Origin: Candidatus Thorarchaeota archaeon | GTDB taxonomy: Archaea; Asgardarchaeota; Thorarchaeia; Thorarchaeales; Thorarchaeaceae | NCBI GenBank assembly: GCA_018335335.1 | Contig: JAGXKG010000001.1 | Coordinates: 169,801 to 233,800 of the forward strand | DNA: 64,000 bases | Direction: 5' to 3' | Shown: positions 1-64,000 of the stretch, piece after piece | Layout of the letters: every line of letters begins with the position of its first letter | How positions within the stretch are numbered: position 1 is the stretch's first letter | The notes under the pieces: generated by a model | Database searches by the model: none | What the model was told of the DNA's origin: nothing | Seen by the model: the letters and a program-made list of their open reading frames with translations, nothing else | Position numbers and translations under genes: made by a program

Positions 1-1
1 T

Positions 2-151
2 TTCGGACGCATTGTCGGTAGATGGTCTAAACCGGACAAATATCAGCATTTCAAAGCAGACACAATGAAGCAAGCTAAATTGGAAATCGCGAAGCAGTTG
101 ATTACCAATCTACAGCAACAGGACAATATAGAGTATACACTACTCAATTGA
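2..151 (+). CDS. Partial CDS, C-terminal ~50 codons of an unidentified protein entering from the window edge
   Basis: Frame 2 is open from the window start to TGA at 149-151 (..MKQAKLEIAKQLITNLQQQDNIEYTLLN*). No recognisable family. Too short for the ORF track. Confidence 0.2.
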   Translation, partial: FGRIVGRWSKPDKYQHFKADTMKQAKLEIAKQLITNLQQQDNIEYTLLN

Positions 152-191
152 ACAGGTGCATCCTGGAAACGCTTCTCTTCGACAAGCGTCT

Positions 192-674
192 TTAGAACTG
201 ACCGGTTTTGACTCCGTATAGATAGGCAAAGATCAGGAAAGCGAGGCCTGCCAAAATGCTTCCAAGTACCAGCAGCCGGGTTGCATATCCGGGATTGAAC
301 ACATACTTCGATGCATAGTATATGAGGCCTAGTCCAACTGTACCCATCAATATGACGACGGATGCTACAATCCCTTCCATACCTAGCTGTTGATTGGTGC
401 CCGGTGCAACCAAGATTGGCCGATTGTTTGATCCACCAGCGATAGATGGTGGAGTCTTCACAAGTGTGTAAATGTTCCCTCCAAGAACGAAAAGAACGCC
501 CAGGAACATTATACCAAAGACTACGATGTCAGGAGGGCGACTAGGCATCCCAAATCGCGGCCTGCCAAGTCTTAATCGCGGTTTGACAATGAATTTTGGC
601 CACCAAGGCTTCAACAGTGCTACCTCAAATCGATTGCTTTCAGAGTCCTCTTTTAAGAGTATCGTGGGATACAA
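192..674 (-). CDS. Small integral membrane protein (3 predicted TM helices). The true start may be the internal Met giving 192..551.
   Basis: Hydrophobic helices VVFGIMFLGVLFVLGG, IVASVVILMGTVGLGLIYY, LLVLGSILAGLAFLIFAYLYG. The basic, low-complexity N-terminal 40 aa overlaps the topA start on the opposite strand, so the shorter start is favoured. Confidence 0.4.
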   Translation of the reverse strand: MYPTILLKEDSESNRFEVALLKPWWPKFIVKPRLRLGRPRFGMPSRPPDIVVFGIMFLGVLFVLGGNIYTLVKTPPSIAGGSNNRPILVAPGTNQQLGMEGIVASVVILMGTVGLGLIYYASKYVFNPGYATRLLVLGSILAGLAFLIFAYLYGVKTGQF

Positions 675-2869
675 AACCGTACCATCGGTTTTATCGTTCG
701 ATATTTAAGCTCGAACAAAAGAGAGAGCACTATTCAATTGACATTAAAAGAGGTCTTACTCTGAAAAGAACGATAATAATAGCTGAGAAGCCTCAAGCAG
801 CAAGACGGATATCCAAAGCCCTCGCCACAGAGGGGATTTTCACGGAAAACAAAAAGGGAAAGGCTTCCTACTTCGAATTTGAGCGTGAAGGGGGGAAAGT
901 ATGTGTTCTCTATGCGTTGGGGCATCTATATGAGCTCAAGCAGTCAGAAAAAGGATGGACATATCCTCGGCTTGAAACAGAGTGGGTACCTAAGTATGAG
1001 GTAGATAAGAAAGACAAGAGAAGCAGGGCATTGATTGAACTAATTCAAAAGGTAGCAGATGGGGCACAGGATTTTCTGATTGCTACCGATTTAGACATTG
1101 AGGGTAGCCTGATAGGATATCATGTACTCAAGTATGCCTGCCGAGAAAATCCGCAGAAGGCACAGCGGATGCATTTCTCAACGCTTACAAAAAAGGAACT
1201 TCGCAAAGCGTATGAGAATCCATCCGAGCATCTTGATTTCCCCATGATAGATGCGGGCATAGCCAGACATGAGATTGATTGGCTCTATGGAATCAACCTT
1301 ACCCGAGCATTGACCCTTGCAATCAAAGAAGTTACTGGATGGTTCAAAATCGTTAGTACCGGAAGGGTTCAAGGACCTACTTTGTCTTTTGCGGCAGAGA
1401 GAGATGGACAGGTAAATCTCTTTGTTCCAAAGCCCTTTTGGGTGATACTTCCAAAGGGAAGATTTGGTGGAGAGGAGTTTGAACTTGAATACTCCAAGAA
1501 TAGAATAGGACGAAAGTTGGATGCAAATGAGATTAGAATAGAATTACTCGATAGTCAAGGCAAGGTAGAAGAAATTAGGCGAAGAAAATTTGAAAGAAAA
1601 CCCCCAGTTCCCTTCAATCTCAGCGGACTTCAATCAGAGACTTACAGGCACTTCGGCTTCAAACCAAGTCGGACTCTGGCCATCGCACAATCGCTTTACC
1701 TTCGTGCACTCATTTCATACCCTCGAACAAGCAGTCAGAAACTGCCAGAGAGTATCGACACCAAGGAAATATTCGAGCAACTCAAAGAGCAGAAACAATA
1801 TACCACGTTAGTACAGAAGATTCTGAAAAACGAAAAAATCACACCTAGACAAGGAAAAAAGAAGGATCCTGCGCACCCAGCCATCCATCCCACGGGAAAG
1901 AAACCGGAAAAAGCACTCTCATCTAGCGAAGCAAAAGTATACGATCTTGTGGTTCGGCGTTTCTTTTCTGTATTTGGAAAGAATGCTGTAAGAGAGAGTA
2001 TACGAACAGATATTCGTTGCAAGAAACATGTACTCTACGCGAGGGGGATTAGAACCGTCGATACAGGATGGATGGTATACTACGGCGAATACGCTTCACA
2101 AGAAGAGAAAGCAATACCACGCTTTGAAGTAGGCAACACCATAGCCATCACAGCGGTAGATGTTGATGAAAGATATACTTCGCCACCCCCCAGATACAAT
2201 CCATCAAGTATGGTGAAAAAATTGGAAAAGGTTGGGCTGGGAACAAAGGCAACTCGAGCTGGAATAGTGGATTCATTAAAATCACGGGGATACACGATTG
2301 GGGATCGATTTGAACTATCAAAACTTGGTTATGCCATTTACGAAACCCTGAATCACTACATTCCAGAGATTCTCTCTGTTGAGATGACGAGAGAGCTTGA
2401 GGACAAGATGAAGGAAATACAGGAAGGAAAGCGGAGTTTGGATGAAGTACTAGAAAACACAAAAGAGACGCTTTCAAAGTTGTTGGAGACATTCAGAGAA
2501 CGAGAAGAAGAAATAGGAAATGACCTAGTCCATGGATTGAAAAGATATTGGAAAGATAAGAGGGAGTTAGGGGCCTGCCCAAAATGTGACGATGGCATGC
2601 TAGTAATTGTGCGTTCACAGAAGACCGGGAAGCGATTCGTGGGTTGCTCCAACTACAAAAAGACGGGGTGTGACCAAACCTATCCGCTACCACAAAAAGG
2701 AGAAATTACCCCCTTTGATGAGAAATGCCCACATTGTGGACATCAGATGATCCGAGTACACTCAGGTAGACGCCCCTGGAAAACCTGTGTAAATTGGGCT
2801 GATTGTCCAGGAAGACAAAAAGACTTGAAGAATCTGAAGAACAGAAGAGAGGAGGAGGGAGAGGAATGA
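596..2869 (+). CDS. topA: DNA topoisomerase, type IA (Topo III-like), with C-terminal zinc ribbons
   Basis: TOPRIM start (TIIIAEKPQAARRISKAL), acidic TOPRIM motif (IATDLDIEGS), active-site Tyr motif (LISYPRTSS) and two C4 zinc ribbons at the C-terminus (CPKCDDG..C..C and CPHCGH). There is no in-frame alternative start between 596 and the TOPRIM, so the N-terminal extension is uncertain. Confidence 0.85.
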   Translation: MATKASTVLPQIDCFQSPLLRVSWDTKPYHRFYRSIFKLEQKREHYSIDIKRGLTLKRTIIIAEKPQAARRISKALATEGIFTENKKGKASYFEFEREGGKVCVLYALGHLYELKQSEKGWTYPRLETEWVPKYEVDKKDKRSRALIELIQKVADGAQDFLIATDLDIEGSLIGYHVLKYACRENPQKAQRMHFSTLTKKELRKAYENPSEHLDFPMIDAGIARHEIDWLYGINLTRALTLAIKEVTGWFKIVSTGRVQGPTLSFAAERDGQVNLFVPKPFWVILPKGRFGGEEFELEYSKNRIGRKLDANEIRIELLDSQGKVEEIRRRKFERKPPVPFNLSGLQSETYRHFGFKPSRTLAIAQSLYLRALISYPRTSSQKLPESIDTKEIFEQLKEQKQYTTLVQKILKNEKITPRQGKKKDPAHPAIHPTGKKPEKALSSSEAKVYDLVVRRFFSVFGKNAVRESIRTDIRCKKHVLYARGIRTVDTGWMVYYGEYASQEEKAIPRFEVGNTIAITAVDVDERYTSPPPRYNPSSMVKKLEKVGLGTKATRAGIVDSLKSRGYTIGDRFELSKLGYAIYETLNHYIPEILSVEMTRELEDKMKEIQEGKRSLDEVLENTKETLSKLLETFREREEEIGNDLVHGLKRYWKDKRELGACPKCDDGMLVIVRSQKTGKRFVGCSNYKKTGCDQTYPLPQKGEITPFDEKCPHCGHQMIRVHSGRRPWKTCVNWADCPGRQKDLKNLKNRREEEGEE

Positions 2870-3099
2870 GTAGCTGTGTAATTTGTGAACGTGATTTATC
2901 AGGGCAGAGCAATCTTTGTGAATACCACCTGATGGCAAAGAAAAACATTGAGAAGAGATACGATGACTGGAAACGGGCTCTTGATATCCCCTATGAGAAT
3001 TATTTGCAAGAATTGTGTGAAAATGACGCAACGGGACGGTGGGTCAAGGATGTTGCTGATGCTATTCTTGCTGGAGATGTTGTTTCAGCGCCCTCATGA
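2866..3099 (+). CDS. Small Cys/His zinc-ribbon protein (77 aa), translationally coupled to topA
   Basis: Its ATG overlaps the topA stop (ATGA). MSSCVICERD...CEYH gives a C-x2-C...C-x2-H arrangement. No known family recognised. Confidence 0.45.
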   Translation: MSSCVICERDLSGQSNLCEYHLMAKKNIEKRYDDWKRALDIPYENYLQELCENDATGRWVKDVADAILAGDVVSAPS

Positions 3100-3418
3100 C
3101 GCCCATGGTAGAAGATCTATCAAAATCCTTCACAGAAACGACCAATATACAAGCCTGTTCCGTCCAGCTGGAAATACGTTCAGCTAGAGTTCGTGCCAAT
3201 GTTGAATCGATAGCATTTGAAAAGAGAGTCGTAGAAGTTGGCTCATTCCTACCTCTTCCTTCGGGTATACTGACAGCAGTATTTCCCAATCTGAATTTAC
3301 TTGAATCCGAAAGTAAAATAATCAGGCCATTTTCGAGATACATTACCCGTACTCTAAGTGATCCTGTTTTTGTCTCAACGTCAAAATCATTGATATTCTT
3401 AGCGTCCATGGAATCCAC
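3062..3418 (-). CDS. Roadblock/LC7 (MglB-like) domain protein
   Basis: The translation has Roadblock-like blocks: RVMYLENGLIILLSDSS (compare MglB ..VVFLVDKNGQLISSAG) and a C-terminal ILVVSVKDFDRSSTMGVMRALKQ (compare ..VVLVVIFDNRTSLGLVRLRIKKA). Probable GTG start. It is antisense to a 116-aa plus-strand ORF that I judge to be a shadow. Confidence 0.45.
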   Translation of the reverse strand: MDSMDAKNINDFDVETKTGSLRVRVMYLENGLIILLSDSSKFRLGNTAVSIPEGRGRNEPTSTTLFSNAIDSTLARTLAERISSWTEQACILVVSVKDFDRSSTMGVMRALKQHLQQE

Positions 3419-3512
3419 GTTGTTTCCTACGGACGATACCTATTAAATCATTGACGAGTCGGACAACAACAGCATTATCAAGGCAATGAAACTGGAGTAG
3501 TACGATAGGCCA

Positions 3513-5438
3513 ATGAAAACTGAATTCGCTTCACATGATTTCTTCCCCTATAAACAACAAAGACCAGGACAGAACGAGATGATGGCCCGCATAGAGGAGG
3601 GTGTTAGACGAGGCAAGAATGTCTGTGTGGAAGCCCCTAACGGATTTGGAAAAACAGCAGTTACATTGGCAGGTACACTTCCTTGGGTGAAGGAGAATGA
3701 TGGAACCATTCTGTATTGTGCTCGCACTCATCGGCAATTAGATCGAGTGATGGAAGAACTCAAGGAGATAGAAGCAAGGGAAACGGTAAGCGGAGTGTCA
3801 TTTAGAGGGCGAAGCCATATGTGCGTGAACCCTTTTGTCTTAGAGAATACAGATTATGTTTCATCCTTAGGGGATGTATGTGGGCAGCTTAAAGCTAGCA
3901 AAAGATGTGCTTATTACGAGAATCTAAAAGAAAGAGGGGGAGCAATGGCGCTGCTTGAGAAAATGCCTTCGTCCGTACTGAAAGCTCCAGAGATTGTGAA
4001 GTTCGCGGCCAAACATGACCTCTGTCCTTATGAATTGGCAAAACGGCTTGCAAAGGTAGTTGATGTAATATCACTCTCATATCTGTATGTTTTCAGCCCA
4101 TTTGTTCGAGAAGCTTTTTTTCCCGAACTAGAAAAACCAATGTCGAAAATGGTATTGATACAGGACGAGGCACACAATGTTCCAAGTACCGCACTCGATT
4201 CGGCAAGCGATTCACTAACAGTTGGAATCGTTAGGCAGGCAATTAGAGAAGCCTCAACTTACAATGACAAGAAGACCAAGAAGTTTTGCAAAGGCTTGGC
4301 AGAAACTATTCTAGATTTGTCAGCAGGGATGAAGGACTATGATGAGATAGGTGTCAACCCCAAGGCCATCTATGAAACAGCAATAGAAAAATCCGGTTTA
4401 GGGGAGAGAGAGCAAATTCTCATGCATATGGAAGATATGGGGAATAATATCCGAAAAGGATTGCTCAAGGCCGGGAAATTTCCAAGGTCAACTATTCATA
4501 GAGTAGCAGCATTCATGATGAACTGGCTGAAATACGTTGAGCACGATGACTACGCATTCTTGATGGAATCTGAGATAACTAGGAACAAGAGCAGGAAGGT
4601 TTCACTAGAGCTTGTTGCATTAGATCCTACAGCTGTTACATCTCCCATTCTGCGTTTAGTCGGGAGTTCTGTAGCCATATCCGGAACTCTTTCACCTCTG
4701 GATGCGTATTCAGAAATGCTTGGGTTTGGTTCGGATGCTAAGAACCTGACATACTACAACCCATTCGCTAAGGAGAACAGAAAAGGAATAGTTGTTGAGA
4801 ACGTGGAAACTTCATACAGATCAAGAACAAAGAAGATGTTTGACAGAATAGTAGCACACTGTGCTGCCATCGTACGGGCTACCCCCACGAACACGGGTAT
4901 TTTCACAACCAGTTATGGGCTGATTAAAGAGCTGATGTCAGCGGGGCTAGAAAGAAAAATCAATAAGAAATTGTTCGTCGAAAGACGGGGTCTTAGAGGG
5001 TCTGAGAACGACAAACTCGTGGAAGATTTCAAAAAGAGAGCTGAAAACGGGGGGGCGGTGTTGCTTGGAGTGCAAGGTGGGCGCAATTCAGAAGGAGGTA
5101 ATTTCCCAGGCTCCAGCATGGAAAGCGTTGTAGTTGTAGGAGTGCCTTATGCAAGGCCTACGCCAAGAATCGAAGCGTTAATCAATTACTATGATAAGCG
5201 ATTTAACAACAAGGGTAGAGATTACGCTTATGTTCTACCAGCTATGACCAGAGCAATACAGGCTGCTGGAAGACCAGTAAGAAAGCTTGATGACAAAGGA
5301 GTAATAGTATTTCTAGATCAGCGATTCGCAACCGGCTATCTGAAGAGATTTATGCCAGATTGGCTTATCGAGGTCACCCATACACTTCCAGATAGTCCCA
5401 ATTTGGTAGAAGAGGAAGTGCAGGCTTTCTTTCAATAA
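3513..5438 (+). CDS. xpd: XPD/Rad3-family 5'-3' DNA helicase with Fe-S domain
   Basis: Walker A (EAPNGFGKTAV) and a DEAH box (IQDEAHN). Four-Cys FeS cluster domain between the motifs (C..CGQLKASKRCAYYENLK) and a C-terminal helicase domain (QAAGRPVRK). Confidence 0.85.
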   Translation: MKTEFASHDFFPYKQQRPGQNEMMARIEEGVRRGKNVCVEAPNGFGKTAVTLAGTLPWVKENDGTILYCARTHRQLDRVMEELKEIEARETVSGVSFRGRSHMCVNPFVLENTDYVSSLGDVCGQLKASKRCAYYENLKERGGAMALLEKMPSSVLKAPEIVKFAAKHDLCPYELAKRLAKVVDVISLSYLYVFSPFVREAFFPELEKPMSKMVLIQDEAHNVPSTALDSASDSLTVGIVRQAIREASTYNDKKTKKFCKGLAETILDLSAGMKDYDEIGVNPKAIYETAIEKSGLGEREQILMHMEDMGNNIRKGLLKAGKFPRSTIHRVAAFMMNWLKYVEHDDYAFLMESEITRNKSRKVSLELVALDPTAVTSPILRLVGSSVAISGTLSPLDAYSEMLGFGSDAKNLTYYNPFAKENRKGIVVENVETSYRSRTKKMFDRIVAHCAAIVRATPTNTGIFTTSYGLIKELMSAGLERKINKKLFVERRGLRGSENDKLVEDFKKRAENGGAVLLGVQGGRNSEGGNFPGSSMESVVVVGVPYARPTPRIEALINYYDKRFNNKGRDYAYVLPAMTRAIQAAGRPVRKLDDKGVIVFLDQRFATGYLKRFMPDWLIEVTHTLPDSPNLVEEEVQAFFQ

Positions 5439-5444
5439 ACGCCT

Positions 5445-6251
5445 CTATTCCAAAAATGGAGAAAGTCTAGCTCTACCTAGCAGAACATCACGAGCTTGGC
5501 TTACCGTAAGATTGACCCGTCCTTGACTAAGACTTCTAACTAGATGTCTCAAAGAACGAATGTATCCTCGTTTAGGTTCAAGATAGAAATCTGATTCCAA
5601 AGAATCTCTACCATGACGTAAGGCAATTAAAGCAGCGGAGGATTCATCGGAAGCGCCGGATAGTGTTGTATGGCTTTCATCAACCATTTCAACAGTAGTA
5701 TTCTCTGAGAGAGATAATTCTCGAAGATATAAAGCAGCATATAATCGAGAGCCGGTTCCGACTCTTACTATCGGATGAGGGAATTCAGTATGTGAGGCGA
5801 GTTCAGAAACCCAGTTTTCAGTATCTTTCGCAGCCTCACCTGGGGAACAAAGGGTTTTTGCGTAAACAGCAGTGCCATCAGCTACAAGTGCTAATCCGAA
5901 TCTCAAGCCAGGATCCACACCAATAGCTAAAGAATGAGGCGCATCAATTTCAAATAGGTTCATCATAATCTCGATTGCAGCAATATCGCGATCAAAATAT
6001 CCCGAAACAACAACCTGACGTCCGGGATTAAAAGTACAGGGAGGGTCATCAGTATCGGTAATCACAACTTTGGCCGATGCACAACGAATGTCATTCGGCG
6101 GACAGATAACAAAAGACAGGCCTAGCTCTTCAAGTAGCTGGACACTCAGATATAGCGTTTTAGTATTCCTCGTTGCTACGGCAACCTGAAATTTCTCCAT
6201 TTCGTAGTACCTTCTGTCTTTATCATGTCTAAGAGTAGGTTTATGTAGCAA
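5445..6251 (-). CDS. Predicted RNase H-fold nuclease (RuvC/YqgF-like motif) with an N-terminal accessory domain
   Basis: LAIGVDPGLRFGLALVADG resembles the first carboxylate motif of RuvC/YqgF resolvase-like proteins. Likely real start at MEKFQV (about 6200). Convergent with xpd and adjacent to radB. Confidence 0.45.
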   Translation of the reverse strand: MLHKPTLRHDKDRRYYEMEKFQVAVATRNTKTLYLSVQLLEELGLSFVICPPNDIRCASAKVVITDTDDPPCTFNPGRQVVVSGYFDRDIAAIEIMMNLFEIDAPHSLAIGVDPGLRFGLALVADGTAVYAKTLCSPGEAAKDTENWVSELASHTEFPHPIVRVGTGSRLYAALYLRELSLSENTTVEMVDESHTTLSGASDESSAALIALRHGRDSLESDFYLEPKRGYIRSLRHLVRSLSQGRVNLTVSQARDVLLGRARLSPFLE

Positions 6252-6268
6252 ATTAATTAGTCCTCAGA

Positions 6269-6976
6269 TTGGTGAACTCATTATTGATTCTTCCGTCGGG
6301 GAATCGCCTAATTGATACACTACTGGAAGGGGGACTACATACCGGTGAACTTACCCACATATATGGAGAGGCCGCCGCAGGTAAGACAACGCTCGCATTG
6401 CAGTTTGTGCAATCTGCCTACAGAATCGGCATATTCAGTCTGTACATCAATTCGGAGTCAACATCTCCAATTCCAAGATTGGAACAAATAGCCAATAGGG
6501 AATTCGAGAAACTGAAAGAGAGAATAACGCTAGTGTCACCAATGAGTTTTCAGCAACAGGGAAAGATGGTTGCGAATCTAGAATCATATGTAAGAGAGGG
6601 GACCAAGCTTGTTGTAGTAGATACTATGACCAAGCTATATAGAAGTGTGTTGAGCAACAAAAAGCAAAACTATGCGGCTCATCGCCAGCTTAACACGCAA
6701 ACGGGTATACTGAAAGGAATTATCAAGCAACGCGATATCGCCTTGCTCATATTGAATCAAGCTAGAGGTAGTTTCAATACTGATACCGACTTTGAGCCGG
6801 TCGCAAAGAACATAATGGAATACTGGGCTGACCGTACTCTTAGAATGGGAATCGGTAATAAAACTGGAGAGCGAATAATCGAATATCAGAAGAATGATAA
6901 TAAACCAATTAAGCGAAGCTTATATCTAACTGACCAAGGGCTCGAAGTTCAGAGCAAAGGAATTGACAGACAATAA
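6269..6976 (+). CDS. radB: RadB, RecA-superfamily recombination/repair ATPase
   Basis: Short (235 aa) RecA-fold with Walker A GEAAAGKTTLALQ and no N-terminal HhH domain. Its size and architecture fit archaeal RadB rather than RadA. Confidence 0.7.
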   Translation: MVNSLLILPSGNRLIDTLLEGGLHTGELTHIYGEAAAGKTTLALQFVQSAYRIGIFSLYINSESTSPIPRLEQIANREFEKLKERITLVSPMSFQQQGKMVANLESYVREGTKLVVVDTMTKLYRSVLSNKKQNYAAHRQLNTQTGILKGIIKQRDIALLILNQARGSFNTDTDFEPVAKNIMEYWADRTLRMGIGNKTGERIIEYQKNDNKPIKRSLYLTDQGLEVQSKGIDRQ

Positions 6977-6997
6977 GTAGGGGACACGGATGCAAAC

Positions 6998-7558
6998 ATG
7001 TATGAAGTACTGACCCTGATAGGCCTCTCCATTTGGCTTGGTCTGCCAGCTTGGATAGCAAATGCTATACCGGTTATTCTTGGCGGCGGGCTACCCATAG
7101 ACCTAGGGAAAGATTTTATCGACGGAAAGAGGGTTCTAGGAAACGGAAAAACAACACGAGGATTTGTTACAGGCGTATTGTTTGGGACACTTGTGGGAGC
7201 AGCTCAATCTGTTGTGGCACCTTTTTTGGTAGCTGAAGTCACGCAGTATGTTGTTGTAACTCCAGAAATGCTTTCAATTTTCCATTTGACAATACCCATT
7301 TCATTTCTACAATCTACAGGAGCACTAACAGGAGATATGATTGGTTCATTTGTAAAAAGACGGGTCGACGTTCGTAGTGGTAACCCTGCCCCTGTACTCG
7401 ATCAGCTCGGATTCATCATCATGGCATTGTTGTTTTCTTCACCACTCATATGGCCAGGACGGCAATATGTTTCAATCCTCATAATCATGACATTGGTCAT
7501 TCACTGGATAACCAATATCACTGGCTATATTCTCGGTTTGAAGGATAAGCCTTGGTAG
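6998..7558 (+). CDS. carS: CDP-archaeol synthase (CarS, DUF46 family)
   Basis: A 186-aa polytopic membrane protein. The lysine-containing loop motif GNGKTTRGF is typical of CarS / CTP-transferase-like proteins. Fits a lipid-synthesis context (egsA and mevalonate operon in the window). Confidence 0.55.
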   Translation: MYEVLTLIGLSIWLGLPAWIANAIPVILGGGLPIDLGKDFIDGKRVLGNGKTTRGFVTGVLFGTLVGAAQSVVAPFLVAEVTQYVVVTPEMLSIFHLTIPISFLQSTGALTGDMIGSFVKRRVDVRSGNPAPVLDQLGFIIMALLFSSPLIWPGRQYVSILIIMTLVIHWITNITGYILGLKDKPW

Positions 7559-7698
7559 AAGCATTTCGACAACCTTTTATGTTTGCAGAAAGGTCTATTC
7601 ATATTCTCACAAAGGGGTACATGGAACAGAACAGACGAAATATTTGTGGGATCTCTTGAACAGATTTTGATGAATAATACCGGAGTAGGTTTGAAACA

Positions 7699-8544
7699 AT
7701 GAAGGTATCGGACTGCATGCAGAAGGATGTAGTTTACGTCTCTGTCCCAGGTACTCGGGAAGATGTACTGACAATTATGGCAGAGAAGGAGATTAATGGT
7801 TTTCCTGTCTGCAAGAAGGGAACTAAACAACTAGTAGGCATAGTAACAAGAAGTGATTTGCTCCGCAAACCAGATGAAAATCAGCTTGCAATGCTCATGG
7901 TGCGAGACCCAATTACAGTATCACCAGATACAGATATCCATGAAGCAGCAAAGATGATGGTTGAAGAGAACTTCCGGAGATTGCCGGTTGTCGAAAGAGA
8001 TGAGCTAGTGGGGTTAGTTACAGTTCCTGACATATTGGGAGCAGTACTTGAGCCTAGCAAGAAATACCAAAATGAGAGTATCGCCGATTATATCAATGAG
8101 AGGGTCATAGCTATCTGGGAGGAAACTCCACTACCTTTGTCTTATATGATAATGGAGATGGCTCAAGAGAGTGCTCTCGTCGCTATGAATGAGAGCGGAG
8201 GGGTGACCGGGCTGATTTCTGTCAGTGACTACATCCGACTCTCAGAAGTTTCTATAGAAGACAATGTATCCAAGACCTATAGTGGAAACGAAACCGGTGT
8301 GGAATGGGGTTGGACTTCCAAAGACTTCCTTGTTGTAACCAAGAAGCTCCTAAAGTTACCACATGTACCTGTGAGTGAGGTCATGACCAAGAAAATCATT
8401 TCATTGAGTGAAGTTACAACTATTGCTGAATGTGTAAGAACACTCAGGAGAAACAATATAGATCAAGCACCTGTGCTATCTGCAAAGAATGCCCTCATTG
8501 GTATGATTGAAGATAGAGACTTACTGAAGCTGACAATTGAATAG
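7699..8544 (+). CDS. CBS-domain protein (about four tandem CBS domains)
   Basis: Repeated CBS signatures (VGIVTRSDLL, LVGLVTVPDIL, GLISVSDYI, LIGMIEDRDLL). Confidence 0.7.
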   Translation: MKVSDCMQKDVVYVSVPGTREDVLTIMAEKEINGFPVCKKGTKQLVGIVTRSDLLRKPDENQLAMLMVRDPITVSPDTDIHEAAKMMVEENFRRLPVVERDELVGLVTVPDILGAVLEPSKKYQNESIADYINERVIAIWEETPLPLSYMIMEMAQESALVAMNESGGVTGLISVSDYIRLSEVSIEDNVSKTYSGNETGVEWGWTSKDFLVVTKKLLKLPHVPVSEVMTKKIISLSEVTTIAECVRTLRRNNIDQAPVLSAKNALIGMIEDRDLLKLTIE

Positions 8545-8548
8545 CATT

Positions 8549-11500
8549 TCATCCCAGGAAATCGGTTAGTGCAGTCTGTTCAGAAAAGAACAGTGAATCA
8601 ATAGCATTACCAATCAGACTAAGTCGCTGCTGAAGATATGGTCCAAGGTCGTGGTCTTCAATCATTTTCTGCGCGATGTCCAAGTATTTTGATATGTTCT
8701 TCTGCCGGACCGTCAAAGAAAGGTTATTCCCACATTCGCATTCTCCTGAAAGTGGGATACGTCGATAAACACGTCGACATTTTAGGCATTGGATTTTCTG
8801 TGTTGAGAAAGCACGGAGATTACCCATTATATCACGTATGAAATGATGAGATAATACTCTTTCAGCAACATCCTTGACATCCACAGCGTCAATGAGGTCC
8901 GCTAATTGAAGTTGAGCTTGAAGTTTCTCAACCATTGAACCAAGTGTCTTGTAGCGTGTGTTTCTTGGGCCTTCATCGATCGAAGACGTATCATGGGTAA
9001 ATGAGAAACCTTCGTATTGAGCTGAGGAGCCCAATCTTGAAGCGATAATGTCGACTAGCCCTTCAACGTTCTTTGGGTGCTTTCCTTGTGCAGCCATTTC
9101 GTAGAATGCGGCCGGATATCTACTGCAGATTTCGATGTTGTGGCTTTCATCGTCAACCTCACTTGGATCCAGAATCACCGAGAGAACAAGCGGAGCATCC
9201 ATGAACCCACCTCGGCCTGCAGGTAGATATGATTTGGAGAAATTCAGAAGTGCATCTAATACGAGAATCAGTGCGTCTTCATCACCATCACAGTTCCGTC
9301 TCTTAGCCGCATGCCAGTAGGGATGTGCATAACATAGGCTAGCATCGGTGAAGCCAATAATCCGTCCAATGATACCAGAGGAGGTGTGGGGGGCAAGTCC
9401 AATTACGAGTCGCCCAACCAAATCGTCTGTGTTCCTGAACTGATAATAGGGATCTAAATTGTATATTCTTTCCAAACAGTCATCTACAAAAGATCCCACT
9501 CGTAGAAGATACTCCGCGCAGTTTCTTGGAACAACCAAATCCTGTACTTTTAGTTCTACAATCTGGTTATTGGAAGTCAAGGCATTCCCCTGATAATCGC
9601 TAGTATAACCTAATTCACGAAGGCGTTTTATGGAAACTCCAATTTCGGATGGGCGAAAATGAGTAAGGGGAGCATCCGTGGCATCAAAACGTGCTGTGCC
9701 ATCCCGATAACAATAGACCTCGTGCTTGGCCCGCAGGATGCCTTTCCCAAGATATTCTGGGATTTTCAGCTCGCTAGTCAAACCCAGGACACCTCGAACA
9801 CCATAGGCTTGGGGCTCTGCAATCTCTGATTTTACACGTTCCAGCAAGCGTTCAAGGTTAACTCGATATTTTCTTGTAGATTTGACCGAGTTGAAATTAT
9901 GACGAAGAGTGCACTGAGGAGCTTTTCGATCGTCCTCTGCCTTGACTAGACGACCGCAGTCTTCTTCTGAACACCACTCAACTAATTCGGTATGAGAACC
10001 GCAATCGGGACAACGAGATTCGAAAATCGTTACCTTGTATGAATCTGCCGGTCGTGATTCAAAAGTCGACGCATTACAAGAAGTACAGATTCTTGTAACC
10101 ATCTCAAGAGGAATACCGGAATTTTTCATGTCATCATTTGTATTCCGTGTGCCCTCAAACGAATCCAAAGTTTGAATGGTCGTTGAGGATTCAGCGACTT
10201 TCTGAATTTCACGTTCGGTTGAAAGGGATCGACCCACTGGAAAAAGAGCATGTACCGGTGGACGCATTTTCCGCTCTTCAGCCTTCTCTGGCCGTCCCAT
10301 TCGTGCCCCAATGGAGAAACCTATCTTGTCGCGAATAGATATGTCTGAAACTGAATTAACCATCTCCAGGGCATCGCTGCCTTTACACTCATCGGTTCTA
10401 TCACCAAACTGAGAAAGGATCGTTTCAGGTGTATCTGATAGCTGGATTATCGAACCTTCAGAGGAAAGGTAGTGAGGGGTTCCCGCCTTACAAAGGTTCT
10501 CTTTCTGGGTGGAGTTATAGGGTAAAACAATCCTTTTAGTCCCACCGTCTTCTCTGATTTCATAGTTTTTCAGAAGCCATTCACGAAGGGTCTCAAACTC
10601 GTCTACCGACAATGCTAACCAGCGATAAGTATAGCGTGGATGCAAGGGAATTCCAAGGACCTTCGCAAGAACCAATGATTCACTAGCTGTAGGAGACTCA
10701 GATAGAGGATATTCGATGAAAGCATTCACACGGTCCAGGCTAATGTCAGATTCAGCAAGCTTCGATTCTAATCTTTGGACACTTAGCTGGGAACAAGCTT
10801 CTTCTAAATCATGAGACCACCATTCTTCGCAATATCCAGGAGGGATAAGTGGATGATTGTTTTCGAGAAATTCTCCCAATGCAATCATAATGTCCCCCAG
10901 ATAGAGAATGCGTTTAGTGTTATTCTGGAGTTCACGTGCCTCAGTTGCATTATCAATTTGTTTAACAGTACCATTATTGAGAAGAACCATAGGCCCTTCT
11001 ATTGAATCAACAGGTGTAACAATGGAGCCTTTTCCAGGTCGCTCAGTTCGAATATGAGTGCCAGGTGCCAGAAAGGAGTCAACGAGATACATAGTGGCTG
11101 GATGGGCACCTACACCCGCAAGGCCTGTATTTCTAGAACGGCCATATCGCAAGCGAAAACCAGCCTTTCTTGAGGGGTGGGAGAATACTGGACGACCACC
11201 AATCACGTCAGCCAAGTAGTCAGATTTCGGAGATAGTGTTTCGCTAGTCTCTTCATCTTTTCCCTCAGTCTCTTTCCTTGTTTTTCCAGCAAGCTCATTT
11301 AGCCAGCCCCAACCCTCTATCTCCATGCTATTAACTATCTTTGCCAGCTTAGAAGCCCTTCCAACCACACCATCGTTCAGTACTAGAACCGAACCACCTC
11401 TTACGCGATTTGTCTCTATTCGTTTAAGGTCTCTAGTACCGGACACCTCAAATGATTCCGTTGGTTCACCGGTCAGCATAATAGGCAGTTTAGAGGCGGC

Positions 11501-12142
11501 AAAACGAACCAAATCCGAGTGAACAGGATACTGCAGATGAACCGACTTTGAATACAGCTCCACCTCTTCGACAGCACGTTCGATTTCCCCCTCAGATGCA
11601 CGAAAGGGAGGGAGGGCTAGTTTTTGACGAACATAATCCGCAACCAAGACTGTCATAGCAGCTTCGGTTCCACCAGCGGCCCGAATCGGGCCAGCCAGAT
11701 ACAATGCCAGATACCTTTCAGGATCTGATCCCCCAATCCTCACTTTGGCAATACCCTCTAATGGTGCAGCAGTAATACTCTCCGTTAGAATGGCTAGACC
11801 AACCCGAACAGCTTTATCCGCTGCTTTCTCAGGATCTCTAATATCACCCAAATCTCCAGTGGCAATTTCACCTGCAACGGTAAAGGCTACTTCTTCCCGA
11901 GACATTCGTTCTTGGAGCTCACGAATACGATGTTCAACTCCTTTTGGGCCGCCAAGTGTAGCTTCCACTCGAGCTGCTACATCATGTGCAGGAGGTATTT
12001 CCACAAATGGTTTGGGATCGTAACCGAGTTCCCGAGCTTTATCAGCAATATCGTAGACTTTTTGGACGCGTTCCTTTAGTGATTCAAAATAGTTGTCATA
12101 GTAGATTGTATGTTCAGGAAGTTCAGGTTCAGTTTCGTCCAT
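8549..12142 (-). CDS. polD2: DNA polymerase II (PolD) large catalytic subunit DP2
   Basis: A 1197-aa protein with the highly conserved DP2 core (GRPVFSHPSRKAGFRLRYGRSRNTGLAGVGAHPATMYLVDSFLAPGTHIRTERPGKGS) and C-terminal Cys clusters (CLKCRRV..CECG, CPDCGSH). No intein-sized insertion. Confidence 0.85.
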   Translation of the reverse strand: MDETEPELPEHTIYYDNYFESLKERVQKVYDIADKARELGYDPKPFVEIPPAHDVAARVEATLGGPKGVEHRIRELQERMSREEVAFTVAGEIATGDLGDIRDPEKAADKAVRVGLAILTESITAAPLEGIAKVRIGGSDPERYLALYLAGPIRAAGGTEAAMTVLVADYVRQKLALPPFRASEGEIERAVEEVELYSKSVHLQYPVHSDLVRFAASKLPIMLTGEPTESFEVSGTRDLKRIETNRVRGGSVLVLNDGVVGRASKLAKIVNSMEIEGWGWLNELAGKTRKETEGKDEETSETLSPKSDYLADVIGGRPVFSHPSRKAGFRLRYGRSRNTGLAGVGAHPATMYLVDSFLAPGTHIRTERPGKGSIVTPVDSIEGPMVLLNNGTVKQIDNATEARELQNNTKRILYLGDIMIALGEFLENNHPLIPPGYCEEWWSHDLEEACSQLSVQRLESKLAESDISLDRVNAFIEYPLSESPTASESLVLAKVLGIPLHPRYTYRWLALSVDEFETLREWLLKNYEIREDGGTKRIVLPYNSTQKENLCKAGTPHYLSSEGSIIQLSDTPETILSQFGDRTDECKGSDALEMVNSVSDISIRDKIGFSIGARMGRPEKAEERKMRPPVHALFPVGRSLSTEREIQKVAESSTTIQTLDSFEGTRNTNDDMKNSGIPLEMVTRICTSCNASTFESRPADSYKVTIFESRCPDCGSHTELVEWCSEEDCGRLVKAEDDRKAPQCTLRHNFNSVKSTRKYRVNLERLLERVKSEIAEPQAYGVRGVLGLTSELKIPEYLGKGILRAKHEVYCYRDGTARFDATDAPLTHFRPSEIGVSIKRLRELGYTSDYQGNALTSNNQIVELKVQDLVVPRNCAEYLLRVGSFVDDCLERIYNLDPYYQFRNTDDLVGRLVIGLAPHTSSGIIGRIIGFTDASLCYAHPYWHAAKRRNCDGDEDALILVLDALLNFSKSYLPAGRGGFMDAPLVLSVILDPSEVDDESHNIEICSRYPAAFYEMAAQGKHPKNVEGLVDIIASRLGSSAQYEGFSFTHDTSSIDEGPRNTRYKTLGSMVEKLQAQLQLADLIDAVDVKDVAERVLSHHFIRDIMGNLRAFSTQKIQCLKCRRVYRRIPLSGECECGNNLSLTVRQKNISKYLDIAQKMIEDHDLGPYLQQRLSLIGNAIDSLFFSEQTALTDFLG

Positions 12143-12423
12143 CTGCTATCACATACCTCCGCTAGATTGCTCTAGTACTCTCTTCCTCGAGGGGGGTTTT
12201 AATTTCATGTATCAGGGGAAAGCCGGTCTTTCTAGGCAGAAGTAGTGTATTTTGGCTTTTTCTGTTTTTGCTGTTAGAAAATCTTGCTAAGTTTCAAAGC
12301 TATGGGTATAGCATCGAAGGACATCAGATTACTCTGCATCGGCGAGCATATCACTTTATAGCCTATCCCCACGAATGATGATTAGGGAATCGCCCAAAAT
12401 CATAATACGGTTAGTGGTAAGAA

Positions 12424-14190
12424 TTGCATTCACTTGAAGAGATAATCGAACTGATACTGAAACACCTTCCAGAATATGAACGAAAAGACATACTTGAGTT
12501 GATTGAAGAAAAGAGACAGGAATTAGGCGCCGAAATAGTAAACGAAGAATCTGCAGCTATGATTGTAGCAAGAGACCTCGGCATTGACCTCCGCCAAGTA
12601 TCCCCAAAGACTCGATTGAAGATTGAGGATATAGCAGATGGAAATAGAAATGTAAACTTGACAGCGAAGGTTGTGAGTGTGGGAACAGTCAGAACTTTTG
12701 ATCGGAATGATGGTACCCAAGGAAGGGTAACAAGTATCACGGTAGGAGATGATACAGGAAGATTGAGAGTTGTTCTATGGGATGAACAGACGAAGATTGT
12801 CTCGGAGAAAAAAATCAATGTAAATGACGTGGTTCAGATTAGGGGGGGATATGTCAAGAAAGGGTTGGGAGATTCATTAGAATTGAATATCGGGCGAATG
12901 GGAAGAATAGTACCACTTGATGAGTACGAAATGGAAGAGCTCGATTTAGAAGTGCCGGACGCAAAGCAAATCAAGATAGAGGACTTGAAAGAGGGCGTCT
13001 ATGATGTTACACTAACTGTACAAGTCATACGAGTCTTCAGATTTACAACCTTTACTAGAAAATCGGATGGAGAAGAAGGCAAGGTAATAAGCCTGAGAGG
13101 AGCAGATGAAACGGGGAGCATCAGACTAGTGTTCTGGGACGATAATGCTGAGAAAATGAAGGATGTATCCGAAGGAGAGATAATTCGAGTAACAGGTGGC
13201 TACACACGAGAAGGGCGAAATGGTGAAATCGAGTTACACGCAGGAAGAACTTCGACAATTGAGAAAGGATTAGACAAGGAAATCGAAGTATCTGAAGAGC
13301 TCGGAGAGACCAGAGAGAGTTTAGGCAAGAAACCGATTTCCGAATTAGAATTGGGCATGTGGGATGTTGACATAGAAGCGAAAGTAGTGAATGTATTCCC
13401 ACCAAAATCCTTTGAGAAGAAGAATGGCACGGAGGGTAAAGTCCAGAATTTCGTTGTCGCTGATGAGTCAGGTAGCATCCGTATAACAATCTGGGATGAC
13501 CGTGTAAATCAGCTAGAAGAACTGAAGGAAGGAGATATCATTCGGGTGGAACACGGCTACGTTAAGGAGGGGTTCCGAGATGATGTTGAATTTCATCTGG
13601 GTCAAAGAGCAAAAATAGAACGGAACCCTGGAGATTCCAATCTCGACCAGCTCGACACTTCCACCATAGCGACTACCAGACCGGTTCGTCAGGGTAGAGT
13701 AATGATTGATGATATCGACGAGGACGACGAACGGAAGTATGTTGAGATATGTGGAATAATAGTCTCGATCGTGCAAACAAGTCCCATCTATTTGGCATGT
13801 CCTGAGTGTAGCAAGAAAGTACAGGAACAAGACGGAAACTACAGTTGCAGGGTATGTGGACTGGTAGAAGAACCCGAACCTAGAATGCTCTTTCGGGTCA
13901 CCATTGATGATGGTTCTGGATCAATCAGAACAACCCTATTCGGTCAAACCGCAGAGAAGTTGCTTGGTCTGACTGCTGCAGAAGCAAACAAGATGATTTC
14001 CGAAACAGGGAATCAAACAGAGCCATTGGAGAAATATTCAGACACAATCCTTGGGAACTACGTTGTGGTACAGGGAAGGGTCAAGAAGTACAGAGATTCC
14101 ATCAATTTGTCAGCCTCTAACCTGAATTTCGCAGATCCAGTAGACGAGATTAAGCGGCTTAAGGAAAGCATCTCAGGCCTCTTGAGCTAG
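12424..14190 (+). CDS. rpa: Replication protein A (RPA) with four OB folds and a C4 zinc ribbon
   Basis: N-terminal helical domain followed by four repeats of the OB pattern (..GNRNVNLTAKVVSVG.., ..GVYDVTLTVQVIRV.., ..DVDIEAKVVNVF.., ..YVEICGIIVSIV..). Zinc ribbon CPECSKK...CRVCG. Confidence 0.8.
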   Translation: MHSLEEIIELILKHLPEYERKDILELIEEKRQELGAEIVNEESAAMIVARDLGIDLRQVSPKTRLKIEDIADGNRNVNLTAKVVSVGTVRTFDRNDGTQGRVTSITVGDDTGRLRVVLWDEQTKIVSEKKINVNDVVQIRGGYVKKGLGDSLELNIGRMGRIVPLDEYEMEELDLEVPDAKQIKIEDLKEGVYDVTLTVQVIRVFRFTTFTRKSDGEEGKVISLRGADETGSIRLVFWDDNAEKMKDVSEGEIIRVTGGYTREGRNGEIELHAGRTSTIEKGLDKEIEVSEELGETRESLGKKPISELELGMWDVDIEAKVVNVFPPKSFEKKNGTEGKVQNFVVADESGSIRITIWDDRVNQLEELKEGDIIRVEHGYVKEGFRDDVEFHLGQRAKIERNPGDSNLDQLDTSTIATTRPVRQGRVMIDDIDEDDERKYVEICGIIVSIVQTSPIYLACPECSKKVQEQDGNYSCRVCGLVEEPEPRMLFRVTIDDGSGSIRTTLFGQTAEKLLGLTAAEANKMISETGNQTEPLEKYSDTILGNYVVVQGRVKKYRDSINLSASNLNFADPVDEIKRLKESISGLLS

Positions 14191-15434
14191 GAGGTAATCT
14201 CAATGAAATCAGTAATACCATTCAATAGAGTGTTGACATCTTCTTGGTTGTTGTAAAGATAGACACTAGCCCTGTTGGTACCCTTCTCTGGCGGAATTCC
14301 AATTTGATAATGGAAAGGATTTGCACAGTGAGCGCCCGACCGAATGAATACATTTCGCTCCGAGCTAAGGTATGTTGCCACATCATGAGCAGAGCCAACA
14401 GTATTTATGCTGAAAGTAACGAGCCCGGTTCTTTTATCTACGGATTTTGGACCAACAATGCGCACATTTTCGACAGAGCTGAGTTCGGATAGAAGAATAT
14501 CGAGAAGTGCTCTCTCATGTTTCTCAATTCGGTCCATTCCTATTGAATCCAGGTAATTCGCTGCAGCTGCTGCACCAATAGCTCCAGCATAGTTCTGTAA
14601 ACCAGCTTCAAATTTCTCGGGAGGGGGTAAATATTCGGGTTTGATTTTACCATTTTCGAAACGTACGTCGTGTACCGTATCTCCGCCATGAAGAAACATG
14701 TTTATCTCTTCTAGGAGTTCATATTTGCCGTATAGTACGCCCATTCCCGTGGGACCACACATTTTGTGAACAGAAATTGCTGAGAAATCAACACCGTTCT
14801 TCCCAACATCAAGTGGATGATGTGGAGCATACTGGGCATCATCAGAAAGTACAAGTGCACCATAGTCGTGAGCAATTTCAACGATTTCTTTAATGGGTGC
14901 TATTGTCCCAGTGACATTTGATGAGTGCACGATGGATACTATTTTGGTTCTCGAGTCGATAGCACGCTTCCAATCCTCAATATCGAAGATACCTTCGTTA
15001 TTAGGTTTGATAACCTCCACTTCGAGATTATCTCTTTTTCCTCGTTCAACAAAGGGAAGGGAACCACTATGGTGCTCCAAACTAGTAGTTACAATTTTAG
15101 AATCGTGTGGAATGGGAAGAGAGCGAGCCACCATATTTATGGATTCTGTAGCGTTTCTAGTCCAGATACATTCCTCGGGGCGCGATGCGCCTATGAAACT
15201 AGCAAAGTCTGCTCTAGCTTGAGAAAAAGCATTGGACACTTCCTCAGCAAGTTTGTGAACGCTGCGTCCCCCACAAGCAGGAAACCGTTCATAGTATTCG
15301 TTCATAGTATCTATGACGGGTTCGGGTTTCAAAGCCATACAGGCGCTATCTAGGTAAACAATTTCACGGCCGTCAATTTTCCGAGTCAGAACCGGAAATT
15401 CATTCCTAATTTCATTCCATGTCTTGTTGGTCAT
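14187..15434 (-). CDS. sufS: Cysteine desulfurase, class V aminotransferase (SufS/CsdA-like)
   Basis: PLP-lysine motif SVHKMCGPTGMGVLYG, HSSNVTG and a class-V aminotransferase fold (415 aa). The N-terminus (IVYLDSACMALKP) is typical of SufS. Confidence 0.8.
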   Translation of the reverse strand: MTNKTWNEIRNEFPVLTRKIDGREIVYLDSACMALKPEPVIDTMNEYYERFPACGGRSVHKLAEEVSNAFSQARADFASFIGASRPEECIWTRNATESINMVARSLPIPHDSKIVTTSLEHHSGSLPFVERGKRDNLEVEVIKPNNEGIFDIEDWKRAIDSRTKIVSIVHSSNVTGTIAPIKEIVEIAHDYGALVLSDDAQYAPHHPLDVGKNGVDFSAISVHKMCGPTGMGVLYGKYELLEEINMFLHGGDTVHDVRFENGKIKPEYLPPPEKFEAGLQNYAGAIGAAAAANYLDSIGMDRIEKHERALLDILLSELSSVENVRIVGPKSVDKRTGLVTFSINTVGSAHDVATYLSSERNVFIRSGAHCANPFHYQIGIPPEKGTNRASVYLYNNQEDVNTLLNGITDFIEITS

Positions 15435-15439
15435 TCAAA

Positions 15440-15676
15440 TCATTCAACCTTCACATCCCAGCGGTAACCATCTTTTCCGAGATTTCGTATGATAGAACCA
15501 CTATGAAGAAGGCTCTTGGCAGCGGTCAGAATTGCGTCTCCACCTGCACAACCAGAGCAAAGATGGGAGTGCTCACTAGAACGAGATGTCTTGATAAGTT
15601 CCGCAGTACTTAACGGTCCTTCGAGCTCTAGTATTTCGAGCACACATTGTTCATTTGACGATAAATCATTCATCAA
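15440..15676 (-). CDS. Small winged-helix protein with a CxxC motif, co-oriented 5 bp upstream of sufS
   Basis: LEILELEGPLSTAELIKT looks like wHTH, followed by HLCSGCAGG. It is 78 aa and appears operonic with the cysteine desulfurase. Confidence 0.4.
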   Translation of the reverse strand: MMNDLSSNEQCVLEILELEGPLSTAELIKTSRSSEHSHLCSGCAGGDAILTAAKSLLHSGSIIRNLGKDGYRWDVKVE

Positions 15677-15839
15677 ACAAAAGCAGCAGGGAGTCCGATA
15701 TTAAAGCTTTCATCGGGGAGAGCTTTGGAAATAAAAAACCTTTAACAAAATCCTTAAATTCTCAACTTTGTGGTTCATCATGCTCGGTTTCTCTCAGAGC
15801 CTATCTTGTCCAGTTCTAAGAGAATTAGGGGTGAATAGT

Positions 15840-16061
15840 ATGGGTAGAAGATCCAGTAGCCGATCAAGAAGAAGAATTCCTACGGTTTATCCGTGTCCAG
15901 CCTGCGGAAAGACTGCCATCAAGATTGATGTGTTCAAAGATGAGCATATAGCAAGTGTCAAGTGTGGCTCCTGCGGTTTGGAAATGAAAATCGACGAAGT
16001 AAACCCGCTGACCGAGGCGGTAGACATCTATGGTGAATTCATCGACCAATACTATGAATGA
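15840..16061 (+). CDS. elf1: Transcription elongation factor Elf1-like zinc-ribbon protein
   Basis: From the internal Met the protein is 73 aa. Basic N-terminal tail (MGRRSSSRSRRR), C4 ribbon CPACGK..CGSCG and a C-terminal DIYGEFIDQY block matching the eukaryotic Elf1 consensus (..VDVYSDWFDA..). The longer ORF start at 15768 adds only a hydrophobic junk leader. Confidence 0.5.
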   Translation: MGRRSSSRSRRRIPTVYPCPACGKTAIKIDVFKDEHIASVKCGSCGLEMKIDEVNPLTEAVDIYGEFIDQYYE

Positions 16062-16143
16062 ATCTCCTTAGTGGATCTCATGCCATTTTAATAGATGACT
16101 ATAGAGAACGATTATAAGTAGAAGTCAAGGAAGCAAGTTGAGT

Positions 16144-16248
16144 ATGATGCAAACTGAGATTGTAGGAATTGTCATAAACGCCATGGCCATAGCTGCATTA
16201 CTGATTATTCTAGCTTATTCAGTATATGGTGAGGAGCAAGAAGAGTAG
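16144..16248 (+). CDS. Possible 34-aa single-TM micropeptide
   Basis: ATG..TAG open frame reading MMQTEIVGIVINAMAIAALLIILAYSVYGEEQEE. A hydrophobic helix followed by an acidic tail, in the spacer between elf1 and the helicase operon. Below the ORF-track cutoff. Confidence 0.2.
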   Translation: MMQTEIVGIVINAMAIAALLIILAYSVYGEEQEE

Positions 16249-16267
16249 GCTCTGAGAGAGTCTGATT

Positions 16268-16501
16268 TTGACCCATAAAGAGATGCTCCAAGAATCTTTT
16301 GAGCTGGCCGGATCATATATCTCGCATTTGAGCGAGATTAGAGAATTGGTGGGGAAAGCGATTCGAGAAACGAAATCGTTTTCTGAGGCTGTAAAGTTCC
16401 TCATAGCTAAGGAAGAAACAGCTGATGTCACATTTTCAACTGATATACGCATTCTAATAAACAAATTGCGAGATTTGGAATCTCGGAAGCCGTCTCCATG
16501 A
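16268..16501 (+). CDS. Small alpha-helical hypothetical protein, stop overlaps the start of the downstream helicase
   Basis: A 77-aa ORF whose TGA overlaps the ATG of the Lhr-like helicase (ATGA at 16498). No motif recognised. Confidence 0.3.
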   Translation: MTHKEMLQESFELAGSYISHLSEIRELVGKAIRETKSFSEAVKFLIAKEETADVTFSTDIRILINKLRDLESRKPSP

Positions 16502-19329
16502 ACACCTTCGACTCTCTATCAGGAGAGCTCACTCGGCTGCTACAGAACCAGGGAATAAGGGAACCAACACCAATTCAACGTGAGGGTATACCGACTATTC
16601 TCCATGGAAAGAACGCGCTCTTATTATCACCAACAGGTAGCGGAAAGACAGAAGCCGCACTCGTACCTTTGTTGAATATTCTCTACACAAAAAGCTTGGA
16701 GCAGGATTTGTTCGGTTTCTATGTTCTATACGTTACCCCTCTTCGAGCATTAAATAGGGATGTATTCCACCGAATTCAAGCTCTCTGCGAGGGTCTCGGA
16801 ATTACTGTCGATGTGAGGCATGGTGATACCACGCAATACCAAAGAAGAAAACAAGCAATCAAACCACCTAATCTGCTAATAACGACTCCAGAGACACTAC
16901 AGGCAATCCTTCCTGGAAAACGGCTTAGGTATCATTTAAGAACAGTTTTCGCGGTCGTCATTGATGAAGTTCATGAGCTCGCAGATACAAAACGAGGAGT
17001 TCAACTGAGCTTGGGGCTTGAAAGGTTAGATTCTCTCACTGAATCAGACGTACAGCGCATCGGGTTATCAGCCACAGTAGGAAACCCTGAAGAGGTCGCT
17101 GATTTGCTCCAGACCCGTGATGGAAAAGCGGAGATAATCTGGGCGGGGTATAGCGCCAGAAAAATGAATTTGAAGGTTGAAATGCCGACCCCCACATCTG
17201 AGGATCGTAAACTTGGAAGAAGAATATATTACCCACCCCATTCGATGGCACGTCTTCGGCGAATAATAGACCTCATCGATAGCCATAATTCGACACTCGT
17301 TTTCACCAATACGAGGTCATTCACAGAAGTTCTAGGTTCCAAAATGAGGATGCTTGAACCGGGTTTTGAATTTGATGTCCATCACGGATCTCTAGCAAAG
17401 GTGGCAAGAGTAGAAGCAGAACAGAAACTGAAGGATGGAATCTCTAAGGGTATCATAGCAACATCTAGTTTGGAGCTTGGAATTGATATAGGAGATGCGG
17501 ATCTAGTGGTACAATACTCTAGCCCGCGGCAGGTATCCAGAGGTTTGCAGAGGATAGGGAGATCAGGACACACCCTGAAGGGTATGGCAAAGGGAATAAT
17601 CATTGCTACTGTGAATATCGATGATGTATTGGAAGCAGGAGTGATACTCAGACGCGCTAGACTCAACAGAGTAGAAGAAGCACAGGTTCCAACCCACGCT
17701 TGGGATGTATTGTGCCACCAGATATGTGGGATATTGCTTGACAGAGAAGAGATTTCCGTAGAGAAGCTATTGAGAATCATCAGGCGTTCCTATGCATTTG
17801 AGGGCATAGATAAGAGGCAACTAGTAGAATTACTCCAGTTCATGGAAGCAAGAAGGTACATTCGCCTTCGTGGCGATACCGTATCTCGTGGCTGGAAAGT
17901 ACTTACTTTCTACTATACGCATCTCTCGACAATACCAGATGTTCAACAGTCTGTAGTTATCGATGCTGCAACAAGAGCGCCTGTGGGAGTATTGGATGAG
18001 GACTATGTCAGCAGCCTTGAGCCGGGTCATGTTTTTGTGATTCGTGGTAAGCCATGGGAAATAATTGCCGTCGAAGATGAGGAAATCATCTGTGCACCAG
18101 CGGGAGGACGCCAATCAGAAGCTCCACGCTGGATTGGCGAAAACATTCCCGTACCATATAACGTAGCATCCGAAGTATCCCAAGTGATGAATGACATAAT
18201 TCGGAGGGGCGAGAAGAAATCCAGCAACTGGCTTAAATCTTCGTATGGTCTCGAGAAAAATGCAGTGAAATGCATCGTAGAGAAAATACAGCAAGCAGAA
18301 GATGAGCTTGGTGCACTCCCCAAGCCTAAGCAACTCATTGTCGAAACGTTTCTAGGGGGGCTTGTTCTTCACGCTCCATTCGGTACCAAAACGAATGACA
18401 CTCTTTCGATAATTCTCTCTGCACTGGTCGGGACAAGAGTGGGGGGTGATATAGCGGCCGAGAGTGATCCGTACAGGGTGCTGCTAACCTCTGACGAAAT
18501 TCTCGATGGTCAGTTAATCAACGATTCATTCCAAGAATACACACCAGAGCAAGTGTCAACTATTTTGAGAATGGCACTTAAGAAGACACGAACACTTGAA
18601 TCTAGATTCATTCATGTTGCTAGAAGAATGGGGGTCATTCAGCGCGATGCTCAAATTACCACACTCCCAGTAAATCGCCTCATGGAGAGCTTCGAAAATT
18701 CACCAGTATTCGCTGCTGCGGTAGCAGAAGTTCTAGAAGATAAACTAGACGAAGAAAAAGTTGCCAGCATCTTCCAGCAGGTTCAGCAGGGGGAGATTGA
18801 GATTCTATGTGTGGATAGAGAACAGCCGTCTTGCCTTGCTAATCTTATTGTCGAGACTCGTACTCGGTTTGAGGTTATTGGCGAGGTTACAGAAGAGCGA
18901 GAGATCTTGAACGTGATGCAGGGACGTCTAGAATCCCAAAGGGTGAAGCTGGTCTGTACTAATTGTACGTGGCATACAGTAAGAACTATCTCCACACTAG
19001 AATCAGTCATAGAATGCCCTGCTTGTAATTCAAAGATGATTGCAACTGAAAGACCGAGATCTACTACACTAGAAAAGACCTTGGAAAAGGCACACCGTGA
19101 CCAAGACCTGACAGACAAGGACAAGAAGATTCTAGAAAAAGCGAATCTCACATCCAGTCTCGTTGCCAACTATGGAAAGAAAGCTCTACTCACGCTCGCA
19201 GGCAGGGGAATTGGTCCAACTACTGCAGCCAGGATATTAGGACCCAACATAAAAGACAGAATATCCTTACTAAGAGAGATAGCCAAAGCTGAAAGGCAAT
19301 ACGCAAGAACTCGTAAATTTTGGGATTGA
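16498..19329 (+). CDS. lhr: Lhr-type SF2 helicase (DEAD/DEAH box helicase with C-terminal Zn-ribbon domain)
   Basis: Motif I (LLSPTGSGKTEAA), motif II (VIDEVHEL) and motif VI (QRIGRSGH). A long C-terminal extension (about 500 aa) ends in CTNCTWH..CPACNSK. Confidence 0.7.
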   Translation: MNTFDSLSGELTRLLQNQGIREPTPIQREGIPTILHGKNALLLSPTGSGKTEAALVPLLNILYTKSLEQDLFGFYVLYVTPLRALNRDVFHRIQALCEGLGITVDVRHGDTTQYQRRKQAIKPPNLLITTPETLQAILPGKRLRYHLRTVFAVVIDEVHELADTKRGVQLSLGLERLDSLTESDVQRIGLSATVGNPEEVADLLQTRDGKAEIIWAGYSARKMNLKVEMPTPTSEDRKLGRRIYYPPHSMARLRRIIDLIDSHNSTLVFTNTRSFTEVLGSKMRMLEPGFEFDVHHGSLAKVARVEAEQKLKDGISKGIIATSSLELGIDIGDADLVVQYSSPRQVSRGLQRIGRSGHTLKGMAKGIIIATVNIDDVLEAGVILRRARLNRVEEAQVPTHAWDVLCHQICGILLDREEISVEKLLRIIRRSYAFEGIDKRQLVELLQFMEARRYIRLRGDTVSRGWKVLTFYYTHLSTIPDVQQSVVIDAATRAPVGVLDEDYVSSLEPGHVFVIRGKPWEIIAVEDEEIICAPAGGRQSEAPRWIGENIPVPYNVASEVSQVMNDIIRRGEKKSSNWLKSSYGLEKNAVKCIVEKIQQAEDELGALPKPKQLIVETFLGGLVLHAPFGTKTNDTLSIILSALVGTRVGGDIAAESDPYRVLLTSDEILDGQLINDSFQEYTPEQVSTILRMALKKTRTLESRFIHVARRMGVIQRDAQITTLPVNRLMESFENSPVFAAAVAEVLEDKLDEEKVASIFQQVQQGEIEILCVDREQPSCLANLIVETRTRFEVIGEVTEEREILNVMQGRLESQRVKLVCTNCTWHTVRTISTLESVIECPACNSKMIATERPRSTTLEKTLEKAHRDQDLTDKDKKILEKANLTSSLVANYGKKALLTLAGRGIGPTTAARILGPNIKDRISLLREIAKAERQYARTRKFWD

Positions 19330-19335
19330 TTTGAT

Positions 19336-19926
19336 ATGAAACCGCTCGTTGTATTTGCAGGTAGAAGCAACGTTGGAAAAAGCAGTGTCATAAGACATCT
19401 GACAGGTAGAGATGTAACAGTTGGAAAAAAGCCAGGCAGCACGAGAAAGGAAATCAAAATAGATATGGGTTCTGTGTTGATGGTAGATATCCCAGGGTTT
19501 GGCTTCATGGCAGGGAGGAGCAAGAAGAGAATCGAACAAACAAAAACGTCAATTATTAGGAAACTGGAAAAATGGGGTGAAGACATCGTTCTCGCCTTAT
19601 TAATCATTGACATATCGTTGTTTAGAGAATTATATGAACGGTGGAGTTCCAGGGGGGAAATACCCATTGATGTTGAATTCTACACCTTCCTATCCGAGAT
19701 AGCATCTAACGTAATTGTCGTCGCAAACAAAATGGACAAACTCAAGAAGAGGGAGAGAGGATTCGAACTGGATTATCTGAGAAGAAGATTACTTGAATAT
19801 ATGCCGAGTCAGGAACCAATTATCGTGCCTATTTCAGCCAAGGAAGACAAGAACATAGGACGGTTACGGCATACTGTTGAGCAAATCATTGTACAATCCG
19901 GAGTAAGGAGTCCGGATTGGCCGTAA
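19336..19926 (+). CDS. engB: GTP-binding protein EngB (YihA/YsxC family)
   Basis: G1 (GRSNVGKSS), G3 (DIPGFG) and G4 (NKMDK). Size 196 aa. Confidence 0.8.
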   Translation: MKPLVVFAGRSNVGKSSVIRHLTGRDVTVGKKPGSTRKEIKIDMGSVLMVDIPGFGFMAGRSKKRIEQTKTSIIRKLEKWGEDIVLALLIIDISLFRELYERWSSRGEIPIDVEFYTFLSEIASNVIVVANKMDKLKKRERGFELDYLRRRLLEYMPSQEPIIVPISAKEDKNIGRLRHTVEQIIVQSGVRSPDWP

Positions 19927-19932
19927 ACAACA

Positions 19933-21042
19933 TTACCGGAACTTCTTGAAGACGTAAAATGCTACTCCAACCAATAATATCACCGAAGAAATTACGAGGA
20001 GAGGATACATTGCTCCCGGAGCAGTAACGAAATCCTCTGAAAGCCAGTTCAGTATATTCATGAAGAGGCGCGAGTTATCTGCTTGATAGAACCATTGTTC
20101 GCTTGACCTGTCATCGCTTTCAGGTAGATCAAGCACTCTCCCAGAGAACATTATTGTGGATCCGCCAACCACAACTCGACTGTCGTTGAATTGAAAGGCA
20201 GATAGCCACGGTGGAAAGGTTCCATTTATGGCAGAATAGGATAACGGCTTCTCCTCATATTCAGAGAGAGTCATATTTGGGAATGTGATGTTTCCAAAGG
20301 TGTTCGGACCCTTGCGATACTGTGCAAATGATGTCTCATAGCCACTTCCGATTGCACTTGGCGCATCTATTGGTTTTAGAGTTGCAGTCATCGTGATCAA
20401 GCGATTGATGTCGTTGAAAATAGGGTGGTCCGTATCCCATGTTGTATCATCCAGCTCTATCACTTGGGGAAATGTTTCGTTCAATGCATGTTCATAATCG
20501 AAAAGTGAATCTGGGCGTATGACACCTGATTCGGTTTCATTAACACTGAATCTAACGCCGGTCATATTTATTGAAGAAAACAGTTCGTTTAACGCATTGT
20601 TTTCACCGAGGTCTCTGAATGGTGTTTCACTCCAGTAGGTAGAGTTCTGCGCGATTTTCGGATCACCTAGGGCAAGAAGTGAACTACCATTGGAAAGCAA
20701 GTCAGATATTCCTGCAATCTCCTCGTTCTCAAAAGAATCAGAATTATCCGGATCGGCTAGTATTAGAATATCGACATCACTGAGTGTGGTAGAATTGAGT
20801 GGCTGTTCATCATTGATTTGTACAATGTATCTGGTCGAATCATTTACCAAGTCAAGCATCAGCTTGATTCCGTCATCCTCTTCATTAGCAGAAAACTGCT
20901 GCGAATGACTCTCATCATACATAACGACAACAGGATCTAGATTCTCCGTCTGAGCTTTTGCCGGAGTCTGTAGTGCTGTTGACACAAGTAGTACAGCTAC
21001 CAATACTAAAACTATCCGCGAATCCGTTTTCAAATATGACAT
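19933..21042 (-). CDS. Secreted, heavily N-glycosylatable surface protein with a C-terminal TM anchor
   Basis: N-terminal signal-like hydrophobic segment (RIVLVLVAVLLVSTALQTPAKAQ). More than 10 N-x-S/T sequons. C-terminal TM helix plus basic tail (LLVISSVILLVGVAFYVFKKFR). Confidence 0.55.
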   Translation of the reverse strand: MSYLKTDSRIVLVLVAVLLVSTALQTPAKAQTENLDPVVVMYDESHSQQFSANEEDDGIKLMLDLVNDSTRYIVQINDEQPLNSTTLSDVDILILADPDNSDSFENEEIAGISDLLSNGSSLLALGDPKIAQNSTYWSETPFRDLGENNALNELFSSINMTGVRFSVNETESGVIRPDSLFDYEHALNETFPQVIELDDTTWDTDHPIFNDINRLITMTATLKPIDAPSAIGSGYETSFAQYRKGPNTFGNITFPNMTLSEYEEKPLSYSAINGTFPPWLSAFQFNDSRVVVGGSTIMFSGRVLDLPESDDRSSEQWFYQADNSRLFMNILNWLSEDFVTAPGAMYPLLVISSVILLVGVAFYVFKKFR

Positions 21043-21159
21043 ATTCCGATACCTGCCGTCTTACTCAGACAGCGTGCAAAATCTAGTGAAAGTTTTAAGG
21101 CTTTCTCAACAGGGCATCCATTTTGGGAAGATAGATATCGAACATTCGTGGAGAACCTA

Positions 21160-21555
21160 TCAACTCGATCGTCTCCATATATTGCTGAACTTCCTTCTTT
21201 GGACCTCGGTGCCAGTTATGGTCGTGTATTCACCACGTAGCTCAGCAATTCTCTGTGCCAGCAAATGATAACACATATCAACGGCACAATCTATCACAAC
21301 AGATTGATAGAAATCCGTACACGTGCAAAATGTATCGGGAAACACCAGGTAATCTCCTTTACTGCCTTCAACAATCCATCTAACCGCTTCACCCTCATTG
21401 AAGATGTATTTATGAACACGCCCTTCTTCAACTGCTCTCAGCGCTCTTATGAAACGTTTGCCATATTTCCGTTTGAAATACTCGATATCGTGTTGTTCCA
21501 ACACTTTCTGAGAGAGGCGCTTTGTTTCATAGGCACTAAGAGGCATGTGACTCAA
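21160..21555 (-). CDS. SWIM zinc-finger domain protein
   Basis: The C-x-C-x(n)-C-x-H pattern (FCTCTDF...CAVDMCYH) is characteristic of SWIM. Size 131 aa. Confidence 0.5.
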   Translation of the reverse strand: MSHMPLSAYETKRLSQKVLEQHDIEYFKRKYGKRFIRALRAVEEGRVHKYIFNEGEAVRWIVEGSKGDYLVFPDTFCTCTDFYQSVVIDCAVDMCYHLLAQRIAELRGEYTTITGTEVQRRKFSNIWRRSS

Positions 21556-21601
21556 CTAGTTCTACATATGATGATGTTAAAATTGTTATAGGAAACACAA
21601 A

Positions 21602-22438
21602 TTGATAATGAAAAATACAATTGATGGAAAGACAGTGGTTCTAACGGGGGATAAGAATTGCTATCTCGTAATCGCAGACCTTCACCTTGGTTGGCACATT
21701 AAATTGTCCGAGTCGACAGGAGCAGAGTTCCCGCCCCAAGATGAGGTAATGCTAAGAGAGATACACACTTTGATAGAAAAATACGACGTAACGGAACTCT
21801 ATCTCATTGGTGATGTCAAGCATTCTTTCGGTGCGGACGTATCTTTCAATTGGCAGAGAATACCGAAGTTCATGGAGGCCTTGACTGAGAAGACTGAAGT
21901 CGCTGTTATAGTAGGCAATCACGATGGAGATTTAGAAGCTCTCTTGCCTAGAGATGTTGCATTACATGGAAGCAAGGGGAAGTTGATAGAGGAGGGTGAT
22001 TCATCAGTAGGATTGATCCACGGTCACGCATGGCCGTCGCCAGAGGTGCTTAGTGCCGATTTGATAATTGAGGGGCACAATCACCCAGCATTGAGTAATC
22101 TGAAAGCTGTTTCTTCAAGTGCTCTACGTAGAACGATTAGAAGACGGTCGAAATCAATACCTGTTACTCTTAGTTCAAAATTGAATAGAACGTGTGTTCA
22201 GAAGAATCTTGATTTATCTATTGACGAGAATCTGGATCAGCGGGTTCTTGTCACTCTACCAAGTTTCAACAAGCTTGTGTCAGGCATTCCAGTTGATAGC
22301 CCAGAATCCACGTTCAGAGGGCCAATCTTCGGCAACGGATGTGCCAATTTGGTAAAATCTAAAGTCTTCAGCACGCAGGGTACCTACTTGGGGACTGTGC
22401 GCTTCTTGCGAAACCGTTTGGTCGAAATGATTAAATGA
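21602..22438 (+). CDS. Calcineurin-like metallophosphoesterase
   Basis: Ordered metallophosphatase motifs: ADLHLG (D-x-H), GDVKH, GNHD, HGHAWP (GH) and GHNHP (GHxH). Divergent from the SWIM gene with a 46-bp spacer. Confidence 0.7.
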   Translation: MIMKNTIDGKTVVLTGDKNCYLVIADLHLGWHIKLSESTGAEFPPQDEVMLREIHTLIEKYDVTELYLIGDVKHSFGADVSFNWQRIPKFMEALTEKTEVAVIVGNHDGDLEALLPRDVALHGSKGKLIEEGDSSVGLIHGHAWPSPEVLSADLIIEGHNHPALSNLKAVSSSALRRTIRRRSKSIPVTLSSKLNRTCVQKNLDLSIDENLDQRVLVTLPSFNKLVSGIPVDSPESTFRGPIFGNGCANLVKSKVFSTQGTYLGTVRFLRNRLVEMIK

Positions 22439-22468
22439 TAACCAGAAACCTCAGTGCCTTGAGCAATT

Positions 22469-22576
22469 GGGTCGGTGGTCTAGCTACTCTACCACATTTT
22501 TGTACTAGAGCTAGAATGGCGAGATTCTCGGTTCGGGTCCGAGGGATCGTGAGTTCAAATCTCACCCGGCCCACCA
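22469..22576 (+). tRNA. tRNA-Pro(CGG) with a ~32-nt intron in the D-loop region (non-canonical position); CCA encoded
   Basis: Read directly. Acceptor GGGTCGG / CCGGCCC (one G-U). D-stem GTCT/AGAT separated by 40 nt instead of about 8. Anticodon arm CTCGG-TTCGGGT-CCGAG (anticodon CGG, U33, G37). Variable GGATC. T-arm GTGAG-TTCAAAT-CTCAC. Discriminator A, then CCA. Exon-flanking TCTAGCT (22479-85) pairs with AGCTAGA (22509-15), enclosing the intron. Confidence 0.7.
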
Positions 22577-22606
22577 GCTTTTTCTTGTGACGCAGATGAT
22601 AGTAGG

Positions 22607-23893
22607 GTGGTAAAGGTGAACAATGTAGTCATCCAAGATGTGGAAAACGATTTTCGTCGAGCAGTTGAAGCTATATTCCAGAAAATCGGGAAAAAGCAGC
22701 CGGTAATGAAAAGGAGGGGACATGTCTATATCAAACCAAACGGTGTAGACTTCAAACCATATTCTTATACGAGCCCCGAACTGCTCCGAGCGGTAATCAC
22801 TTTCTTCTATGAGAAGGGGGCAGACCAAGTATACGTGATGGAGAATTCCACACAAGGCAACATGACTAGACTTGTTTTCGAATGCACGGGGTACAAGGAA
22901 GTAATTGATGATGTGGGTGCAAGAGCGGTCTATCTAGATGAGGAACCGCATACAACGGTTCTTCTCCCAACGTTGGGAAAAGAAGTGAAAATACCGAAAT
23001 TGATTGCAAGGAGGTTTACTTCTGAAGAAAGGAATTCACTGTACGTATCGCTACCAAAGCTGAAAACACACCCAATGACGACGGTAACTCTTGGAATCAA
23101 AAACCAGATGGCATTCTTAAGCCATACTGATAGATCTCGGAATCACGATGAGAGCTTGCACCAGGTCCTAGCAGATCTTTATTCCTTCGTCAAACCAGAC
23201 TACACAATCATCGATGGAACACATGCTGTATTTCACGGACACTACCCCCTCCAAAAATTCCTAGACGAATGCATCGACCGATTAGATATCCTCATAGGAG
23301 GAACGAATGCGCTCCATGTAGATACAGTTGGAGCGAAAGTTTTGGGATATGATTTTGAAGAAGTAAAACACCTTTCGCTCACTGCAGAAACCCAAGATAT
23401 GAGCTCGATTCTTGGTAACGTGAAGGGTGATTTATCACGTTTCGCGAAAAGGTATCCATATCGAACTTTAGATGTGTTTCCTGATGATATCCGAGTTCTC
23501 AAAGGTGCAACGAAATTATGCCCAGAAGGATGTGAACTCAATGTACGCATGCTCGTCCAGTTGCTATACTACGATTATGGTGGAAAAGGGGGCTTTACAA
23601 TTGTCATGGGAGGGGATCATGATAAGGAAGTGCTTGACACAATTGATGGGCCCGTATTGATTGTAGGAGACTGCGCAATAGAGGAGACCAAAGAATACAT
23701 TGAATCAACTACTGGAAAATCGAATATATTACTAAGTCCCGCATGCAATTCATTGGCTCGAAGTATGTCTGCTCTCTGCAGACTAATGGGTATCAGTCCA
23801 CTCGATTTAGTTCCATCAAAATGGAGTGCATTGAAAGCGCTAATACTTGGCAAAATTCATAGGTCTAAGGCTGAAATCCCTTCTATCATATGA
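22607..23893 (+). CDS. DUF362-like protein (uncharacterised; some family members are annotated as Fe-S binding)
   Basis: A 428-aa protein. The N-terminal block RRGHVYIKPNGVDF resembles the conserved KPN motif region of DUF362 proteins. Family assignment from memory only. Confidence 0.4.
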   Translation: MVKVNNVVIQDVENDFRRAVEAIFQKIGKKQPVMKRRGHVYIKPNGVDFKPYSYTSPELLRAVITFFYEKGADQVYVMENSTQGNMTRLVFECTGYKEVIDDVGARAVYLDEEPHTTVLLPTLGKEVKIPKLIARRFTSEERNSLYVSLPKLKTHPMTTVTLGIKNQMAFLSHTDRSRNHDESLHQVLADLYSFVKPDYTIIDGTHAVFHGHYPLQKFLDECIDRLDILIGGTNALHVDTVGAKVLGYDFEEVKHLSLTAETQDMSSILGNVKGDLSRFAKRYPYRTLDVFPDDIRVLKGATKLCPEGCELNVRMLVQLLYYDYGGKGGFTIVMGGDHDKEVLDTIDGPVLIVGDCAIEETKEYIESTTGKSNILLSPACNSLARSMSALCRLMGISPLDLVPSKWSALKALILGKIHRSKAEIPSII

Positions 23894-24042
23894 CACTTAT
23901 AGTGCTTCGTCTTATAGGTCAATGACAGGAAATCTTGAACAACGCGGACGGGAAAATCACTAAGACTTGTAAATTTGTCGATGGAAATTTTCAAAAGTAG
24001 CGATAAAGTACCAGTTCATAACAAGTTTGAAGAAGAAAGTGT

Positions 24043-24990
24043 GTGAAAATGGGAACAGGCTCTGGAAAAGGCAAGTCAATACTATTTGGAGAACATTTTG
24101 TTGTGTATGGTCTCCCAGCGTTAGCAGCCGGTATCGAGTCCGAAACAGTTGCGAAAGTCAGAAGAAAAGAATCTCCTGGCTGGACCCTTGATGATAATCG
24201 GCCAGCCGTACCGGGATACAAGAAGAAGAAACTGGATCAGCAGAAGGATTCGATTAATAACGTGATTGAATTCTGTGGTGTGGACTTTTCTGATGAAGGG
24301 GTCCATATCGAATTTGGTGGGGATTTGGTTTGTGCCTCGGGTGTCGGTGCAAGTGCTGCAAGTTGTGTGTCTCTAGCGCGAGCACTGAACGATGAGTTTG
24401 AACTTGGAATGAATGATGAACAAATCAACGAGGCAGCCTATGAAGGTGAAAAAGCATACCATGGTACCCCCTCGGGAATAGACAACACAGCTTCAACCTT
24501 CGGCGGTTTGGTTTGGTATGAAAGAGATTTGGATGGCGGACCCCCGACATTCGAGAAGATAAAATTAGATGAAGCAGTGAACCTCGTCATTGCATCAACC
24601 GGTTTGACAGCCAGTACTGTAGAAGTTGTAGGAGATGTCCGCTCAAAGAAAGAAGAGAATCCTTCTTGGTTCGATGAGATAGCAGAAGAATATGAACAGC
24701 TGGTTCATGATGCACGGGAAGCGCTTGTCAACCTTGAAACCAAGAGGGTGGGTGAGCTTATGAACAAGAATCACGAGCTCTTGAAGGATTTGACCGTATC
24801 TTGCAAAGAACTTGATGATTTGACCGCACTTGCTAGAGAATCAGGTGCTTTGGGCGCAAAGCTCACGGGAACAGGAAGGGGAGGGAATATGATAGCCTTG
24901 GCAAAAGATGAAGAAGCAGCCGAGGAGATCGCATCTTCACTTGAAGAAGGCGATGCGGCTGGGGTGTGGATGACCGCATTTGGACTCTAG
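24043..24990 (+). CDS. mvk: Mevalonate kinase (GHMP kinase)
   Basis: N-terminal GKSILFGEHFVVYG and the GHMP motif GTPSGIDNTAS. A 315-aa protein heading the operon. Confidence 0.8.
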   Translation: MKMGTGSGKGKSILFGEHFVVYGLPALAAGIESETVAKVRRKESPGWTLDDNRPAVPGYKKKKLDQQKDSINNVIEFCGVDFSDEGVHIEFGGDLVCASGVGASAASCVSLARALNDEFELGMNDEQINEAAYEGEKAYHGTPSGIDNTASTFGGLVWYERDLDGGPPTFEKIKLDEAVNLVIASTGLTASTVEVVGDVRSKKEENPSWFDEIAEEYEQLVHDAREALVNLETKRVGELMNKNHELLKDLTVSCKELDDLTALARESGALGAKLTGTGRGGNMIALAKDEEAAEEIASSLEEGDAAGVWMTAFGL

Positions 24991-25005
24991 ACAGGAGGCA
25001 ACAGG

Positions 25006-26313
25006 ATGACACTTGATGACCATATTGAAGAACTAAGGACAGAGGACAGAATTGCAGTTGTAGCTGAACCTGCATCGAAGAGACTGGAGATTGCGGGGAT
25101 ACTCAAAGCTCTTGAGCCTAGACCTGCATTGTTTGAGAATGTATCAGATTCATCATTTCAAGTAGCAGGCAACCTATTCTGTACCAAGAATCAGATAGCA
25201 GACTACTTCGGTATTGGTGTGGAAAAACTCATTCCAACATTGACGAAAGCAATTGAGGAGAAATCACCACCTGAAGAGATAGATAATGCTCCATGTCAGG
25301 AAGTCGTTCGTGATACAGTTGATTTGGATGAATTGCCGATACTCAAGCATAACGAGGTGGATGGAGGCCCATACATATCATCTGGAGTTGTTGTTGCGGC
25401 AGATCCAGAATACGGACAGAATCTCGATTTCCATAGAGCAATGCAAACTAGTAAGGACAAGATGGTCACCCGAGTTGTCAGGGGTAGGGACTTTCATACG
25501 TTCCTAGAAAGAAATAGCGAAGTGGATGTTGCATACTGTATCGGAAATACACCAGAGATTCTTGTTGCTGCTGCCACCTCGGTAGAAACTGGTGTCAATG
25601 AGCTGGAAATTGCCAATGCACTTAGACCAATTAGAGTTACAAAAGCTGAGACTGTAGATTTGATGATTCCAGCTGACTGCCAGTTCGTCTTAGAAGGAAC
25701 GGTTATACTCGACGAAAAAGCAGACGAAGGTCCGTTCATAGATTTGACCGAGACTGTTGATGTTGTACGGCAAGAGCCAGTCTTCAAAGTGAAGAAAATT
25801 ACTCACAGGAAGAATGGAATCTGGCAAGCTTTACTGCCTGGAAGAGCTGAACACAAAGTGTTGATGGGGATGCCTCGCGAACCAACAGTATACCGAGAAA
25901 TAAAGAAGCGGGGAGTAGATGTTCGTGATGTAAACCTGACGCCAGGAGGCTCAAGTTGGTTACACATCGCAGTTAGTATAAACAAACAAAACGAAGATGA
26001 TGGGATTAAGGCTATTCAAGGCGCTTTTGCTGGACATAGCAGTGGTAAGCATGTCTGGGTATATGACAAAGACATTGATATCTACAATGAGCAGGAACGT
26101 GAATGGGCATTTGCCTTAAGATTCCAAGGAGACACGGACATGCTAATCAAAGATCCAGAACCAGGCAGCTCATTGGATCCTAGTGCAGAACCAGGTACTA
26201 AGATTACAACAAAGATTGGCTTTGATTGTACAAAGCCATTGGAGACAAAAGGAAAAAGCTTCAAGAAAGCCAAGTTTCCTGACGTTGATCTTGATAAATT
26301 CCTGAGGAATTAA
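25006..26313 (+). CDS. UbiD-family decarboxylase, candidate trans-anhydromevalonate 5-phosphate decarboxylase
   Basis: A 435-aa UbiD-like fold, immediately downstream of mvk and upstream of the AcnX pair. This gene order is the one described for the archaeal modified mevalonate pathway. Confidence 0.6.
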   Translation: MTLDDHIEELRTEDRIAVVAEPASKRLEIAGILKALEPRPALFENVSDSSFQVAGNLFCTKNQIADYFGIGVEKLIPTLTKAIEEKSPPEEIDNAPCQEVVRDTVDLDELPILKHNEVDGGPYISSGVVVAADPEYGQNLDFHRAMQTSKDKMVTRVVRGRDFHTFLERNSEVDVAYCIGNTPEILVAAATSVETGVNELEIANALRPIRVTKAETVDLMIPADCQFVLEGTVILDEKADEGPFIDLTETVDVVRQEPVFKVKKITHRKNGIWQALLPGRAEHKVLMGMPREPTVYREIKKRGVDVRDVNLTPGGSSWLHIAVSINKQNEDDGIKAIQGAFAGHSSGKHVWVYDKDIDIYNEQEREWAFALRFQGDTDMLIKDPEPGSSLDPSAEPGTKITTKIGFDCTKPLETKGKSFKKAKFPDVDLDKFLRN

Positions 26314-26315
26314 TT

Positions 26316-27503
26316 ATGGGACTAGAATTAACTGAACAAGAATACGCCATGATTGCTGGAGAATATGGGAATGCCACACAAAAAGCCATGCAGATTATTA
26401 CTACGCTTGGTGAAATATATGGAGCAGAACGGCTTATCCCTGTATCCAGTGTACAAATAGCCGGCGTTTCATACCACAACTTGGGAGAAGCCGGTTTAGA
26501 ATATTTGGCAGAAATGGCGGAAGATGGACAGACACGGGTTCTTACCACACTGAACCCTGCAGGAATGGATCTCGACGAATGGAAGAAACATGGTATTTCA
26601 TCCGACTTTGCTGAGAACCAGCAACGAGTTGTAGAAGCATTCTCACGAATGGGTGTGGTTACTACGTGTACATGTACACCCTACCTGATAGGAAATCTAC
26701 CCCACTATGGAGAAAACATTGCGTGGGCTGAATCATCAGCCGTGTGTTTTGCAAATTCTGTAATTGGAGCTCGGACGAATAGGGAAGGCGGGCCTAGTGC
26801 CTTGGCTGCTGCCCTTACTGGTAGAACGGCTGAATATGGATTCCATCTGGAGGAAAATAGACAAGCAGAAGTCAGATATGATGTCCAAGCCAAAATCGAG
26901 AATAATGATGATTTTGGCCTGCTTGGTGAAGTAATAGGAAAGAGAACAAGGAAGGAAATACCCTACATTACGGGAATAAACGACGCAACAACTGACCAGC
27001 TCAAATCCTTCTGTGCATCAATCGCTACTTTTGGCGGGATAGCACTATTCCATATGGAGGGAATCACACCTAACAGAACACAGATTCCATCCCGCACAGA
27101 GGTCGTTACTGAGGGGGATATGGAAGAGGCCAGATTACGGCTCGATGACAAAGATGCTGAAATCGACTTTATCAGCATAGGCTGTCCACATGCCAGCATC
27201 AAGGAAATTGAGAAAGTTGCTGAATTACTTGATGGGAAGAAAGTTGCAGATGGAAAAACGGTCTGGATTACCACCGCGAAGCCAACTAAAGATTTGGCCA
27301 CGAAAATGGGATACTATGACACAATAGAGGAGGCTGGAGCGTTTCTTGTTAGCGACGCTTGCTGTGCCGTTGCACCATTGAAGGGGCGGTTTACAGGGTT
27401 GATGACAGATTCAGCGAAGGCCTGTTTCTATGCCAGGGGCAAAAACAACTTCAAGACGGAAATCAGAAAAGTAGAAGAATGCATTAAGGAGGCGGTAGAA
27501 TGA
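26316..27503 (+). CDS. AcnX-type aconitase-like large subunit (DUF521), candidate phosphomevalonate dehydratase large subunit
   Basis: A 395-aa aconitase-X family protein (..VSSVQIAGVSYHNLGEAG.., Cys residues in ..VTTCTCTPY..). It overlaps the small subunit by 4 bp. Confidence 0.6.
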   Translation: MGLELTEQEYAMIAGEYGNATQKAMQIITTLGEIYGAERLIPVSSVQIAGVSYHNLGEAGLEYLAEMAEDGQTRVLTTLNPAGMDLDEWKKHGISSDFAENQQRVVEAFSRMGVVTTCTCTPYLIGNLPHYGENIAWAESSAVCFANSVIGARTNREGGPSALAAALTGRTAEYGFHLEENRQAEVRYDVQAKIENNDDFGLLGEVIGKRTRKEIPYITGINDATTDQLKSFCASIATFGGIALFHMEGITPNRTQIPSRTEVVTEGDMEEARLRLDDKDAEIDFISIGCPHASIKEIEKVAELLDGKKVADGKTVWITTAKPTKDLATKMGYYDTIEEAGAFLVSDACCAVAPLKGRFTGLMTDSAKACFYARGKNNFKTEIRKVEECIKEAVE

Positions 27504-27892
27504 AACTACAAGGAAGGAAGATATTCAAGGGAAAAGCTGAGGGGGAAGCACTCGTAACCAGTGACGATATCAGTTTCTACGGCGGTGTCGATCCAGATAC
27601 AGGAGTAGTAGTCGAAAAGGGACACGAACTCGAAGGCGAATCAGTTGCTGGAAAAGTGCTTGTGTTCCCAACAGGAAAGGGCTCTACGGTGGGGTCGTAT
27701 GTACTCTACTCGCTGAAGAAAGCAGACATGGCTCCGCGAGCCATAATCAATGAGGCGACAGATCCAGTTGTGGCAGTAGGTTGTATTATTTCAGAGATTC
27801 CTGCTGTTGACCAAATCGACATGGACTCCATCGAAACCGGACAGAAAGTTGAAGTCGATGCCGATAACGGCACAATTTCAATCTCAGAATAG
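27500..27892 (+). CDS. AcnX-type small subunit (DUF126), candidate phosphomevalonate dehydratase small subunit
   Basis: A 130-aa swivel-domain-like protein (..GKVLVFPTGKGSTVGSYVLYSL..). ATGA overlap with the large subunit. Confidence 0.6.
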   Translation: MKLQGRKIFKGKAEGEALVTSDDISFYGGVDPDTGVVVEKGHELEGESVAGKVLVFPTGKGSTVGSYVLYSLKKADMAPRAIINEATDPVVAVGCIISEIPAVDQIDMDSIETGQKVEVDADNGTISISE

Positions 27893-27942
27893 CAAGCCAT
27901 TCTTCGCAATGTGAGAAATAGTCGAAAAAACTAGCAAGAGTT

Positions 27943-27981
27943 GGTGTCAGAAGAACCTGACACCAATCATCTTTTCTTTTT
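27943..27981 (+). terminator. Hairpin plus oligo-T terminator-like element after the mevalonate operon
   Basis: GGTGTCAG-AAGAAC-CTGACACC is a perfect 8-bp stem. It is followed by CATCTTTTCTTTTT. It sits in the convergent gap between the AcnX small subunit and rps2. Confidence 0.45.
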
Positions 27982-28010
27982 GTGTCTAACAATACATACC
28001 GTTTCTTTCA

Positions 28011-28667
28011 CTAGAGGAACGCAGTACGAATCTCTGGCTCGAAGTCCTCTGGCGAGAAAATAACTTCCTCATCACGCGGGATGTCCCCACGTTCTCGAAG
28101 TGTTTGTCGAGTCAGTAGGAAATACACTAGTGCAAGCGACTTCCGCCCACGATTGTTGCAGGGAATAACGTAGTCTATGTTGCGGATGTAGTTGTCAGTA
28201 TCGCAGAGTGCAATAACAGGCACTCCAATCCTAGCAGCCTCAGTAAGGGCCTGTCTATCTGTTCGGGGGTCAGTAAGAAGTACAGCCTCTGGTTCTACGT
28301 AGGATTTGGGGCCGCTAATGTTGGGATTCGTGAATGTGCCTGGGACAAACCTATCAGTAAATTCGCGGGAACCGATATAGTAGTTGAATGTCTCTACTGG
28401 TTGCTTACCATAAACACGGCCAGAAACAACAGCGATTTTTTCAGCCTCAAAGCGAGACAGGAATTTAGCTGCTGTTCTGATTCTTTCGTCGGTTTTACGA
28501 ACATCAAGAACGAACAGGCCTATGGGACGCTGCCTGTAAACAAACGGCTCCATATCTTGGGTTTTGACCTGTGTTCCGATGTGACAGCCCGCAGCTAGGT
28601 ACTTGTCCATGGAGGTTAGCAAATCTACTTCAGTTACATCAATGGAAGCTACATCTTCCTCACTCAT
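28011..28667 (-). CDS. rps2: 30S ribosomal protein S2 (uS2)
   Basis: MSEEDV..LLTSMDKYLAAGCHIGTQ..GLFVLDVRKTDERIRTAAKF matches the uS2 core. The start is trimmed to the internal Met to avoid overlap with rpoN. Confidence 0.8.
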   Translation of the reverse strand: MSEEDVASIDVTEVDLLTSMDKYLAAGCHIGTQVKTQDMEPFVYRQRPIGLFVLDVRKTDERIRTAAKFLSRFEAEKIAVVSGRVYGKQPVETFNYYIGSREFTDRFVPGTFTNPNISGPKSYVEPEAVLLTDPRTDRQALTEAARIGVPVIALCDTDNYIRNIDYVIPCNNRGRKSLALVYFLLTRQTLRERGDIPRDEEVIFSPEDFEPEIRTAFL

Positions 28668-28668
28668 G

Positions 28669-28881
28669 TTATGCACTCTCCGCTTCAGTTGTAGCAAAAG
28701 CCATGAAGCTGTCAATCACATCAATTTGTGAGAGGAGCATTCGCCGGCAACAATATCGTTCTAGACCCAGGTCATCCAGCACTTGGGCAGGGTCATCACC
28801 TTGCCTAACTCTACGCCTGAACTCCTCGTATTTGTCAGCCACTACTTTTCCACATGTAAAGCAACGTACGGGAATAATCAT
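28669..28881 (-). CDS. rpoN: DNA-directed RNA polymerase subunit N (Rpb10)
   Basis: [14 protein letters not shown]...YCCRRML is the RpoN zinc-bundle signature. Confidence 0.75.
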
Positions 28882-28888
28882 CGCAATA

Positions 28889-29296
28889 TCACCTGTATGA
28901 TTTCTGATACCTGCTCCGAGCTGATGGGCCACCAAACTTCTTTGGTTCAGTTCGTCGAGGATCGCCTACAATCATTGTTCTGTCATGTTCGATCATCCGA
29001 GAACGAGCTTCAAAATTCTGGCTCATTCGTACAAGTCCGGTGGCAATAGCCATCCGTACAGCATCGGCCTGACCCATGAAGCCACCCCCACTAACACGTA
29101 CCCGGATATCATAATCTCTCCAACCATCGCCGAACAGAAGCAATGGTTCCATCATCCTAAGCCTAGCAACTTCTGGCTCGTAGATAGGCAAAGGGTACCC
29201 ATTGATTCGGATTCTGCCTTTACCATCTTTGACTGTTGCTTTTGCAATAGCTGTTTTCCGCTTACCAGCAGTAACAACAACGCGCATTCTATGCAA
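28889..29296 (-). CDS. rps9: 30S ribosomal protein S9 (uS9)
   Basis: C-terminal ..[23 protein letters not shown] is the uS9 tail. Confidence 0.8.
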
Positions 29297-29741
29297 CCTC
29301 CATCTTATGCCAGCCTAATTCCTGACTCAAATCTGCAACCGTTATATATCGTCTTCTGAGGCTGTCATAGCGTGAGCTTTCCAGTACAATCTTCTCCTTG
29401 TCTTCGTATTTTCGTGGTACGCCAATGTACACTTTGATACGTTTGAATGCTTGCTTTCCTCGTGGCTTTGGCCATGGAAGCATACCACGAATAACCCTTC
29501 GTACCAATTTGTCGGGTCGTCGATGGTGAAATGGACCTCTTCTTGGATTATATGAGGTTTTGATTTCATGTTTCTCCTTGAAAGATCGAATAACAGATTC
29601 TCTATTTCCTGTTATTATTGCTTTCTCGGCATTCACAATAACTATCTCATCTCCCATCAAAGCAGATTTTGCAACCTTCGAAGCTAATCTCCCGACGACC
29701 ATATGATCCGCGTCGTAAATTTTGGCTGAATTCATAATCAT
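29289..29741 (-). CDS. rpl13: 50S ribosomal protein L13 (uL13)
   Basis: HMVVGRLASKVAKSALMGDEIVIVNAEKAIITG matches the uL13 N-terminal consensus. Confidence 0.8.
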   Translation of the reverse strand: MIMNSAKIYDADHMVVGRLASKVAKSALMGDEIVIVNAEKAIITGNRESVIRSFKEKHEIKTSYNPRRGPFHHRRPDKLVRRVIRGMLPWPKPRGKQAFKRIKVYIGVPRKYEDKEKIVLESSRYDSLRRRYITVADLSQELGWHKMEVA

Positions 29742-29748
29742 TAACCTC

Positions 29749-30111
29749 CTATGTCAATACAATAATGTCGGACCCGTTCGGATTTTTCTCCAGCAGCTCT
29801 TGAATTGTAATGAGTGATGCTCCTGCCCCCAGTATAAGGGATGCAGCACTCTTTGAAGTATTGAGAGCCGCTATGGTTACCTTGTGACGGAGTACGCCAG
29901 AGCCTAAAACCTTGCCCGGGATAACGACGGTATCGCCTTCTTCGGTATGACGGTTTATTTTGCCAACATTGACCACTGGACGTTTTCTTGCCGGGCGAGA
30001 TACTAATTCCGCTACTCTACTCCATATCCCGACATCATGCTTTGTCGAAGTCTTCTTCAGTGAATTGATGAGTGCACGTGTGTTTGGATTACTCGGTCCT
30101 GTTCTTACCAT
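29749..30111 (-). CDS. rpl18e: 50S ribosomal protein L18e (eL18)
   Basis: MVRTGPSNPNTRALI..VNVGKINRHTEEGDTVVIPGKVLG matches eL18. Start chosen at MVRTGP. Confidence 0.7.
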   Translation of the reverse strand: MVRTGPSNPNTRALINSLKKTSTKHDVGIWSRVAELVSRPARKRPVVNVGKINRHTEEGDTVVIPGKVLGSGVLRHKVTIAALNTSKSAASLILGAGASLITIQELLEKNPNGSDIIVLT

Positions 30112-30122
30112 AAATAATCGCC

Positions 30123-30923
30123 TCACAATGAATTGGCGTAGTCAAGAGCAACACCTATTCTCTCTTTCATTATATCAGTCGCAACTTCGATAATCTTCTC
30201 GGGCGGTAGAGCGCCCGATGACTCAACCGTAAAGAGAAAGCTGCCGCTTTTCGATTCAATTCGTATTGCATCAGGTTCACAGACCTTCATGCAAGCTTCA
30301 CAAAGACTGCATTCAAGTGTATTCTGCGTGGTAATTGTATCATCTTCAATGACAAGAATGTCCTTTGGACAAATATCTACGCAATCTCCACACATTTCAC
30401 ACTTCGATTTGTCAACACTGACTACAGGAACGTATTTGTACGCAACCGTAGCAACAGGTTGGAATTTCGCATTTTCTTGACCTGTACCAAGCCTTGCATA
30501 AGCTTCAATAATCAGCCGTTGATTTGGTGCAATCTTCACAAGCGGGATATCATCTGATGCAGGAACCACTTCTGGATCCTGAGAAGAAAGATCACCAGAA
30601 TAGACCATTGTCTTTTCGTCAATAGCTTCTTTCTCAAGAGTTAACGTACATTGACAAAGACTACAACCCTTCCCTTCACAATCACATTCCTCAGGAAGAT
30701 TATAGGCCTCCAAGTCCGTAGCCAAGGGTATAAGTCCTAAACGATGCGCAAGCATCTCATCATACATCACACTTGTATTTTCGAGAATAAGCACCTCGTC
30801 TATCGCCATGGCTGGGACTCTCATAAGCATGGTTCGCCGTACCGCGTTAGCGAATGCAGCACTTATACCTTCGAGTAGGAACTGAATCTTATCCGGCTGC
30901 TTGTCGATTATCGTGAGTTCCAT
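30123..30923 (-). CDS. rpoD: DNA-directed RNA polymerase subunit D (Rpb3 homologue) with ferredoxin-like Cys-rich insert
   Basis: FANAVRRTMLMRVPAMAIDEV is the Rpb3/AC40 signature. Cys clusters CDCEGKGCSLCQC and CEMCGDCVDICP. Confidence 0.8.
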   Translation of the reverse strand: MELTIIDKQPDKIQFLLEGISAAFANAVRRTMLMRVPAMAIDEVLILENTSVMYDEMLAHRLGLIPLATDLEAYNLPEECDCEGKGCSLCQCTLTLEKEAIDEKTMVYSGDLSSQDPEVVPASDDIPLVKIAPNQRLIIEAYARLGTGQENAKFQPVATVAYKYVPVVSVDKSKCEMCGDCVDICPKDILVIEDDTITTQNTLECSLCEACMKVCEPDAIRIESKSGSFLFTVESSGALPPEKIIEVATDIMKERIGVALDYANSL

Positions 30924-31105
30924 TATTACACCTTGCCGTGGTGAAATTGTTACCCAAAAGACAACATCCCGGACGGACTCGCCGTAGTTCTTGAATGATG
31001 AAACGGCTCACTCGCCCGTGTCCTGGGTAATGTTGCCTCGAATTGAGATGTATAAAAGGCTTGTCCTAAGGCGAATTGAGGAATAGCCAGATATTGTTTC
31101 TACGG

Positions 31106-31603
31106 TCATGCAGCTATTTTTACCATACCTTGAAGACCCTTGACTAACAATTTGTAACCGTGTAATCTCTGCTTAGGATCAATTGCTACCATCCCATAAG
31201 TAGGAACATCAAGCAAATCCTGCACAGATTCTGGACGCATGGCATCTGGAAGATCCTGTTTGTTTGCAATTGCTATGACCTGTTTGTCGCCGAGTAAATT
31301 GCTGTATTTGTGCAGCAGCTGCCTAGTTTTCAGTACTGCTTTGGGGTTACTCTCCGTGACGACGACAACCATTTCACTACCTTGCATAAAATCCGGCCAC
31401 ATGAATTCGAAATGCTTCTGACCGCCCATTTCTACTAGGGTTACTTTTGTAGTACTATCAAGAGTTATTGTGCCACAGTCCATGCCCGCTGTTGGTTTGT
31501 AGTTAGAGTCCAATTTCTGGGAATTATTATCGGTAAGAAGCCGAATGAGAGTTGATTTACCCGCATACCCGGGCCCCATGAGGGCGACTTTAACGTACTT
31601 CAT
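31106..31603 (-). CDS. Small GTPase, Arf/Arl-like flavour
   Basis: P-loop GPGYAGKST, switch-I Thr region KPTAGMDCGTI, G3 as EMGGQ followed by a Trp 7 residues later (the Arf-family DVGGQ...W pattern), and G4 NKQD. Size 165 aa. Confidence 0.55.
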   Translation of the reverse strand: MKYVKVALMGPGYAGKSTLIRLLTDNNSQKLDSNYKPTAGMDCGTITLDSTTKVTLVEMGGQKHFEFMWPDFMQGSEMVVVVTESNPKAVLKTRQLLHKYSNLLGDKQVIAIANKQDLPDAMRPESVQDLLDVPTYGMVAIDPKQRLHGYKLLVKGLQGMVKIAA

Positions 31604-31802
31604 ATCTCTCTCTCGTATCTTCCATGTCCGGCTGCAAGCATATCAGCTGATGTGTTTCAGAGATAACACTAACCTGTAATTGGATAGGTCGTCATTGGCC
31701 GGTACTTAAAAATAGTGGAAGGGCAGGTTGTGGATACTGGAATTCGCGCGCCATAGAAGAGCTTAACAAGCAGATACAAGTCTGAAAGCAGGAGCAGATA
31801 TC

Positions 31803-32798
31803 ATGTCACCTATAGTGCCCAAGAAGGTCATAATTGCAAAAGGGGCCCTAGAGAGTTTAGGTGACATCCTTAGCGATTATGAACATCCAATTGTGGCCAC
31901 AGACCAGCACATTTTCACGCATTACCAAGACCAATTGTTGAATCACACAACCAAGGATATTGTTTGGCAATTAGCGAGAGATTATCATGCGGGAAAACAG
32001 AAAAATCTGACCGGTCATGATATTATCATTGGATTTGGCGGTGGAAGGAGTATCGATGTGGCCAAACTTATGGCCAAGGATAGCGGTCTTGAGTGGATAT
32101 CGGTGCCAACTGCTGCTTCACACGATGGGATTGCAAGCAATGTAGCATCGATTGTACAAAACGGATATCGATACTCGAAAAAATGTAAAGCTCCCAGTAT
32201 AATAGTGGCAGATATTTCAATTATAGATAAAGCACCCACAAAACTCAAGCGTGCGGGCTTAGGAGATATTGTCAGCAAATCTTCTAGTCTTCCGGAATGG
32301 AGGCTGGCAAGTGAAGAAGACATTGAAGACCTCGATGAAGAAATCTATATGATGGTCGACGAGGCGCTTCGATTAATTATGGAAAATGATGATACAGAGA
32401 GCTTGGTAAGAGCTGAAATAGAATGCGGTAAGGCAATGAGTATGTTCGGTAGTTCAAGACCATGCTCGGGAACAGAACATGCAATTTCTCATGCAATGGA
32501 CAGACGAAATCATACGCTGCATGGACTCCAAGTAGCATTTGCAACTCCCTTGAGTGTCCATTTTCTTGAGAGAACAGGATACACCACATACAATGCTGTG
32601 CGAGTACAACAGTTTTTGACAGGAAATGGCCTTCCTTCTACGCTTGAAGAGATGGATCTGAATATGGCCCTTCTTCTTGATGATATTGATCATGCACTTC
32701 GAATTATGAAGAAGCGAGGACGATATTCGATATTAGAGCACTTAAATATACAAAATACGGATATTCGAAATGCATTGAATGAGTTAGGATACTGCTAG
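31803..32798 (+). CDS. egsA: Glycerol-1-phosphate dehydrogenase [NAD(P)+], archaeal lipid backbone enzyme
   Basis: Fe-ADH-like fold with the G1PDH signatures IIGFGGGRSIDVAK and VPTAASHDGIASN. Size 331 aa. Confidence 0.75.
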   Translation: MSPIVPKKVIIAKGALESLGDILSDYEHPIVATDQHIFTHYQDQLLNHTTKDIVWQLARDYHAGKQKNLTGHDIIIGFGGGRSIDVAKLMAKDSGLEWISVPTAASHDGIASNVASIVQNGYRYSKKCKAPSIIVADISIIDKAPTKLKRAGLGDIVSKSSSLPEWRLASEEDIEDLDEEIYMMVDEALRLIMENDDTESLVRAEIECGKAMSMFGSSRPCSGTEHAISHAMDRRNHTLHGLQVAFATPLSVHFLERTGYTTYNAVRVQQFLTGNGLPSTLEEMDLNMALLLDDIDHALRIMKKRGRYSILEHLNIQNTDIRNALNELGYC

Positions 32799-32903
32799 CT
32801 GTCATGCTTCGACACTTTTAAAAGAAGTTGGCAGCAGGCCCATTAGAAGCCACCTGTTACTAAGCACGCACAGCCAATGAAGTGAAAACAGAGGTAGCGA
32901 ATA

Positions 32904-33275
32904 ATGCCAAAACCAAGTTTTGTCGAATGGGAAGCAACTGAAGAGATTCAAAAGAGAGCACTAGAAGCTCTAGAGATAGCTAGAGAAACGGGTCGAATAA
33001 AGAAAGGTGTCAACGAGACTACCAAGACTGTGGAACGGGCAATAGCCAAGCTGGTTCTAATTGCCGAAGATGTAGATCCGCCAGAAATCATCATGTTTCT
33101 GCCTGGACTCTGTGATGACAAGAAAGTGCCATATATATTTGTCAATAGCAAGAATAATCTCGGCGAAGCAGCCGGCATCGAAAGGCCAACTTCCGCTGCG
33201 TCGATTCTTGTTGAAGGAAAAGCAAAGGATTTAGTATCCGACGTTGTGGATAAAATAGAAGCGCTCCGCAAATAG
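32904..33275 (+). CDS. rpl7ae: 50S ribosomal protein L7Ae (eL8)
   Basis: IKKGVNETTKTVERAIAKLVLIAEDVDPPEI...VPYIFVNSKNNLGEAAGI matches L7Ae. Confidence 0.85.
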   Translation: MPKPSFVEWEATEEIQKRALEALEIARETGRIKKGVNETTKTVERAIAKLVLIAEDVDPPEIIMFLPGLCDDKKVPYIFVNSKNNLGEAAGIERPTSAASILVEGKAKDLVSDVVDKIEALRK

Positions 33276-33302
33276 GATAGTTATTTCGGGTGATGAGTTC
33301 AA

Positions 33303-33530
33303 ATGAGTAAAGATAATGACAGCAGCAGTCCAGCCATACCGGCTGAAGTCATACAGCTACTGGGACGGACAGGAGTCACCGGAGAAATAACTCAAGTTCG
33401 TGTAAAAATACTTGAGGGGCGCGACAAGGGACGAGTATTGACACGGAACGTTAAAGGACCTGTTAGACAAGGAGATATACTTATTCTTCGAGAGACAGAG
33501 CGTGAAGCTCGCAAGATGAGGGGGCGTTGA
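33303..33530 (+). CDS. rps28e: 30S ribosomal protein S28e
   Basis: [49 protein letters not shown] matches the eS28 consensus. Confidence 0.85.
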
Positions 33531-33733
33531 GCTTGGTCGGTACCAAGAAATGCGTTTTTTGCGGAGAAGACATTGAGCCTGGAACAGGATCCGCATACGT
33601 TAGAACAAAGGATGGGGCCCTTCTCTGGTTTTGTTCAAAGAAATGTAAGGTAAGCATGCTGAAGAAGGGTATGAAACCAAGAGTAACAAAGTGGACTAAT
33701 GAATTTGAAAAAGGTAAAAAACCAGAGGAGTGA
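33527..33733 (+). CDS. rpl24e: 50S ribosomal protein L24e
   Basis: [34 protein letters not shown] matches the L24e zinc ribbon. ATGA overlap with rps28e. Confidence 0.85.
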
Positions 33734-33749
33734 CGACTGTCACTCCATC

Positions 33750-34406
33750 TTATCCTTCTACTTCCTCAAGTACGAAATCGTGTATAGTAGAGCTTAGATT
33801 TTGAATATCGTTTTCAGCGATATCTTTGGCGTCTTTCTTCAAAATGTGTTCAATGACTTTTTTGATTTCGTCTGATGTAGATTCGTTTTCAATTGCTTTC
33901 TTGACCACATTTCGCAGCTCTGTTGTATGCTCATCCAGAGACACGTATTTTTCGATGTAATCTCGAGCTTTCTCATAAGCCTCTGCCGATTCTGTCAATC
34001 CACCCTGTTTTTTCCATAGCTTGATTTCCTTCTCTGCTGTTTTCGGACTGTCAGAAGCATGAGCCAAATTGATTCCAGCCCAGATTCCATATTTTCCTCG
34101 CAAGCTATGTGAATCAGCTTCTTGTACAAAGGTAGCCCCAAGCTCATTCCGAATGCCCTGAATTGCATCATCACCTTCAACAATCATGGCCAAAATGGGC
34201 GCTGATGTAATGAAATCAACAAGCCAAGGAAAGAATGGTTTCTCACTATGAACATCGTAATGGGCCTCTGCCAAAGATTCGGGGACTTTCATCTCCTTGA
34301 ATGCTTTGATTTTGTACCCTTTATCCAGTAATCTCTCAAGTACAGCAGCACCAGTAGCCCGCCTTACAGTTCCATCCGGTTTGATTAGTACTAACGATTG
34401 TTGCAT
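33750..34406 (-). CDS. ndk: Nucleoside diphosphate kinase with an ~80-aa acidic helical C-terminal extension
   Basis: LVLIKPDGTVRR, active-site region NLAHASDS (N-x-x-H-[GA]-S-D) and the NDK C-terminus EKEIKLW. These are followed by an extra ..TESAEAYEKARDYIEKYVSLDEHTTELRNVVKKAIENESTSDEIKK..LEEVEG. Start placed at MQQSLVL; the long 34565 start would overlap infB. Confidence 0.7.
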   Translation of the reverse strand: MQQSLVLIKPDGTVRRATGAAVLERLLDKGYKIKAFKEMKVPESLAEAHYDVHSEKPFFPWLVDFITSAPILAMIVEGDDAIQGIRNELGATFVQEADSHSLRGKYGIWAGINLAHASDSPKTAEKEIKLWKKQGGLTESAEAYEKARDYIEKYVSLDEHTTELRNVVKKAIENESTSDEIKKVIEHILKKDAKDIAENDIQNLSSTIHDFVLEEVEG

Positions 34407-34549
34407 ATTGACTTTCAATCCTGACCTTGGATACTTGACAGCGACAAGCATAGTATATTTTAGGGTTATGACTCGCACATTATCTAATATCAACTCACGA
34501 GTAACGACAATTTCATAAAGTAAGCAGTAGAGCCTTTCTCTAGCTAGTT

Positions 34550-36346
34550 GTGAGGTGCTCATCAATGTCAGAGAATGCTAGATTACGGAGCCCCATAGTT
34601 ACCCTACTAGGGCACATAGATCACGGAAAGACGTCACTTTTGGACAAGATGCGGGGGACAGCAGTGCAGAGCAGGGAAGCTGCGGGGATTACGCAGCACA
34701 TTGGTGCATCATTTTTCCCTACAAAAACCATTGAGAAAGTCTGTGGGAATTTACTGCAGAGTCTAGAGAAACGCCTCACAATTGACGGCCTGCTTTTTAT
34801 TGACACCCCAGGTCACGAAGCGTATCTCAATCTGCGAAGAAGGGGAGGGGCAATAGCAGATATTGCAATTCTCGTTATCGATATAACAGAAGGTCCCTTA
34901 ACGCAGACCTATGAATCAATCAGAATCCTCCGCTCCGGAAAAACGCCATTCTTGGTAGCAGCAAATAAACTAGACAAGATACCAGGATGGGAACCAAAGC
35001 CGGGTATGAGCCTCTTGCAGGCAATTAAATCACAGAGGAAAGCGACACAATCACAGATCGATAGGCAAATCTATGAAATAGTTGGTGCGCTTTCTGCGAA
35101 TGATATACTTTCGGAACGGTTTGATCGAGTGAAGAATTTCCAGAAGAACATCGCGATTGTACCTACCAGCGCAGAAACTGGAGAGGGGATTCCTGAACTG
35201 CTTATGGTCCTAGCAGGATTGACGCAACAGTATTTGAAAGACCGCCTACGAGTAACCGAGGGTCCTGCAAAAGGAGCTATATTAGAAGTACGGGAAGAAA
35301 CAGGCCTAGGTTTAACCCTTGATACGATAATATATGATGGTGTATTGAGGGATTCTGATACAGTAGTAGTCGGAGGCCTTGAAGACGTAATGGTTGCTAA
35401 GATTAGAGCACTCTTACAACCAAGGGAACTGGATGAAATCCGAGATCCTAAAGAGAAGTTCGCTCATGTATCAGAAGTACATGCTGCAGCAGGTGTGAAA
35501 ATTGTAGCTCCTGATGTGGAAAAAGCGGTAGCTGGTGCGCCAGTCTACGGTGTTCAAGACAAAGAAAGCATTGAGGAACTCAAAAAGAAAGTGCGTGAAG
35601 AGATAGGTGAAATAAGGATTAAAACCGACAAGTCTGGAATAGTGCTCAAGGCTGACACTCTTGGTTCATTGGAAGCTGTGACCCAATATCTTCAGGAACG
35701 CAAAACATCTGTTAGGATAGCTGATGTTGGACCTATAGTCAAACGAGATGTGATAGAAGCAAGAGCAGCTGGTGAAAAGAATCCATTGAATGCGGTGATT
35801 CTCGGATTCAATGTTGACTTCGCACCAGGAATAGAGGACTTGGCTGCTGAGTATGGAGTTGAAGTATTCAGAAATAATGTAATTTATCGCTTGTATGACG
35901 AATACAATGCATGGACTGTCTTGAAGGAAGAACAAGCCAAGGCGGAATCATTAGAGGCCATTATCAGACCCGCCAAACTTGAGTTGATGCCCGACTATGT
36001 TTTCAGAATGAGCAATCCAGCCATTGTGGGTGTAACAGTACATGGATTGCTTAGACCCAAGGTTGGATTGATCGATGAAGAAGGTAACCGTGTAGGAAAG
36101 GTCCTTCAAATACAAGACCGAAGTGTTACCATAGATGAAGCCACCGATGGAATGGAAGTTGCCGTTTCCATCCGAGGACCAACAATCGGCCGCCAAGTCA
36201 AAAAGGACGATGTGATCTATACTGATGTGCCTATCAAGCACATATACGCCATAATGAAGGACTTCCGCGAGGATTTGCACCCCTCCGAAATAGAAGTGCT
36301 GAAGGAAATAATCAAAGTCAAGAGAGATGCTGGAGCTATTATCTAG
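34550..36346 (+). CDS. infB: Translation initiation factor aIF5B (IF-2 homologue)
   Basis: G domain (VTLLGHIDHGKTSLLDK, DTPGHEAY, NKLD), no intein, 598 aa. The real start may be the Met at 34565. Confidence 0.85.
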   Translation: MRCSSMSENARLRSPIVTLLGHIDHGKTSLLDKMRGTAVQSREAAGITQHIGASFFPTKTIEKVCGNLLQSLEKRLTIDGLLFIDTPGHEAYLNLRRRGGAIADIAILVIDITEGPLTQTYESIRILRSGKTPFLVAANKLDKIPGWEPKPGMSLLQAIKSQRKATQSQIDRQIYEIVGALSANDILSERFDRVKNFQKNIAIVPTSAETGEGIPELLMVLAGLTQQYLKDRLRVTEGPAKGAILEVREETGLGLTLDTIIYDGVLRDSDTVVVGGLEDVMVAKIRALLQPRELDEIRDPKEKFAHVSEVHAAAGVKIVAPDVEKAVAGAPVYGVQDKESIEELKKKVREEIGEIRIKTDKSGIVLKADTLGSLEAVTQYLQERKTSVRIADVGPIVKRDVIEARAAGEKNPLNAVILGFNVDFAPGIEDLAAEYGVEVFRNNVIYRLYDEYNAWTVLKEEQAKAESLEAIIRPAKLELMPDYVFRMSNPAIVGVTVHGLLRPKVGLIDEEGNRVGKVLQIQDRSVTIDEATDGMEVAVSIRGPTIGRQVKKDDVIYTDVPIKHIYAIMKDFREDLHPSEIEVLKEIIKVKRDAGAII

Positions 36347-36384
36347 GAATACCTGAACCTTTTTAGGCAAATTCCGAGTAGCTG

Positions 36385-36715
36385 GGGATTGCAGTGGGTA
36401 GGGCAGGTCGTTAGCCGCGATCATGACCACAAGGCTATAGTGGTGCCAGTAACCCATGTATGAGGATGAACCCCGTTTCAGCTGACGTTCGTCGTGTGAC
36501 GTTGATGAGCAGTCTTCGGAGTCTGCAACGGACATATCATTGATCGTAGGATCGATGGGATTGTCTTAGACCCCCGAAACGGGTCAGGCCCTGGCGGGAA
36601 CAGCCCTAAGGGGGAGCGGTGGAGCCCCGGAGGTAGCTGCTTTGAGGAACGCGGCGAAAGGGTCATCTGCGACGGGACATCCGAAAGGTGGGAGCCACTG
36701 CACCTACTACAGTAT
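36385..36715 (+). ncRNA. ffs: Probable signal recognition particle RNA (7S RNA)
   Basis: A GC-rich ~330-nt non-coding stretch. It contains GGGTCAGGCCCTGGCGGGAACAGCCCTAAGG, closely resembling the conserved SRP RNA helix-8 motif GUCAGGUCCGGAAGGAAGCAGCC. 5' GCAGTGG.. is complementary to 3' ..CCACTGC. Ends are approximate. Confidence 0.45.
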
Positions 36716-37267
36716 AAGCCATGAATTAACAACTCCCTTCTCAATTTGTATCACAGGTAGAGAGTAATGTTTATGAGAAACACGATAAGCCAGACAAGAT
36801 GTACCACGGCTTCCATTACATGAATAAGCTGGGATCTCCTAGCCTGGTATGGAGCCAGCCTGCTACTTGCCATCGCACTAAGCAGGCGGGCTGATAGCTG
36901 GTGTGCCTAAGCACGCGGGGGTTCGAAAGGCCTTTACCTTCTGGTAGGCCCCGAATATCCCCCTCCCAGCGCCAAAATTTCGTTTCTCTACAGTGCCGTT
37001 CAAGAATAGGCAAGTTTTACAAAAATCCTAAGAAATCCGAGTGGAAGAGTGTAATTTCTGCAAGATTTCCTGCAAGTGCTAGCGTGACCGAGGGCCGTGG
37101 GCCACTCCCCCACGGGAGAAGCGCCTAGACCGTGGGGGCGGCGACGCTGGCAGGGGAAGAGTGGAACACAGAAGTTTCATGCAGTTGCTACAACTGTAAG
37201 AAACGGGTTATCAAGAATACTATCTTGACAATGTTAGCAATATACGAGAATAATAGGATAACATATC

Positions 37268-37666
37268 CTAGGAATATCTCACACGGAGTCTTGCACCACA
37301 TACAGGGCAGAGAACAACGTTCTGGCTAAGACGGGTTGCATTCGACAGTGGGAAAGACAACCCACAATCAGGGCAGGTTATGCTTGCTTCATTTTCCGGA
37401 GTAGCTTCAAAAACATCAGATGAGAAACGAGTGTCATCGGTAACGTCGTGTGTATTCTCCCCCCCAAAGTCAAAAAACTGCCAGAAACAATAACCAGCCA
37501 GTAAAACCATGAACAAAAGGATAGTTACAAGCAGAGCATACCGAGAAGGGACGAGATAAGAGAAGATAACGAGAAGAATGTTCAAAATCAGGAATGCAAA
37601 AAGGACAATCTGATTCCTCTTCGATTTCAACAGGTGTCTTATGCTCTTTTCCGACTTGTGATTCAT
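37268..37666 (-). CDS. Membrane protein with 2 TM helices and a C-terminal C4 zinc ribbon
   Basis: Basic N-terminus, helices IVLFAFLILNILLVIFSYLV / LLVTILLFMVLLAGYCFW, then CPDCG...CPVCG. It lies where rps10 normally follows tuf. Confidence 0.45.
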   Translation of the reverse strand: MNHKSEKSIRHLLKSKRNQIVLFAFLILNILLVIFSYLVPSRYALLVTILLFMVLLAGYCFWQFFDFGGENTHDVTDDTRFSSDVFEATPENEASITCPDCGLSFPLSNATRLSQNVVLCPVCGARLRVRYS

Positions 37667-37768
37667 ACTACTCGTTCTTTGAGCTCATAGTCTCCACCTA
37701 AGAATGTGACTACTCCAATGATGATCAAGCATGAAGAATAATACAAGTTTGAGAAATTGACTGAGAGG

Positions 37769-37803
37769 AAAAAATAGGGTGTGAACGCGGGCCTCGCGGC
37801 CCG
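37769..37803 (-). terminator. Hairpin plus oligo-T terminator-like element downstream of tuf
   Basis: On the minus strand, a CGGGCC-GCGA-GGCCCG hairpin is followed by CACACCCTATTTTTTCC. Confidence 0.35.
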
Positions 37804-37823
37804 GTTCTATAAACTACATGCTT

Positions 37824-39149
37824 CTAGCCTTTCTTCTCGGCAGGCAGCTTACGTGGCTCAACTTTTTGTACCACGCCTACTGCGACTGTCATGCCCATGT
37901 CACGCACAGCGAAACGTCCGAGCTGAGGAAGTTCCTTGTACGGCTCGATAACCATCGGTTTCAGTGGAACGAGCTTAGCAATCATCGATTCCCCTTTCTT
38001 TACGTAGTCAGGATTCTCTTCAGTGACTTGGCCGGAACGCTGGTCAAGCTTCTGTAGGAGTTCATCAAATCTGCAGGCAACCTGAGCAGTGTGGGTATGA
38101 ATAACTGGTGTATAGCCAACAGTAATTGCTGTTGGATGTTGGATAACCATGACCTGACCGGTATAGCTAGCAGCAACTGTAGGAGGCTCCTTTTCGGGCC
38201 CTGCTACGTCACCACGACCTAGGTCTCTCCGTTCCACACCGCGGACATTGAAACCAACGTTGTCACCTGGTTCTGCTTCATCTAGCATCTCATGATGCAT
38301 TTCAATCGATTTGACTTCACCGGTCTTGTTAGGTGGCATGAAAGTGACCTTGTCACCAGGTTTCATGACTCCAGTCTCGATACGTCCGACTGGGACAGTA
38401 CCAACACCCTTGATTGAGTACACATCGTTGATAGGTACTCGTAGGGGCAAGTCAATTGGCTTCTCAGGCAACTGTACTTGATCAAGTGCCTCAAGCAATG
38501 ACGGCCCTTCGTACCAAGGGGTGAGGTCTGGTGTGTTCTCCTTGAGATTGCAGGCGGATAAAGCAGAAGTCGGGATGAATTCAACATCGTCGGGTTTGTA
38601 TCCGATGCCCTTTAGGAAACCACCCACTTCTTCTTTAACCTCGTTGAATCGATCTTCACTATAGTCGACAGTCTCATCATCCATCTTGTTGACACATACG
38701 ATGATGTTAGGCACGCCCAAGGTCATCGCAAGGTAGGCATGCTCTTTTGTCTGTCCACCAGGACCGATACCCGCTTCGAATTCTCCGCGCTTAGCAGACA
38801 CAACCAGTAGTGCAAGGTCTGCCTGTGATGCACCAGTAATCATATTCTTGATGAAGTCCTTGTGACCAGGAGCATCAATAATAGTGTAATATAATCCACC
38901 AGGAGTTTCAAACTTGAAGAAGGCGATATCAATGGTTAGACCACGTTCGCGTTCCTCTTTCAGGCGGTCCAGCGCAAAGGCCCATGCCCAGCTAGGCCGC
39001 CCAAGTTCCTCCGCTTCTTTCTTGTGCGCCTGGAATGTACGCTCATCAACAGCGCCCGTTTCATACAACAGTCTCCCAACCATGGTTGATTTGCCGTGAT
39101 CAACGTGTCCTATGACAACCATGTTGAGATGCTCACTCTTTTTAGGCAA
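37824..39149 (-). CDS. tuf: Elongation factor 1-alpha
   Basis: [31 protein letters not shown] and the full three-domain length of 441 aa. Confidence 0.9.
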
Positions 39150-39388
39150 GGCATAATCTCTCCTTATCTTGTTTTGTAGCCCTTCCTCATGGAAGGACTG
39201 GCTTTTTGAGTCCTGCCGTGCTGACCTTTTAATAATTGCGATTTATCCTAAAACCAAAGGAATAGGTTCAGAAGGCAGTAGAGGTGGGAGTGTCCGCTTA
39301 GCGTGGTGTACCAGAGGAAACCAAATGTATCGTTATAGACAGAGGGGGCATGGAAAGAATAGAAATCGGCGCGATTAGCTGAGAGAGC

Positions 39389-40345
39389 CTATTGGGGTTG
39401 TTTTGTAGAAGCCCTCCTTTTTGTCAGAGTCTGTGCAATGATGACCCCCACAACCGTAAGAGCACCACCAATGAGGGTAACTAGCGTGACAGATTCTGCA
39501 AGGAGCGCAATAGAGAGAATGACACCCCAGACGGCAACAAGGTTCAGTCCTATTTGGATGGTAGAGGCTTCGATGTGTCTGTGCGCCTCATAATAGAGGG
39601 CAAAGCTAACAGCCGTGTTCACGACACCAATCCAGAGCATTAGAAGCCAATTACCTGATGAAACGCTGAAGAGGATGTCAATGTTTTCGGTGACCACCGC
39701 AGTCAGCCAGAGAAAAGGAATTGAAAATAGAATACTATAGAACGTAAATGATATTGAGTGTAAATTCTTGACCGCCAGTTTCCCAAAAATACCGTTGAGG
39801 GCGAAGAAGAACGTAGACACAAGAACGAGAATATCGCCCAACACGCGATTAGGTAGTACTGTGGACTCAAATGATGCACCACCAAAAACAATGAGGCTAG
39901 CTCCAGCAATGGCTAGGACCATACCCAGGACTTTCCAACGGTTCAACGACTCATCAAGTAGAGGTACGGCGAGAATAGCCGATGATAATGGGGCAAAATT
40001 GATCAACAGGACAGTATCACTGGCGTTAGTAAAGCCCAATCCAATGTACTGAAGCGCCTGTGAGATGAAAGGACCGGTCACACCCGCCGCAAGCAGCACT
40101 TTCCAGTTCTCTCTGATTACTGATTGGTCAGATGGTGCGTCAACAAGGAGTCTCGCCAAGAAGTAGAGTGGGGGGCAGGCAATGGTGTAACGTAATGCAA
40201 GGAATATCATAGGAGTTAGTTCTGTATAGACAAACTTGGCTAAAACGATAGACGAGCCCCAAGCGAGAGTAGTAAACAGAATTGCTAACCACGATTTGGT
40301 ATGTTGATCCATGTCTCCACTCTCATTTGTGAAGACAAAGGCCAC
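39389..40345 (-). CDS. EamA/DMT-family transporter (10 TM), inserted between rps7 and tuf
   Basis: Two EamA-like halves of 5 TM helices each. Size 318 aa. It occupies the position where fusA (EF-2) is normally found. Confidence 0.65.
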   Translation of the reverse strand: MAFVFTNESGDMDQHTKSWLAILFTTLAWGSSIVLAKFVYTELTPMIFLALRYTIACPPLYFLARLLVDAPSDQSVIRENWKVLLAAGVTGPFISQALQYIGLGFTNASDTVLLINFAPLSSAILAVPLLDESLNRWKVLGMVLAIAGASLIVFGGASFESTVLPNRVLGDILVLVSTFFFALNGIFGKLAVKNLHSISFTFYSILFSIPFLWLTAVVTENIDILFSVSSGNWLLMLWIGVVNTAVSFALYYEAHRHIEASTIQIGLNLVAVWGVILSIALLAESVTLVTLIGGALTVVGVIIAQTLTKRRASTKQPQ

Positions 40346-40399
40346 TGGTTAAAGAGGATTTGCTTAGACCTGTGGTTGTGAAACGACTGTAATGAGAGT

Positions 40400-41044
40400 T
40401 TAACGAGCAGATCGGGCTACGCGCTCACGCTCTTCCTTTCGAGAAATGGCATAGCTTCGCGTATCATTGTTGAAGGCAGCCATGAGCTCATCGACAATGC
40501 ATTCTTCGAGAGATTTCGGATTCTTGTGAGCGGCTCGGACAGAGCCTACTGCCAAATACTTCAGAGCTAAATCGATTCTTCGCTGAGGTGCGACATCAAC
40601 TGAACGGGGATATGCCATGCCACCATATGAAATCCGAGTGGTTTCCTCAGCTGGAGCTGCGTTTTCTATCGCAGTTACAAGAATTTGTATGGGGTTTTTA
40701 TCGGTCTTGAAATTAATCATATTGAACGCGCGTCGAACGGCATATATCATCCTAGCCTTCTTACCCGCCCAGCGTCCTGTCCTAGTTTTCTTCGCTTTCC
40801 GCTTGCCTGCATTCATCAATTTATTGATATAACGTTCAACGATGGGAACATCTGATTTGTGGAATCTCTTACCAGCATGTCGTCCTGCTGAGTGAGGAAT
40901 CAAAACGGGTTTCAAAGAAATGTATCTTCTCAAACCGATATCGCCAACTTGAACCCTAGTGGAATCCCATTTGCCGAAAAGCAGAAGTCTCGGTGGTGCG
41001 TGTTTTTCTTGTTCTTCAGTTTCAGTTGTTGTTTCTTCTGACAT
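40400..41044 (-). CDS. rps7: 30S ribosomal protein S7 (uS7)
   Basis: ..LLLFGKWDSTRVQVGDIGLRRYISL..AIENAAPAEETTRISYGG.. matches archaeal uS7. Confidence 0.85.
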   Translation of the reverse strand: MSEETTTETEEQEKHAPPRLLLFGKWDSTRVQVGDIGLRRYISLKPVLIPHSAGRHAGKRFHKSDVPIVERYINKLMNAGKRKAKKTRTGRWAGKKARMIYAVRRAFNMINFKTDKNPIQILVTAIENAAPAEETTRISYGGMAYPRSVDVAPQRRIDLALKYLAVGSVRAAHKNPKSLEECIVDELMAAFNNDTRSYAISRKEERERVARSAR

Positions 41045-41054
41045 TTTTCTTCCT

Positions 41055-41498
41055 CTACCGAATTGGTTTCTCGGCTTTACCGTAGATCAATGATTCCAAG
41101 GCTACACCATTGACTTTCACGACTTTCCACCGCACTCCAGGCAAGTCACCCATAGCACCGCCCATTGCCCCACCTATTCCTTCTACTAGCACCATATCGT
41201 GTTCATCGATATACTTCAGTCCACCGTCACCAGGAATAAAAGCGGTGATTTGTTTCCCATTCTTGGAGAGTTGAATCCTTACAGCCTTTCGAATAGCTGA
41301 GTTGGGTTGTTTGGATTCGATTCCCACTTTCTCAAGTACGATACCATTGGCTTGGGGTGCCCCTTCCAAGGGATCAGTCTTCTCTTTCAAATTGAGAAGC
41401 TTCCGTTTTACACTGGCTTTTTTCCAGCGGAATTTCTTACGTTTCCTTTTCAGGTCTCTTGCTGCGAATTCACCCATCGGGCTTTTCTTTCCGGTCAA
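41055..41498 (-). CDS. rps12: 30S ribosomal protein S12 (uS12)
   Basis: ..[36 protein letters not shown].. matches the uS12 consensus. Confidence 0.9.
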
Positions 41499-41662
41499 AT
41501 CATAACATCTCCTAGTGCTAATACTAAAACACCATTCATGGTGTTCTCTACGGTGGGTCAGGGCAAAGCCACTCCTAGAGGCTTAAAAGAATTATGCCAC
41601 GACAAAAGATCTCCTATCAGCCATGACCACAAAGAAACAAGTAATGAAAATCAAGGGTATCT

Positions 41663-42106
41663 TCAATCTATTACAACTTGGTCCACATCAAAGTGGCGTT
41701 GTGCGAGAATCCGGGCTCGTGCCACATTGCGCCCTTGTTTGCCAATAGCAATACCGCGGTCTTTGTCATTAACTTTCACCGAGGCAACCTTGCGACCGTT
41801 CTTCTGCTCCCTGATGTTTACTTCATCAACACGTGCTGGGGACAATGCATTCTTCACGAAGTCTTCTGGATTATCTGCATCCTCGACTATGTCGATTTCC
41901 TTATCAAAGATTTCAGCAGCTTTTTTCACATGAGAGCCTCGGGGACCGATTGCCTTGCCCAAGTGTTTTCCACTCACAACAAAAATGAGACGATCCTCTT
42001 CGGCAATTACATCAGTTGCAGGAGCACCGGTGATTTGTTCAAATTTGGCAATAAGAGCCATATCATCCATGGATATCTTTACTTTGCCCAAGAAATTCGC
42101 CCTCAC
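41663..42106 (-). CDS. nusA: Archaeal NusA-like protein (two KH domains)
   Basis: KH motifs AIGPRGSHVKKA and IGKQGRNVARA. Size 147 aa, standard position between rpl30e and rps12. Confidence 0.8.
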   Translation of the reverse strand: MRANFLGKVKISMDDMALIAKFEQITGAPATDVIAEEDRLIFVVSGKHLGKAIGPRGSHVKKAAEIFDKEIDIVEDADNPEDFVKNALSPARVDEVNIREQKNGRKVASVKVNDKDRGIAIGKQGRNVARARILAQRHFDVDQVVID

Positions 42107-42396
42107 GCCAATTCGAGGATATTTGAATCACCGGGTTCAATGACCGCTATTGCGGCAACCATGAATGGTTTGCCTATGACTTCACCCAAATCCCAAGAGG
42201 TGCCTTCAAATCTCTTAGTGGAGACATTCCCCATTTTGGCATAGTACTCAACATCTTCCAGTACATCAATTGGAGCGTTGGCAGCAACTACAACTAGTTT
42301 GGCCTCTCCCATCTTTATTGCACGGATTGATGACTTAGCACCAATACGACATTCGCCAGTATTCGCTGCACTAGCAATCGGCTGTTCTAGACTCAC
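42103..42396 (-). CDS. rpl30e: 50S ribosomal protein L30e
   Basis: ..GKLVVVAANAP..VEYYAK..STKRFEGTSWDLG.. matches L30e. Size 97 aa. Confidence 0.8.
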   Translation of the reverse strand: MSLEQPIASAANTGECRIGAKSSIRAIKMGEAKLVVVAANAPIDVLEDVEYYAKMGNVSTKRFEGTSWDLGEVIGKPFMVAAIAVIEPGDSNILELA

Positions 42397-42498
42397 TATT
42401 AGGACCTCGTTCTTTGATTGTAGGCTAGGCCTTTACAGTAAATGGCCAGATAGATGACCTGTTTTAATGTTTCCGACATGTATCCTCAACTCTTGTCT

Positions 42499-46363
<3,865 letters not shown>

Positions 46364-49300
46364 CTAGATCAACTCCTTTAGCCTTAGTCGGGGTGCAAGC
46401 CCTAGCGACATCATTTCTTGGCAGAGCAATTTGAAAGCATATGATACAACAACTCTACTTACCTTTGCATCCGAACCGCAAATCGGGCAGTAGTAGCTAT
46501 CACGGTTACGGTCATATACGCCAATCAGGCCGCATTCTTCACAGACAAGCATTGTGCTCCTGTCTGATTCCTCAAGGAGACGACCTTTGAGAAGCATTGC
46601 AGCACCATGTCCGATAAGTACATCTCGTTCCATCTCTCCAAAACGAAGACCTCCTTCGCGAGCACGACCTTCCGTTGGCTGCCTAGTGAGAATCTGTACA
46701 GGGCCTCGTGCACGAGCATGGATTTTGTCCGCAACCATGTGATGGAGTTTCTGATAATAGATTACTCCGAGAAAAATATCGGTCTTGAGCTTTTCACCCG
46801 TTACTCCAGAGTACATGGTCTCGCGGCCATTATGCTGGAATCCATGTTCCTTGAGGGTTTCAAATAGCTCTTCCTCTGTCACTCCGCAGAAGGGAGTAGC
46901 ATCTTTCTGTCGACCTTCGACTGAAGACGCTTTTCCAGCAATCATTTCGAGGATTTGTCCAATGGTCATTCTCGAAGGAATAGCATGGGGGTTAAGAACC
47001 ATATCTGGAACAATACCCTGCTCTGTGAAAGGCAAATCTTCCTGGGGAGCCAGATATCCAAGAACTCCTTTCTGGCCATGACGGGAAGCGTATTTGTCAC
47101 CAAGCTCTGGGACCCTTAGATCCCGCACCTTAACCTTCACAAGACGATTTCCATCAATTGTCTCAGTTAGAATTACGTTATCTACGACTCCTGACTCACC
47201 GTGTCTTACAGCAACAGAGGTTTCACGTCTATTTGGTGAAGTAATCTCGAACTCTGAATATTCTTCAAGGAATCGTGGAGGTGAAGTTCGTCCAATAAGA
47301 ACATCACCACCTTGAACTTCAACTTCTGTTTCAATAATACCATCTTCACCGAGATTGCGATAAGCTTCAGATGCTCGGTATCCGCGCACGCTTCTCTCAG
47401 GTATTTCAAATCGATCTTCCTGACCGCCAGGATACTTCCGTTCCTCGCTATCGTATACTCGACAGAATGTACTTCTGCTCAAACCTCTGTCAATTGAGGC
47501 CTTGTTCATAATCAAAGCATCTTCGATATTGTAGCCTTCAAATGACAGAATCGCCATGACCACGTTCTGACCTGCTGGGCGGTCTTCATAACCTATCGAA
47601 TCCATAGCTCTTGTCGTGACCAAGGGAATCTGCGGATAGTGGAAGAAATGAGAGCGGGTATCAGCACGATGATTAAAATTTGACGAGGGGACACCTATTG
47701 ATTGCTTGGCCATACCGGCCATGTATACGTTACGTGGAGACTGATTTCGTTCAGCGAAAGGTATCAAAGCTGCGGATATACCAAGGATAGTTGACGGTTC
47801 AATCTCCAAGTGGGTTGTATCAGGCCCAATATCATCGGGATACATTGCAATGAGGGCATTCTCTTCCTCCTCTGCGTCCAAGAATTCTACGAGTCCGTTT
47901 CGCATCAAGTCTTGAAACTGCCATTCTCCATCCATTACCATTCTGAGATGTTCTTTGGTCAAACGGCTCTTGCCATTCTCTACTACTATTAGTGGTCGTC
48001 TAACCCTGCCAGCATCACAGTTCACTTGAACTTCATGTGTGTTTTCATAATATGCGACGTTAGTCTCTGAGTCGATTTCGCCAGCTTGTCTTTTTTGGCG
48101 CATGGTTTTTGCTAGCACCTTAGGAGCAGCATGAACTCCAATAAGACGCCCATTCAAAAATACATCTGCCCATTTCTGGCCCCGTTTGCCCTTCAGACTT
48201 TCAATTGGTTCAACATCAGCTTGAAGGAGTACACGTTCGATTGGATCTTCGTCGGTTCCTACCGAAATGTACGCCATCATCGCAATATTCTTGACAAGAC
48301 CACAGTTAGGACCTTCGGGGGTCTCATTTGGGCATATCTTCCCCCAATGGGTAGAATGAAGGTCTCGAGCCTCAAAGTGAGGTTGTGATCGTGAAAGCGG
48401 TGAAACTACTCTGCGCAGGTGAGATAGGGAAGATATGTAGTTAGTACGATCTAGTAGTTGGGAAACTCCAGCCTTTCCCCCAACCCAATTTCCGGTAGCA
48501 AGAGCGTGCTTAAGACGTTGTGTAATAACATCTGCTCTAACCGCGGTTCTGATATTGGGTTTTCTACCGCGTGTGGCAGTTCGCTCCAGTTGATATTTTA
48601 TGTCACGATTCAAAGAGTACAATGCAACCCGGAAGAGTGACATCAGAAGGTCACCAGAGAGTTTTAGTCGCTTGTTAGCGTAATGGTCTTTGTCATCAGC
48701 CTTACGCTTGCCCAGGACAAGCTCTAGAAGACGCTCAATCATCTGTCCAAGGTAGTAAGCCTTCTGGAGACGATTCTCGGGATCAGTCCCAACGTGAGGG
48801 AGCAAATATCTGTCGAGAACCTTCTCAGCTCGCGAAAGGCGATATTCCTTTGTCTGACCAACGGCCACTCGCTTTCCAATATAGTCCAGTGCGTTGTCTT
48901 TGGTAGAAGCCTCTGGATCGTCTCTATCAGCATTTATTGGTGCAGACTGTTCAATAGTAACAATAAGCTCATTCCGGATTTCATCATCATCAGAGATGAC
49001 ATCAACAATTTCTCTGTCGGATTCCAATCCAAGAGCCTTGAGCAATATTGCCAATGGAATCTTACCTGGAACTGAGGGGAATGATGCTCTTAGTTCTCCG
49101 GTTCTTTTCCGTTCAATTGATGCTGGAGCTCTAAAGCCCCTTGATGTCGAAAATACCTTAGCAACATGAGTGTTGCTGGAGCTCTTGCTCGCCTCTTCAA
49201 TTAGAATCCTATTTGGTGCAAGATCTTCCTGGGTAACCAGTACCCGCTCAGAACCGTTAATTATGAAGTAACCTCCAGGATCCTTGGGATCTTCACCATG

Positions 49301-49738
49301 TTCGATAAGTTCTTCATCTGACATCCCGTGTAGCAGACATTTCTCACTTCGAAGCATGATTGGAAGATCGCCAACATAAATCCGGAGCGTTTCCATTCTA
49401 GTTGATACAGAGCCATCTTTCCTGACCGGTGTCATCTCGAGATACAACTTGGCCGCATAGGTCAAATCCCGGATTCTAGCTTCATTTGGATAAAGCGGAT
49501 GCTCGCTTCCATCAGCTTCTCTAATTGAGGGTTCTTGTACGGTTACATCACCAAGCTCTACATGATAGTCCTCAACCTTGGGCGTAATCTTCCCAATGTC
49601 GTCGACCACTTTCTGTAACTCTTCGTTGACAAACCTGTTGAATGAGTTAAGATGCTGACCCACCAGGCCGTAGTAGTCGAAGAAAGCCTCAATAACCGGC
49701 CAGTAATTTCCACGTTCTTTTGCGTCTAATGCAGCCAT
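46364..49738 (-). CDS. rpoB: DNA-directed RNA polymerase subunit B (unsplit)
   Basis: A single 1124-aa ORF covering both Rpb2 halves (..GQKGVLG.., ..GEMERDVLIGHGAA.., C-terminal zinc ribbon CEECGL..CPICG). It abuts rpoA' with no gap. Confidence 0.9.
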   Translation of the reverse strand: MAALDAKERGNYWPVIEAFFDYYGLVGQHLNSFNRFVNEELQKVVDDIGKITPKVEDYHVELGDVTVQEPSIREADGSEHPLYPNEARIRDLTYAAKLYLEMTPVRKDGSVSTRMETLRIYVGDLPIMLRSEKCLLHGMSDEELIEHGEDPKDPGGYFIINGSERVLVTQEDLAPNRILIEEASKSSSNTHVAKVFSTSRGFRAPASIERKRTGELRASFPSVPGKIPLAILLKALGLESDREIVDVISDDDEIRNELIVTIEQSAPINADRDDPEASTKDNALDYIGKRVAVGQTKEYRLSRAEKVLDRYLLPHVGTDPENRLQKAYYLGQMIERLLELVLGKRKADDKDHYANKRLKLSGDLLMSLFRVALYSLNRDIKYQLERTATRGRKPNIRTAVRADVITQRLKHALATGNWVGGKAGVSQLLDRTNYISSLSHLRRVVSPLSRSQPHFEARDLHSTHWGKICPNETPEGPNCGLVKNIAMMAYISVGTDEDPIERVLLQADVEPIESLKGKRGQKWADVFLNGRLIGVHAAPKVLAKTMRQKRQAGEIDSETNVAYYENTHEVQVNCDAGRVRRPLIVVENGKSRLTKEHLRMVMDGEWQFQDLMRNGLVEFLDAEEEENALIAMYPDDIGPDTTHLEIEPSTILGISAALIPFAERNQSPRNVYMAGMAKQSIGVPSSNFNHRADTRSHFFHYPQIPLVTTRAMDSIGYEDRPAGQNVVMAILSFEGYNIEDALIMNKASIDRGLSRSTFCRVYDSEERKYPGGQEDRFEIPERSVRGYRASEAYRNLGEDGIIETEVEVQGGDVLIGRTSPPRFLEEYSEFEITSPNRRETSVAVRHGESGVVDNVILTETIDGNRLVKVKVRDLRVPELGDKYASRHGQKGVLGYLAPQEDLPFTEQGIVPDMVLNPHAIPSRMTIGQILEMIAGKASSVEGRQKDATPFCGVTEEELFETLKEHGFQHNGRETMYSGVTGEKLKTDIFLGVIYYQKLHHMVADKIHARARGPVQILTRQPTEGRAREGGLRFGEMERDVLIGHGAAMLLKGRLLEESDRSTMLVCEECGLIGVYDRNRDSYYCPICGSDAKVSRVVVSYAFKLLCQEMMSLGLAPRLRLKELI

Positions 49739-49910
49739 ATTATGACACCTTTCCGAGATGGACGGGGGTACTACTGCCAGAAATCAGACTCATGCTTCCC
49801 TTCGCATGGAACCCAGAAAATCCGAGCTCGTACATTCCCAGCAATAGACGCCCCGTTGATTGTTCAGCTCTATCAGAACGCAACCGACTCCTGCTACTGC
49901 ACATGCACGA

Positions 49911-50017
49911 TGGCGGGCTCGGCGGGAGTTTCACATCTCTTGGAAACCAAGAGAGGCTTTGAACCCGCGACCCCTAGGTTAAAAGCCTATTGCGCTACCT
50001 GTCTGCGCCACGAGCCC
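49911..50017 (-). tRNA. tRNA-Lys(UUU) with a ~30-nt intron inside the T-loop (position 58-60); CCA encoded
   Basis: Read on the minus strand. Acceptor GGGCTCG / CGAGCCC. D-arm GCGC-AGACAGGTA-GCGC. Anticodon arm ATAGG-CTTTTAA-CCTAG (anticodon UUU; 27-43 is A.G). Variable GGGTC. T-stem GCGGG...CCCGC separated by 37 nt (TTCAAA-[GCCTCTCTTGGTTTCCAAGAGATGTGAAAC]-T). The insert contains an 8-bp hairpin TCTCTTGG/CCAAGAGA. Discriminator G, then CCA. Confidence 0.6.
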
Positions 50018-50338
50018 GTGCATTGCAGTAGACCATGTGCAACACAAATGACTAGATAACGATGTACACCATTATCTTGTCTTTGATGCGGCATATGGCC
50101 ATGCATGAGTGGGAAGCAATCCTGCTTGAGCATCGAACGGGAATTTTGTATGAATAAAAGATTTTCCTTAAGACAAGCTAATTTGGCATATCATCTGCTC
50201 AAATGAGGGCAATGCACTGAGAAAATATATTGTGTAGATTACAAAAAAGGGTTATGCTGATGGTTTGACAACGACAACTTTAATAGAACTCTGCAAGTGG
50301 CCCCGTTGACTCGTCCAAGTATGGACAGGTTCAGTAGT

Positions 50339-50479
50339 GCCCCGGTAGTGTAGTCTGGCCATATCTATAGAAACGGTCTATAGGTATCAGAATAGCATCC
50401 GAGACTGTCACTATCACGATGTATAGCCATCGTGTCGGCCAATCTCGGGACTCGGGTTCAACTCCCGACCGGGGCGCCA
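50339..50479 (+). tRNA. tRNA-Asp(GUC) with two introns (one near the D-loop/D-stem junction, one canonical at 37/38); CCA encoded
   Basis: Acceptor GCCCCGG / CCGGGGC. D-arm GTGT-AGTCTGGCCAT..[~32 nt, about 50363-50394, with hairpin CTATAG-AAACGGT-CTATAG]..GCAT. Anticodon arm CGAGA-CTGTCA|[31 nt, 50411-50441, hairpin CACGATG/CATCGTG]|A-TCTCG (anticodon GTC). Variable GGAC. T-arm TCGGG-TTCAACT-CCCGA. Discriminator G, then CCA. Total 138 nt, about 75 nt mature. Confidence 0.55.
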
Positions 50480-50540
50480 CATTCGTTTTCTACTGATAGG
50501 GCAAGGTTAAGATGTGTTCTCATGCAATTAGTGGTGTTCC

Positions 50541-51011
50541 ATGATTGACTGCATACAGCTTCTATTCGAACATAATATCAAATGCAGGAAGCCACTTCTA
50601 TCCGCCATAGAAAGAAATCTTTCTGAAGATGACTTCACACGAAACCTAGGAGTCGGGCATTCATCAATTCGGAATATCTTGGTTCATATCGTTAATAGCG
50701 AGTCGTACTGGATTGATGAAGTCCTCAGCAGGAAAGAAAGGAAGTTTTACGATCCAGATGGGATTTCACGCGTTAATGATGTAAGGGGTTTGTTTGAAGA
50801 GAGGGAAGAAAAGACACAGGAATATCTTTCGAACCTGATAGTAAATGACCTACAGAATGTGGAGACCGTTATTTGGGATGGCGTAACCAACAACTTTACA
50901 GTTGCTAAGGCGTTATTACATGTAGCTACGCATGAAACTCACCATCGTGGTCTGATAATAGGACTCATCAGGAAACGCGATGGGCAACCACCGGATGTAA
51001 ATATACTCTGA
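50541..51011 (+). CDS. DinB/YfiT-like (DinB_2) four-helix-bundle metal-binding protein
   Basis: Conserved His positions (..ILVHIVNSESYW.., ..HVATHETHHRG..) and size (156 aa) fit the DinB_2 family. Assignment from memory. Confidence 0.45.
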   Translation: MIDCIQLLFEHNIKCRKPLLSAIERNLSEDDFTRNLGVGHSSIRNILVHIVNSESYWIDEVLSRKERKFYDPDGISRVNDVRGLFEEREEKTQEYLSNLIVNDLQNVETVIWDGVTNNFTVAKALLHVATHETHHRGLIIGLIRKRDGQPPDVNIL

Positions 51012-51015
51012 AAAG

Positions 51016-52023
51016 GTGAAAAATATGACAGAATTCCTCGATGCGTGCTACGAAGCAATTACCAAACAGAAAGCCGCAATTGGAGATACCATCGATAACG
51101 TAGATACTTCAGCAGCTTCCATCGTATCAGGTAGTGAGATAGTTGTTCTCACGGGGTGCGGAGACTCCTTGGCCGTAGCAGAATACGGAAAATGGGCATT
51201 CCTGAGCCAAGGTATCAATGCACTTGTTGTATCGCCACCAGAAGTCGAACGATTGTCTCTTGATGATGCATCTGCATTGATTGCCGTGTCTGCTTCAGGT
51301 CGAAGCCTCACGACTATAGATGCACTTCGCAAAGCAGGTGAGATGGGCGCTTCCAGCATTCTTCTAACTGATAACCCGGAAGGGAGTGCAGCAGAACATG
51401 CTGAGACTGTCTGGGTGACGAAATCTCACGTTACATCCCATGATATCAGTCCCTCTTCACCGACTACAACTGCAATGGCATATTTGTTGACAATAGCAAA
51501 TAGCATTGAAAGCGGATATGACGAAGATTTGGCTGATGATGTTAAGGTTCTCAAATCAGATGCCGAACAGATTCTTGTATGGGCTGAAGAAGAAGGAAAG
51601 AAGATGGCACAAATCATCAATCCAGGTAGTCGATTGTATCTGATATCGGAAGGGCCCAACTACGTAGCTGCTCAAATTGGCATGTGTAAGGTAAACGAAT
51701 ATTCGCTTACGTTTGCATCCACGATTCTCACAGAGGAATTTCGACATCATTACGTCTTGGCAGTAGAAGAAGGCGATTCTGCAATCGTAGTTTCTGATTC
51801 CAACAGAAATATGGTGCCATACATGAAGGCCCTGAATGACGTGCTTGGAATTCAAGCGTACCACCTCAAGGTTGATGATGAGTTGGATCTATCTACATCG
51901 CTTTCTCAGGTTTTTCCTAACAGTATAGCTTTGCAAATGGCCGCGTACTATGCTGTTTTGCACCATCATCCAGATAAGAAGGGGTGGAAAAAGTCCAATG
52001 TTTCAGCTTTCGAGATATACTAG
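51016..52023 (+). CDS. Tandem SIS-domain sugar-phosphate isomerase/deaminase (GlmS-C / AgaS / PGI-PMI-like)
   Basis: Two SIS domains (..VVLTGCGDSLAVAEYGKW.., ..IAVSASGRSLTT.. and ..LYLISEGPNYVAAQ..). Size 335 aa. It sits 4 bp downstream of the DinB-like gene. Confidence 0.6.
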   Translation: MKNMTEFLDACYEAITKQKAAIGDTIDNVDTSAASIVSGSEIVVLTGCGDSLAVAEYGKWAFLSQGINALVVSPPEVERLSLDDASALIAVSASGRSLTTIDALRKAGEMGASSILLTDNPEGSAAEHAETVWVTKSHVTSHDISPSSPTTTAMAYLLTIANSIESGYDEDLADDVKVLKSDAEQILVWAEEEGKKMAQIINPGSRLYLISEGPNYVAAQIGMCKVNEYSLTFASTILTEEFRHHYVLAVEEGDSAIVVSDSNRNMVPYMKALNDVLGIQAYHLKVDDELDLSTSLSQVFPNSIALQMAAYYAVLHHHPDKKGWKKSNVSAFEIY

Positions 52024-52045
52024 GAGGAAACGCGTTTTGGATACT

Positions 52046-53005
52046 ATGGAACAACAACTTATGAAAAGCGATAGACCAGAGATGCGCGAAGGCATTGCAG
52101 AATATATCAATGCACATCCTATAGAATTTCGAGACTTGGTGACTTCATTATTCGAAACCTCGGGAAAAGAGGATTTGAAAAAACGAATCATTAGTATTTG
52201 TGATCTGATTGATAGACCCCTTATGTGCACAGCCATAGGTCAAGCGGTAAATGATGAAAACTCGGATATACGAGTTTCAGGATTGCGAGCAGTCTATAGA
52301 ACACGGAGCAACGAATTCACATCTGATTGTCTTGAGCTAGTCAAAGATGAGAGACAACCTTTTGAGGTCAGGAAATGGGCAACTCATATTCTAGCCAGTG
52401 AACAACCTGAGAAATACGGAAGGGTTCTACGGCAGATTGCACGAGACCCAAATGAGAAGAGAAATCTTAGAAGAGAGGCAGTCCATGCCCTCACAAAATC
52501 GGATGATGACAAAACCGTCGGGTCATTGTGTGCAATACTTGGAGATGCAAATGAGAATATGCGCAAGTCAGCAGCATGGGCCCTGGGAAGAATAGGAAAC
52601 GAAGAGTCCATCGATTGCCTACTAGCCGCCCTTGAAGACGAATCTGAGGCAGTCAGAGATTGGAGTGTCCGCGCTCTTCGAGATATGGACTCCCCAAAGG
52701 CTATTCAAGGACTCATTGGTGCGATGAAAGAAGCACCACCTGAAGAACAGGTGCGAATGATTCGGTTGATTGTAGAGAAACGATCAGAGATAATCCTCAG
52801 ATCCATAGCTGAATTCCTTTCATCCCCACATACAGAGGTCAGGCGTGTAGCAGCATGGGCAATGGGAGTGTCACCATATCCTCCAGCTGCAGCCAGCCTA
52901 GAACAGCTTCTGGATGATGAAGATCCACAGGTTCGAAAATATGCCGAGGCAGCTCTGAGACGGCTTGGGAAGATTGATGCTAGCGAATTCGAATCTATGT
53001 TCTAG
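52046..53005 (+). CDS. HEAT-repeat (PBS-lyase-like) protein
   Basis: At least five repeats of the ..VR..A..ALG.IG....I..L...L.D.. pattern (e.g. NMRKSAAWALGRIGNEESIDCLLAALEDESEAVRDWSVRAL). Start moved to the ATG at 52046 to avoid overlapping the SIS gene. Confidence 0.65.
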   Translation: MEQQLMKSDRPEMREGIAEYINAHPIEFRDLVTSLFETSGKEDLKKRIISICDLIDRPLMCTAIGQAVNDENSDIRVSGLRAVYRTRSNEFTSDCLELVKDERQPFEVRKWATHILASEQPEKYGRVLRQIARDPNEKRNLRREAVHALTKSDDDKTVGSLCAILGDANENMRKSAAWALGRIGNEESIDCLLAALEDESEAVRDWSVRALRDMDSPKAIQGLIGAMKEAPPEEQVRMIRLIVEKRSEIILRSIAEFLSSPHTEVRRVAAWAMGVSPYPPAAASLEQLLDDEDPQVRKYAEAALRRLGKIDASEFESMF

Positions 53006-53011
53006 TTGAAC

Positions 53012-53782
53012 CTAAAGCATGCCACGATAAAGCCCGCCATCAACTAACAATGATGCGCCATGAATATAACCAGCAACGGGACTTAATAGAAAAGTGCAAA
53101 TCCTTCCATATTCTTCAGGTGTGCCAATTCGACCAATCGGAATATTGCTTTCAATACCAGATTTGGAGCTCTCTTCATCTGTTTCCAACAATTCTTCAAC
53201 CCGCTGAGTGTAGATGTAACCCGGGCAGACCGCATTGACACGCACTCCTTTTGATCCAATCTCATCAGCCAGCGTCCGCATCAACCCAATTACTGCTGAA
53301 CGTATTGAGTTCGATAAAAGAAGGTTATCAATAGGTTGTTTCACTGAGATGGAAGTGCTATAGAGAATTGAAGGTGAATCAGATTTTTCAAGTAATGGAA
53401 GTGAAAAGCGTGTTAGCCAGACCGCACTCATAAGTGTTAAATCAAATGATGTTTGCCATTGCTCATCCGAAATATCAGAAAACTCGCCCGGGGGCGGACC
53501 ACCTGCATTGACGAATACACCATCTAGCTTCTGGAATTTGGAGGAAGCAACGTCCAGAAGTTTCTTGACTTCTTCTTTTTCGGAAACATCAGCAACAACA
53601 TAGTCTGAACGGTTGCCCAGTTTTGTTACCGCGTCTTCTAACGTGCTCTCGGTTCGTCCACAAATGAGTACATTTGCATCTTCTGCAGTCAATGCTTTTG
53701 CAACACCAAATCCGAGACCGCGTGAAGCAGCAGCAACCACGAAGTTCCTATCTTTGAGCCTGAAATCCATTGGCATAGACAC
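53012..53782 (-). CDS. Short-chain dehydrogenase/reductase (SDR)
   Basis: Rossmann motif VAAASRGLGFGVAKAL. Classical SDR length (256 aa) and C-terminal ..PGYIYT..R.. region. Confidence 0.75.
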   Translation of the reverse strand: MSMPMDFRLKDRNFVVAAASRGLGFGVAKALTAEDANVLICGRTESTLEDAVTKLGNRSDYVVADVSEKEEVKKLLDVASSKFQKLDGVFVNAGGPPPGEFSDISDEQWQTSFDLTLMSAVWLTRFSLPLLEKSDSPSILYSTSISVKQPIDNLLLSNSIRSAVIGLMRTLADEIGSKGVRVNAVCPGYIYTQRVEELLETDEESSKSGIESNIPIGRIGTPEEYGRICTFLLSPVAGYIHGASLLVDGGLYRGML

Positions 53783-53785
53783 CTG

Positions 53786-54076
53786 TTAACTTGCACCTTT
53801 ACTTATGTCGGGTTCAGTTCTTGCTCCAAGTTCTACCTCTAGATGGACGAACGCGGCACTCAGGTGCTGAAAGTCTCTTGGTACGCTGAATTGACCTATA
53901 CTCATCGAATTGAGTGCGCTTCTAACGTTCTTTGTACTCAGCTTGCCGTTGTTTTTTGAATCAAATGCAATCAGAACGCGTTCACTGTTATCTGCATCTG
54001 GAAGCTTGTAAACCGATTGACATCGGATACCGTTTTTCTCAAGCGCTCTTCGAATTTTCCGCTCGATATCTGCCAT
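53786..54076 (-). CDS. Hypothetical 96-aa protein, operonic (4-bp gap) with the SDR
   Basis: ORF only. No motif recognised. Confidence 0.3.
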   Translation of the reverse strand: MADIERKIRRALEKNGIRCQSVYKLPDADNSERVLIAFDSKNNGKLSTKNVRSALNSMSIGQFSVPRDFQHLSAAFVHLEVELGARTEPDISKGAS

Positions 54077-54295
54077 CCCTATTCTACACCATACTTCTGT
54101 TCAGTACTACAGATTATTAACACCTGTAATACCAGATTTATATGAGCATCATACTCATTGTAATGCAGAAAGTTTCGGTATTTTGATGGCATTCTCTTTA
54201 TCCCTGAGAGTAATGCTTTAAAGCAGATTAGTAGGACTCCGAGTTGAGACGCAAGTCTCCGAGCTGATTAGGTACAAACTAGTCAGCCGAATAAG

Positions 54296-54402
54296 CGGGA
54301 CGTAGCTCAACCTGGCAGAGCAACGGACTGTAGTATTCGGTTCCGTTGGAATCGTTTCCAGATATCCGTCGGCTGCCGGTTCAAATCCGGCCGTCCCGAC
54401 CA
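54296..54402 (+). tRNA. tRNA-Tyr(GUA) with a 30-nt canonical (37/38) intron; CCA encoded
   Basis: Acceptor CGGGACG / CGTCCCG. D-arm GCTC-AACCTGGCA-GAGC. Anticodon arm ACGGA-CTGTAG|[intron 54334-54363]|A-TCCGT (anticodon GTA). Variable CGGCT. T-arm GCCGG-TTCAAAT-CCGGC. Discriminator A, then CCA. Confidence 0.7.
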
Positions 54403-54431
54403 CGCTTATTTCCGCTATATTCTGAATCGTG

Positions 54432-55253
54432 TTAAGATGGATCAAAATAAGGAACAACTGTCATGGATGCAGATTTGTCAAAACGCCATGGCCGATCCAA
54501 GGTAACTCTCACAAAATACCAGCTAGTTATGAGGCGTGTTTTGAATGTGGGGGGAAAATCCTTTCGGGTGGGAATGCTCCAGTCAACCCATCGATTTCTC
54601 AGAATCTCTTCATCGGGTATTTCTCGTTGGTTAAGGACTCTCACCGTTCTTCGAGACCGGCCCCTTGCTCTCCGATTCTGACAATGAACAAGCTCCGCTC
54701 TAACACCACGGATCTCAATCTCATCAGGTACCCTGAACTGGAAGGGTATTCCATCTCCAAGACGGACAGAAGTTTCATCGAGCCGAAGTTCCAATACAGG
54801 ATTTCCTTTATGTTTAGCAGCCGCTCTATGTGCAGCGGTTGTTGCTCTAGCACCCGGCGAAAATACCCAAAATTCCTTCTGGTTTTCACAGTCAAAGGCC
54901 CATGAAATCGCAGCTTTAGCTTCAATCCAGTATTTGACTTGAGCTCCAGTTCCTTTGTAAGTTGGGGGTAATCCCATTGGTAGCGTAAAAGAGAAATCTA
55001 TGGGTGTCTTTCCAGCCCCAAACCGGGTTACGGTATTGACATCCAACTGGTGTTCAACAAGTTTTGTGGATCCTCTATATGTGCGCCGATCGTCTCCGTT
55101 ACCAACTGTGATACGGGTCCGTTCGGAACCGCGAACAAATACGGTGAAATCCTCACACTCAAAGAACTCATCAGTATGAACTGTAACAGTACCATTTACT
55201 TGCCGGCCAGCAAGATAGGCTTCCCTGTTCAGCTCGATATGTACTTCCCGCAC
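54432..55253 (-). CDS. Arrestin-N / SpoOM-like beta-sandwich protein
   Basis: Two internal repeats with the SpoOM/arrestin-N pattern: HIELNREAYLAGRQVNGTVTVHTDEFFECEDFTVFVRGSERTRITV and VLELRLDETSVRLGDGIPFQFRVPDEIEIRGVRAELVHCQ. Size 273 aa. Confidence 0.4.
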   Translation of the reverse strand: MREVHIELNREAYLAGRQVNGTVTVHTDEFFECEDFTVFVRGSERTRITVGNGDDRRTYRGSTKLVEHQLDVNTVTRFGAGKTPIDFSFTLPMGLPPTYKGTGAQVKYWIEAKAAISWAFDCENQKEFWVFSPGARATTAAHRAAAKHKGNPVLELRLDETSVRLGDGIPFQFRVPDEIEIRGVRAELVHCQNRRARGRSRRTVRVLNQREIPDEEILRNRWVDWSIPTRKDFPPTFKTRLITSWYFVRVTLDRPWRFDKSASMTVVPYFDPS

Positions 55254-55665
55254 TTTCTTTCACGGGGTAACCATTTGTACTTCTTCTTTATGACAAGTGC
55301 TGAGTGTCTTTCGAACTCACACACTTCCTAAGCAGAGTTTGCGTCGTAGAGGAGAATGAAAAGGAGAGAACACAGATGCCCAGAGTCCCAATAGAAGAGA
55401 CTATCCAATTAAGGAAGTGAACAGAATTGCAGAAAAGGAATCTACAGGTTTGGTAGGCGGCATTACATGCTGGTTTATACCATGCATAAGTGGTGAGCAA
55501 GAAGGTTAGATTCAGTATCGTGTTGGTTTTGGGGAAGTACTTTCATCTTTATTCCGAACACTATCCAAATATGATGGTGGAGGACAAAAGAGTAAGTGTT
55601 TGTGAAGCCCTCGAGTGGATTGTATCAGAAATAGAAACGGTAAGATAGTCAATATTGTATATAGC

Positions 55666-56478
55666 TTATGAAAAGATAGATGGAATCAATCCTATCCAGA
55701 GAAAAACGCTAACAAATAGAAGGCCAATAGAAAACACCAAGACTAACCAATCTGTTGTCCTCCATTTAGACTTGCGAACATAGGTTCGCTTTTTGCTATA
55801 GCCGAAACCTCTCCCATCCATGGACATGGTCAGAGAATTCGCCTTGGAGAGTGCAGATACGAGTAAAGGATAGAAAGTCATTCTAATTGTTCGCAACAAT
55901 TCGGAGGGACTTCCAATTTTGGGAGAAAATCCGCGGGATTGTTGAGCCATGCGAACAGATTCTGTTTCAATATCAAAGAAAGGTAGAAAACGTAGCGCAA
56001 TGACTAAGGCGAAACTATAGCGGTAGGAAAGACCCAAATCGGTAAGTGCATGAGCAAGAAGTGTGGGATCGGTCACTGCCACAAACAGCTTGCTTGAGAA
56101 AACAATTAGTATGAATCTTAATGAAAACAATAGTGCCCGTTCTAAGCCAAATGTTGTTACAGGGAAATAGGGTCCAATTGTTCCAACAGGAGGAAAAAGA
56201 TAGAAGATAACCATGCCGTTCTGTACTGCTATCAGCTGCACAATGAGTATGAATGCTGAAAATGTTAGTAGGAATCTGATTCTGCCAGTTTTAAGGCCTA
56301 TAGGAATTCTTCCGATTTTATAGGCAATAACGACACCAATCAGAAGAGCAAGAGAAAAATACCATTTTGACCAAATGATTGCCGCCACGAGTGCAAAGAC
56401 AAGCGCAAATAGCTTCACCGCCGGATTGAGCCTGTGCAGGAATGTGCTCCCTTTGACGTACCCAGTGCTTTGATTCAT
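55666..56478 (-). CDS. ecfT: ECF transporter transmembrane (T) component, EcfT/CbiQ family
   Basis: MNQSTGYVKGSTFLHRLNPAVKLFALVFALV is the EcfT N-terminal signature. About 5 TM helices, 270 aa. A 4-bp overlap with ecfA. Confidence 0.75.
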   Translation of the reverse strand: MNQSTGYVKGSTFLHRLNPAVKLFALVFALVAAIIWSKWYFSLALLIGVVIAYKIGRIPIGLKTGRIRFLLTFSAFILIVQLIAVQNGMVIFYLFPPVGTIGPYFPVTTFGLERALLFSLRFILIVFSSKLFVAVTDPTLLAHALTDLGLSYRYSFALVIALRFLPFFDIETESVRMAQQSRGFSPKIGSPSELLRTIRMTFYPLLVSALSKANSLTMSMDGRGFGYSKKRTYVRKSKWRTTDWLVLVFSIGLLFVSVFLWIGLIPSIFS

Positions 56479-57938
56479 CTTTTTTCCCCCCGTGGTACAT
56501 ATTCGTTCAAACCTAATTGCTCGAGGCGATTGAAAACCATCTCTGGAGGGCTATCTAGGAGAAGGTTGCCTTCTTGGAGAAAGAGCACTCTGTTACAGTA
56601 TCTTTGGGCAAAAAGCGAATTATGTGTGATTAGTAGACATGTGCCACCATGCTTCGCTTTGTTAAGAATCGTGCGGGTTATGAACTCCTGACCATCCGTA
56701 TCTTGTCCGACAAATGGCTCATCAAGAAGGAGTATTCGTGGTTCGTGAGCTGTAACTGATGTGATGTTCAGTCGCCTTTTCTGCCCATGACTGAGAGTAA
56801 ACGGATTTCGCTCCCGCATAGAGATTAGAGACGCTTCAGAAAGGAGGGCCCTCGCCTTTTCGAAGAACGATTGGCGATCAACAGGTAGGAGGTCCGCAAC
56901 CAGAGTCTGTTCAGCCCACACTGTCTTTTCAAATATCTGATGATTTGGATTTTGAAATACAAAACCAATCAGAGAGGCAATTTGAGAGGGGGTTAGTTCG
57001 GAAACTGGTTTTCCGTCCAGATATGAAACCCCCGAATCGGGTTCCAAAAGGCCTGCAGCTAGAGATAGGAGTGTAGTTTTTCCTGAGCCATTGTTCCCCA
57101 TTACAGCGATGATTTCCCCGGGATAGGAATCTAGAGAGATTCCATCAATTGCAAGCCTTGATCCATATGAGAAAGAAACATCCTCTATTGAGAGTATGGC
57201 GGTTTTGTGGATTTCTGCTGATTGGCGCGGTATTTCTGTTTCATGTTCCATTTTATGAGAATGATGTGCTTGAGTTTGACCATCACGGATTTCCAGAATC
57301 TGATCAGATTGTTGGACAAGAGAACCTATTTTGTGTTCGATGCATAGAATGCCGATATCTCTTTCTTTGAGATCTTCAATAATGGTCTGTAATTCTGAGA
57401 CACCACAAGGATCTAAATTCGATGTTGGCTCATCCAATATCAAATAGTCGGGTTTACACGCTAGGAGTGAAGCAATCACCACTCTTTGTTTTTCACCGCC
57501 AGACAATGCATTAGTTGAACGGTTTCTAAGATGTTCGCAATTCACTGCTTCAAGAGAATCATCAATCCGAGTCAGTATTTCGGTTTCGGGTATAGCAAAA
57601 TTCTCTGGACCAAAAGCTACTTCATCCTGAACCTGTAACGTTGCCACTTGGCCTTCTGTATCCTGTTGAACCATCGCTACTCTTCTCGAAATTTCTGGCA
57701 TACTCAAGCTAGATATGTCAACACCATCTATTTCGATTCTGCCTGTTAATTCTCCAGAAATCGAGTGGGGAATAAGGCCTGAAAGACACAGAGCCAGCGT
57801 TGATTTGCCTGATCCAGTAGGCCCTGTAAGTAGTACTAAGTTCCCCTTAGGAATGGAAATATTAGCTGAACGAAGCACGTTTGTTGAATCTGTATATGAG
57901 AATTCAAGGCTTTCTGCTTCGAGCAAAGAATGATTCAA
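56475..57938 (-). CDS. ecfA: ECF transporter ATPase, fused tandem ABC domains (EcfA-EcfA')
   Basis: Two complete ABC cassettes: GPTGSGKSTL / LSGGEKQRV / ILDEPTSNLD, then GNNGSGKTTL / LSHGQKRRL / LLLDEPFVGQD. Confidence 0.8.
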   Translation of the reverse strand: MNHSLLEAESLEFSYTDSTNVLRSANISIPKGNLVLLTGPTGSGKSTLALCLSGLIPHSISGELTGRIEIDGVDISSLSMPEISRRVAMVQQDTEGQVATLQVQDEVAFGPENFAIPETEILTRIDDSLEAVNCEHLRNRSTNALSGGEKQRVVIASLLACKPDYLILDEPTSNLDPCGVSELQTIIEDLKERDIGILCIEHKIGSLVQQSDQILEIRDGQTQAHHSHKMEHETEIPRQSAEIHKTAILSIEDVSFSYGSRLAIDGISLDSYPGEIIAVMGNNGSGKTTLLSLAAGLLEPDSGVSYLDGKPVSELTPSQIASLIGFVFQNPNHQIFEKTVWAEQTLVADLLPVDRQSFFEKARALLSEASLISMRERNPFTLSHGQKRRLNITSVTAHEPRILLLDEPFVGQDTDGQEFITRTILNKAKHGGTCLLITHNSLFAQRYCNRVLFLQEGNLLLDSPPEMVFNRLEQLGLNEYVPRGEKR

Positions 57939-57942
57939 CCTC

Positions 57943-59001
57943 CTAGGTTACTAGAATTGTCGAGACCTTGTGCACCCAATATGAGCCTTCATACTCAGCT
58001 GCAATCAGCCAAAGCCCTGAGTCCTCTTCCTCGGTGAGTATTAATCTATCGTCAGAAAGAACAGCAGATAAGCCAAATTCTACTGAATAACCGTCTTTTG
58101 CTTCTACTCTAACAGTACTTGCTTCAGTCGAAGGCTCGGCCCGCTCGATGAGTATGTTCAAAGGTACACCAGTATAATTTTTCGGAGGGATGTATGTATA
58201 CGCGCCTTGAAGCTCAGCCGCGATCGTAACTTCCTGCTGAATAAAATCGGAGGGGTGATAGATGAATGGATTAGCAACATCCCCGGTTATTTCACAAGCA
58301 TATGGATCCGCAAATGGTTTCGCAACAAATATAGTGTAGTATAATGCTCCAGTAGTAAGAAAGATGATGAAAAGGATTGCAGGGATGTTTCGATAGACAG
58401 GTGATTCTGGAAGGGATGGGGTTTCAACCGAAAAGCCGGTCATTCCTATGTCTTGTATGAAAAACATGGTCTGCCAAGCGAAATAGCCGCCAAAAATGGC
58501 TCCCGAGGAAAACGCTAGAGCTGTGATTGCAGCGAGATAAATCCAAGGAGCACCAGAGAAATATACAATTTGGAACACAATAACATTAGAAGCGGAGGAA
58601 AGACCAGCAACAAACCACCAAACGATCTGATTCCTTGCTCCCGCTTCTTGAGGGGGGCCACCCTCTTCGGCTGCCAAGTCAATTATAATCCCTTGGACAA
58701 AGGAAACCAATACGATTACTACACCATGAGTACTACCTGCAAAAAGCTCGACTAGGCCTTTGAGAGTTCCTCCAAAGGTTCCAACGCCTCGTTTTGATGC
58801 TATAAGCCTCATTAGTACAAGCCAGAAAACGTGAAGACCGGCCATGAACTGGCCGGCACCAAAGGGTACACCAAGAGCTAGATTGACCAGATTACCCAAA
58901 TAACCCACGAAAGTACTTAGGCTTCCGCCTAATGCACCTAAAATCGCAATTGTTGCTATTTCTCTTGTTCCTAAGAAGTGTTCTTCTGCTTCATGCATCA
59001 T
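57943..59001 (-). CDS. Polytopic membrane protein, ECF S-component-like N-terminal core plus ~130-aa extracytoplasmic C-terminal domain
   Basis: Six to seven TM helices, then a soluble domain (..YHPSDFIQQEVTIAAELQGAY..). It sits directly upstream of ecfA/ecfT on the same strand. Substrate unknown. Confidence 0.35.
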   Translation of the reverse strand: MMHEAEEHFLGTREIATIAILGALGGSLSTFVGYLGNLVNLALGVPFGAGQFMAGLHVFWLVLMRLIASKRGVGTFGGTLKGLVELFAGSTHGVVIVLVSFVQGIIIDLAAEEGGPPQEAGARNQIVWWFVAGLSSASNVIVFQIVYFSGAPWIYLAAITALAFSSGAIFGGYFAWQTMFFIQDIGMTGFSVETPSLPESPVYRNIPAILFIIFLTTGALYYTIFVAKPFADPYACEITGDVANPFIYHPSDFIQQEVTIAAELQGAYTYIPPKNYTGVPLNILIERAEPSTEASTVRVEAKDGYSVEFGLSAVLSDDRLILTEEEDSGLWLIAAEYEGSYWVHKVSTILVT

Positions 59002-60550
59002 CTTGTATCACCTCTATTGAAGCCACATACTTGACCCATCTTGCTCCAGCTGAGAGATACACATTACAGCCCATACCGGGACAAGAAGTAGCAAGACAAT
59101 CGTCATTGCTGTATTTTCCGTCAGGTGGAAGCATCGCAATACGCATACCCTCATCCCATTCGGGGATAGTAGTTCCATTGTAGGAATATGCTAGAATCAT
59201 ACTGCCTTGGAGTTCACTCCACGAACTATTAGGATACACATTGCTATACGAGTAATTCTGAGAATAACCGTCAGAAGATTCTACGCGTAGAATGTCCCCA
59301 GGTGCCATATCGCCGACTAATTCGATAAGATTTGCGATGGTCGGGCCGGTATAGACTCCCTGTCCCCGCCAGTTCCCGAAGTTGTTCTGGAATGAGCTGT
59401 ACTCTTCAATCTGGGGAAGAGACGCAATATCTTGGAGAGACAGTTCAAGTGCGTCGTTATCGTTTTTTATCATGATTCTTTGAGGGTTGGCAACAGGAGC
59501 GGAGAGCTCAATCGGTTCCGCTGAGACACTTGAACCTGATACGGTGACATTGATGAAATGATGAAATCCTCCATTTTGTGGATTAGCAACAAGCCGTGCT
59601 CCAGAACCTCCCGATATTACATAACGTGTTCCGTTCCTAACCGTGCTGTTGTAAAGATGTATATGCCCAGCAAAAACTGTAGATACATTGTTTTTCTCAA
59701 CAATATCCATTAACCGATTTGCGCTTGTTTGGTTAGTCATACTGTGGATACTACCGGGTCGAGGATCAAATGGGGGAACATGTGTAAAAACAAACTTCAG
59801 CGGCTTCTTTGAGGCGGAAAGATCCCGATCAAGCCAATTCAATTCATCCGACTGGACTGTGTAATTTGACGAATTAACCACGGCAAAGTGACAGTTAGAA
59901 TAGTCAAATGAATATGTAGAGCTACCAAATATCTCTTCGTAAATCTCCCCACCATCAAGTCTGACATCATGGTTGCCTGCGGTTGTGAAAACAGGTATAC
60001 TGATGTTTTGGAGAGCATGGTAAACTTCTTCGTATTGATGCCTTTGCCCAAATGGTGTTAAATCACCGCAATGGAAGGCAAAGGCCGGGGGATTGCCTTC
60101 AACAATGGATGCAATCTCATTCAGACAGCCCTGATAGCCCTGGCTGTCACCAAAGACAAGAAAATTGAACTCAGACTTTGGGGGCATGGTGAAATATATA
60201 CCAACTTCTTCTGATGCGGTACATACATCGATTTTTATTGAAGTTTCATTGAGTACATTGATTTCAAGATCGGATTGAGATTGAGGAATAATACGATCCG
60301 CGGCAATATTTGTAACTGTAGTTGAGTAGCATCCGTGCCCCTCAGATTCGTTCCATGCAAGATTAATGGAGATATTGACACTCTTTGCTCTTAGAGCAAG
60401 ATTGTAATCGCCTTTTTCAAGGATATGTGCGCCTGAAACAGTCACGTGGGGAGGGCTGCGCCTAGGAAAAGAGGGGAAGAAAGTAATTACAAGTAAGCCG
60501 GAAACGAGGCAAATGATAGCCGCACCGGCCAGAATGTATTTCCTTTGCAA
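58991..60550 (-). CDS. Exported metallophosphoesterase, purple-acid-phosphatase-like, with N-terminal anchor and glycosylatable C-terminal domain
   Basis: N-terminal TM/signal (ILAGAAIICLVSGLLVITFF). MPE motifs GDSQG, HCGDL, GNHD, THVPPF and AGHIHLY. The C-terminal ~170 aa is rich in N-x-S/T sequons. Confidence 0.65.
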   Translation of the reverse strand: MQRKYILAGAAIICLVSGLLVITFFPSFPRRSPPHVTVSGAHILEKGDYNLALRAKSVNISINLAWNESEGHGCYSTTVTNIAADRIIPQSQSDLEINVLNETSIKIDVCTASEEVGIYFTMPPKSEFNFLVFGDSQGYQGCLNEIASIVEGNPPAFAFHCGDLTPFGQRHQYEEVYHALQNISIPVFTTAGNHDVRLDGGEIYEEIFGSSTYSFDYSNCHFAVVNSSNYTVQSDELNWLDRDLSASKKPLKFVFTHVPPFDPRPGSIHSMTNQTSANRLMDIVEKNNVSTVFAGHIHLYNSTVRNGTRYVISGGSGARLVANPQNGGFHHFINVTVSGSSVSAEPIELSAPVANPQRIMIKNDNDALELSLQDIASLPQIEEYSSFQNNFGNWRGQGVYTGPTIANLIELVGDMAPGDILRVESSDGYSQNYSYSNVYPNSSWSELQGSMILAYSYNGTTIPEWDEGMRIAMLPPDGKYSNDDCLATSCPGMGCNVYLSAGARWVKYVASIEVIQDDA

Positions 60551-60638
60551 CAGTATCTAACCTCGACAGTCTTTCTATCATTGATATGTACGCGTATTCA
60601 TATCAGTGCTCTAAGCACTCGGATATGAAGCTTGGGAA

Positions 60639-62579
60639 TTAGCATTTTTCGTAGAGTTCTACCGAGACAAGTGTGGAATTGAACATGGGCCCCCCGCCGA
60701 GTTTCTGGGGGGTTCCGGAAGTCAGGGCATTAAGTGGAGTGCCACCAAGGCCTTTACCCTCTCTAGGAGTCCATATTGTTCCTCTTTGAATATCTGTTGA
60801 AGGGTTCGCTTGAAGTAATACATGACCCTGAGAATTGGAAATAATAATGATATCATCCTGCTTAATACCTCTTTCACGGGCATCGAGAGGGTGAATATGG
60901 ACGACGGAGGGAATGGGGCCGTACACTTCTTGGAACTGTGTATGTGTATATTGAGGCAATGCGCTATTCAGTAGAACTAGATGATTGGTAGAATGCGCGA
61001 TTGGTTCATATTCTGGCAAACTGGTACCAAATTCTATCTTTCCACTTTTCGTGGTATATGACGCCATACTTCGATAGCTGAGGTGAAGTGTCTTGCCGGC
61101 TATCAAGTCCTCTATCGTGCCATCATCAAAAGCAGTACTTGTTGCAGCAGCTAGACATTTCCAAGGATCAGCACGTACCCAGTCTTCTTCTATTTCAAGA
61201 GTTTTAGCAATCTCCTGCATAAGCCAGATTTCGGTTTTACTTTGGCCTTGCGGTTCTACTATACGAGGTGATTCTCTAACTCGATTGTGGGCCCAAGGAA
61301 CAACGATGTCTCTTTTTTCTAGATATGTGGGAGCAGGGAGGACTAAATCAGCATAATCAGTTGTTTCGGTCCAGTGAGTCTCATGCACAACAAGAAAGAC
61401 ATCGCTTCTTTCGAGACCACTCCGGAAGGCAGTTTGGTCTGGTACTGTGAGAGCTGGATTCATGTTATAGCAAAAGATGAACTTGAATTCACCATCTTCA
61501 ACATGTTTGCCTAAATCAACTTGGCTAACGATTCGGGGATTCGTATCTGCAAGTGTGATGCCCTCTAGATAAGCAGTATCTACGTCAAAGCCACTGCCAT
61601 TACTGTAGAAGAAGCCTCTGTGAAGCCCCACTAAAGCAGGCAAAAGAGAAACAACTCCAACAGCCTTCCCCCCTTGCCTAGCTTTCTGAAATCCGACACC
61701 GAGTAGCAATGCACTCCGGTCAGCTCTTCCATAGGCTGTTGCCATTTCAGTGATTGTCTGGTATGGAACCCCCGTGGCTTCTGCAGTACTTTCTAAATCC
61801 CATCTAGCCGCTTGCGTTTCAAAATGCTCGTATCCATTTGCCCACTTGTCAAGAAACGGATAGTCAATGTAGTCTTTGGCGATGAGTTGATTAGCTATTC
61901 CATAAGCTAGAGCTAAATCACTTCCGGGTTTGGGTCGGAGCCATAAATCCGACTGCTTTGCAGATTTGCTTCTTCTCGGATCAATTACTATTATCCGGGT
62001 ATCTTTATCTTCCCGAGCAATCCGAGAGAGGTTCCAAAAATGAGGGGCACTAACTGCTGCGTTAAAACCCCAATAAACATGAAGATCGGATTTCAGAAGA
62101 TACTTTGGGAGCAACCCGTAGGATTTTCCGTAATGTTGGGAAATTGCATCGTTGCCAGATTTTGCACAAAGGCTATAGTCGGTCCGTGTGGCGCCGAGAG
62201 CATTCCATAGCCTGCGAGGAAAATGCCAAGTGAGAAGACCAGTGTTCCCAAGATAATCAAGTAATAGTACTGTTTCAGGCCCATGTTCATTTAGGACCCT
62301 GTGTAATCGATTAGCTATTTCATCAAGAGCGTAACCCCAAGTCACGCGTTTCTTCCTTTGTTTTCCGGTGTCAGAAATGAGCTTGTATGGATGAAGAACT
62401 CGATTCTTATTCAATCGCTCTGCATCTTTGGAGGCGCGGGGACAAGTGATACCGCAAGTAAGAGGGGAATCCGAATAGCCCCGCATTGATTCTATTGAAC
62501 CATTTTCAGTGACAACTTCAAGTGAACAGGTATCATAGCAATCGCGTGGACAAACGGTAACGAATTTTTGGCGGGTCAT
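60639..62579 (-). CDS. Molybdopterin-dependent oxidoreductase catalytic subunit (MopB superfamily, formate dehydrogenase / nitrate reductase-like)
   Basis: N-terminal Fe-S motif CPRDCYDTCSL..(26)..CGITC. A possible Cys Mo-ligand in YSLCAKSGND. A 646-aa protein with no twin-arginine signal, so predicted cytoplasmic. Confidence 0.7.
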   Translation of the reverse strand: MTRQKFVTVCPRDCYDTCSLEVVTENGSIESMRGYSDSPLTCGITCPRASKDAERLNKNRVLHPYKLISDTGKQRKKRVTWGYALDEIANRLHRVLNEHGPETVLLLDYLGNTGLLTWHFPRRLWNALGATRTDYSLCAKSGNDAISQHYGKSYGLLPKYLLKSDLHVYWGFNAAVSAPHFWNLSRIAREDKDTRIIVIDPRRSKSAKQSDLWLRPKPGSDLALAYGIANQLIAKDYIDYPFLDKWANGYEHFETQAARWDLESTAEATGVPYQTITEMATAYGRADRSALLLGVGFQKARQGGKAVGVVSLLPALVGLHRGFFYSNGSGFDVDTAYLEGITLADTNPRIVSQVDLGKHVEDGEFKFIFCYNMNPALTVPDQTAFRSGLERSDVFLVVHETHWTETTDYADLVLPAPTYLEKRDIVVPWAHNRVRESPRIVEPQGQSKTEIWLMQEIAKTLEIEEDWVRADPWKCLAAATSTAFDDGTIEDLIAGKTLHLSYRSMASYTTKSGKIEFGTSLPEYEPIAHSTNHLVLLNSALPQYTHTQFQEVYGPIPSVVHIHPLDARERGIKQDDIIIISNSQGHVLLQANPSTDIQRGTIWTPREGKGLGGTPLNALTSGTPQKLGGGPMFNSTLVSVELYEKC

Positions 62580-62667
62580 TGCATTTCATAACCTGTTTCT
62601 CACAGTTGAAAGGTAATTCCTTGAGTAATCGTGAATAGAAGTAAATATAATAACAATAAGATGTAGG

Positions 62668-63450
62668 TCAATTTTTCGGTATACCATCTGATTCGATTTT
62701 CTTGCTTAGGACCCAAATAGTTGGGTTTTCTCGCCACCTAGCAGTTTGTTTGAGTGTCTTTGCGACCGTCTTCTCGAAATGAGTCTCTACATCTTCATTT
62801 CTCTGTAAGCCAGCTAAATCAAGGTAACAGTCAAGCAATTGCCATGCAAGCTTTTGTTTATCTTCATGGAATATTGGTCGTGTATCCAACAGACTGGCGG
62901 CAACACCTCCTATGTCTTCCATCCAATCACCGGGCCTAGACACCTCGAAATCGATTCCGTAGAGAATCTTATCATGGTATATGAAATTCCGTAGACGGGG
63001 ATCACCTTTAATCATCGAATGGATATTATGAAAATGGTAATACCACTTAGCGAGATGCTCAATTGCAGTAGTACTGAAGGTCTCATTGATTACATCTGTC
63101 AGTACATTACCTTCAATGAATCTCATCAGTATGACGCCTTCCTTGGCATCAATTACTTGGGGGACAGCGAGTCCGTTTTCTTGGCTCTTTTTGAGTACTT
63201 CCAATTCTCTCCTAAAACCAGATGTGACAAACAACTTAGCTATCAGTTCAGGAATCTTCCTTTGCTTTCTCGAGATTTGAATCTTGAACACTATATTCTT
63301 CTTGCTTCTCAGTTGCTGAAATGAAAGATCATATGGTTGATTATCAACTAGAGTGTCTAGAAGGGATTCCAAGACTTCAGATCTAGCAGGGTCTAATTCT
63401 TTCCCGTCTTTACCTTTCATTCCAGTTTGGAGGATCTCGAAGAGTTCCAT
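62668..63450 (-). CDS. Protein-kinase-like phosphotransferase (RIO/Kdo-kinase-like fold)
   Basis: Catalytic-loop-like GDPRLRNFIYHD (HGDxxxxN pattern) and a DFG-equivalent GIDFEVS. First gene of the minus-strand operon leading to the Mo enzyme. Confidence 0.4.
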   Translation of the reverse strand: MELFEILQTGMKGKDGKELDPARSEVLESLLDTLVDNQPYDLSFQQLRSKKNIVFKIQISRKQRKIPELIAKLFVTSGFRRELEVLKKSQENGLAVPQVIDAKEGVILMRFIEGNVLTDVINETFSTTAIEHLAKWYYHFHNIHSMIKGDPRLRNFIYHDKILYGIDFEVSRPGDWMEDIGGVAASLLDTRPIFHEDKQKLAWQLLDCYLDLAGLQRNEDVETHFEKTVAKTLKQTARWRENPTIWVLSKKIESDGIPKN

Positions 63451-63541
63451 ACTATTTCGTAATTATTGCTACGGCTATTAGGCTAACGCCCTACCAATCA
63501 TGTTTTAATAGGAGGTCGTTGTAGCGGAGTCGGAGCGTACG

Positions 63542-63760
63542 ATGACTGGTCGAGTTTGCAATGTCGAAAGCAATAAGGAACGTTGTGGCTGTACATATCC
63601 TGGTTGTTCACGTAAGGGATATTGTTGTGATTGCATAGAATATCACTGGAAGCATAGGGAATTACCGGGTTGTCTTTTCCCACCCGAAGCGGAGAAAACA
63701 TACGACCGTAGCTTGGAGTATTTCATTAAAGTGTGGAGCAAGAAGCTCGAACAGGAGTAG
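63542..63760 (+). CDS. Small Cys-rich protein (72 aa)
   Basis: Nine Cys and three His in the first 45 residues (CNVESNKERCGCTYPGCSRKGYCCDCIEYHWKH). Divergent from the kinase-like gene. Confidence 0.3.
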   Translation: MTGRVCNVESNKERCGCTYPGCSRKGYCCDCIEYHWKHRELPGCLFPPEAEKTYDRSLEYFIKVWSKKLEQE

Positions 63761-63870
63761 ATGGGTTTTTCTTACCTTTACTCAGAATAAAACCCAAGAG
63801 TCGGTCACACTGCTGACTTCTTAGGTGGAAGTACGGAAGCGCTTAAGAGGGCTTAGGAAAGAGATTGGGT

Positions 63871-63948
63871 GGGGCCGTAGTCTAGTCTGGATAAGGCACC
63901 AGCCTTCGGAGTTGGGCATCCCCGGTTCAAATCCGGGCGGTCCCGCCA
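63871..63948 (+). tRNA. tRNA-Arg(UCG), no intron; CCA encoded
   Basis: Acceptor GGGGCCG / CGGTCCC (one G-U). D-arm GTCT-AGTCTGGATA-AGGC. Anticodon arm CCAGC-CTTCGGA-GTTGG (anticodon TCG). Variable GCATC. T-arm CCCGG-TTCAAAT-CCGGG. Discriminator G, then CCA. Confidence 0.8.
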
Positions 63949-64000
63949 TTCTTTCTACGGAAATGGTTCTGAAGATTTCATCGTCGGTACACAGATTGTG

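Follow-up and report, generated by a model that had tools for sequence, protein, structure and literature searches.

A tRNA-Pro(CGG) gene of Thorarchaeota with a predicted 31-nucleotide intron in the D-loop

The window, a 64,000-nucleotide stretch of Candidatus Thorarchaeota DNA, holds a tRNA-Pro(CGG) gene at 22469-22576 of its forward strand, which reads GGGTCGG-TG-GTCT-[40 nt]-AGAT-T-CTCGG-TTCGGGT-CCGAG-GGATC-GTGAG-TTCAAAT-CTCAC-CCGGCCC-A-CCA. The acceptor stem (GGGTCGG/CCGGCCC), the T arm (GTGAG-TTCAAAT-CTCAC), the discriminator A and the encoded CCA are canonical, as is the anticodon arm (CTCGG-TTCGGGT-CCGAG), which carries the anticodon CGG at 22534-22536. G37, A73 and the G1-C72 pair are present. 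The D arm is interrupted, its stem halves GTCT (22478-22481) and AGAT (22522-22525) being exactly 40 nt apart. A sequence-only reading of the locus had pointed out this spacing and the complementarity of TCTAGCT (22479-22485) with AGCTAGA (22509-22515), and we confirmed both in the sequence. The predicted 5' exon (22469-22485, forward strand), placed by the Rfam alignment, comprises the acceptor 5' strand, U8 and G9, the D-stem strand GUCU and the D-loop bases A14, G15, C16 and U17. The predicted 3' exon (22517-22573, forward strand), placed by the covariance model and the spliced cloverleaf, starts with the D-loop bases U17a, G18, G19, C20 and G21 and the D-stem strand AGAU, and continues through the anticodon arm, variable loop, T arm and acceptor 3' strand to A73. 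The CCA that follows (22574-22576, forward strand) is encoded in all orthologues.

The gene escapes standard searches. On the raw window ARAGORN found only tRNA-Arg and tRNA-Tyr and did not report a tRNA-Pro gene with or without its intron option, nor was the gene reported by Rfam in gathering mode with default settings. The Rfam match surfaced only with relaxed speed filters; it covers 22469-22573 on the forward strand, spans the whole RF00005 model (1-71 of 71) and reaches 43.6 bits, where the gathering score is 29; the alignment contains a D-loop insertion of 38 nt. The tRNA-Pro(CGG) placement had been said to fall if a covariance model positioned the tRNA differently; the model gives the same position. 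When 22486-22516 was removed in silico, ARAGORN called the remaining 77 nt (including the encoded CCA) as tRNA-Pro(cgg) with a clean cloverleaf, in which the D arm reads GUCU-AGCUUGGCG-AGAU. The anticodon CGG in a loop of 7 nt above a 5-bp stem, and the cloverleaf obtained on intron removal, identify the gene as tRNA-Pro(CGG).

Putative expression signals lie on both sides. A BRE/TATA-like putative promoter, CGAAATGATTAAATGA (22423-22438, forward strand), is located approximately 31-46 nt upstream of the tRNA 5' end and shares sequence with the stop codon of the phosphoesterase gene that precedes it; the BRE/TATA-like element CGAAATGATTAAAT within it (22423-22436) is approximately 33-46 nt upstream. 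The motif CGAAA(T/C)GATTAAAT is conserved upstream of tRNA-Pro(CGG) in many Thorarchaeota loci, including L007, where no upstream ORF was called on that strand, yet the promoter-like element is kept. A TATA-like hexamer starting between -45 and -28 was present in 94 of 107 upstream regions. After the CCA there is a T-rich run, TTTTTCTT (22579-22586, forward strand), which is a putative archaeal transcription terminator; such a run occurs at most 22 nt downstream in 57 of the 107 related loci.

To locate splice sites, we scanned all pairs of cuts for a bulge-helix-bulge (BHB) motif, consisting of an outer helix, a 4-bp central helix, 3-nt bulges cut after their second base, and an inner helix. 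Cuts after 22485 and 22516 were unique in leaving a normal D-loop while providing a 4-bp central helix, two bulges of 3 nt and an inner helix of 5 bp or more. This best solution predicts a 31-nt intron, ACUCUACCACAUUUUUGUACUAGAGCUAGAA (22486-22516, forward strand), in the D-loop at Sprinzl position 17/17a, and a junction at which ...GGUCUAGCU is joined to UGGCGAGAU... The earlier proposal of a D-loop intron with a BHB-like splice motif is supported, with a BHB core in the insert and a spliced product that ARAGORN accepts, while its size of about 32 nt is corrected to 31.

All elements of the motif lie on the forward strand. The central helix pairs C12, U13, A14 and G15 (22480-22483) with CUAG inside the intron (22511-22514) by four of four Watson-Crick pairs (C12-G, U13-A, A14-U, G15-C). 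The 5' splice-site bulge, CU|A (22484-22486, predicted cut 22485/22486), consists of 3 nt between the central helix and the inner helix. The latter, h', forms 5 bp between CUCUA (22487-22491) and UAGAG (22506-22510) and is extended apically by 3 bp (22494-22496 with 22501-22503). The putative 3' splice-site bulge, AA|U (22515-22517, predicted cut 22516/22517), immediately follows the central helix with the expected spacing, and its far side is closed by a lone U.G pair. The outer helix is weak in the window and in relatives (U.G, GxG, G-C, U.G), so we filed the motif as relaxed HBh' (central helix, one well-formed bulge, h' and a less structured second splice site) and not as strict hBHBh', in which the 3' bulge is closed by an outer helix of 2 bp or more.

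The rule that each bulge is cut after its second nucleotide is established for canonical 37/38 introns. It fits 26 such introns of Thorarchaeota tRNA-Pro genes, most of which have four of four central pairs and a 7-bp outer helix, as well as the window's tRNA-Tyr(GUA) gene (54296-54402, in one delimitation 54296-54399, forward strand), whose canonical 30-nt intron at 37/38 served as an internal control. In the tRNA-Tyr intron three of four central pairs form, the outer helix measures 5 bp and the inner helix is not contiguous; for this last reason automated BHB scoring failed to rank it first, and we checked the control by hand. Three other identities for the tRNA-Pro insert were rejected: a length of 31 nt is far too short for a group I or II intron, inspection by eye found no C/D boxes that would indicate a C/D-box sRNA inside the intron, and both halves of the window gene are contiguous, which speaks against a split tRNA.

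The palindromic CTAG and AGCT repeats permit several registers, and a real intron might be cut at another one, for example at G15/C16 and after G46 (or equivalent), giving the D-loop AGAAUGGCG. The structure recognised would then be the 7-bp helix TCTAGCT/AGCTAGA, which is perfect in the window, or the 3x3 internal loop of the minimum free energy (MFE) structure, which uses a further register; ARAGORN, moreover, accepts many different deletions as tRNA-Pro. The precursor MFE of -40.6 kcal/mol belongs to this alternative register, compared with -35.1 kcal/mol for the BHB conformation and -31.5 kcal/mol for the closed D-stem cloverleaf. Thermodynamics by itself does not settle the conformation. 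However, neither the 7-bp helix nor the MFE register has two 3-nt bulges staggered over a 4-bp helix, and the MFE register uses invariant bases only. In the related intron of L053 the 7-bp helix is reduced to four central pairs and one isolated pair, and we rejected it as the functional structure. The earlier suggestion that this helix presents the splice sites therefore holds for its middle, CUAG/CUAG, but not for its full length, which would swallow the bulges. Of 20000 shuffled versions of the insert, 85 contained a BHB core whose inner helix reached 5 bp or more and 778 one that reached 3 bp or more, so the BHB signal from the single sequence alone is moderate; comparative evidence makes the case solid.

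For this comparison we used contigs encoding homologues of the flanking DUF362 protein, which are annotated as Thorarchaeota, Promethearchaeia or Hodarchaeales. Among named genomes, Thorarchaeota BLK6-1.bin.124 (JAWOEX01) and Promethearchaeia GCA_053582745.1 are the nearest. Gene order is kept (Lhr helicase, GTPase, ABC-auxiliary protein, phosphoesterase, tRNA, DUF362, mevalonate-pathway genes), with the phosphoesterase and DUF362 genes flanking the syntenic orthologues. An intron of 31-32 nt interrupts the syntenic tRNA at the very position seen in the window in L002, L003 and L004 (= L005 = L103), whose DUF362 proteins are 97%, 83% and 79% identical to that of the window. In L003 a GC-rich segment of about 500 bp (~2180-2700), absent from the window, splits the upstream phosphoesterase gene, which an insertion or an assembly chimera could explain. 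A contig scan with the exact anticodon arm and T-loop gave no match, the window's anticodon stem being lineage-specific, and the Logan contig with the window's UbiD-like protein begins downstream of the tRNA and was uninformative.

Between the intron-bearing orthologues, substitutions are concentrated in the intron, where they keep or improve the inner helix. The exons are near-invariant save for the anticodon stem, which shows compensatory changes (CUCGG/CCGAG, CGCGG/CCGCG, CCUGG/CCAGG), and none of the four diverged orthologues contains tRNA-disrupting mutations. The 17-nt string of the 5' exon, GGGTCGGTGGTCTAGCT, is invariant in more than 100 Thorarchaeota tRNA-Pro genes and was found almost only in Thorarchaeota and Promethearchaeota MAGs, which, with the annotation of the DUF362 homologues and an archaeal SRP RNA in the window, points to an Asgard host of the Thorarchaeota group. 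These data bear on the possibility of pseudogene decay or faulty assembly, the insert being junk DNA or a mis-join, as the silence of the standard finders might suggest. All stems are intact, however, with the anticodon stem compensated between species; conservation extends to the promoter-like element, the CCA and the terminator run; and independent assemblies from JGI, Logan and NCBI data all contain this structure. We consider decay or misassembly very improbable.

The syntenic gene of Thorarchaeota TEKIR_12S (L006/L093) is intron-less, with AGCTTGGTA as its D-loop. It is matched exactly by the predicted junction AGCU|UGG and by the 19-nt stretch between A14 and G31, but not by the alternative junction AG|AAUGG. 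In all 106 collected tRNA-Pro genes with an uninterrupted site 17, the G-G lies at most three bases from AGCT, nearly all of them reading AGCTTGG. The product of the BHB cuts matches this pattern, whereas AGAAUGG differs from it. Cleavage at another register thus appears unlikely, and we retain the cuts at 22485/22486 and 22516/22517.

The same site is occupied in tRNA-Pro(UGG) of L053 (BLK6-1.bin.124 MAG), in two genes of MAG SRP214966_co7_247 (L107, L128), and also in four metagenome contigs (L134-L137), three of which have a different acceptor stem. Two further candidates, L131 and L133, were rejected as chance metagenome matches that are not tRNAs. Eleven distinct introns were found at 17/17a, 29-32 nt long and belonging to about seven sequence families, between which the variable parts are mostly 24-60% identical. 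Ten of the 11 retain the bulges CU|A and NN|U together with inner-helix pairs 1-3, the random pairing probability for two intron bases being 0.39. Pair 1 occurs as CG, TA or GC, pair 2 as TA, TG, CG or GC, and pair 3 as CG or AT; L135 is without a contiguous inner helix. The 3' bulge reads AA, AG, AT, TG or AC in relatives, and the exon U is always next. In the seven sequences derived from genomes or assemblies that have an intron at this site, the central helix does not vary; in the metagenome matches it was demanded by the search pattern. The exon-side central helix and bulge bases are invariant and carry no covariation information.

Alternatively, the insert might be retained, the mature tRNA having a 40-nt D-loop with an extra hairpin, which would make it an expansion and not an intron. 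The insert does fold as a compact hairpin, and G18, G19 and all other tertiary-interaction bases are still present. However, orthologues function without the insert, and the precise geometry of an endonuclease substrate persists over about seven unrelated sequence families while loop and sequence drift freely. Inserts of like size and the same geometry also occur in the T-loop and D-loop of other tRNAs in the window, and retention, above all in a T-loop, would be incompatible with tRNA folding. We know of no retained D-loop hairpins in cytoplasmic tRNAs, and regard retention as highly unlikely. We put the probability at about 0.86 that 22469-22576 is a functional tRNA-Pro(CGG) gene with a 31-nt D-loop intron spliced out at 22486-22516, as judged from sequence and its comparison.

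From the gene, its motif, the conservation and covariation and the in-silico product we infer how cleavage and ligation could proceed, and by which enzymes. In the precursor, D-arm bases C12-G15 would pair with the 3' CUAG of the intron in place of the D-stem. The resulting 4-bp helix would be flanked by CU|A and the 5-bp intron hairpin on the 5' strand and by AA|U on the 3' strand, and the archaeal splicing endonuclease EndA would cut after the second nucleotide of each bulge. An RtcB-type ligase would join the exons and probably circularise the intron, and the D arm would then refold into its GUCU/AGAU stem. Strict hBHBh' motifs are substrates of alpha4 and alpha'2 EndA. Relaxed motifs, according to PMC5829648, are cut only by (alpha-beta)2 or epsilon2 EndA carrying an extra loop; that paper also attributes to Asgard archaea, including a Thorarchaeota genome (SMTZ1-83), an (alpha-beta)2 EndA whose L1 loop confers broad specificity.

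Four of the six tRNA genes in the window carry introns, which in three of the four (Pro, Lys and Asp) are non-canonical. The tRNA-Lys(UUU) gene (49911-50017, reverse strand) has a 30-nt T-loop intron at 59/60 (49928-49957). This intron is a strict hBHBh', in which the 5-bp T-stem serves as the outer helix, the central helix is UUCA/UGAA and the bulges are AA|G and AC|U. ARAGORN missed the gene and Rfam aligned only its 5' two-thirds (29.7 bits); the spliced product is called tRNA-Lys(ttt). The tRNA-Asp(GUC) gene (50339-50479, forward strand) has two inserts. The first (50360-50393) is a 34-nt D-loop intron at 20/21 that forms all four central pairs and an inner helix of 11 bp and lacks an outer helix. 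The second (~50411-50441) is 31 nt long and lies at or near 37/38; the strict BHB rule does not fit it, and its junction is approximate. Neither ARAGORN nor the Rfam tRNA model detected tRNA-Asp, to which only a weak tmRNA-like match (50398-50469) pointed; with both inserts removed, ARAGORN calls tRNA-Asp(gtc). The tRNA-Arg(TCG) gene has no intron, and the sixth tRNA-model match in the window is weak.

Other elements of the window include an archaeal SRP RNA (36391-36701, forward strand, RF01857, 101.9 bits) and a SNORD109A-like match (51514-51575, forward strand, 23 bits, E=3), weak and either a chance match or a possible archaeal C/D-box sRNA. A small GTPase with Arf/Ras/Roc Pfam matches lies at ~31106-31603 on the reverse strand (L001 7639-8136) and adjoins a ribosomal-protein/RNA-polymerase subunit cluster and mevalonate-pathway genes (GHMP kinase, UbiD-like, AcnX). 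We take this GTPase to be a eukaryote-signature protein typical of Asgard archaea.

Introns of this kind are already known. Non-canonical BHB tRNA introns, both hBHBh' and relaxed HBh', were reportedly described in Crenarchaeota/Thermoproteales and Nanoarchaeota by Marck & Grosjean in 2003 and by Sugahara et al. in 2008. They are well known in Thermoproteales and Nanoarchaeota (PMC4090602), and the tRNA-Pro intron resembles them in being short and, as predicted, protein-spliced outside 37/38, with a 4-bp central helix and predicted 3-nt splice-site bulges. As in those introns, the motif consists partly of exon bases and so is in competition with the mature cloverleaf, and it would need a broad (alpha-beta)2 EndA. 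A single gene may carry such an intron alongside canonical and other ones. Unlike them, it resides in an Asgard host (Thorarchaeota-type) and at 17/17a, which is outside the positions given in PMC4090602 (20/21, 22/23, 25/26, 29/30, 30/31, 45/46, 53/54, 56/57, 59/60 'etc.', and 3/4), a list that is open-ended. The canonical 37/38 intron of tRNA-Tyr is of nearly the same length (30 versus 31 nt), follows the same cleavage rule and presumably uses the same enzymes, but in canonical introns the outer helix is the anticodon stem, with 5-7 bp, whereas the D-loop intron has almost none and disrupts the D-stem. Ectopic introns with BHB-like motifs are also found in D and T arms of nucleomorph and Cyanidioschyzon merolae tRNAs (PMC4090602, PMC3728597); these differ in depending on eukaryotic TSEN-type enzymes and in often being only 3-24 nt long, and no evolutionary link is shown.

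The sequence-only reading had held non-canonical introns to be rare outside a few archaeal lineages. This does not agree with PMC11291895 and PMC5829648, which report them as frequent in Asgard archaea, and the argument from rarity is weaker than assumed for that reason. PMC11291895 finds them abundant in Atabeyarchaeia and Freyarchaeia, and PMC5829648 suspects that tRNA genes of Asgard archaea are under-called. The window agrees with these accounts of the same superphylum in its frequent non-canonical and multiple introns and in the genes that finders miss. In contrast to the genome-wide counts given there, the tRNA-Pro D-loop intron, its orthologues and its presence/absence polymorphism are not individually described in the excerpts of either paper. 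The locus adds a D-loop example with covariation and no new mechanism.

Across Thorarchaeota, 79 unique related tRNA-Pro sequences comprised 18 without an intron, 49 with one and 12 with two. Besides 17/17a, the intron classes are 37/38, ~20-22 in the D-loop and 58-60 in the T-loop, these labels being approximate. The automated positions over the 79 sequences are approximate as well: 31/32, 15/16, and 17/17a for L033, L068 and L082, are alignment artefacts, and our conclusions on position rest on explicitly parsed sequences only. One Thorarchaeota group (L007/L008/L009, L020, L058, L063, L087, L129 and others; for example L007 5853-5957) has a syntenic tRNA-Pro(CGG) gene without the 17/17a intron. 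Genes of the L007 type have an unrelated insert of ~28-31 nt further 3' in the D-loop, after UGGUA, with central helix UGGU/GCCA; the strict rule gives a mature D-loop 2 nt longer than that of intron-less genes, and the junction is approximate. L038, L090, L120, L121 and L126 have T-loop inserts of ~30 nt (58-60) in otherwise intron-less tRNA-Pro(CGG) genes, that of L126 being on the complete Thorarchaeota bin27 chromosome CP070761. We also observed tRNA-Pro 5' fragments in L128/L132 (5' part L128 5686-), L094 (~4030, reverse strand) and L106 (~4722, reverse strand), whose tRNA similarity breaks off right past the 5' half of the anticodon stem (...GATTCTTGG), with unrelated sequence from there on. 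Split-tRNA halves, very long introns or integration remnants could each account for them; L128 also holds a 17/17a intron.

The syntenic tRNA-Pro(CGG) gene occurs in three states, namely without an intron, with the 17/17a intron, or with the unrelated ~30-nt intron further 3' in the D-loop, and there are genomes in which the CGG and the UGG isoacceptor both carry an intron at 17/17a. The 17/17a intron might belong to a recently mobile set of BHB introns that insert where an exon tetranucleotide pairs with the 3' end of the intron, which at tRNA-Pro would be the palindromic CUAG of the D-arm. We regard this idea as rather doubtful at present.

For annotation, ARAGORN and default Rfam missed or truncated three of the six tRNA genes in the window (Pro, Lys and Asp) because of their non-canonical introns, which implies that the tRNA complements of Asgard MAGs are systematically under-called. 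The syntenic series of intron-less, 17/17a and ~20-22 genes across Thorarchaeota can be used to study intron gain, loss or movement. Asgard archaea are the closest prokaryotic relatives of eukaryotes, and if the mobile-intron reading were true, the Thorarchaeota lineage would be a natural system in which to catch the gain and transposition of archaeal tRNA introns in that group.

Follow-up and report, generated by a model that had tools for sequence, protein, structure and literature searches.

What stands ahead of rpoB in a Thorarchaeota genome, at the place where rpoH is usually found, and how could a tRNA gene that is interrupted within its T arm yield a functional tRNA? The gene that raises this question lies on the minus strand of the 64-kb stretch of DNA analyzed here (the window) and reads, from 50017, GGGCUCG UG GCGC AGACAGGUA GCGC A AUAGG CUUUUAA CCUAG GGGUC GCGGG, followed down to 49911 by UUCAAAGCCUCUCUUGGUUUCCAAGAGAUGUGAAACU CCCGC CGAGCCC G CCA. 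On this strand, the 37 nt of UUCAAAGCCUCUCUUGGUUUCCAAGAGAUGUGAAACU stand between GCGGG and CCCGC, the two strands of the T stem, just as a sequence-only reading of the same DNA had described, where an uninterrupted T arm would have 7 nt. Apart from this insert, the gene has its acceptor arm, D arm, and anticodon arm, a variable loop of 5 nt, and a T stem of 5 bp, exon 1 running from the acceptor 5′ strand through the D arm, anticodon arm, variable loop, and T-stem 5′ strand to UUCAAA. The conserved tRNA bases (U8, A14, G18G19, G53, U54U55C56, and C61, with U33 in an anticodon loop of 7 nt) were found as well. The host is affiliated with Thorarchaeota by its RpoB, the first 300 residues of which are 97% identical to those of a Thorarchaeota MAG (L001) and 74–86% identical to those of about 50 other Thorarchaeota loci; the window also encodes an archaeal SRP RNA.

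The identity of the gene as tRNA-Lys(UUU), proposed in the sequence-only reading, is borne out by the anticodon UUU read in exon 1 and by ARAGORN, which calls the 77-nt product of in silico splicing tRNA-Lys(ttt). The unspliced gene, in contrast, is not called by ARAGORN in the raw window, nor is the precursor when the intron option (which handles introns of the anticodon loop only) is switched on. Against the Rfam tRNA family the unspliced gene scores 29.7 bits, barely at the threshold, and only its 5′ two-thirds (49960–50017) are aligned, with a false acceptor 3′ strand placed inside the T arm. Two intron-free orthologues scanned in the same manner (L012 and L050) score 69 bits. Because ARAGORN returns nothing and the Rfam match is partial, routine annotation would miss or truncate this tRNA-Lys. 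The precursor is nevertheless strongly structured, with a fold of -47 kcal/mol (z = -3.1) that none of 200 shuffled sequences equaled. Furthermore, a tRNA-Lys(UUU) on the same strand, 230–290 nt before the rpoB match, was found in about 50 Thorarchaeota loci, that is, in every Thorarchaeota locus that reaches far enough upstream. That the gene recurs in one syntenic position in about 50 independently assembled Thorarchaeota genomes indicates that it is neither a chance resemblance nor an assembly artifact. The features of the locus and its surroundings are collected in Table 1.

Table 1. Features of the tRNA-Lys(UUU) locus and of other parts of the window (positions are those of the window; cut sites, helices, and the promoter-like box are predictions from sequence).
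Feature	Position	Strand	Basis or remark
Whole tRNA-Lys(UUU) gene, 107 nt	49911..50017	-	sequence read; ARAGORN on spliced product
Exon 1 (tRNA positions 1–59)	49958..50017	-	acceptor 5′ strand through UUCAAA
Anticodon UUU	49981-49983	-	within exon 1
Exon 2	49911..49927	-	U60, CCCGC (T-stem 3′), CGAGCCC (acceptor 3′), discriminator G, CCA
CCA end, genomically encoded	49911-49913	-	
Predicted 30-nt intron, G CCUCUCUUGGUUUCCAAGAGAUG UGAA AC, between tRNA positions 59 and 60	49928..49957	-	hBHBh′ geometry
Central BHB helix, exon strand UUCA (T-loop 54–57)	49960..49963	-	pairs with 49930-49933
Central BHB helix, intron strand UGAA	49930..49933	-	base-by-base motif check
5′ bulge AA/G, predicted cut after second base (5′ splice site)	49957..49959	-	
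3′ bulge AC/U, predicted cut after second base (3′ splice site)	49927..49929	-	
Inner helix: C-G, C.U mismatch, 8 bp UCUCUUGG/CCAAGAGA, loop UUU	49934..49956	-	
Conserved RNA-like element (model R1), 90–100 nt, in the tRNA-rpoB gap	49758..49858	-	covariance model
Invariant R1 core CCAUGCG-AA-GGGAAGCA	49793-49809	-	complementary to leader block
Leader block UGCUUCCC-ACUCA-UGCAUGG	50099..50118	-	about 80–100 nt upstream of tRNA
CUUUUAU box, invariant in 27/27 aligned sequences	50154..50160	-	about 35 nt upstream of leader block
GGUG Shine-Dalgarno-like motif before rpoB	49746-49749	-	
rpoB, 1124 aa, unsplit	46364..49738	-	
rpoA′	43685-46363	-	downstream of rpoB
rpoA″	42499-43680	-	downstream of rpoA′
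tRNA-Asp(GUC), very likely, 141 nt	50339-50479	+	acceptor GCCCCGG/CCGGGGC, T arm, CCA end
tRNA with anticodon-loop intron, anticodon GUA (Tyr) by eye	54296-54399	+	Rfam 58 bits
Eukaryote-like proteins: small Arf/Ras-family GTPase; arrestin-domain protein	31106-31603; 54432-55253	-	Asgard-typical

In our motif analysis, the insert and its flanks can be drawn as a complete hBHBh′ structure. All five pairs of the outer helix (the T stem GCGGG/CCCGC) and all four of the central helix form, as do nine of the ten in the inner helix, and there are two 3-nt bulges, AAG and ACU. The 8-bp hairpin that the sequence-only reading had noticed in the insert is present as UCUCUUGG/CCAAGAGA and forms most of the inner helix, which is slightly relaxed by a C.U mismatch after its first pair. 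When the 30-nt insert was shuffled, none of 200,000 shuffles combined a full central helix (4/4) with nine or more of the ten inner pairs. In energy, the BHB conformer is 2.7 kcal/mol higher than the local minimum-free-energy fold, which does not contain the central helix of 4 bp; minimum-free-energy folds usually miss this helix, as the 3-nt bulges are penalised. The archaeal BHB motif is defined as a 4-bp helix between two 3-nt bulges (PMC4090602). For the splice sites we took each bulge to lie on the 3′ side of its central-helix strand and to be cut after its second base. This rule, derived from canonical 37/38 introns, restores the anticodon loop CUUUUAA when applied to two relatives with such an intron, L015 and L017 (see PMC4090602). 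Cuts made in this way give a mature T-loop UUCAAAU and locate the intron at 59/60, a documented non-canonical position (PMC4090602). A strict BHB scan, which demands at least two contiguous inner pairs, misses the 59/60 site and returns spurious ones because the inner helix opens with one base pair and then a mismatch, whereas an anchored check finds it. A valid motif thus exists at the inferred junctions, and the objection that there might be none, which the sequence-only reading had itself raised as fatal to an intron, falls away.

That reading had left two T-loops in play after removal of 30 nt, TTCAAAT and TTCAACT, and the second corresponds to a real intron spliced in another register (57/58 or 58/59). 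The ambiguity is genuine in that the run of A at the 5′ junction permits alternative 30-nt deletions, the products of which ARAGORN also accepts as tRNA-Lys, and one relative (L044) seems to have its T-loop intron at about 58/59. Nevertheless, 59/60 is the only register in which a 4-bp helix separates two 3-nt bulges and each bulge is cut behind its second base. The intron-free orthologues (n = 9: L006, L007, L012, L016, L021, L026–28, and L050), which lack exactly the stretch that corresponds to 49928–49957, point in the same direction: seven of them carry GCGGG-UUCAAAU-CCCGC, L012 has UUCGAAU, and L007 is cut at its 5′ end, so that U60 is found in 8/9 and UUCAACU in 0/9. The bulge geometry and the seven orthologues together settle the loop as UUCAAAU in RNA terms (TTCAAAT in the DNA), and we regard another register as very improbable.

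We then compared the intron states of this orthologue across the phylum. A 59/60 insert of 29–30 nt is present in the window and in 11 other loci (L001, L003–5, L018, L022, L041, L046, L047, L049, and L057); the motif was verified base by base in ten of these orthologues and by eye in L057. In all ten, which come from different Thorarchaeota lineages, the outer helix has its 5 bp, three or four of the four central pairs form, and an inner helix is present together with the two 3-nt bulges. In sequence, the inner helices are unlike one another, with six unrelated sequences (CCUCUCUUGG, GAUCACGAGA, GACGC, AAGCGCGAG, AACCCC, and GGCGU) among the 11 59/60 introns checked. Conserved geometry combined with such turnover of sequence is the pattern expected if only the structure recognized by the endonuclease is under selection, and it constitutes strong comparative support for splicing.

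The same comparison bears on the idea of a tRNA pseudogene in decay, or of a tRNA-like leader element, whose T-loop took up a chance insertion and which is not spliced at all. Such decay would agree with the failure of standard tRNA finders, with an Rfam score barely at threshold, and with the location of the gene inside what appears to be an mRNA leader. The four stems and the conserved tRNA bases are, however, intact, and the gene is retained at this locus throughout the phylum with compensatory changes; for instance, pair 28:42 is C-G in the orthologues and U-A in the window, by which the anticodon stem is preserved, and the neighboring 27:43 is an A.G mismatch in the window and G.A in the orthologues. 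Chance inserts, as modeled by the shuffles, fail to give the BHB pairing, and the BHB geometry is held in 11 sequences in spite of a complete turnover of the insert. Decay is therefore still harder to credit than a shifted register. Least credible of all is that the insert is a mobile-element remnant or a self-splicing group I/II intron independent of the endonuclease: inserts do occur at five or more positions of the orthologous gene across the phylum, and tRNA introns of Thermoproteales are thought to transpose (PMC4090602), which counts for mobility, but 30 nt is far below a ribozyme intron (the core of which needs at least about 200 nt) or a coding element, no group I/II intron family of Rfam matches, there are no terminal repeats, and the BHB features are the sole conservation.

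The orthologue is not limited to the 59/60 and intron-free states. A 37/38 intron occurs in L015, L017, L020, and L023; L013 has introns at 37/38 and 53/54, and L044, by hand analysis, at 37/38 and about 58/59. In about 23 loci there is an insert of 29–32 nt in the variable region, which fits only a relaxed motif at about 43/44 (central helix 3/4, no outer helix); splicing at 43/44 would give products identical to the nearest intron-free relatives, and in L014 a perfect central helix would instead imply a variable loop of 7 nt. The tRNA-Lys(UUU) orthologue thus shows at least six intron states in the phylum, with inserts at no fewer than five positions. On a neighbor-joining RpoB tree, loci with the 59/60 state are dispersed over the lineages that branch off early, and those with the variable-region insert make up one large derived clade. 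As far as a rough and quick tree goes, this suggests that the 59/60 intron is old and that losses and replacements came later. As a separate observation, the stem of the window intron, UCUCUUG...CAAGAGA (49934–49956, minus strand), and the stem of the variable-region insert, CAAGAGAG...UCUCUUG (e.g., L008:5733-5841), are made of the same two 7-mers, each placed in the opposite arm; the resemblance may be accidental or may reflect a common origin.

In view of the above, it is very probable that this is a functional Thorarchaeota tRNA-Lys(UUU) gene with one non-canonical BHB intron of 30 nt at 59/60. Before splicing, the 5-bp T stem would run into the 4-bp helix formed by U54-A57 with the intron UGAA, flanked by the bulges AAG and ACU and followed by the intron hairpin. 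The splicing endonuclease EndA would cut each bulge behind its second base, a ligase of the RtcB type would join the exons at a junction predicted to read GCGGGUUCAAA/UCCCGC, thereby completing the T-loop UUCAAAU, and the intron would be released, probably as a circle. The ends would be trimmed by RNase P and RNase Z, and the modifications of the T-loop and its tertiary contacts with the D-loop would presumably become possible only after splicing. No ORF annotated in the 64-kb window encodes EndA or RtcB, so their presence in this genome is taken from the literature on the phylum. Asgard archaea, including a Thorarchaeote, are reported to have an (alpha-beta)2 EndA whose L1 loop confers a broad substrate range (PMC5829648).

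The second part of the question concerns the place of the gene. Downstream of the tRNA follow rpoB, rpoA′, rpoA″, a NusA-like KH protein, S12, S7, and EF-1alpha. In 22 loci outside Thorarchaeota that were recovered in the same search (from Baldr-, Odin- and Hodarchaeales, Thermoproteota, Thermococci, and others), rpoH (Rpb5 C-terminal domain, PF01191) lies directly 5′ of rpoB, with E-values of 1e-34 to 1e-41. An HMM profile built from these 22 RpoH sequences gave a best E-value of only 0.9 over the six-frame ORFs of the 64-kb window and all Thorarchaeota loci, and tBLASTn with M. jannaschii and S. solfataricus RpoH queries did not find rpoH in the window. In a protein search with a Baldrarchaeota RpoH, none of the best 120 of 705 hits bore a Thorarchaeota name. 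The observation that the gene sits in the usual place of rpoH was thus correct, and in these sequence comparisons it holds phylum-wide in Thorarchaeota; the "replacing" of the sequence-only reading goes further and is an evolutionary inference. A 2026 paper gives for Thorarchaeota an Rpo5 accession number about 440 away from those of Rpo1, whereas in its examples from Bathyarchaeota, Thaumarchaeota, and Methanocellales the Rpo5 and Rpo1 accession numbers are adjacent (PMC13257274). Judged by this indirect evidence, rpoH of Thorarchaeota has probably been relocated rather than lost. Three Heimdallarchaeota-like loci (L060, L061, and L080) also have no rpoH within 6 kb 5′ of rpoB, which indicates that loss of the rpoH-rpoB linkage is not limited to Thorarchaeota; at rpoB these three loci have neither the tRNA nor the Thorarchaeota element described below.

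Besides the tRNA, the rpoH slot holds a second conserved feature, an RNA-like element (R1) that lies outside the tRNA. With the covariance model, R1 was found in 49 loci and the window at 60–110 bits, once per Thorarchaeota locus and always directly 5′ of rpoB (e.g., L014:4014-4107 and L002:5887-5977); the model found neither a second copy within a locus nor any copy in the non-Thorarchaeota loci. The consensus, ACGGGGCGGCUAUUGC...GAGCUCGGAUUUCUGGGUUC CAUGCGUUGGGAAGCGU...GCAGUAGUUCCCCCGUCC, likely forms a closing helix and a hairpin of 8 bp, and it has no Rfam match at E ≤ 10. Small ORFs were rejected as an explanation of the conserved blocks around the tRNA, since indels of 1–2 nt break the reading frame, and by inspection the blocks did not fit 5S rRNA, H/ACA or C/D RNA, a K-turn, or an r-protein operator mimic.

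The invariant core of R1 and the leader block on the other side of the tRNA are complementary over 8 bp plus 7 bp, so that the tRNA is enclosed. RNAalifold, applied to 27 full-length regions, selects this long-range stem, and 96% of the cells of the alignment pair, as compared with 35–53% when the partners are slid by 1–3 columns. One pair of the stem alternates between A-U (11), G-C (9), and G.U (4), and the G.U pairs indicate that the strand of rpoB is the RNA strand; the covariation is otherwise modest, as the blocks are so conserved. A second possible pairing of the leader, UCCCGUU/AACGGGG, would cross this stem. Further upstream, the CUUUUAU box has a purine-rich 5′ flank and is a candidate archaeal TATA/BRE promoter for a tRNA-rpoB transcript, and the alignment of 27 sequences contains no comparable conserved box between the tRNA and rpoB. 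Conservation of this kind suggests, as its simplest reading, that tRNA-Lys is co-transcribed with rpoB inside a leader-trailer stem. By the modeled structures, the long-range stem would compete with the local R1 hairpin and would be pseudoknotted with the closing helix of R1; conceivably, the hairpin and the long-range stem may be alternative states before and after excision of the tRNA.

If so, a transcript driven from the CUUUUAU box would consist of a leader, the intron-containing tRNA, the element of about 100 nt, and rpoB-rpoA′-rpoA″ in this order, and the start of its leader, UGCUUCCC...UGCAUGG, would pair with CCAUGCG..GGGAAGCA around the tRNA. We put forward only tentatively, and consider it rather unlikely in its full form, that the RNA polymerase operon has tRNA-Lys as its first cistron and that excision of the tRNA, perhaps also its splicing, remodels the 5′ UTR of rpoB. 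Were this true, an RNA element absent from all current family libraries would tie tRNA processing to the synthesis of RNA polymerase.

Other tRNA genes of the window are interrupted as well. A region on the plus strand, missed by both ARAGORN and Rfam, is very likely a tRNA-Asp(GUC) with two inserts, one of about 32 nt in the D-loop, which has a good BHB motif (central helix 4/4), and one of about 31 nt in the anticodon loop. The tRNA-Asp of L001 has the same two-insert arrangement, whereas the relatives from Baldr- and Odinarchaeota have the anticodon-loop intron only. Two copies of the 10-mer GCCCCGUUGA are present on the plus strand, at 50300–50309 and 49849–49858; one copy is the reversed start of R1 and the other stands 30 nt before tRNA-Asp, which may be chance.

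As 59/60 introns and a broad-specificity Asgard EndA are already published, the intron is of a known kind and would not surprise a specialist. Taken alone, the finding matters mainly for annotation, since a genome of this group would seem to be devoid of tRNA-Lys(UUU) when the common tRNA finders miss the gene. The series of intron states at one locus (59/60, 58/59, 53/54, 37/38, variable region, and none) over about 50 genomes is, in addition, a clean natural series on the gain, loss, and movement of archaeal tRNA introns in the closest prokaryotic relatives of eukaryotes. The conserved leader-trailer structure around the tRNA, ahead of the RNA polymerase genes, is a candidate for a new regulatory or processing RNA.

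Several known systems can be set beside this locus. The canonical archaeal cluster is rpoH-rpoB-rpoA′-rpoA″-L30e-nusA-S12-S7 (PMC10833476). Compared with it, the downstream order is kept in the window, while rpoH at the head is gone and a tRNA and a conserved non-coding element stand in its place. Genes of tRNAs are co-transcribed with a protein-coding gene in the E. coli operon thrU-tyrU-glyT-thrT-tufB, and the present locus is similar in that the tRNA lies 5′ of a housekeeping operon, on the same strand, with no conserved promoter box in between. In archaeal rRNA processing stems, leader and trailer pair, and here too leader and trailer blocks pair around an embedded RNA, although, unlike in the rRNA stems, no BHB is visible in the long-range stem of the window. 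With regard to the intron itself, non-canonical tRNA introns of Crenarchaeota were reportedly described by Marck and Grosjean in 2003 and by Sugahara and co-workers in 2008. Crenarchaeota, and Thermoproteales especially, carry non-canonical BHB introns at positions such as 53/54, 56/57, and 59/60 (PMC4090602). The window intron resembles them in its 4-bp helix with two 3-nt bulges, its position at 59/60, and its short length, and the genome resembles theirs in having further intron-bearing tRNAs (in the window, one intron in tRNA-Tyr and two in tRNA-Asp). It differs from the crenarchaeal T-loop introns as first described in that its host is an Asgard archaeon of the Thorarchaeota, and its motif is a strict hBHBh′, whereas the crenarchaeal non-canonical sites are often relaxed (hBH or HBh′). 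Within Asgard archaea, non-canonical and multiple tRNA introns are on record in genomes that include Thorarchaeota SMTZ1-83 (Kaneta et al., 2018, PMC5829648) and in Atabeyarchaeia and Freyarchaeia (Valentin-Alvarado et al., 2024, PMC11291895), with 92–95% of the tRNA genes bearing introns in three Asgard genomes (PMC11291895). The window shares with these published cases the superphylum, the intron class, and presumably the (alpha-beta)2 EndA with its L1 loop. In essence, the published Asgard work consists of genome-wide counts, whereas here one syntenic orthologue is followed through about 50 genomes, with introns at five or more sites as well as an intron-free state.

Follow-up and report, generated by a model that had tools for sequence, protein, structure and literature searches.

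A twice-interrupted tRNA-Asp(GUC) gene in a Thorarchaeia-like Asgard archaeon, with a bulge-helix-bulge intron in the D-loop and an apparently young insert at position 38/39

Non-canonical and multiple bulge-helix-bulge (BHB) introns in the tRNA genes of Thermoproteales and other Crenarchaeota were reportedly described by Marck and Grosjean in 2003 and by Sugahara in 2007/2008. It has been shown for these organisms that the introns are about 30 nt long and lie at D-loop position 20/21, at 53/54 and at 59/60, that a gene can contain up to three of them, that they are excised at BHB or at relaxed hBH or HBh' motifs by an (alpha-beta)2 endonuclease and that they are gained and lost rapidly (PMC4090602, PMC4033280). 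In the BHB itself, a 4-bp helix is flanked by two bulges of 3 nt, in which the splice sites lie (PMC4090602). Within the Asgard archaea, introns have been found in 92-95% of the tRNA genes of Atabeyarchaeia and Freyarchaeia (Valentin-Alvarado et al. 2024; PMC11291895), where many of them occupy non-canonical positions and more than half of the genes contain several introns (PMC11291895); in Freyarchaeia a tRNA-Asp(GTC) with two introns is directly followed by a tRNA-Lys(TTT) with three (PMC11291895, Supplementary Data 4). An (alpha-beta)2 endonuclease with an L1 loop, a feature that goes with broad specificity and relaxed motifs, has been reported for Asgard archaea, one Thorarchaeota genome included (PMC5829648). 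Lastly, members of a Caldiarchaeum subterraneum population have been found to possess or to lack a second intron in tRNA-Thr(GGU) (Sugahara et al. 2012, PMC3293823), and its gain has been tied to a 1.8-kb mobile element encoding a recombinase and to a scattered tRNA fragment (PMC3293823).

In this study, we analysed a tRNA-Asp(GUC) gene from an Asgard genome that has features in common with each of these systems. It shares with the published Asgard genes the superphylum and the Asp/Lys neighbourhood, whereas the lineage is here Thorarchaeia-like; furthermore, the intron positions are set here by orthologues without inserts, and one insert, which is devoid of a BHB, varies between near-identical strains. 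The introns are like those of the Crenarchaeota in size, in motifs and in the use of the D-loop, 20/21 being a published non-canonical intron position (PMC4090602), but they are unlike them in phylum, and the second insert described below lies at 38/39, which is absent from the non-canonical positions given in PMC4090602. As in Caldiarchaeum, close relatives differ in intron content; however, no mobile element, repeat or tRNA fragment was found here. As multi-intron tRNAs and intron differences within populations are already published, the case of this tRNA-Asp is incremental, and the point worth pursuing is the young, BHB-poor insert at 38/39 and its removal. On the whole, we consider it likely that the gene is functional and has two inserts, of which intron 1 would be spliced at its BHB and insert 2 would be removed through a relaxed motif.

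The window analysed, by which we mean the whole stretch of 64,000 nt, encodes an unsplit RpoB (46364-49738, minus strand) that is identical to a protein (P0124) of a 'Ca. Thorarchaeota' metagenome-assembled genome and shares about 86% identity with numerous RpoB proteins of Thorarchaeota, and it also contains an archaeal SRP RNA. These genes assign the host to the Asgard archaea, within Thorarchaeia or close to them. Introns are present in four of the five tRNA genes of the window. One of these genes, at positions 50339-50479 of the plus strand, is a tRNA-Asp(GUC) gene interrupted by two inserts (Table 1). A first-pass annotation of this stretch had read the gene in the same way, and its reading is borne out by the ARAGORN call on the spliced sequence and by the orthologues; the length of 138 nt which it gave matches the gene without the encoded CCA, the length with CCA being 141 nt and the exons adding up to 78 nt. 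The acceptor stem is formed by GCCCCGG (50339-45) and CCGGGGC (50469-75) and is followed by the discriminator G and a CCA encoded at 50477-79. The D stem pairs GTGT (50348-51) with GCAT (50395-98) and includes a G10-U25 pair, the anticodon stem pairs CGAGA (50400-04) with TCTCG (50443-47), and the sequence CTGTCAC at 50405-11, directly after its 5' strand, places the anticodon GUC at 50407-09 inside exon 2. The T arm, TCGGG-TTCAACT-CCCGA, lies in exon 3 and is also detected by Rfam models. Upstream of the gene, the motif CAACTTTAATAGAA recurs 5' of the L002 and L012 orthologues, there about 24-29 nt from the tRNA.

Table 1. Coordinates of the tRNA-Asp(GUC) gene parts and flanking elements in the window
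Feature	Position	Strand	Description
TATA-like element	50279..50286	+	TTTAATAG, putative archaeal promoter element, 52 nt 5' of the tRNA start
Exon 1	50339..50360	+	acceptor 5' strand, U8 A9, D-stem 5' strand GUGU, D-loop AGUCUGGCC
Intron 1	50361..50392	+	32-nt D-loop intron separating C20a from U20b; strict BHB
Exon 2	50393..50411	+	U20b A21, D-stem 3' strand GCAU, C26, anticodon-stem 5' strand CGAGA, loop CUGUCAC
Insert 2	50412..50442	+	31 nt, UAUCACGAUGUAUAGCCAUCGUGUCGGCCAA, at 38/39; boundaries from insert-less sister alleles
Exon 3	50443..50479	+	anticodon-stem 3' strand UCUCG, variable region GGAC, T arm, acceptor 3' strand CCGGGGC, G73, CCA
Oligo-T run	50486..50489	+	TTTT, possible archaeal terminator just 3' of the gene, as read from the sequence

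The unspliced gene was called neither by ARAGORN, with or without its intron mode, nor by Rfam at the gathering score or at E<=10, and when variants of the gene were given to ARAGORN, the program returned the wrong calls tRNA-Asp(atc) or tRNA-Gly(gcc). Two further intron-bearing tRNAs in the window are also missed or truncated by ARAGORN and Rfam. With annotation by these programs, assembled Asgard genomes will thus appear to lack essential tRNAs. Once 50361-92 and 50412-42 are removed in silico, ARAGORN recognizes a 78-nt tRNA-Asp(gtc) cloverleaf. The 141-nt precursor likewise takes on a cloverleaf shape in its minimum-energy fold, with two of the arms extended (-60.1 kcal/mol, z = -4.8), and the stability of this fold was matched by none of 200 shuffles. 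This fold, the call obtained after splicing and the presence of orthologues at 16 loci indicate that the resemblance to a tRNA-Asp gene is more than chance. We take the identity elements of tRNA-Asp to be G73, the anticodon G34-U35-C36, C38 and the G10-U25 pair. All of them are present in the product, provided that insert 2 is excised at 38/39; excision at 37/38 instead would turn C38 into A38. The gene is probably functional and single-copy.

Intron 1 is a BHB tRNA intron in the D-loop, an assignment that is well supported by its motif, by covariation and by its boundaries. The central helix, CUGG (50355-58) with UCAG (50387-90), has four of four pairs in strict BHB geometry; it is bounded by the bulges CC|A on the 5' side (50359-61) and AA|U on the 3' side (50391-93) and directly adjoined by an inner helix of 10 bp (50362-71/50377-86). 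Among shuffled introns, even four central and four inner pairs were attained in only 0.03%. Archaeal tRNA splicing cuts after the second base of a bulge, and the nine introns that were delimited by comparison and scored in this study conform to this rule. The outer helix consists of U16:A21 only, a pair present in six of eight sequences, and between it and the D stem there is an offset of 2 nt (A14, G15); owing to this weak outer helix, the motif is of an HBh'-like kind.

Covariation was assessed in an alignment (A1) of eight distinct orthologues, in which 98.6% of the cells are paired and 27 cells have changed on both sides. The central helix and a 9-bp inner helix pair in 100% of the cells. 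Compensatory changes occur in eight pairs of the intron 1 structure, seven of the nine aligned inner pairs covary, and the central helix shows a CG-to-UA compensatory change (columns 9:42) while its four pairs are kept in all eight orthologues. Neither the paired fraction nor the covariation score was matched in any of 500 shuffles, and sliding the partner strand of the alignment lowered pairing to 50% or less.

The position of intron 1 follows from the intron-less orthologue L012, whose D arm reads GUGU-AGUCCGGUCUA-GCAU; the mature D-loop is thus 11 nt long with CUA at its end. Excision of 50361-50392 from the window sequence is predicted to leave the D-loop AGUCUGGCCUA, also of 11 nt, and the mature junction GGCC|UAGCAU is equal in length to that of L012, GGUCUAGCAU. 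The insert-free orthologue answers against the upstream insert being a part of the mature D-arm, an outcome for which the first-pass annotation had allowed. Of what that annotation had proposed for the two sites, a D-arm intron upstream stands, although it is located inside the D-loop at 20a/20b and not at a stem junction, while a downstream insert at the canonical 37/38 does not hold, since intron-less sister alleles place this insert at 38/39; the hairpins it had described were both found, CTATAG at 50365-70 and 50378-83 in the upstream insert and CACGATG at 50415-21 with CATCGTG at 50428-34 in the downstream one. The minimum-energy fold uses another register for intron 1, UCUG/CAGA with cuts at GC|C and AU|A (50360-50393). 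We rejected this register, which would give a 9-nt D-loop, unlike that of L012 and 2 nt too short, and whose extra pair is kept in just two of the eight orthologues.

A pattern scan for the D-loop intron gave one match each in the genome and metagenome collections. The first, L001, is a metagenome-assembled genome labelled Methanosarcinales, in which the tRNA-Asp D-loop intron lies at 20/20a, and the second, L009, is a metagenome contig with the intron at 21/22. Both have the same predicted mature D-loop, AGUCUGGCCUA, as the gene in the window, but their intron sequences are unrelated to intron 1 and the insertion point is one or two bases away. The tRNA-Asp of L001 additionally has a T-loop intron at 59/60. 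The two matches come from unrelated lineages and served as distant analogues, not as close relatives.

Orthologues were gathered by looking up contigs with genes for variants of RpoB and for the adjacent DinB protein. Including the window, they comprise 16 loci with a tRNA-Asp upstream of rpoB and next to a tRNA-Lys, with nine distinct precursor sequences, and rpoB nucleotide identity ranks these loci consistently (Table 2). A further relative (L003, 86% RpoB identity) has no tRNA-Asp upstream of rpoB, and synteny with rpoB is therefore not universal. The comparison with related tRNA-Asp genes, which had been proposed together with the first-pass annotation, was in this way run on 16 loci and confirms the boundaries of both inserts. 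It also reveals intron turnover on a fine scale, with zero to three introns in one tRNA-Asp gene of one clade. Intron 1 appears to predate the split of the two sampled sub-clades, which have about 74% rpoB nucleotide identity.

Table 2. Intron content of tRNA-Asp genes at the orthologous loci (W, window)
Locus	rpoB nucleotide identity to W	Introns or inserts	Remark
W, L008		D-loop + 38/39 insert	L008 100% identical over the whole locus of 5.46 kb
L013	99.3%	D-loop + 38/39 insert	
L014, L016	98.5%	D-loop intron only	
L015		D-loop intron only	tRNA-Asp sequence the same as in L014 and L016
L004-6	95%	D-loop intron only	
L017-19	85.5%	D-loop + canonical 37/38	
L002, L010	~74%	D-loop + 37/38 + T-arm 53/54	
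L011	~74%	D-loop intron only	
L012	~74%	none	78-nt tRNA-Asp, exons align gap-free

Insert 2 can be placed by the same approach. The alleles of L004-6 and L014-16 read CTGTCAC|TCTCG, with insert 2 exactly absent and identical exons, and it therefore lies at 38/39 and not at the canonical 37/38; its boundaries can be slid by one base (to 39/40) with an unchanged product. In nine of nine other cases within the clade (five D-loop, two 37/38 and two 53/54 introns), the comparison-defined intron coincided with a strict BHB cut, so that the comparison-based placement of insert 2 is trustworthy. It is carried only by W/L008 and by L013, in all of which its sequence is identical. L008 stems from an independent Logan assembly and is 100% identical over 5460 nt, insert 2 included, and L013 represents a distinct strain from a JGI metagenome of another sample. 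Between the window and L013, the only differences inside the gene are one bulge base and one hairpin-loop base. The exons are identical among the strains with 95-99% rpoB identity, exon 1 for example in the window strain, L013, L014-16 and L004-6. As insert 2 is restricted to the window strain and its 99.3% relative, it must have been gained very recently, and the rpoB tree assigns it to a single gain in the ancestor of these two strains after their split from the strains with 98.5% rpoB identity. When a donor was sought with short-word BLAST, the window and all of the loci retrieved yielded no match other than the insert itself.

At 38/39, insert 2 has three of four central pairs in strict BHB geometry (UGUC/GGCC) and neither inner nor outer pairs, compared with one of four central pairs at 37/38 and none of four at 39/40. 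At least three of four central pairs were also reached by 21% of shuffled inserts, and the motif is thus not significant. None of the 31-nt excisions enumerated in the anticodon loop has a strict BHB. Of the ten intron cases that were delimited by comparison and scored, insert 2 is the only one to deviate. It does contain an internal hairpin of 7 bp (50415-21/50428-34; -8.6 kcal/mol, z = -2.05), set off by a 2x2 mismatch, and its 3' end, GGCC-AA|U, has the H3-AA|U form common to most introns of the clade. A conformer with the pairs G34:C50439, U35:G50438 and C36:G50437 is less stable than the minimum-energy fold of the arm by only 1.5 kcal/mol. A similarly relaxed motif occurs in the canonical intron of the tRNA-Tyr gene of this window, where three of four central pairs form and the hairpin is again offset.

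Several other candidate structures were discarded. A strict BHB CCGA/UCGG (50405-50440) exists, and its excision would delete the anticodon. A BHB scan of the precursor gave no suitable inner candidate for nested or two-step removal of insert 2. A looser scan, which accepted two of three flanking pairs, returned 28 'hits' in 220 nt and is useless as evidence; among these, one BHB-like motif, located at 50306-50337 in the 5' leader, is taken as chance. The introns are too short for a box C/D guide RNA, and its motifs were not seen in them by eye.

As insert 2 has no significant BHB, we infer its status as an intron and its removal from other observations, namely the one conserved tRNA-Asp locus, the intact exons, the nature of the differences between the window strain and L013, and the relaxed tRNA-Tyr intron. 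Removal as an intron through a relaxed motif is, on these grounds, most likely. The stronger proposal, that insert 2 is a near-newborn intron at 38/39, gained within less than about 1.5% rpoB divergence and spliced accurately without a canonical BHB in an essential single-copy tRNA, has in our opinion a chance that falls slightly short of even.

An alternative explanation would be that insert 2 is unspliceable, that the recent 31-nt insertion has crippled this copy and that the cell is served by another tRNA-Asp gene elsewhere. This would be consistent with insert 2 alone being without a strict BHB among the ten scored cases, and its very young age, to judge from its restriction to W/L008 and L013, may mean that decay is not yet visible. 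However, all 16 orthologous loci have the tRNA-Asp at one conserved place by tRNA-Lys and rpoB, the exons are not only intact but the same as in functional-looking sister alleles, insert 2 persists in two strains from different samples, and the tRNA-Tyr intron shows that a relaxed motif is no peculiarity of this gene within the window. Archaeal genomes moreover usually have a single tRNA-Asp(GUC) gene. We therefore regard a crippled copy as unlikely. It is also rather improbable that insert 2 is a canonical 37/38 intron, formed with the pairs C32:G50438, U33:G50437 and G34:C50436, a 3' bulge CCAA of 4 nt and, in the product, the loop CUGUCAA with A38. Relatives do have true 37/38 introns in tRNA-Asp (L017-19 and L002/L010), the central helix would in this conformation stack directly on the anticodon stem with the hairpin following H3 free of gaps, and the pattern of three pairs and a U35 mismatch is as in the tRNA-Tyr intron of the window. 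Yet apart from having a single central pair in strict geometry, this fold is less stable than the 38/39 conformer by 3.3 kcal/mol (-15.9 versus -19.2), a cut placed two bases after H3 would leave an 8-nt loop, and the product would have A38, whereas C38 is found in every orthologue that is insert-less or canonically spliced; in addition, the indel itself maps to 38/39.

Splicing at 33/34 (50406|50407 and 50437|50438), which would yield the loop CUGCCAA and hence a tRNA-Gly(GCC), is suggested by the output of ARAGORN when intron 1 alone is removed (variant D). We consider this scarcely credible, because only two of four central pairs form and neither inner nor outer pairs, because G73 and G10-U25 indicate Asp and because the insert-less sister alleles have GUC. 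That the second insert, or the structure as a whole, arose in assembly or resembles a tRNA gene by chance could be argued from the lack of an ARAGORN or Rfam call for the gene; but the same sequence is present in the independent assembly L008 and in the distinct strain L013, and the stability of the precursor fold and the orthologues at 16 loci speak against it as well, so that we give this explanation next to no weight.

Returning to a functional gene from which both inserts are spliced, the processing could be envisaged as follows. Transcription would yield a precursor with both intervening sequences, about 141 nt long without its leader. Intron 1 would pair with the exon bases C17-G19 and so form the BHB motif, in which the splicing endonuclease would be expected to cleave both 3-nt bulges behind their second base (CC|A and AA|U). 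Insert 2 might be removed by this same (alpha-beta)2 enzyme, owing to its broad specificity, via the relaxed motif, made up of the 3-bp central helix G34:C50439, U35:G50438, C36:G50437, the H3-AA|U end and the 7-bp offset hairpin. With cuts at 50360|61, 50392|93, 50411|12 and 50442|43, the three exons would be ligated by RtcB; the joining of exons 1 and 2 would produce the 11-nt D-loop, and the excision of insert 2 would restore the loop CUGUCAC.

Splicing of insert 2, if it occurs, would set limits on models of how introns are gained and of how the Asgard endonuclease recognizes its substrates; if insert 2 is not spliced, the locus captures the seldom observed disabling of an essential tRNA gene. 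Should the near-newborn intron prove true, the window strain and L013 on the one hand and L014-16 on the other would be a natural before/after system for the origin of a tRNA intron, and would show with how little structure a substrate can be recognized by the (alpha-beta)2 endonuclease of Asgard archaea, which is closer to the eukaryotic Sen complex than any other archaeal relative.

It had also been suggested in the first-pass annotation that the tRNA-Asp gene may mark the boundary of an island. Nothing in our data supports this idea. A second copy of the 28-nt 3' end of the tRNA was not found in the 64 kb with up to three mismatches allowed, and there is no integrase among the six ORFs downstream of tRNA-Asp, which encode DinB, SIS, HEAT and SDR proteins, a protein without a Pfam match and an arrestin-like protein. 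Furthermore, L004-6 and L008 share the DinB-SIS-HEAT-SDR block in synteny, and in L013-16 the DinB and SIS genes of the block are present. Sequence identity is lower on the side of the DinB block (86% versus 94%), which may reflect that these genes are less constrained than rpoB.

Three other tRNA genes of the window carry introns of their own, at both canonical and non-canonical positions, and these are listed with the other features of the window in the table below. In the tRNA-Lys(UUU) intron, all four pairs of the central helix UUCA/UGAA form and the T stem serves as the outer helix; the inner helix consists of a C:G pair, one C-U mismatch and then eight base pairs. Rfam returned only a truncated match of 29.7 bits for the unspliced gene. 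The intron is 100% identical between the window and loci L004-L007. Intron content varies when the window gene is compared with the orthologues in L002 and L003. The tRNA-Lys of L003 (3760-3836) is intron-free, and that of L002 (3735-3843) lacks the T-loop intron but has about 32 nt inserted into its variable region instead. Intron turnover in tRNA-Lys is as fast as in tRNA-Asp.

Features of the window other than the tRNA-Asp gene
Feature	Position	Strand	Remark
tRNA-Pro(CGG)	22469-22576	+	overlooked by both ARAGORN and Rfam
D-loop intron of tRNA-Pro(CGG), 29 nt	22487-22515	+	strict BHB
tRNA-Lys(UUU)	50017-49911	-	spliced form called tRNA-Lys(ttt)
T-loop intron of tRNA-Lys(UUU), 30 nt, at 59/60	49957-49928	-	near-perfect hBHBh'
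tRNA-Tyr(GUA)	54296-54402	+	canonical 30-nt intron, relaxed BHB
ORF with arrestin N- and C-terminal domains	54432-55253	-	Pfam E = 2e-16 and 1e-10

Among the tRNA-Asp orthologues, those of L002 and L010, which lie on the minus strand upstream of rpoB, contain three introns: one in the D-loop (20a/20b), one at the canonical 37/38 position and one in the T-arm (53/54). All three are exactly 30 nt long and have a strict BHB. The loop motif AUCUC and the ending GGAA occur in both the D-loop and the T-arm intron, and this resemblance in sequence hints at a common origin of the two. A further tRNA-Asp with both a D-loop and a T-loop insert, the latter judged by eye to be a 59/60 intron, is found at 4868-5060 of the contig L001 (CAYTDO010000052.1), which bears the label 'uncultured Methanosarcinales archaeon'. 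Directly after it comes a gene resembling tRNA-Lys(UUU), likewise with a disrupted T arm. Since non-canonical tRNA introns are unexpected in Methanosarcinales and the Asp-Lys pairing is similar to the Asgard arrangement, this contig may not belong to the genome it was assigned to.

In its intron mode, ARAGORN mis-annotates tRNA-Asp genes of this set. The sister alleles lacking insert 2 (L004-6, 3290-3399) were reported as tRNA-Asp(atc) and given a spurious intron of 14 nt. The L009 gene, a tRNA-Asp with a D-loop intron from another lineage, was reported as tRNA-Arg(acg); when intron 1 alone was removed from the window gene, the call was tRNA-Gly(gcc). Automated annotation of Asgard genomes is at risk from such mis-calls. 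The tRNA-Pro gene was called as tRNA-Pro(cgg) by ARAGORN once its intron had been spliced out in silico; the BHB of this intron has a 4/4 central helix (UAGC/GCUA) and the bulges UA|C and GA|A, the bar marking the cut.

The surroundings of tRNA-Asp also differ between loci. In the window clade, 52 nt separate the gene from a conserved upstream motif that resembles a promoter, CAACTTTAATAGAA; in the intron-less orthologue L012 and in L002 the distance is only about 24-29 nt, so that the window clade has an additional leader of about 25-28 nt (window 50287-50338). This leader contains GCCCCG (50302-07), similar to the acceptor 5' strand of tRNA-Asp. Identity between the window and L004-6 is about 94% to the left of tRNA-Asp, on the rpoB side, and about 86% to the right, in the DinB-SIS-HEAT block, and the BLAST alignment is interrupted exactly at insert 2 (50412 / 50440). 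In L003 (GCA_011364985.1), a Thorarchaeota relative, the DNA upstream of both tRNA-Lys and rpoB is taken up by an ORF of 558 aa (1581-3257) that has a Cas12f1-like/TnpB domain, and tRNA-Asp was not found there. The arrestin-domain ORF of the window belongs to the arrestin-like proteins, one of the groups of eukaryote-like proteins described in Asgard archaea. In the tRNA-Tyr intron, the central helix has three of four pairs (CUGU/CCAG) and an internal loop offsets the inner hairpin.
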